From Octopus bimaculoides (lineage: Eukaryota), in the NCBI RefSeq assembly GCF_001194135.2, contig NC_069003.1, forward strand, positions 24,474,220 through 24,511,683: DNA of 37,464 bases. The letters run 5' to 3'. Positions 1-37,464 of the stretch are shown one piece after another (positions within the stretch are counted from its first letter, which is position 1; each line of letters opens with the position of its first letter). The translations under genes and the position numbers were made by a program. The notes below the pieces were generated by a model. The model saw only the letters and a program-made list of their open reading frames with translations. It searched no databases and was not told the origin of the DNA.

Positions 1-31
<31 letters not shown>

Positions 32-740
32 AACATACATATTTTTATATATGGTAATAATGTAAAGCAGAATCCTCAGAGTGGAGCAAATCATTACAAT
101 TGTTCGAATAGTGCGAACAAATTATTATCTCGTGATATATGTGCTCTGAGTTCGAATGCGGCCGAGGCCAGCATTGACTTTCATCCTTTCGGCTTTCGCT
201 AAATAAAAATCAGTCCAAGTCCGTGGCGCGAGGAAACTATTCGAATGTCAGACGGGGGAGGGGACGTTGTTTTCGTTCTGAGTTCAAATTCTTCCCAAGA
301 ATCCTAAAGCTACCAAGAACGATATCATCACCTCCTTTCACACTGAGAAAAGGAGTTAAGGCAAACCACCACGAGAAACTATTCACCTTGCAGCTCCTCC
401 CGCTCGTGCTGCTCCGGCAGGTTTTGCGGTTTTGGGCTATCAAACACTCCTTCCTCCGTTTCAAACATGTTGTGTAATGTGTAAAGGGGCCCTGAAAACT
501 GGATACATTGGGGACTGAACTCCCTACTTTACTCCACACTATCCTCAGGATTTCACAAACTTTCTAAATGTCCTTGGAGAGGAAACACAGACGATAAGTG
601 TGTAGTTCATGGGACAGCCGTTGTGTTTGCCACATCACCAGACCCCGACGTCTATGCAGTAGATCCAAAAGTGCCATTCTCGCAAAAGCGGAGCCAGGTG
701 TGGTCAACCACACTTGCTACGCTACAGCAAGCGACAAGTA

Positions 741-929
741 TACTCTTTTTCAGTCATTTGACTGCGGCCATGTTGGAGCACCGCTTTTAGTCGAGCAAAT
801 CAACCCCAGGATTTATTCTTTGTAAGCCTGGTACTTATTCTATCGGTCTCTTTTGCCGAACCGCTAATTAACGGGGACGTAAACACACCAACATCGGTTG
901 TCAAGCGATGTTGGTGAGGGGACAAACAG

Positions 930-974
<45 letters not shown>

Positions 975-1138
975 TACGACGGGCTTCTTTCAGTTTCCGT
1001 CTACCAAATCCACTCAAGGCTTTGGTCGGCCCGAGGCTATAGTAGAAGACACTTGCCCAAGGTGCCACGCAGTGGGACTGAATCCGGAACCATGTCGCTG
1101 GTAAGCAAGCTACTTACTACACAGCCACTCCTGCGCCT
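741..1138 (-). mobile_element. tRNA-derived CORE-like SINE (family 2) with internal (AT/AC)n microsatellite
   Basis: Minus-strand head AGGCGCAGGAGTGGCTGTGTAGTAAG, B-box-like GGATTCAGTCCC, CORE-like GGCACCTTGGGCAAGTGTCTT, internal microsatellite, then a conserved 3' block. About a dozen related copies occur in the window. Confidence 0.85.
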
Positions 1139-1218
1139 ATATTAATTTATATGTCCATATGTGTGTGTGTGTGTGTGCGCGCGCTTATGTGTATTAGTCA
1201 CTTTCGGTGTACATTATA

Positions 1219-1238
1219 TTTTTTCTTTCTAATTTCAG
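1219..1238 (+). promoter_or_regulatory. 3' splice acceptor (polypyrimidine tract + TTTCAG) upstream of gene 1 coding exon
   Basis: TTTTTTCTTTCTAATTTCAG|ATCGAACTCAAAGCCATG. AG at 1237-1238, ATG 15 nt later with a good Kozak context (GCCATG). Confidence 0.7.
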
Positions 1239-1253
1239 ATCGAACTCAAAGCC

Positions 1254-2003
1254 ATGAGGTCCACAACCGCAACGATTATAGTTGTAGCAGTGTTCTGTAT
1301 GTTCTTTAAACAGCGTGTAGAGGGCGCTGATAACATCCCTTCTGGTCCTCCACTTCCTCATCATCCTCATCTACCGGCGGGTTCCCAGGAAAGCAAACCG
1401 GCAAATAACCCCAACGACAAATCTTATATCAGACTATGGAAGAGGAAGTTGAAGGACGGCGTTAACTATGAATACACATACCACAACCCTGTTAAGAATG
1501 GAGCAATCAACCAGCAAGGCTCGGTGACGCTTTTTAAAACCAAAGATCCGAAAGGTGGTCAACCCAAAGCTACAGGTTACTTGATTAGTTACCGAACCAG
1601 TGAAGATTTCAGTTTCACCAATCCCCTTGATTCTGACTGGGACGTTGCTAACAGTCCTTATTACTACAACAATAACAACAAAAACACCAACAACAACTAC
1701 TACCAGAGCCCGTACAATTACCGGACCGTTGACACTGCCAGTACTCCGTACAGCCATACTTATTCGCCGGACCACCAACACAACAGAAATTCGGCGTATC
1801 ATGGCTTTCAGCGACCGGCGTCGTTAACAACGTCCCCACCTCATGCATCTGAGCCTCGGTGCTACGGTGAACAGAATTTCGGCTACAACAGCAACGTAAT
1901 TTACTGCTGTATGTATGCCGACCGTCCTCAGCCTAGTTCTTCTCCTTACCCTAAACATGTCTGTTGGCGCCAACATATCACATGGGGCCGCCGCATGCAA
2001 TAA
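1254..2003 (+). CDS. Orphan secreted protein (249 aa): signal peptide, Pro/His linker, Tyr/Asn-rich middle, C-terminal 4-Cys domain, terminal W-GRR
   Basis: Long non-repetitive ORF, GC-richer than its flanks, with hydrophobic N-terminus IIVVAVFCMFF and a VEG-A type cleavage site. Acceptor immediately upstream; AATAAA overlaps the stop. No family recognised. Confidence 0.8.
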   Translation: MRSTTATIIVVAVFCMFFKQRVEGADNIPSGPPLPHHPHLPAGSQESKPANNPNDKSYIRLWKRKLKDGVNYEYTYHNPVKNGAINQQGSVTLFKTKDPKGGQPKATGYLISYRTSEDFSFTNPLDSDWDVANSPYYYNNNNKNTNNNYYQSPYNYRTVDTASTPYSHTYSPDHQHNRNSAYHGFQRPASLTTSPPHASEPRCYGEQNFGYNSNVIYCCMYADRPQPSSSPYPKHVCWRQHITWGRRMQ

Positions 2004-2004
2004 A
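1999..2004 (+). terminator. Candidate polyadenylation signal overlapping gene 1 stop codon
   Basis: CAA-TAA-A gives AATAAA at 1999-2004, followed by A-rich and T-rich sequence. Confidence 0.45.
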
Positions 2005-2124
2005 GTTAAAAAAACCACCCACTCTTTAAGTTTGCATTCATGCGATTGTTCTTTGAATTTTTTTAATTTTTATTTTTATCCGAAAACCAAATAGGAAGCA
2101 GTAATAATAATAATAATAATAATA

Positions 2125-2417
2125 GTTCCATAATTAAATTTGTTGAACGATACTTCGGTATCTCGTGTACCTTCAACGGGTTCAAAATTTGATATGTGAG
2201 TCTACTTCATTTTTGTTGTTTTTTTTTTATAGATAATATTAGGACTGCTATGGCTCCTCTGGAAGGAATATGTAAATAATTAAAGAAGAAGAGTTCCATA
2301 ATTAAATTTGTTGAACGATATTTCGGTATCTCGTGTACCTTCGACGGGTTCAATGGAACTCTTCTTTAATTATTTACATATTCTTTCCAGAGGAGCCATA
2401 GCAGTCCTAATATTATC

Positions 2418-2421
<4 letters not shown>
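2125..2421. repeat. Compound direct + inverted repeat (A-B-A'-B reverse complement)
   Basis: 61-bp direct repeats at 2125-2185 and 2293-2353 (2 mismatches). About 70-bp inverted arms at 2228-2299 and 2353-2421 (1 mismatch, one 3-bp indel). Confidence 0.9.
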
Positions 2422-2455
<34 letters not shown>

Positions 2456-2461
2456 TAATAA

Positions 2462-3077
2462 AGGAAAAGTTGCACACGAGATGTGGCACATTCATTACAA
2501 TCAAAACGCAGCACCTGTCTTATGTAGACTGAACAGCGATCAGCTGCGCAATGAAAACAATAATATCAACAATACTGGAGATAATATGACAGAATTGGCA
2601 TTTATATACACTAGAAGCTGTGCCAGCACTGCGGAATGACAACAGAAAAATGATGGTATAGGCTTACCCCAGAAAAGGTCTCAAAAAAATGACGAAACAA
2701 CCATGTTCTGGAATATGATAATACAAACGGATAGAAAGATCAAGGCTAAAAAGCCAGATATTGTTGTTAGTGATCGCCAAGAAAAGTTTGCCTTCTAATT
2801 GACATGTTGGTCCCAACAAACAGTATATCTTTAAAAGAAACGAAGAAACTCTCGAAATACAAATGTGAAGATAGAAATGGCTAAAAACATACAGTCGAAT
2901 ACATAACCAAGACACCAGGACTTATGAATATATATAACATACAGAATATAACACTATTAGGCACCACACACATCCAACGTAAAGCACTTTCAATACAGTA
3001 AAAATAACAACACCAAAACAAACCACAGCATATACCCAAGACACACAGAGTTGCAATTGTCAGTACAGTTAAAGCAT
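2462..3077 (+). mobile_element. R4/Dong-like non-LTR retrotransposon 3' fragment (restriction-like endonuclease), degraded
   Basis: Manual translation FWNMIIQTDRKIKAKKPDIVVSD...LIDM matches the PD-(D/E)xK RLE region. Bounded by (TAA)n on both sides; the 3' end shares sequence with the 5998-6430 copy. Confidence 0.75.
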
Positions 3078-3094
3078 ATAATAATAATAATAAT

Positions 3095-3305
3095 CCTTTC
3101 TACTAAAGGCACAAGGCCCCAAATTTGTGGGGAGACGAGTCGATTACATCGACCCCAATGTTTCACTGATACTAAATTCATCGATGCCGAAAGGATGAAA
3201 GATAAAGTCCACATCGGTGGAATTTGGACACAGAACGTAGCAGCAGACGAAATACCGCTAAGCATTTAGTCCGGCATGCTAACGATTCTGCCATCTCACC
3301 GCCTT
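3095..3305 (-). mobile_element. tRNA-derived SINE (family 1)
   Basis: Minus-strand head AAGGCGGTGAGATGGCAGAATCGTTAG (A box), degenerate B box, conserved body GGGGTCGATGTAATCGAC, (ATT)n tail embedded in (TAA)n. Confidence 0.85.
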
Positions 3306-3437
3306 AATAACACTAATAATAATTATTATAACAATAATAATAGTAATAATAATAATTATTATTATTATAACAATAATAATAGTAATAATAATAATTATTA
3401 TTATTATTACTACTACTACTGCTACTACTACGACTAC
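3306..3437. repeat. (TAA/TTA/CTA)n microsatellite mosaic
   Basis: Directly visible trinucleotide repeats. Confidence 0.9.
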
Positions 3438-3973
3438 TAAAGTGAAAATGTAGAAAAATGTTCCTTATCTACTTGTTTCTTGTATTAAGATCGAAGATAT
3501 TCTATTACTAACTTCACTTGCCTTCCCCCAGCACCACCCCCATCCACAACCACCCAGATAGGAAGAAGATGAAAGAATTAAAATCAGAATAAAAGGGCTG
3601 TAAACAGCAGCAATAATCATCATTTCTTTGTTTGACGCAAGGGCTAGAAGTGAGGAAACACTACAAAGCCTCGTTGCAAATATGGTGGTGGGGTTGTATA
3701 GAACTGATTATGAGAACAGGAACAACAAGAGGAACAGTAACAACAAGAATAACAACAAAAGTAACAACAACGATGGTGATGATGAAGATGATTTCTTTCA
3801 TTCGCTGCAAGATTTTGCAGGGTGGGATGCATTACAAGAACAAGAACAACAGCAATAATAATAAATTATTATAATTCCATTTATAAAGGATGTAACATAG
3901 ACGAAGTAAAAATCACTATAGGTTCTATATCAAGTGTAGAAACAAACAAAAAATAGGAACATATTAACTCAGA

Positions 3974-4026
<53 letters not shown>

Positions 4027-4619
4027 CAGTAAATTTCGTAATCGCTACCAATATAGCATAAGACTACACCCCNNNNNNNNNNNNNNNNNNNNNNNNNNNN
4101 NNNNNNNNNNNNNNNNNNNNNNNNNNNNNNNNNNNNNNNNNNNNNNNNNNNNNNNNNNNNNNNNNNNNNNNNNNNNNNNNNNNNNNNNNNNNNNNNNNNN
4201 NNNNNNNNNNNNNNNNNNNNNNNNNNNNNNNNNNNNNNNNNNNNNNNNNNNNNNNNNNNNNNNNNNNNNNNNNNNNNNNNNNNNNNNNNNNNNNNNNNNN
4301 NNNNNNNNNNNNNNNNNNNNNNNNNNNNNNNNNNNNNNNNNNNNNNNNNNNNNNNNNNNNNNNNNNNNNNNNNNNNNNNNNNNNNNNNNNNNNNNNNNNN
4401 NNNNNNNNNNNNNNNNNNNNNNNNNNNNNNNNNNNNNNNNNNNNNNNNNNNNNNNNNNNNNNNNNNNNNNNNNNNNNNNNNNNNNNNNNNNNNNNNNNNN
4501 NNNNNNNNNNNNNNNNNNNNNNNNNNNNNNNNNNNNNNNNNNNNNNNNNNNNNNNNNNNNNNNNNNNNNNNNNNNNNNNNNNNNNNNNNNNNNNNNNNNN
4601 NNNNNNNNNNNNNNNNNNN

Positions 4620-4670
<51 letters not shown>

Positions 4671-4759
4671 AGCTCCAGAAGTGTGATTCTTAGGCCGCTT
4701 ATAGCCAATCAAGACTCTATATTATCTAAATAAACCATCGCAACAAAAGCAAGTGATTT

Positions 4760-5160
4760 CTCTCATTTTCCTATGACCTATAGTTGTATATTTAGGGAGG
4801 GTGTGTGCATCCACATCAGATACATCGTTTACAAACATCTTTTAGTAAATCTGCTAGAGGGGGACACCACTCCACTTTTCTCTTTAAATGTTACTCGAAG
4901 TTCATGAAAACCAGTTGAAGAAGAAAATATCTGACCACAGTTCTTTTAAACGTCTTCTACATAAGAGTTCTTTCGCTGTATCCACTAGATAGAGGAAAAC
5001 TACCTCAAGTCCAGAAATCGGATCCAGTAATGTTTTGAGACTGAATATATTAGAGAAAGACGGTTTCATCGTCCCCAACATACTTCGGAGAAGGTCAACT
5101 GGTTACACTGCCATATCTGTAGAATTTTATCTAGAAATAGCGGTACTTCCCAGTAGATTT
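4760..5160 (-). mobile_element. Probable 3' end of an L1/Tx1-like ORF2, degraded
   Basis: Manual minus-strand translation ...VVFLYLVDTAKRTLM*...NFE*HLKRKVE...FTKR resembles, from recall, the C-terminus of Tx1-type ORF2 proteins. Contains stops. Confidence 0.4.
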
Positions 5161-5379
5161 CGTTTTCTTTTTTTTTGTTTGTTTGTTTGTTTTTTTTCTT
5201 GTTTTCCTTCTTTCCTTTTTCTCTGTCTTTCTTCCCCTTCTTTTTCTATCACATCACTTCGTAAATGAACAATCTGTTGTGTTCATTTTAATGACCTACC
5301 AAATGTATACAGTGAGTTTCTTTGCCCTAGGTGTTGGGAAGACATTCGGCAAGAAATGGAAACAAAATTGAAAGAGGAC

Positions 5380-5438
<59 letters not shown>

Positions 5439-5440
<2 letters not shown>

Positions 5441-5970
5441 GAATGCTTGGTAACAACATATACCAGAAAAGGTAATGGACGAAAACGAGAAGGCAAAGAT
5501 CCTCTAGGACTTTGACTTCCAGAGAGAGAAAGTGTTTGAGCACCGAAAGCCGGATATAGTAATCTTTCGGAGGGATATGCAAGAGCTCTTAATAATTGAT
5601 GTGGCAATATTTTTTTTTTACCTTCCCATGTCATACCGACTCATAAGGGCCGGTACGCCAGTCCGTCGCAGGATAACTCATTTTTGCCATCATGAACGTA
5701 CGACCATGAGTCAAACATAAGGATTGTTTCTGAAGACATCGGAACGTTGAGTTCAATACCACCCAACATCTGAACATTTTAGAAATACCCTACAATCTTG
5801 GTGTATTGCAAAAATCGGTTTTACTTGGAACTGCACACATACTTTGTAAAGTACTATCTGTCTGAGGTCCCTGTTGCGACTTGACAGGCAGTACAAATCC
5901 CCGGTACACACAATATCTTCAATCTACAAAATCACAATATTGGATACTGTTGTGCGACGTCTTCAATAGC
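5439..5970 (+). mobile_element. RLE-type (R4-like) non-LTR fragment, second subfamily
   Basis: Translation HIPEKVMDENEKAKIL*DFDFQREKVFEHRKPDIVIFRRDMQELLIIDVAI carries the PD..D endonuclease motif. Starts at the (TAA)n at 5381-5438 and ends in (AAT)n. Confidence 0.7.
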
Positions 5971-5997
5971 AATAATAATAATAATAATAATAATAAT

Positions 5998-6430
5998 TAG
6001 AGAAATTAAGGCCAATAGACCAGATATAGTTGTCAAAGATCATGAAGGAAAAAATGCTTTCTAATTGATGTATCAATACCAGCAGATGACAACGTTTCCC
6101 TAAAAGAAATGGAGAAACTTTCAAAATACAAAGACCTGGAAATAGAGGTAACTCGAATGTGGAATCTAAAAACAGAAACAATTCCAATCATAGCAGGTGC
6201 CTTAGGTATAATAAAAAAAATATTCAGACAAATACATAACAAAAACACCAGGACTTACAAGTATATATATAACATACAGAAAATTGCACTACTGGGCACA
6301 CATCCTACGCAAAACACTTTCAATACAGTAACCATAAGAGCATCACAGCAAACCACAGCACATACCCAAGGCACACAGAGCTGCGCTCGGTAGTGAAGTG
6401 AAAGCACGTTATAAAAATAAAACTACTGAA
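5998..6430 (+). mobile_element. R4/Dong-like non-LTR 3' fragment (RLE domain and 3' UTR)
   Basis: IKANRPDIVVKDHEGK..FLIDVSIPADDNVSLKEMEKLSKYKDLEIEVTRMWNLKTETIPIIAGALG is a clear PD-(D/E)xK RLE. Flanked by (TAA)n on both sides. Confidence 0.85.
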
Positions 6431-6927
6431 TAATAATAATAATAATAATTGTTTGGGCTATTTCTAATTAAAGCACAAGACGATACATTTGTGGTCAGGT
6501 AAGAACAGCCGATTGTTTAGATCTTCACCAATATTTTCCTGGTAACTATTTTAGCAACTCTAAAAAAATGAACCCAGAAATTTCCTATATAGCTACAACA
6601 TACCTTCAAAAAAAAAAAAAAAAAAAAAATCAGGCATTTTATAGAATTGTCAAGCAAAACCAAAACGATTATGTTTTATTTGCATTTTGTATTTTTTTTA
6701 TAATTAATTTTCTGATAGAATTCTGTTTTAGACCTTTGCTTCTTTGCTTGTTATCTGCCTTTACATCCCTTATTAAAATACTATTGATTATATTAAAATG
6801 ATATTGATTAAATCATATCTCTTCATATTCGTTATATTTTTATTTCTCAATATTTCATAATAAAACAATATGAAACTTTCGTTGTGAGTGTATTATTGTA
6901 TTTTTATATAGGTATGTCCAGACACAT

Positions 6928-7192
6928 GTGGAGGCGCGTGGCTTAGTGGTTAGGGCGTCAGCATCATGATCGTAAGATTATGGTTTCGATTCCTGGAGTG
7001 GGCGACGCGTTGTGTTCTTGAGCAAAACACTTCATTTCACGCTGCTCCAGTCCACTCAGCTGGCAAAAATGAGTAACGCTGCGATGGACTGGCGTCCCAT
7101 CCAGCTGGGGAACATATACGCCACAGAAACCGGGAAACCGGGTCCACGAGCCTGGCTAGGCTTTAAAAGGGCGCATTTATTTATTTATTTAT
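6928..7192 (+). mobile_element. Full-length tRNA-derived SINE (family 3) with 15-bp target-site duplication
   Basis: Head GGCGCGTGGCTTAGTGGTTAG...GGTTTCGATTCC, (TTTA)n tail. Perfect TSD TATGTCCAGACACAT at 6913-6927 and 7193-7207. Confidence 0.92.
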
Positions 7193-7356
7193 TATGTCCA
7201 GACACATACATCAGTGAATCTGGACACATATGTACAAACCAAACTAGATAACCGATACTTAAACCAGCACAATGTTCGTAAATACAGAGATAAGTTATAT
7301 TAAATCTCTGAGCGAGAGATAAACATTAACAATACGGAACCGTAAAATATATTCGG

Positions 7357-7550
7357 CAACTAAATGGAGCGGCCCTATAGAGGGCGGTGTTGCTGTTGTT
7401 TTTAACCCCTGGAAGACATCACCTCCAGCTGGCCAACGACACAAATACTAGTCGGATACAAACTGTGTCGTTGGTCAGCTGGAGGACATGTTTTCCTGGG
7501 GCTAAAAACAACAGTAACACCGCCCTCTATAGGACCGCCACATTAAGTTG
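7357..7550. mobile_element. Palindromic foldback MITE-like element
   Basis: About 85-bp imperfect inverted arms (e.g. CCTATAGAGGGCGGTGTT / AACACCGCCCTCTATAGG) around a ~20-nt loop. Confidence 0.75.
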
Positions 7551-7598
7551 GTAAATATATTTTATAACACAATGCTATGTTAAAATCAAAGCCATAAA

Positions 7599-7664
<66 letters not shown>

Positions 7665-7670
7665 GGGGGG

Positions 7671-7835
7671 GAGAATTCACAAAAAAAACAAAACAAAAGA
7701 CGAAGACAGGTGGTGTAGACAACAAACAGATGTATTAGTATAACGCCCGGGAGGGAAGTGAAAAAGTCTCTAATGTTTCAAGCCTACGCTCTTCCACAGA
7801 AAGAAACAAGGAGAGAAAAATGAATGTAGTGGCTA
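7671..7835 (-). mobile_element. Penelope-like terminal repeat fragment (second copy at 15150-15321)
   Basis: Reverse-complement homologue of 15150-15321, carrying GGAAGAGCGTAGGCTTGAAAC. Flanked by (AT)n/(AC)n. Confidence 0.45.
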
Positions 7836-7882
7836 GCGATCTATCATGATATATATATACACACACATACACACACATATAT

Positions 7883-7930
<48 letters not shown>

Positions 7931-7954
7931 GTATGTATATATATATTATTATTA

Positions 7955-8200
7955 TTCTTTTACTTCAGTCATTTGACTGCGGCCATGCTGTAACACCGCC
8001 TTGAAGGGTTTTAGTCGAATAAATCGAACCCAGGACTTATTCTTTGTAATTTAAGTACTTATTTTATCGCTCTCCTTTCCCGAACCTCAAAGTTATGTGG
8101 ACGTAAACGCACCAACATCGGCTGTCAAGCAACGGTAGAGGGGGGTTAAAACACAGACACAAAGACACACAAACATAAATACACGCGCGCTCACACACGC
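7955..8200 (-). mobile_element. Family 2 SINE, 3' block; part of it duplicated at 8468-8535
   Basis: CAGTCATTTGACTGCGGCCATGCTG...GACGTAAACGCACC matches the other family 2 copies. Confidence 0.8.
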
Positions 8201-8216
8201 ATATATACATACATAT

Positions 8217-8467
8217 GGTAATCTTCAAGTTTAGGGGGACAAAAAAAAATATTCAAGGGAAATAACTGAACGACTTACCAGTATTATCCGTTTTCTTCTA
8301 GCTGTTTATAAATAAATCACGCCCTAATCCTAACCCTAACGTCAATCAAATCACGTGTGTGATTTATTTATAAACAGAGATGTACGGAGAATACTGGTAA
8401 GACGTTCAGTTACTTCCCTTGAATATTTTTATTTATTTTTTTTATCCCCCTAAACTTGAAGATTACC
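8217..8467. mobile_element. MITE with ~105-bp terminal inverted repeats and a telomere-like core
   Basis: Arms 8217-8320 and 8359-8467 begin GGTAATCTTCAAGTTTAGGGGG and end CCCCCTAAACTTGAAGATTACC. Spacer holds CCCTAATCCTAACCCTAAC. TTAA follows the right end only. Confidence 0.8.
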
Positions 8468-8704
8468 TTAAGTACTTATTCTATCGCTCTCCTTTCCCGA
8501 AGTTATGAGGACGTAAACACACCAGCATTGGTTGCCTTAGCTTCTGAGTTCTTTTACAGGGCTTGGAAAAATGAAGGACCGTTGCAATAATTATGTAAAC
8601 CTGAGAGGGGAATACATTGAATAAAATCATAATTAACTGATCCTCCTGTATTTTCTTTTACCAAAAGCCAGGAACTTTTCAGCACCCCCTCGTAAAGAAA
8701 TCTT

Positions 8705-8992
8705 TTACGCTACAAATGATAAACAACTTTCTGGATCAGAAAAAAACTTTTTCTCGGCTACCCGGTTTCTTTTTAGTAGGGCCAACACCCCACCCCCACC
8801 TCCTGCCCGACTCGGAGAAACGTATTTCTCATAGCCGTTCAGGAGTGGGGACAGATCTCTTGACCCCTTTACTCGGGTTTCCGTTGCAACAATCGCATCC
8901 AATTTTCTTGACCTGATGTCATTTAGGAAGCGTCCTTGCTTCCAGCTAGACATCAGGCCACGAACATTTATACAACCCATGTGAATAGACAT
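8705..8992 (-). pseudogene. Truncated ORF2 APE endonuclease N-terminus
   Basis: MSIHMGCINVRGL...DAIVATETRV...GGGGVLALL...DPE are the typical APE motifs (NVRGL, ET, GV). Confidence 0.85.
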
Positions 8993-9006
8993 GACTCACC
9001 TGTTAG

Positions 9007-10313
9007 TCAGGGCTTGTCCGGTGGAGAGGGACCCTCCACCTTTTCTTGATACAGGGTTGGAGGTGGCAGGTCTTGAAATATAGATTCGTAAAAGTTTAGT
9101 CTCATTGCTGACACAGACTTTCTGTACGTATTTAAACAAATATTGTGTGTCTTTTTGTCCCTTTCATAAAATTCATAATTTTTGTATTTGTCTGACAGTT
9201 CTGCTATCCTAGTTGCTGATTTGTTTTATTTTATTTCTCTCATTAAATCTTCATTTTTAGTATGTAGTGCTACACTTCCTCTATCCGCTACTTCTTTCCT
9301 TGTTGTTTTTGGTTGGACTCTTTTTGCTGTCTTTTTTGGTCGTTGTTCTGTTGGTTTTCGTTTTCTATTTTTCTTTTGCCAGTAACTTTCTTTTCCGTTT
9401 CATTTTCTTTTTCTTCCTCCTCAGCTTCCGATTCCACCACGTCTTCCTTACAGTATTTTTTTATATGGCCTAGCTGGCCACACAGAAGACACCGGGGTAT
9501 ACGTCCCTCGACAAAAACGTTGAGGAACTCCTCCCCCAACTTCTATTTTTTCTGGAAGCTGTTCTAATACAGTTTGTTCCGTTTGTATAATGAGGTGGAC
9601 CGTGTGGCCGGTCCAATTTTCCTTTTCAGAGACGGTAGCCTGAAGGAGTTTTATCTCCTCTACTTTTTCTGACAGGACAGCCGCCATCAACCACATAGGG
9701 TCGACTTGAGGAGGGACCTTTGGTATTCGTATCTTGGCTGTGCTCATATCCATGTATATAAGTATTAGAATTACATTTTTTGTTTCCAATGATTTTATCG
9801 AGTGCATCTGTGCCGTTTCAATATTTTTAAGTGTATCTCGATGGTACCGAACTTTTTACCTCTGGTCAGATATGTGATATCCTCTCAGATAGGTTTCAAA
9901 CATTTTTCTACCCTCTCCTCGCTTACTCGCTCAATTTTTCTTTCTTTCTTACAGTATGTCTTGAACATAATGGTTTTCTTCTTTTCTGAAAATAAATATT
10001 CTTCTGGGGGTTGAACCTTGACAATGCTGTCTTGAATTGTAATCATGTCTTTGTACATTAATAAGTCCTTTTTATTCGTCGACAGCCGGTGTGTTCCACC
10101 TCCAGCCGCCGACGCAAAACTTCTTTTTTGTTTATTTTCTTCTGTTTGAAGGCTTTTCACGTCAATATTCCTCTTTGCAACAGTACACATTGATGGTTGG
10201 GGAAATTCACTTTCAGAAGAATCCGAAATATCGCCAAATATTAAACTTTCAATCTTTTTTGCATCCCTGTCGGTTGTTGACTCTTCGCCAGACGAAGTTA
10301 CACTTTTCGGCAT
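9007..10313 (-). pseudogene. Disrupted Tx1-like ORF1 (RRM-like region + CX2CX4HX4C zinc knuckle)
   Basis: Stitching ORFs 9885-10352, 9448-9807 and 9288-9539 gives MPKSVT...LKPI*EDITYLTRGKKFGTIEI...KIRIPKVPPQV...LPEKIEVG/GEEFLNVFVEGRIPRCLLCGQLGHIKKYC, then a tail ending PPDKP* at 9007. At least 2 premature stops and 3 frameshifts. Confidence 0.8.
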
Positions 10314-22684: not shown

Positions 22685-23317
22685 ATGAACATGTCCATTC
22701 TTGCCCTGGCTGTTTTCGCATCCGTCTTCCTTTTGGTAAACAGTTCAGTTATACCCCACGGTGAACACTATGGTGAACACTATGGAAAAGCAGGTCACGA
22801 TGAAGCCCACCACGGTGTAGCTTCTGCTGAACACGTAGCAAACAACGCCTACGCTGAACACGGTGAACATGGTGTGAAAGCCGCCTACGACGTCGGTTAC
22901 CGCAACCATGAACACGATCACGTGGACAACTATGGACACCATGAACATGACGAGGACCACGACAAACACAAGGACGACATGTTGGAAAAATACGGAAACT
23001 TTGTTGCTCACGCTGGCCACAATGCATACGGTGGTGAACACAGTGCTGTAGCTGGACACGCTGATGTGTACGGCGCCGCAGGTGGACATGGCGGATTTTC
23101 CGGTCCCGGTTATGCTGGAAATGGATTCGGTCACGGTGGTTTTGGTGGTCATGGCTTCGGAGGTCTTGGTGGCCACGGCGGTTTTGGTCATGGTGGTTTT
23201 GGTGGCCATGGTGGTTTTGGTGGTCACGGTGGTCACGGTTTTGGTGGACATGGTTTTGCTGGACACGGTTATGGTGGACATGGTGGTTTTGGTGGCTATG
23301 GCGGATACGGTCATTAA
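22685..23317 (+). CDS. Secreted His/Gly-rich structural protein A (210 aa), similar in composition to squid histidine-rich beak proteins
   Basis: Signal peptide MNMSILALAVFASVFLLVNS, His/Asp/Glu-rich block, then GHGGFG-type repeats. About 33 His (16%). Intact paralog at 32106-32849; acceptor upstream and AATAAA downstream. Confidence 0.93.
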   Translation: MNMSILALAVFASVFLLVNSSVIPHGEHYGEHYGKAGHDEAHHGVASAEHVANNAYAEHGEHGVKAAYDVGYRNHEHDHVDNYGHHEHDEDHDKHKDDMLEKYGNFVAHAGHNAYGGEHSAVAGHADVYGAAGGHGGFSGPGYAGNGFGHGGFGGHGFGGLGGHGGFGHGGFGGHGGFGGHGGHGFGGHGFAGHGYGGHGGFGGYGGYGH

Positions 23318-23332
23318 AAATAACTTTGTAAA

Positions 23333-23411
23333 AATAAATTCTCTTATTTCTATCACACTTTACATCCCAAAAAGATGAACCGTATCGATTTACTACCTGT
23401 TGTTGAATAAA
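23333..23411 (+). terminator. Candidate polyadenylation signals of gene A
   Basis: AATAAA at 23333-23338 and 23406-23411. The second (AATAAACG) has a counterpart in gene B at 32017-32022. Confidence 0.6.
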
Positions 23412-23656
23412 CGGGTGTTTTCACCCAAGTTGTACGTATTAAATATCTGTTTTGTTTTTATTATTACATTTATTTCATATTAGCTGGATGGCCTCTTGGT
23501 TAGGAAGACACACCTACGAGCTAAGAGTTAATTTCTTCACATCTATTTAATTTTTAATGGATGTATTCTTGGTTAGGGAAACACAGCTTCGAACTAAGAA
23601 CTAAATTCTTCACATTTATTTCCACCGCTCTTACGTCTTTAGATTCATTCACGTCT

Positions 23657-23888
23657 AATTTCATTATTGCCCAAAAGGGGCTAAACATAGAGGGGACAAA
23701 CAAGGACAGACAAAGGGATTAAGTCGATTACATCGACCCCAGTGCGTAAATGGTTCTTAATTTATCGACCCCGAAAGGTTGAAAGGCAAAGTCGACCTCG
23801 GCGAAATTTGAACTCAGAACGTAGCGGCAGACGAAATACCGCTAAGCATCTCGCCCGGCGTGCTAACGTTTCTGCCAGCTCACCGCCT
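23657..23888 (-). mobile_element. Young family 1 SINE with 17-bp TSD
   Basis: Near-consensus head. TAGATTCATTCAC(G/A)TCT at 23640-23656 and 23889-23905. Confidence 0.9.
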
Positions 23889-24032
23889 TAGATTCATTCA
23901 CATCTTTCATCCCACATTACCGACACTTGTCACGGACCCTCTATAAAATAAGTTTCGGTAACTTTACTCGTGTTGCTTTTTAACCCCAGGTCAACCACTA
24001 TATAGAATTCCTGTTCTGACTATTACATCTAT

Positions 24033-24345
24033 TCGGTTTACGAATTTAATTCGTTCCTGAAGGCCGTTCGTCACTCGAAACGCTCGTAAACCGAAACTAT
24101 TTTTCCCATAGGAAATTCAAAACAAAACACGGCGAATTCGAACAGGGATGTGCACTGAGCGAAAGCTAGACAGCAACTGACGTTCTCCCGCTGATACTCC
24201 CAGTTTGTCGCGCCAACCATTGCTGTCGGCTTGCGTGTTCGTTACTCCAGACACATTTCATCACCCGAGACATTTTATGTACGAAAACTTGCTCATAGAT
24301 CGATTTGTTCGTGATGGTAGGCGTTCGTAAACTGAAGTTCCACGG
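24033..24345. mobile_element. Tigger-like MITE
   Basis: Right end reads (reverse complement) TA-CCGTGGAACTTCAGTTTACGAACG, like Tigger TIRs. Left end TCGGTTTACGAATTTAATTCGTTCC is partly eroded. Confidence 0.6.
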
Positions 24346-24780
24346 TAGTACTTTTCTTTTAGGATGGTAAGATGTGGTTTAAGAGAATCGTAACTATCAT
24401 GTGTGTGTGTGTGTGTGTGTGTGTTGTACGTATATGTGTATGTTTATATGCATGCCTGTGTATGTATAAACGAATGTAAGTAATAAGTATGTATGCATAT
24501 GTGTGTATATATGTATGTATGTACGTGTGTATGCGAGTATGTATAGATGGATGTATGAGTATATTAGTCGTCGATATACATTTGTGAAGGATATGAGAAT
24601 CGTTCAGGAAGCCGACAAGCTGTTACCTTATAAAGAAATTTCATGGAGATATTTTTGTGCACAAAATTACGCACAATCCCTTGTCAATCTCACCGTCAGA
24701 AAAATTGAGTCATTTGTCAATGGGAAAGATGTAACCAACGACGTTATTGTTCACCCATTGCGATATTAAATAAATAGCTA

Positions 24781-26415
24781 ACACAAAGTCCTGAGTAGAT
24801 ATAATCGACTATTCTCAGCCACTATATTTTATCGACCCTGGAGGGTTGAAAGACAACGGTGACGTTTACAGTATTCGAATTCAGAATGTAATGAGTCAGA
24901 ATAAATACCCCAAGTCATTTTTCCGACGCTCTGACGATTCTACCAATCCGCCAGCCGGAAAATATTTATAATGGTTTCTGATTTATGCACAAGGTTAGCA
25001 ATTCTGAAGGGAAATAATTAGTTGATATCATCTAAATGATTGTTTACTTTACTTTATCGACCCAGAAGAGGTGTAAAGCAAGATTGACCTCGGCGGAATT
25101 TGAACGCAGAACGTAAAGGCGGGCGAAATGTCCCTAAGCATTTTGTCCGGCGTTTCTAACGATTCTGCTAGCTAACCGCCTTAATAATAGTTTCAAATTT
25201 TAGTACATGGCCAGCAATTTAGTGGGAGGTGAGTAAGTCGATTACATCTATCCCAGCGCTCAACTGGTACTGGTACTAATTTTAACGATACTGAAAGGGA
25301 AAAAAACAAAGTCAACCTCGGTAGAATTTGAACTCAGAACGTAAAGACGGACGAAATAAATGTCGCCAAGCATTTTACCCAGCATGCTAACGATTCTGCC
25401 AACTCACCGCCTTGATAATCCTTTCTACTGGAAGCACAAGGCCTCAAATATGGGGGAAGGGATTAAGTCGATTACATCGACCCCAGTTTTTCAGTGGTAC
25501 TTATTTAATTGATCCCGAAAAGATAAAAGGCAAAGTCGACCTCGGCAGAATTTGAACTCAGAGCGTGAAGACTACAAAGCATTTTGCCCGGCGTATTAAC
25601 AATTCTGCCCGCTCGCCGCCTTGCTAATTCTTTCTAATGGAAGCACAAGGCCTCAAATTTAGGCGAAGGGATTAAATCGATTACATCGAGCCCTGTGCGT
25701 AACTGGTAGTTATTTAATCGACCCTGATAGGATAAAGGCAAAGTCGACCTCGGCGGAATTTGAACTCAGAACGTAGTGACAGAAGAAATACCACTAAGCA
25801 TTTGGCCCGGCGTGCTAACGATTCTGCCAGCTCGCCGCCTTAATAATAATGTTAATTCATTCTAATTTTGGCACAAATCTACCAAATTTATGGGGAGGGG
25901 TAGTCGATTTTATTAACCCCAGGAATTGGTTGGTGCTTATGTTGTTGTTGTTGTTGGCACTCCGTTGCTTACGACGTCGAGGGTTCCAGTTGATCCGATC
26001 AACGGAACAGCCTGCTCGTGAAATTAACGTGCAAGTAGCTGAACACTCCACAGACACGTGTACCCTTAACGTAGTTCTCGGGGATATTCAACGTGACACA
26101 GAGTGACAAGGTTGGCCCTTTGAATTACAGGCACAACAGAAACAGGAAGTAAGAGTGAGAGAAAGTTGTGGTGAAAGAGTACAGCAGGGTTCGCAACCAT
26201 CCCCTGCCGGAGCCTTGTGGAGCTTTAGGTGTTTTCACCCAATAAACACTCACAACGCCCGGTCTGGGAATCGAAACCGCGATCCTATGACTGCGAGTCC
26301 GCTGCCCTAACCACTGGGCCATTGCGCCTCCACTGGTGTTTATATTATCGACACCAGAAAGAAGAAAAGCAAAGCTGATCTTGGCGGCGTGATCTGAGCT
26401 CAGGACGTAAAGAGC
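24781..26415 (-). repeat. Head-to-tail array of six family 1 SINE copies
   Basis: Units at about 24781-24958, 24965-25182, 25183-25413, 25415-25622, 25623-25840 and 25850-26415 (the last is interrupted), each with the GAATTTGAACTCAG-type core. Confidence 0.8.
25941..26333 (-). mobile_element. tRNA-derived SINE (family 4) with (CAA)n tail and 10-bp TSD
   Basis: Head GTGGAGGCGCAATGGCCCAGTGGTTAG...GGTTTCGATTCCC. TGGTG(C/T)TTAT at 25931-25940 and 26334-26343. Second copy at 30476-30744. Confidence 0.88.
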
Positions 26416-26630
26416 ATCTAGATATGTATATATCAATCGAGCCTTTCTCAGTTTCCGTCTACTAATCTATTCACAAGGCTTTGGTCGGCCCGGGGTTATA
26501 GTAGGATATACCATGCACTGGTAATGAACCCAGAACCATATAGTTGAGAAGCAAGCTTCTCAACACACAGTCACGCCTGCACCTTACATATACATTTCAC
26601 GAAAACAGTAATAATATTTTAATCCCTAAC

Positions 26631-28034
26631 TTATTCAGACATCACGGAATTAATTCAAGTTACCTGTAACCTCTACAATTGCAAGAGATGCTCAAAGGGT
26701 GGTCATTAGCTTCCATTAGTACGGTGAACCGTTGTTTGGGCTACATTGGCCAAAGTGTCCTGTAGGATTCCTGCACATGCTGAACCAATTTCTTCCGGAA
26801 GAGCCATCAGTGTAGCCGGCTCTCTGCGATACAAGATATCCTTTTGGGCACCCCATAATTAAAAGTAAAAGGAGAACGTTCGGGAAAACCAGCGGCAAAT
26901 CTTCGTCCTATCCAGTGTCCTTAAAAATTCCCATCCAGGTACGTTCGCATGTTCAGCAGTAATAGGGTGATACGCCAGCTGAGTGGACTGGAGCAACGTG
27001 AAATATAGTGTCTTGCTCAAGGACACAACGCGTCGCCGGGAATTGAACTCACGACCTTATGATCATGAGCCGAATGCCCCTAACCATTAAGCCACGCGCC
27101 CTCACGTCTAGGTACGCTTGACCAGTGAAAATACCTTCAAAGAAAAATAGTCCTATTAAGCCGTTAATGACACTCCACACCAGAGTTTAATTACCGGTGA
27201 ATTAACTATGTTGTCTACCAACAAACAAGACATTTCTGGTGCCCAATAAGTAGAATTATGTCCGTTCACTGTTCCATTTAGCTTAAATTGTGTTTCATCA
27301 CACCACACAATCGTCTGTGCAAACTTTTCCTCCTCGTCTACCATGCGTTGAAAGTACGAGTACTCACAAAACTCGATTCTTCGATCAGGGTCGTCATCGT
27401 TAATTGCATGTAATAATCTTGCAACGTAAACTTACCACTTAGCTCTTTTAGGAACGTGCCATATGCTTGAAGTGTTAATTTCTATCTCTTGTGGTGAGGG
27501 CCTGAAATGTTCCAACACCATAGCCGCTGAAGCAGCGTTCGTTATTGTACGAGGTCTGCTGAATTTTCTCTTTTGCATACGGTAGCATATGTTTCGAATT
27601 TATCACGAATCCGTGTCACTGTCAGGCGCGTTGGAAATTCTGTTCGAAATTCAGGCCTCCACTGTCTTTGAATTTTAACAACATCCGCAAATTTGAAATA
27701 TCACTTTAGAATGGTTTTTGCGTTCCTTAAATGACAACCGTACCTCTGTCATTTTGTCACAGTTACTCACAATAGCATCAAGAATTATAAGAAAGTCTCC
27801 AGTTTTTTAATCTCAAAATAATGTCCATTTACTATTTCATATATCAACAATTGATCAAGTGAAATCGAACTTTTTCAATATCGGTATTTTTAAAATGAAA
27901 ATCTTTGGAAAATATTTCATTAATTTTGTTTTTAAGCCAACATGATAAAAATGACAAAAAAAAAATATTACCTTGTGTCCTGTGGTGTCCGAATAAAAAA
28001 AAATGATTGTGTAAATCCCGTGATGTCTGAATAA
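26631..28034 (-). mobile_element. Degraded Tc1/mariner-superfamily (DD37D/maT-like) DNA transposon
   Basis: 17-bp inverted repeats TTATTCAGACATCACGG at 26631-26647 and 28018-28034. Minus-strand remnants run MTEVRLSFKERK (27752), PTRLTVTRIRDKFET, DDDPDRRIEFCE, IVWCDETQFKLNGTVN, WCGVS, GLIGLFFFEG, HWIGRR, FEHLL. Confidence 0.8.
26974..27105 (-). mobile_element. Family 3 SINE 5' half nested in the mariner-like element
   Basis: Reverse complement GGCGCGTGGCTTAATGGTTAG...GAGTTCAATTCCC...TGTGTCCTTGAGCAAG. Confidence 0.85.
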
Positions 28035-28737
28035 ACTTGGTATTAAAATATNNNNNNNNNNNNNNNNNNNNNNNNNNNNNNNNNNNNNNNNNNNNNNNNN
28101 NNNNNNNNNNNNNNNNNNNNNNNNNNNNNNNNNNNNNNNNNNNNNNNNNNNNNNNNNNNNNNNNNNNNNNNNNNNNNNNNNNNNNNNNNNNNNNNNNNNN
28201 NNNNNNNNNNNNNNNNNNNNNNNNNNNNNNNNNNNNNNNNNNNNNNNNNNNNNNNNNNNNNNNNNNNNNNNNNNNNNNNNNNNNNNNNNNNNNNNNNNNN
28301 NNNNNNNNNNNNNNNNNNNNNNNNNNNNNNNNNNNNNNNNNNNNNNNNNNNNNNNNNNNNNNNNNNNNNNNNNNNNNNNNNNNNNNNNNNNNNNNNNNNN
28401 NNNNNNNNNNNNNNNNNNNNNNNNNNNNNNNNNNNNNNNNNNNNNNNNNNNNNNNNNNNNNNNNNNNNNNNNNNNNNNNNNNNNNNNNNNNNNNNNNNNN
28501 NNNNNNNNNNNNNNNNNNNNNNNNNNNNNNNNNNNNNNNNNNNNNNNNNNNNNNNNNNNNNNNNNNNNNNNNNNNNNNNNNNNNNNNNNNNNNNNNNNNN
28601 NNNNNNNNNNNNNNNNNNNNNNNNNNNNNNNNNNNNNNNNNNNNNNNNNNNNNNNNNNNNNNNNNNNNNNNNNNNNNNNNNNNNNNNNNNNNNNNNNNNN
28701 NNNNNNNNNNNNNNNNNNNNNNNNNNNNNNNNNNNNA

Positions 28738-28834
28738 CAGAGACGTATACACACCAACACTGGTTGTCAAGTGGTAGCGGGTGACAAATACAGACACAGG
28801 CACAAACACACACACACAGGCACGCATACAAACA

Positions 28835-28877
<43 letters not shown>

Positions 28878-28970
28878 GGCTTCTTTCAGTTTCCATCAAC
28901 CAAATCGGCTCGAGGATATAGAACTTTTCGAGTTGCCACACAGTGGAACTGAACCCGGAACCACACAGTG
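28738..28970 (-). mobile_element. Family 2 SINE fragment
   Basis: GACGTATACACACC...(AT)n...CGGGCTTCTTTCAGTTTCC...GGAACTGAACCCGG. Confidence 0.7.
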
Positions 28971-29212
28971 ACGCTTAAGTTCTTCATTCTCTACGAAGTA
29001 TAGTATAGGCCATCGACGACTTTTCTCCATTTTTCTCGACAGTGGGCTATCTTCAAGGCCACTCCCTCAGTAAGATAGGGAGAAACCCCTAAAGCAAGGC
29101 CTTCTTTTCTAAATTTTACTGGTTTTGAATTGTCATCGTTGCTTCTGTAACTTTCTGTTTTTGTCTTATGGTAAGGGTGTTGGCCTTACGGAGACCCATT
29201 TTTACATCTGGA

Positions 29213-29327
29213 AAGTAGTCTGGCTCTCCTCTAACCTAGCAGTATGTGACGCCATACCAGGAGCTTGAACTCCACATGCTTACATCTCGGGTCATTGAAG
29301 CTCACAAGTTACCACACAGCTACAAGG
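29213..29327 (-). mobile_element. Probable RTE-clade LINE 5' UTR fragment
   Basis: Reverse complement CCTTGTAGCTGTGTGG...GAGCTTCAATGACCC...GGAGTTCAAGCTCCTGGTATGG...GGAGAGCCAGAC resembles, from recall, RTE 5' ends. Confidence 0.45.
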
Positions 29328-29430
29328 ACTAGACCATGCTGTATGAAACTAATAATACAAATAATTTAATCTCAACGAGATCCTGCAATTCCTGTTTGCA
29401 ATTACTATCTGCAATTATTAATAATGATAA

Positions 29431-29883
29431 TTTCAAATTTTGTCATAAGACCAACAATTTCGTGGGGAGGGGGTACATCGATTATATTGACCTCAGTACT
29501 CAACTGGTACTTATTTTATTGACCCCGTATGGATGAAAAGCAAAGTCGGCCTCGGCAGAATTTGAACTCAGAACGCAAAGACGGACCAAAAGTCGCTAAG
29601 CATTTCTCCTATCGTGCTAACAATTCTGCCAGATTGTCGCTTTTTTTTTTGCAATTACCAATAATAATCCTTTCTACTAAAAGCACAAGGCCTGAAATTT
29701 TGGCGGAAGGGGACTAGTCGATTACATCGACCCCAGCGTTTCGCTGGTATTTAATTTATCGACTCTAAAAAGATGAATGCAAAGTCGACCTCGGCAGAAT
29801 TTGAACTCAGAATGTGAAGACGGAGAGAATGTCGCCAAGTATTTTTTTTCCTGCGAGCTAACGGTTCTGCTAGCTTGCAGCCT
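29431..29883 (-). mobile_element. Two tandem family 1 SINEs
   Basis: Units at 29431-29640 and 29667-29883, each with the family core. Confidence 0.8.
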
Positions 29884-30475
29884 TTTTTGCAATTACTACT
29901 AATACAAATGATTTAATCTTAACGAGACACTGCAATTACAATTTGCTCCACCTGTTATAAATACTCAAGTGAACTAGACTATCTACAGCCTGCCAGAAGA
30001 TGTCGGTGATATTATTAACCCATTGCTTGCCATGAACCCTATTTGGGGATCTGCTAAAAACAGTCTCACTGACGGTTGTTCGTTGTATTTAAAGGGAATT
30101 GCTTATGTATATTGTATTTGCAGAGGTGTATTTAACAATATTTAGTAGTTAAAGTTTGTCATTATTATCCCTGGCTAATTCTAGGGGACATTTTATGTCA
30201 TAAATTGCAATTTTTGAACTACAAAAATATTGACTGTTTTGAAAACGCTTTTGTTTTTTCTTTTGCATTTCCCATTTATATCATTCATTGATATTTCACA
30301 CACATCCGCATTTGATACTATAGTTTCAAATAAAATAGAATGTTTATTATTGCAATTGAATATAACAGGNNNNNNNNNNNNNNNNNNNNNNNNNNNNNNN
30401 NNNNNNNNNNNNNNNNNNNNNNNNNNNNNNNNNNNNNNNNNNNNNNNNNNNNNNNNNNNNNNNNNNNNNNNNNNN

Positions 30476-30744
30476 TAACGTAGTTCTCGGGGGATATTCA
30501 GCGTGACACAGTGTGACAGGGCTGACCCTTTGAATTACAGGCACGACAGAAACAGGAAGTAAGGGTGAGAGAAAGTTGTGGTGGAAGAGTACAGCAGCGT
30601 TCGCCACCATCCCCTGCCGGAGCCTCGTGGAACTTTTAGGTGTTTTCGCTCAATAAACACTCACAGCGCCCGGTATGGGAATCGAAACCGCGATCCAATG
30701 ACCGCGAGTCCGCTGCCCTAACCACTGGGCCATTGCGCCTCCAC
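30476..30744 (-). mobile_element. Family 4 SINE, 3' end lost in gap
   Basis: High identity to the head-side 270 bp of 25941-26333. Confidence 0.88.
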
Positions 30745-32016
30745 AAATAGTCGACAGATATAAACACTATTCTACATATGCTGTACATCTGCCTTGTGTG
30801 GACTCTCACTCCTTCTCTTTGACGTTTACAGATTTATAGTATGAAGTGTCGTTTCGATGGTCAGATATATTGCTTTTTTCTCCCTAATTTGGGTTTAGAA
30901 GAAGAACATCCAGTGAGAATTAATTAATGTCGAGGATCATTTTAACGCGCATTTTGTTTGAGTCGTTTGTCTCTCTTGGAGTATTATGCATAAAGAGCAA
31001 GGTATTCAGAGATTATCTAGATACGGAAGTCAGTCTATCGCAGATCATTCAAATTACTTCTTACAAAAGATTTTAAATGCACTGTCACCAAATCAAATAC
31101 ATGCCATATATGCAACAGTGAACTGTTATTAAGTAAGTACTTGGGAACAACGTTATCAATCAGGCTATTATCAGTTAATAATTTCTTCATCGTAATACAC
31201 CGTAAAAATAGAAGTGTGGTTTGTTGAATGGTCCAGGCATTCATCTGGAGTCCTAAGTTAGGAATTGAAATCTACTATCGACATATTACTGGATTTTAGA
31301 GCAGATTTTATTCTCTATTTATTCGGCTTACTTACTGTCACAAACAAGCACCAGATTTATGCCCATGTCTTGTGAGAAGACTCATATCTTTCAATGAATT
31401 ATCTGAGAAGTGGTCTTTAAAAGCCACTAAGGACTCATGAAGCATTTACATTCAGAATTCATACTGGAGCGTCACCAGACTTAAAAAGTCTGTAAGCTTG
31501 TAATTCTGAATAAAACAAAGTAAGCATCTATACTATAATAATGAAAACAGCTTATTAATTGGTTTGTAGTATGCAACTATTACTAAAGGTAAGCAATTAT
31601 TAAAGCCTACAGTGTCTAGAAAATTCTTTAAGATTCTAATCTATATATATTTTTCTCAAAACGTGATTTTTCAAACAATCTTTGCTTTTCGAGATCTCAG
31701 ATACAGACAGTTTTAATTTACTGCAGGGTTGCATTTTCATTTAACACTCTCTCTTACACTTTCTGACGCTACTTTTCTACAGGCATACCAGAAAGAACAT
31801 TGCCCCAAACCATAAGTTTCATCTCGCATCAACCAAATTATGGTGATTTCAGTATGTTTGTTGGATGTTGTTGAAGAAGAAAGTGGTTTTAATTTATATA
31901 CGTAAATAGTACCAAATATAAAATTGTTATGATATGAAAAAATAATATACAGAAGAAGAAAAAAAGAAGAAAAAAGACAAGAAATAATTGCCAGCAACAT
32001 TGACAGTAATTTTACG

Positions 32017-32022
32017 TTTATT
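32017..32022 (-). terminator. Candidate polyadenylation signal of gene B
   Basis: TTTATT on +, 84 nt past the stop codon, in the same AATAAACG context as gene A. Confidence 0.55.
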
Positions 32023-32105
32023 TAATTACAAACAGCAACAAATTGTATTAATTATTGGTATTTTTCTTTAGAATTAGGGAGTTCTCATTTTTTTAAAAGT
32101 CATGT

Positions 32106-32849
32106 TTAATAATGGCCATGTCCATAGCCATATCCATCAAAGCCATGACCAGCAAAACCGTTTCCTGCAAGAGCATGTCCATCGTAGCCATGTCCACCAT
32201 AACCATATCCACCATAACCTAAACCGCCATAGCCGTATCCACCGTGCCCAGCAAGTCCACCGTGGCCAACAACACCACCGTGACCAACAGCACCACCGTG
32301 ACCAACAACACCACCGTGACCAGCAAAGCCACCGTGACCGGCAAGGCCACCGTGACCTGCTAGAGCACCACGACCAGCGAAACCGTATCCGCCAAAACCT
32401 CCGAAACCTACACGTCCATCAAAACCGGGACCAGCATATGCAGCATGTCCACCTTCAGCACCGTATGCATCAGCGTGTCCAGCTACAGCACTGTGTTCAC
32501 CACCGTATGCATTGTGGCCAGCGTGAGCAACAAAGTTTCCGTATTTTTCCAACATGTCGTCCTTGTGTTTGTCGTGGTCCTCGTCATGTTCATGGTGTCC
32601 ATAGTTGTCCACGTGATCGTGTTCATGGTTGCGGTAACCAACGTCGTAGGCGGCTTTCACACCGTCTTCACCGTGTTCAGAGTAGGCGTTGTTTGCTACG
32701 TGTTCAGCAGAAGCTACACCTTTGTGGGCTTCATCGTGGCCTTCTTTTCCATAGTGTTCACCATAGTGTTCACCGTGGGGTAAAACTGAACTGTTTACCA
32801 GAAGGAAGACGGATGCGAAAACAGCCAGGGCAAGAATGGACATGTTCAT
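32106..32849 (-). CDS. Secreted His/Gly-rich structural protein B (247 aa), inverted paralog of gene A
   Basis: 7 differences from A in the first 135 aa. Different Gly-rich tail with seven GHGGxx hexapeptides and GYG repeats. About 32 His (13%). Acceptor and 28-nt 5' UTR are conserved with A. Confidence 0.93.
   Translation of the reverse strand: MNMSILALAVFASVFLLVNSSVLPHGEHYGEHYGKEGHDEAHKGVASAEHVANNAYSEHGEDGVKAAYDVGYRNHEHDHVDNYGHHEHDEDHDKHKDDMLEKYGNFVAHAGHNAYGGEHSAVAGHADAYGAEGGHAAYAGPGFDGRVGFGGFGGYGFAGRGALAGHGGLAGHGGFAGHGGVVGHGGAVGHGGVVGHGGLAGHGGYGYGGLGYGGYGYGGHGYDGHALAGNGFAGHGFDGYGYGHGHY
32232..32357 (-). repeat. Coding 18-bp tandem repeat (GHGGxx x7)
   Basis: Repeated CCACCGTG(A/G)CC on +, period 18 nt. 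Confidence 0.9.
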
Positions 32850-32999
32850 GATGGCAGTTTATAGAGGACGTGGAGATCTGAAAATAAGGGGAAAAAAGTT
32901 GTTAATTAAGGTGATTATAAGAGGCATTAATAATGTTAATTAAAAGATATTCAAGTTTAAAACAACTATTATATCATTGATCAATTATACTGTAACATT

Positions 33000-33217
33000 A
33001 ATTTCAAATTTTAGAAGGCCAATGCTTTCAGGAGGGGTTAAATCGATTACATATACCCCAGGGTTCAACTTGTTCTTATTTTATCGACCCCGAAAGGATG
33101 AAAAGCAAAATCGGCCTTGGTGGCATTTGAATTCAGAACGTGAAGACAGACAAAATGACGCAAAGCATTTTGATAGGCGTGCTAACTATTCTGCCAGCTG
33201 GTCGCCCAAATTATTCA
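33000..33217 (-). mobile_element. Family 1 SINE in gene B intron
   Basis: Flanked by GTAACATT (32992-32999) and GTAATATT (33218-33225). Gene A has the empty site. Confidence 0.85.
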
Positions 33218-35384
33218 GTAATATTGGGAAAAGAATTGAAAAATTAAGAAACTTTCCGCTTTATCTATTCGTCTTTATGTGCCAGACATCTCTCGTCTTC
33301 AAATCTCATTATATTACCTAATGCTTTCACATTGTTTCTGTCTTAATGTCTCAGTCAAAAGAAGAACTTTAGAGCTTATGACGTCTTTCAGAGCTTCTGC
33401 AACTGGTAAAAGAAGTTATCTACAAACTGGATATCTTCCGGAATGCTTGCATCAAGGTGGAAGCCATTGAAGCAGTAAGGAGCTAGGTGATGGCGTTTAA
33501 CTAGGACAGGAATTAAATTTCCCAGCAAAAATATGAACAACAGAAATGGTCCTTCAGAAAAGGCTTCTTTCTTCGGTTTCCAGTTTCTTTTAGAAGGTTT
33601 TGATCAATCAGAAGCAATACTATAGTGAAGACATTTGTCCATGTCCAACAAGCACTAATCATATGTAAAGTTTAGAGAACTAGTAGGTACTATTGCTAAT
33701 GATGGGAGACAAGCGCATTTCACTGATGAGACTATAGTGATAATTATATGTTCTGTTGTATGTTGCCAATATTTTCACCAATTGTTATTATGTACCCTAT
33801 TCGATGGAACGATGTGCATGCATATATAAATGTGTGTGTGTGTGTGTGTGTGTCTATGCATGGTATGTACGCTTATATGAATGTATGTATAAAACAGATA
33901 TTCATATTTATTTTTATGCTCAGTTATAATAGAAACAATTTTACATTAATTTGATGCGTTACAGTATACTTTTGTAGAGTACAATGGCTTAGCAGGTCGA
34001 AACTTCGAGGTCACTGTCAACAGCAGTCTTGTTTAAGAATATATACCTGTGTGTGTGTGTGTATGTGTAAAGAGAGAGAGATAGGGGGAGACAGAGACAG
34101 AGAAATAAAGACAGAGCAGACAAACAAACAGAAAGAAAGAAAGACAGACTGATTGATAAATACATACATATATAGATGGTTATGCAATAAAATTTAGAGT
34201 ACTCAATACATACAGTAGAGCGTTAGGGATAAAACATTGTAATTAATTGTTACCTTTTCAGAGCAAGTGAAATAATCTTCAGGTGACACAATAAAGCGGG
34301 TTATAAAATATCCGAGTCGTACATGGCCGTTTCCAGTATTTCATTACCATGTTAGGAGCGTAATTCATTAAATATGAATATTGTTTGGGTGAGTTATTTC
34401 CTTTGAGTAATTAGGCATTGTGGGGATAAAGACTCAAGACGAAGGAGGGGGGTTAAACTACTATGAAGAAACGGATGTGGAAAGTTAGAGCTGAATTTAT
34501 AAGATACTAACTTAAAAGCCGCCAAAGCTAGCTCCTGTGGAGGGCTCTTCGTTGGGCCTTCTGCCCAACATTGACACTTCATGCATTGAGTATATATTAA
34601 ATTTTATTAAACTTGCCCAATATTTTTCAAGCAATGAACAATTTTCGTCAAAGCAATGATACAATTTGTCGACTGGGAAATTATTGCAAAGCTGCATGAC
34701 AAACATTTTTTGTCTTCCCATTCGGGGCGTCAGTACATTTTTTTTTGTCTAACCTCTTTCTTTCTTTTTCTCTCTGTCTCTTTCTGTTGATTGTTTTCAA
34801 CCAACACCATTAACAATACCACCGCCATCGCCACCACAACTGCCATATACACACCATTCAGGCATTTTTTTTTTCCTTAAGGTGTCAGAAAGTTTTGTAT
34901 TAAAAAATCATAAAGGTTTCTTTCAATTTCATGTTTTGTATGAACAAACAATATTTACGAATTAGAAAAATATGTGAAGTTAGAATATCCCAAATGAATA
35001 TATTATTCAAAGGAATTCCAACTCTGTTTTTATGTTGTAATTATATTCTTATAATATTAATGTTGGATATAGAGAAGTACTTGTCGAAGTGGAAACGGGC
35101 ACTTTTTCTCACGTCATAACACAGAATGTTTTGTCCCATTTTTGTACTGTGGTACAAAAATGGGACATAATGGTTTGTTGGACAAAATGACACAGTTTTG
35201 GTTTGGTGGAGGTGAATTCTGCTTCATATATAATCTCTTCAGTGTTCAAAAACTACTTAAGATAGAATGCGTTTATAATTCTGAATGATGTGCAGTTAGC
35301 TTTAATTAATTTAGTTGGCTTTATGTTACGAATTTGTTCATGTTCTTAATACAGATGTATTGCAGTTTCATCTTGTATATACTC

Positions 35385-35660
35385 TTTTACTTTTTTACTT
35401 GTTTCAGTCATTCGACTGCGGCCATGCTGGAGCACCACCTTTAGTCGAGCAGATCGACCCCAGGACTTATTCTTTGTAAGCCTAGTACTTATTCTATCGG
35501 TCTCTTTTGCCGAACCGCTAAGTTACGGGGACGTAAACACACCAGCATCGGTTGTCAAGCGATGTTGGGGAGACAAATACAGACACAGAAACACATATAT
35601 ATAGATATACATATATACGACGGGCTTCTTTTTCAGTTTCCGCCTACCAAATCCACTCAC
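35385..35660 (-). mobile_element. Family 2 SINE, head missing
   Basis: Near-consensus 3' block and microsatellite. Another copy at 36665-36820. Confidence 0.85.
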
Positions 35661-35995
35661 AAAATTTTCTATGTCGAAGGTTGATTGGAAAATATTTATT
35701 TGTTACAGTTGAGAAAAAGTAGGAGAGAATTTGCGAGCAGTGAGACATAATTGCTACAGCCGGGAACGGTAATGAGGATAAGCTTTCACTACTTGGAAAA
35801 TATTCTCATAAGGCGCGTCTCGAATAGCCTCTGACAACGAAGTCGAGGTCCTAGCCTGCTTGACGGTTAGATGTTAGCCAGGCAGAACTGCTTGATGCTG
35901 ACAGAAGAAAAGGTGAGGGTTGGTTACTGGCTCCCAAAAACCAGTTGTTTACAGGTAGCTGAAGCTTGTTAATCTGGAAGGCAGTCCGTTTAGGG

Positions 35996-36194
35996 CAGTG
36001 GTTCTCAACTGTTTTTTTATCTATGGACCCCTTTCATTACTACTTTCCTCTGGAAGACACCCGCAGCTATTTGGAAACTAGTTTTATAGATATTTCTTTC
36101 AAAATTCCTATTTGCTTTCACACGTTCACTTGTGCAGGCTGAACTACGAATGTGAAATGTTAGAGAAAGAAACCTAGCTGTTCGTGCAATAAAT
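35996..36194 (+). mobile_element. hAT (Charlie-like) element left end; remainder in gap
   Basis: Begins CAGTGGTTCTCAAC, a typical Charlie-group TIR. The other end is not visible. Confidence 0.5.
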
Positions 36195-36612
36195 NNNNNN
36201 NNNNNNNNNNNNNNNNNNNNNNNNNNNNNNNNNNNNNNNNNNNNNNNNNNNNNNNNNNNNNNNNNNNNNNNNNNNNNNNNNNNNNNNNNNNNNNNNNNNN
36301 NNNNNNNNNNNNNNNNNNNNNNNNNNNNNNNNNNNNNNNNNNNNNNNNNNNNNNNNNNNNNNNNNNNNNNNNNNNNNNNNNNNNNNNNNNNNNNNNNNNN
36401 NNNNNNNNNNNNNNNNNNNNNNNNNNNNNNNNNNNNNNNNNNNNNNNNNNNNNNNNNNNNNNNNNNNNNNNNNNNNNNNNNNNNNNNNNNNNNNNNNNNN
36501 NNNNNNNNNNNNNNNNNNNNNNNNNNNNNNNNNNNNNNNNNNNNNNNNNNNNNNNNNNNNNNNNNACACACACACACACACACACACGCACACATATATA
36601 TATATATGTATA

Positions 36613-36658
<46 letters not shown>

Positions 36659-36896
36659 CATATATACGACGGGCTTCTTTCAGTTTCCGCCTACCAAATC
36701 CATTCACAAGGCTTTGGTCGGCCCGAGTCTATAGTAGAAGACACTTGTCCAGCAGTAGGGCTGAACCCAGAACCATGTGGTTGGTTAGCAAGCTACTTAC
36801 CACACAGCCACTCCTGCGCTTATATTATCTATCTATGATTATCTATCTATGTATGAATGTATATACATAGGTGTAAATATACATACATGCATGCAT

Positions 36897-36897
<1 letters not shown>

Positions 36898-36953
<56 letters not shown>
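36898..36953. repeat. (AGAT)n microsatellite
   Basis: Directly visible. The complementary (TCTA)n also occurs at about 17030-17075. Confidence 0.95.
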
Positions 36954-36954
<1 letters not shown>

Positions 36955-36992
36955 GCAGGTTCTTTCAAGACAAAGAAATTTAGAAAGAAATT

Positions 36993-37029
36993 TCTTACCT
37001 CCCGGTAGTTGGTCAAACGGTCAATGAAT
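36993..37029 (-). other. Candidate non-coding exon 1 of gene B (37029-36999) and splice donor
   Basis: 31-nt ATG-free exon ending GAG|GTAAGA. Predicted intron 36998-32878. Confidence 0.5.
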
Positions 37030-37063
37030 GATGAAAACAGTTGGACATCAACCAATATATATA
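37026..37063 (-). promoter_or_regulatory. Candidate core promoter of gene B: TATA box + initiator
   Basis: TATATATA at 37063-37056 and TCATTC at 37031-37026 (A+1 = 37029). First T lies 34 nt before +1, the same spacing as in gene A. Confidence 0.5.
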
Positions 37064-37420
37064 GTGGCTAAGTCTACCTGTGTCTAGCTGGTCAGTCTAG
37101 TATTATCTGTAATGTTGGAACAGACAACACACCTGTTCACTGACTGAAAATATGTGCAATGGCATTATTTTTTTTTTTTTTGTGCCGGCTCAAGTGGCCA
37201 CTCAAACACGCTAGAATGTTATTTGTACTGATCTAAGAAATTTTGGTCACAGCTACTCAAACTTTGATAATACTGTGATGTGGGCGGTGTATGCACAGAG
37301 CACACAAACATAAATAAACTCACTCGCGCGCATACGCGAACGCACAAGCACAAAACCGCATATACATGTATACACATACATATAGATAGAATATATGCAT
37401 ATGCATGTATGCATGTGTGA

Positions 37421-37464
<44 letters not shown>

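What the first reader, a model, noticed from the sequence alone, without database searches (positions are those of the whole stretch)
22685..32849. Inverted pair of secreted His/Gly block-copolymer proteins: candidate octopus counterpart of squid beak coacervate proteins
Seen: two intact paralogs built as signal peptide, His/Asp/Glu-rich block (e.g. HEHDHVDNYGHHEHDEDHDKHKDD), and Gly/His/aromatic low-complexity tail, with no Cys and no recognisable chitin-binding (Rebers-Riddiford) motif. Established: Dosidicus histidine-rich beak proteins use GHGxY-type repeats to phase-separate as pH rises and infiltrate chitin, and suckerins are also Gly/His/Tyr modular proteins. Inference: these genes encode a biomaterial matrix protein (beak, radula, sucker cuticle, egg or stylet coat). 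The acidic poly-His block could be a metal (Zn/Cu) or pH switch, an architecture I do not recognise from the described squid proteins.
Basis: partly seen in the sequence, partly recalled or inferred. Interest (0 to 1): 0.85.

Follow-up and report, generated by a model that had tools for sequence, protein, structure and literature searches.

The report
Octopus secreted His/Gly diblock protein pair
Two neighbouring Octopus bimaculoides genes encode secreted, disordered proteins with an acidic histidine-rich head and a glycine/histidine/aromatic repeat tail that closely resembles squid beak-hardening proteins, a family reported as absent from octopus, but where they are expressed is unknown.

Summary
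Two intact single-exon ORFs, A (22685-23317 +, 210 aa) and B (32106-32849 -, 247 aa), lie tail-to-tail on Octopus bimaculoides chromosome record CM046623.1. Both assembly gaps fall between the genes, not inside them. Each protein has a signal peptide, a 119-aa acidic His-rich block (92% identical between copies) and a Gly/His/aromatic repeat tail. Neither has Cys, Trp, Thr or any Pfam domain.

The beak-protein interpretation is partly supported.
- Mass (19 and 23 kDa), pI (about 6), Gly+Ala+His (57-60%) and the two-domain plan match published descriptors of squid His-rich beak proteins (HBPs).
- The tails align to the squid coacervating peptide pepHBP-1 better than composition-matched shuffles.
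- The chromosome may be the counterpart of the squid chromosome carrying the HBP cluster, but that mapping is unverified.

Against it: no sequence homolog was found anywhere, squid HBP sequences could not be retrieved, and the repeats are mostly GHGG-hydrophobic hexapeptides rather than GHGXY pentapeptides. No expression or proteomic evidence could be obtained. The acidic His block is closer in composition to the Nereis zinc-hardened jaw protein.

Best reading: pH- and possibly metal-switchable matrix proteins of a chitinous hard tissue, which tissue being unknown. This is a new variant of a known kind.

The parts
22685..23317 (+). Gene A coding exon (210 aa plus stop)
   Evidence: ORF list. 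On record as a called gene in GCA_001194135.2. Sense-frame pN/pS is 0.36.
22685..22747 (+). A signal peptide (MNMSILALAVFASVFLLVNSS, residues 1-21; cleavage after VNS or NSS is inferred)
   Evidence: 14-residue hydrophobic core followed by a small polar c-region, read from the sequence and the hydropathy profile. In paralog B, the only copy modelled, this is the only confidently modelled segment: AF2 helix, pLDDT 77-85. No dedicated signal-peptide predictor was available.
22748..23104 (+). A N-block (residues 22-140): non-repetitive, acidic, rich in His, Ala and Gly. The poly-His/Asp/Glu core HEHDHVDNYGHHEHDEDHDKHKDD lies at 22907-22978.
   Evidence: Composition and charge: 22 His, 21 Asp+Glu, 6 Lys+Arg. 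Net charge is about +8 at pH 5 and about -15 at pH 8.1.
23105..23314 (+). A tail (residues 141-210): Gly 59%, His 16%, Phe 13%, Tyr 6%. Units are GHGGF (five in the tail, a sixth at residue 134), GHGF[GA] and GHGYG; DNA period is 18 and 15 bp.
   Evidence: Motif counts, Tandem Repeats Finder and alignment to pepHBP-1 above shuffles, 0/2000.
22644..22656 (+). Polypyrimidine tract plus CAG, 28 nt before A's ATG: a likely 3' splice site, implying an upstream non-coding exon. It could alternatively be an initiator-like TCAGATC.
   Evidence: Identical in both copies. The same TTTCAG|ATC arrangement lies 15 nt before the ATG of the neighbouring gene at 1254. The splice-site reading is an inference.
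23406..23411 (+). A polyadenylation signal AATAAA (a second one lies at 23333-23338)
   Evidence: AATAAACG is the only conserved 3'-flank element between the copies.
32106..32849 (-). Gene B coding exon (247 aa plus stop)
   Evidence: ORF list. On record as a called gene.
32787..32849 (-). B signal peptide (identical to A's)
32430..32786 (-). B N-block (residues 22-140)
   Evidence: 20 His, 24 Asp+Glu, 7 Lys+Arg. Net charge is about +5 at pH 5 and about -17 at pH 8.1. Codons 71-127 are nucleotide-identical to A.
32109..32429 (-). B tail (residues 141-247): seven [AV]GHGG[LFVAY] hexapeptides, a GGYGYGGLGYGGYGYG stretch, then the pentapeptides GHGYD-GHALA-GNGFA-GHGFD-GYGYG-HGHY
   Evidence: Motif counts. 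TRF period 18 (7.8 copies, 84% matches) and period 15. Residues 224-247 align over the whole of pepHBP-1 with 15 of 23 identical.
32878..32890 (-). Polypyrimidine tract plus CAG, 28 nt before B's ATG
32017..32022 (-). B polyadenylation signal AATAAA
22535..23119 (.). Left arm of the inverted duplication. The right arm is 32415-32999. Weaker similarity extends to about 590 bp upstream and includes a SINE-like copy.
   Evidence: 585 nt, 94% complementary. Gapped alignment.
28052..28736 (.). Assembly gap between the genes (a second gap lies at 30370-30475). Not part of either gene, but the orientation, spacing and copy number depend on these gaps.
   Evidence: N runs listed.

Best explanation
A and B are two real, recently duplicated genes. 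Each encodes a secreted, intrinsically disordered diblock protein of 19 or 23 kDa.

The most likely function is as matrix or sclerotisation proteins of a chitinous hard tissue. The beak is the leading candidate; sucker lining, radula, gut cuticle and stylet are alternatives.

Proposed mechanism:
1. In an acidic secretory compartment (pH about 5-6) the roughly 32-33 His residues are protonated. The whole chain is then a soluble polycation (net about +15 to +19 at pH 5).
2. On release to neutral or seawater pH the tail, whose only titratable residues are essentially His, loses its charge (about 0 at pH 8.1). It condenses through Phe/Tyr stacking and His-Tyr contacts, as shown experimentally for squid HBP repeats.
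3. The N-block flips to a strong polyanion (-15 to -17), so near pH 6-7 the molecule is a self-complementary block polyampholyte. The head could then tune droplet formation and solubility, or chelate Zn/Cu/Ca through its dense His plus Asp/Glu clusters.
4. The condensate is finally cured by His-catechol or Tyr-derived cross-links.

Shown here: gene integrity, the duplication, composition, charge arithmetic and repeat grammar. Inferred: secretion, disorder, phase behaviour, metal binding, cross-linking and tissue.
For: **Real genes.**
- Both are intact called genes.
- Sense-frame pN/pS is 0.36 while every other frame gives 0.5 or more; binomial P = 0.02.
- Splice-acceptor-like and AATAAA signals are conserved.
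- All coding indels between the copies are multiples of 3.

**Disordered and without a known domain.**
- No Pfam, PDB or database hit.
- The AF2 model is confident only for the signal peptide; the tail has pLDDT 31-38.

**HBP-like descriptors.**
- Mature pI 6.08 and 5.90, mass 19.1 and 22.8 kDa, Gly+Ala+His 59.8% and 56.6%.
- Published HBP values are pI 6.0-6.5, 15-18 kDa, Gly+Ala+His above 50%, Gly 20-35 and His 10-16 mol%, with a two-domain plan (PMC11931252; PMC9999432).
- GHGX'Y with X' = Gly is a recognised HBP unit. A has six GHGGF; B has seven GHGG[LFVAY] plus GNGFA and three GFA.
- Smith-Waterman scores against pepHBP-1 are 81 and 77, versus 55±6 and 52±6 for shuffled tails.

**Charge switch.** Computed.

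**Chromosome lead.** Squid HBPs cluster on Dpe12. Supplementary Table 9 of Albertin 2022 pairs Dpe12 with Obi23 in CephLG32. The window lies on CM046623.1, plausibly chromosome 23.

**Metal-binding analogue.** The acidic/His/Tyr composition resembles the Zn-responsive Nereis NVJP.
Against: - There is no expression, localisation or proteomic evidence of any kind. Exact-product look-ups found only the genome record and no transcriptome assembly.
- No homolog was found in any library, so orthology with squid HBPs is unproven and convergence is equally possible.
- Canonical GHGXY units are scarce, the register is mostly hexapeptide, Phe/Leu/Val replace Tyr, and Ala (10-12%) is below the HBP range.
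- Asp+Glu at 11-12% gives net -14 to -17 at seawater pH. That could keep the full-length protein soluble rather than let it coacervate.
- Albertin et al. 2022 searched for and did not find HBPs in this genome.
- The link from CM046623.1 to Obi23 rests on accession order only, and a chr16/chr17 naming discrepancy is reported for this assembly.
- Shuffling is a weak null for periodic sequences.
Confidence: 0.5

Rival explanations
1. The protein chemistry is the same, but the tissue is not the beak. The proteins would be matrix or coating proteins of the sucker cuticle, radula, oesophageal cuticle, stylet or egg chorion/stalk, unrelated by descent to squid HBPs (convergent Gly/His/aromatic design).
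For: - Nothing in the sequence specifies a tissue.
- Gly/His/aromatic low-complexity design recurs independently in polychaete jaws, insect cuticle and squid hard tissues.
- No homology to squid proteins was detected.
- The B tail contains a suckerin-M2-like GGYGYGGLGYGGYGYG stretch.
Against: - The possible location on the octopus chromosome paired with the squid HBP chromosome.
- The terminal 24 residues of B align along the whole HBP-1 coacervating peptide.
Confidence: 0.22
2. Host-defence precursors: a signal peptide, an anionic pro-region and a Gly/His-rich antimicrobial or antifungal polypeptide. From my own knowledge this would be analogous to insect holotricin-3/tenecin-3, plant shepherins and nematode Gly/Tyr NLP/CNC peptides.
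For: - The tail composition (Gly 47-59%, His 11-16%, aromatics) and the acidic head preceding it.
- A young duplication with fast-diverging tails is typical of immune effectors.
- The family is lineage-restricted, with no homologs elsewhere.
Against: - There is no dibasic or furin-type processing site between the blocks.
- The tail has no Lys and at most two Arg, and is uncharged at seawater or haemolymph pH.
- The tails are 70-107 aa, long for such peptides.
- No Gly/His-rich antimicrobial peptide is recorded for cephalopods in the review read.
Confidence: 0.12
3. A secreted metal-handling or buffering protein that stores or scavenges Zn, Cu or Ni through the His/Asp/Glu block, with no structural role.
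For: The N-block holds dense His clusters: 3 HxH, 4-5 HxxH, 4 HxxxH and 9-10 [DE]H motifs. These sit alongside 21-24 acidic residues.
Against: - This does not explain the long Gly/His/aromatic repeat tail, which matches phase-separating and structural proteins.
- No similarity to any known metal-binding family.
Confidence: 0.08
4. Not functional genes: chance or decaying ORFs in low-complexity DNA, or an assembly artefact that duplicated one locus.
For: - The proteins are absent from the 15-billion-protein collection although the neighbouring gene is present.
- GGN-rich DNA keeps several frames open; an antisense 249-aa ORF spans B.
- A and B lie on different contigs of a gapped scaffold.
Against: - Both are intact despite about 5-10% divergence and many tail indels, all in frame.
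- The excess of synonymous changes occurs only in the sense frame.
- The non-repetitive 420-nt head is open in both copies.
- A signal peptide and conserved flanking signals are present.
- The tails, 3' flanks and wider flanks differ, so this is not a collapsed or duplicated allele.
Confidence: 0.06

Closest known systems
Squid histidine-rich beak proteins (Dosidicus gigas DgHBP-1/2/3; a 10-gene cluster on Doryteuthis pealeii chromosome 12)
   Same: - Secreted, small (15-23 kDa), with pI about 6 and Gly+Ala+His above 50%.
- A non-repetitive His/Ala-rich N-domain followed by a tandem-repeat C-domain.
- In the repeats His is flanked by Gly and followed by a hydrophobic or aromatic residue.
- GHGGY-type and GFA/GxGFA units are present, and His is essentially the only titratable residue of the repeats.
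- Clustered paralogs, possibly on the homologous chromosome.
   Different: - The repeat register is mostly hexapeptide ([GAV]GHGG-hydrophobic).
- Phe, Leu or Val often stand where squid has Tyr, and canonical GHGXY is nearly absent.
- Ala is lower (10-12 vs 16-19 mol%).
- The N-domain carries 21-24 Asp+Glu, including a poly-His/Asp/Glu core, so the chain is strongly anionic at seawater pH.
- No detectable sequence homology, and the family is reported absent from octopus.
Nereis virens jaw protein NVJP-1 (Zn-hardened) and Glycera multi-tasking protein (Cu-binding)
   Same: - Secreted Gly/His-dominated disordered proteins of an unmineralised jaw.
- NVJP also has Asp 9, Glu 6 and Tyr 7 mol% and GYGHG/GYGGH motifs, which occur in A (GYGGH) and B (GYGHG, GYGGH).
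- NVJP undergoes pH- and metal-triggered assembly.
   Different: - These are annelid proteins, so any resemblance is convergent.
- NVJP and the Glycera protein have much more His (27-40%).
- They lack the clean separation into an acidic block and a neutral block.
- Squid beaks contain no metal, and none is known to me for octopus beak.
Suckerins (squid sucker ring teeth)
   Same: Signal peptide, Ala/His-rich segments and Gly/Tyr-rich segments. B contains a GGYGYGGLGYGGYGYG stretch.
   Different: - Suckerins alternate many M1/M2 modules, with Pro-flanked, Thr-containing beta-sheet modules.
- A and B have one head and one tail, two Pro and no Thr.
- Octopuses lack ring teeth.
Gly/His-rich antifungal peptides (holotricin-3, tenecin-3, shepherins) - recalled from my own knowledge, not tested against sequences
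   Same: Gly about 50-60% and His about 15-20% in GGH/GHG repeats behind a signal peptide.
   Different: Those are short processed peptides without an acidic His-rich head and with few aromatics. A and B have no processing site.

Membership tests
Squid His-rich beak proteins (HBP) | N-terminal secretory signal peptide | tested here: met
   The sequence is MNMSILALAVFASVFLLVNSS, with a hydrophobic core and a small polar c-region. It is a confident AF2 helix. No dedicated predictor was available.
Squid His-rich beak proteins (HBP) | Two-domain plan: a non-repetitive N-domain with Ala- and His-rich stretches plus a highly repetitive C-domain | tested here: met
   Residues 22-140 are non-repetitive (His 17-18%, Ala 14-15%). 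Residues 141 to the end are tandem repeats of 15- and 18-bp period.
Squid His-rich beak proteins (HBP) | C-terminal tandem pentapeptides GHGXY / GHGX'Y (X' = Gly or Ala) and GAGFA/GFA | tested here: inconclusive
   - GHGxY occurs 0 times in A and 2 in B.
- GHGG[FLVAY] occurs 6 times in A and 7 in B, but in a hexapeptide register.
- GFA occurs 1 and 3 times, and GNGFA once in B.
- Alignment to pepHBP-1 beats shuffles, 0/2000 and 5/2000.
Squid His-rich beak proteins (HBP) | Composition and physical descriptors: Gly 20-35, Ala 16-19, His 10-16 mol%; Gly+Ala+His above 50%; pI about 6; 15-18 kDa | tested here: inconclusive
   Gly is 30-32, His 14-17.5, Gly+Ala+His 57-60% and pI 5.9-6.1, all fitting. 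Ala at 10-12 is low, mass is 19-23 kDa, and Asp+Glu at 11-12% is extra.
Squid His-rich beak proteins (HBP) | Detectable sequence homology to DgHBPs or D. pealeii HBPs | tested here: inconclusive
   An exhaustive HMMER search with residues 1-140 gave 0 hits, and the full-length search gave 0 hits. Squid HBP sequences could not be retrieved with HBP peptides, so no direct comparison was possible. Albertin 2022 found none in this genome.
Squid His-rich beak proteins (HBP) | Genomic position orthologous to the squid HBP cluster (Dpe12) | tested here: inconclusive
   CephLG32 pairs Obi23 with Dpe12, and the HBP cluster is on Dpe12. The window is on CM046623.1. Equating that record with chromosome 23 rests on accession order only, and a naming discrepancy is reported for this assembly. 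No microsynteny could be tested.
Squid His-rich beak proteins (HBP) | Expression in buccal mass or beccublasts and presence in the beak | not testable with these tools
   No expression or proteome data were reachable. Exact-product look-ups returned only the genome record.
Squid His-rich beak proteins (HBP) | pH-triggered self-coacervation | not testable with these tools
   Only charge arithmetic was possible: the tail goes from +11 at pH 5 to about 0 at pH 8.1, and the whole chain from +15 to +19 down to -14 to -17.
Suckerins | Many alternating M1 (Ala/His/Thr, Pro-flanked beta-sheet) and M2 (Gly/Tyr) modules | tested here: not met
   There is a single head and a single tail, 2 Pro and 0 Thr.
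Chitin-binding cuticle/beak proteins (Rebers-Riddiford consensus; DgCBP type) | Chitin_bind_4 / RR consensus domain | tested here: not met
   No Pfam family matched at E up to 1 for A or B.
Polychaete jaw Gly/His proteins (NVJP, Glycera MTP) | Gly/His-dominated composition with GGH/GH repeats, GYGHG/GYGGH motifs and metal-triggered assembly | tested here: inconclusive
   The motifs are present and Asp, Glu and Tyr levels are similar, but His is lower (14-17.5 vs 27-40%). Metal response is untestable here. Any relation would be convergent.
Gly/His-rich antimicrobial/antifungal peptides | A short cationic mature peptide released from a precursor by proteolytic processing | tested here: not met
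   No [KR][KR] site is present. The tail has 0-2 basic residues and is neutral at pH 8.1. The tails are 70-107 aa long. Activity was not testable.

The most novel reading that the evidence does not exclude
A and B are the true octopus orthologs of the squid His-rich beak protein cluster, on the chromosome homologous to D. pealeii chromosome 12, and were missed by published gene sets. If so, the HBP family predates the octopod-decapod split rather than being a decapodiform innovation. The octopus lineage would also have added an acidic poly-His block that turns the protein into a charge-inverting block polyampholyte or metal-binding coacervate former, a design not described for any beak protein.
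Probability: 0.3. Interest if true: 0.75.

Novelty: new variant of a known kind. Interest (0 to 1): 0.6.

Why it matters
All molecular knowledge of cephalopod beak hardening comes from one squid. The chromosome-scale genome paper states that HBPs and suckerins could not be found in O. bimaculoides and treats them as decapodiform novelties. Yet octopuses make tanned chitin-protein beaks.

These two genes seem to be missing from public protein sets. They are a concrete, testable candidate for the missing octopus component. If they are expressed in beak-forming epithelium, they would revise the evolutionary story of the family. They would also supply a natural diblock (acidic His block plus neutral His/aromatic block) for studying how charge patterning tunes pH- or metal-triggered coacervation, which bears on the HBP-peptide delivery materials already in use. 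If they are expressed elsewhere, they still define a new octopus-specific secreted low-complexity family.

Tried and rejected
**Homology searches**
- Full-length B against the 5.8-billion-cluster database: the 8000-candidate limit was reached (probably filled by Gly-rich words) and nothing scored.
- Exhaustive HMMER with residues 1-140 against 1.84 billion representatives: 0 hits. A local control showed a 92%-identical relative would score 268 bits. A and B themselves are not in the collection, so absence is only weakly informative.
- Retrieving squid HBPs with a pepHBP-1 plus HBpep query: 1 candidate, none scored.
- Pfam and PDB sequence search: nothing.

**Structure**
- AF2 single-sequence models of B (pLDDT 43.9) and of the neighbour P0001 (39.1) were too poor for fold search. 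I therefore did not run fold search.

**Orthologs and transcripts**
- I reached O. sinensis through the neighbour's ortholog. Contig L003 is syntenic only to window positions 2 to about 12 kb and ends before A/B. Its weak tblastn hits are poly-Asp microsatellite.
- Looking for transcripts by exact look-up of full and Met98-start products returned only the genome, or nothing.

**Literature**
- Searches for the peptide strings, for octopus beak proteomes and for the accession-to-chromosome mapping found no prior description and no mapping.

**Ideas tested and rejected**
- I suspected a Rebers-Riddiford-like motif in the neighbour P0001. Pfam and PDB searches do not support it.
- Antisense coding is rejected: pN/pS is 1.77 and the frame is broken in A.
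- Haplotig or allele origin is rejected, because the flanks and tails are not homologous.
- No third copy exists in the window or in the 5.4 kb beyond it.

Full report
**Source and observation.** Exact-product look-ups place the window on Octopus bimaculoides GCA_001194135.2, record CM046623.1, at about 24.49-24.52 Mb. Both are on record as called genes. They are convergent (3' ends facing), with 8.8 kb between their stop codons.

**Assembly gaps.** I tested these first, as the scan's program asked. The window has N runs at 20059-20842, 28052-28736, 30370-30475 and 36195-36565, among others.
- Gene A lies entirely in contig 20843-28051 and gene B entirely in contig 30476-36194.
- Neither gap touches a reading frame, so frame continuity is not in question.
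- What the gaps leave open is the relative orientation, the spacing, and whether further copies are hidden, because the two genes sit on different contigs of one scaffold.

**The proteins.** Residues 1-141 are 92% identical between the copies.
- Signal peptide: residues 1-21 (MNMSILALAVFASVFLLVNSS) have the hydrophobic core and small polar end of a signal peptide. They are the only part AlphaFold models confidently.
- N-block: residues 22-140 are non-repetitive, with His 17-18%, Gly 15-17%, Ala 14-15% and Asp+Glu 18-20%. The core HEHDHVDNYGHHEHDEDHDKHKDD is present in both.
- Tail: Gly 59%, His 16%, Phe 13% in A, and Gly 47%, His 11%, Tyr 9%, Ala 9% in B.
- There is no Cys, Trp or Thr, no N-glycosylation sequon in the mature chain and no dibasic site.
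- No Pfam family matches, including the Rebers-Riddiford chitin-binding domain. There is no PDB relative.

**Are these real genes?**
- A 247-codon open frame has a chance probability near 3e-6 at this window's stop-codon frequency.
- GGN-rich DNA does keep several frames open, and an antisense 249-aa ORF spans gene B. That antisense frame is broken in A.
- Of 21 nucleotide differences in the alignable 423 nt, 9 are synonymous in the proposed frame: pN/pS 0.36, with 21% synonymous expected, binomial P = 0.02. Every other frame gives 0.5-2.2, and the open antisense frame gives 1.77.
- All indels between the two coding regions are multiples of three.
- The duplicated unit (22535-23119 vs 32415-32999, 94% identical) includes 150 bp upstream of the ATG. 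Weaker similarity extends to about -590 and includes a SINE-like element.
- A polypyrimidine tract ending in CAG lies 28 nt before the ATG in both copies. The same TTTCAG|ATC arrangement lies 15 nt before the ATG of the neighbouring gene at 1254. I read this as a 3' splice site, implying a non-coding first exon. This is an inference.
- AATAAACG about 90 nt after the stop is the only conserved 3' element.
- The flanks beyond the unit, the 3' UTRs and the tails are not alignable, so these are paralogs and not haplotigs.
- dS between the copies (0.11) is lower than pS between O. bimaculoides and O. sinensis for the neighbouring gene (0.17). The duplication, or its last homogenisation, is therefore young.
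- Codons 71-127 are nucleotide-identical, which is improbable for uniformly placed differences (P about 4e-4). This suggests gene conversion or unusually strong constraint over the poly-His core.

**What is it? Homology searches are silent.**
- Full-length B returned nothing; the 8000-candidate limit was reached, probably filled by low-complexity words.
- An exhaustive HMMER scan of 1.84 billion representative proteins with residues 1-140 found nothing. A local control shows a close relative would score 268 bits.
- A and B are themselves absent from the 15-billion-protein collection, while the neighbouring gene and its O. sinensis ortholog are present. These genes are therefore probably missing from public protein sets, and the silence says little about other cephalopods.
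- I could not retrieve squid HBP sequences.
- I could not reach the orthologous O. sinensis region, because the contig ends about 10 kb short.

**Comparison with published family definitions.** Two reviews (PMC11931252; PMC9999432) define squid HBPs by these features:
- 15-18 kDa and pI 6.0-6.5;
- Gly 20-35, Ala 16-19 and His 10-16 mol%, with Gly+Ala+His above 50%;
- a non-repetitive Ala/His-rich N-domain;
- a C-domain of tandem pentapeptides GHGXY, GHGX'Y (X' = Gly or Ala) and GAGFA/GFA;
- His as the only titratable residue of the repeats, giving pH-triggered coacervation.

Mature A and B compare as follows:

| Feature | A | B |
|---|---|---|
| Mass (kDa) | 19.1 | 22.8 |
| pI | 6.08 | 5.90 |
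| Gly (%) | 32 | 30 |
| His (%) | 17.5 | 14 |
| Ala (%) | 10 | 12 |
| Gly+Ala+His (%) | 59.8 | 56.6 |

- Their tails hold six or seven GHGG-hydrophobic units (18-bp period) plus pentapeptide runs.
- The pentapeptide runs are GHGFG-GHGFA-GHGYG in A and GHGYD-GHALA-GNGFA-GHGFD-GYGYG in B.
- Against the squid coacervating peptide pepHBP-1 (GHGLYGAGFAGHGLHGFAGHGLY), the tails score 81 and 77. Composition-matched shuffles give 55±6 and 52±6 (0/2000 and 5/2000 reach the observed score).
- The last 24 residues of B align along the whole peptide with 15 of 23 identical.
- The N-blocks show no such excess.

So the design grammar matches beyond mere composition. However, the register, the frequent Phe/Leu/Val in place of Tyr and the low Ala differ. 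Shuffling is also a lenient null for periodic sequence.

**The acidic His block.** This part is not in the squid description. It gives net charges that invert with pH:

| Segment | pH 5 | pH 8.1 |
|---|---|---|
| N-block | +5 to +8 | -15 to -17 |
| Tail | +11 | about 0 |
| Whole chain | +15 to +19 | -14 to -17 |

The nearest published analogue is the Nereis jaw protein NVJP. It has Gly 36, His 27, Asp 9.1, Glu 6.4 and Tyr 7.3 mol%, carries GYGHG/GYGGH motifs, shifts to beta-structure with rising pH and forms fibrils with Zn. Both motifs occur in A and B. That resemblance can only be convergent.

**A synteny lead.**
- Albertin et al. 2022 report 10 HBP genes on D. pealeii chromosome 12, expressed in the buccal mass. 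They state that HBPs and suckerins could not be identified in O. bimaculoides.
- Their Supplementary Table 9 lists CephLG32 as represented by Obi23 and Dpe12.
- The window is on CM046623.1. If the 30 chromosome records are numbered in order, this is chromosome 23.
- If so, the pair lies on the one octopus chromosome in thirty that corresponds to the squid HBP chromosome.
- I could not verify the accession-to-name mapping. A preprint reports a chr16/chr17 naming discrepancy for this very assembly. I therefore treat this as a lead, not evidence of orthology.

**Mechanism.** My best-supported account, at about 0.5 confidence, runs as follows.
1. These are secreted, disordered matrix proteins of a chitinous hard tissue.
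2. They are kept soluble as polycations in acidic secretory vesicles.
3. The tail condenses through aromatic and His contacts once His deprotonates.
4. The head becomes polyanionic. It then either tunes condensation (block-polyampholyte behaviour near pI 6) or chelates divalent metals.
5. His and Tyr are finally cross-linked during tanning.

Only the sequence-level facts and the charge arithmetic are shown. Secretion, disorder, phase behaviour, metal binding, cross-linking and above all the tissue are inferred. The strong negative charge at seawater pH is a real difficulty for simple HBP-like self-coacervation of the full-length chain.

**Rivals.**
- The same chemistry in another tissue and convergent origin (0.22).
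- A Gly/His-rich antimicrobial precursor with an anionic pro-region (0.12). The lack of a processing site and an uncharged tail at physiological pH weaken this.
- A metal-handling protein (0.08).
- Non-functional ORFs or an artefact (0.06).

**Verdict.** This is best filed as a new variant of the known class of secreted Gly/His/aromatic structural proteins. It is HBP-like in design, with membership in the HBP family unproven. The interest is moderate to high because a published genome analysis reports the family as absent from octopus, and because the genes appear unannotated. One RNA-seq mapping and one synteny check would settle most of the question.

Noticed in passing
window 1254-2003 (+): A third gene encodes a secreted orphan protein of 249 aa. 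It has a signal peptide, a possible small beta-rich segment, a Tyr/Asn/Pro/Ser-rich low-complexity middle and a C-terminus with 5 Cys. Its only relative in the databases is Octopus sinensis XP_036355429.1, an 'uncharacterized protein' (91% identical, pN/pS 0.23). A resemblance to the Rebers-Riddiford chitin-binding consensus that I suspected was not supported by Pfam or PDB searches, and the AF2 model is of low confidence. This may be another lineage-specific matrix protein 20 kb from the pair.
   Followed up: partly
window 22895-23066 and 32468-32639 (codons 71-127 of A and B): A run of about 171 nt without a single difference between the paralogs, while the surrounding coding and upstream DNA differ by 5-10% (P about 4e-4 for uniformly placed differences). 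This points to gene conversion or nucleotide-level constraint over the poly-His/acidic core.
   Followed up: partly
window 32102-32851 (+): An antisense ORF of 249 aa spans the whole of gene B. It has no signal peptide, pN/pS 1.77, and the corresponding frame is interrupted in gene A. It is a compositional by-product of His/Asp/Glu/Gly codons, not a gene.
   Followed up: yes
window 22211-22379 and 33038-33206; also 3137-3306, 10718-11156, 13658-13813, 16760-16868, 23712-23892, 25072-25842, 29707-29845: A SINE-like element of about 170 bp is present in at least 12 copies in the window (70-80% identical) and also in the O. sinensis contig. One copy lies 300-470 bp upstream of each gene, inside the duplicated unit. 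ARAGORN finds no tRNA gene.
   Followed up: partly
genes A and B vs public protein sets: The exact A and B sequences are absent from the 15-billion-protein collection, although they are in the gene-position index and the neighbouring gene's protein is present. They may be missing from the released annotations. That could explain why a published similarity search found no HBP-like genes in this genome.
   Followed up: partly
window 27156-27344 (-), 8705-8992 (-), 6109-6393 (+): Short ORFs that look to me like remnants of a mariner/Tc1-type transposase and of retrotransposon proteins. Pfam gave no significant hit, so this is unverified. Most assembly gaps are bordered by (AT)n, (CA)n or TATG-type microsatellites.
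   Followed up: partly
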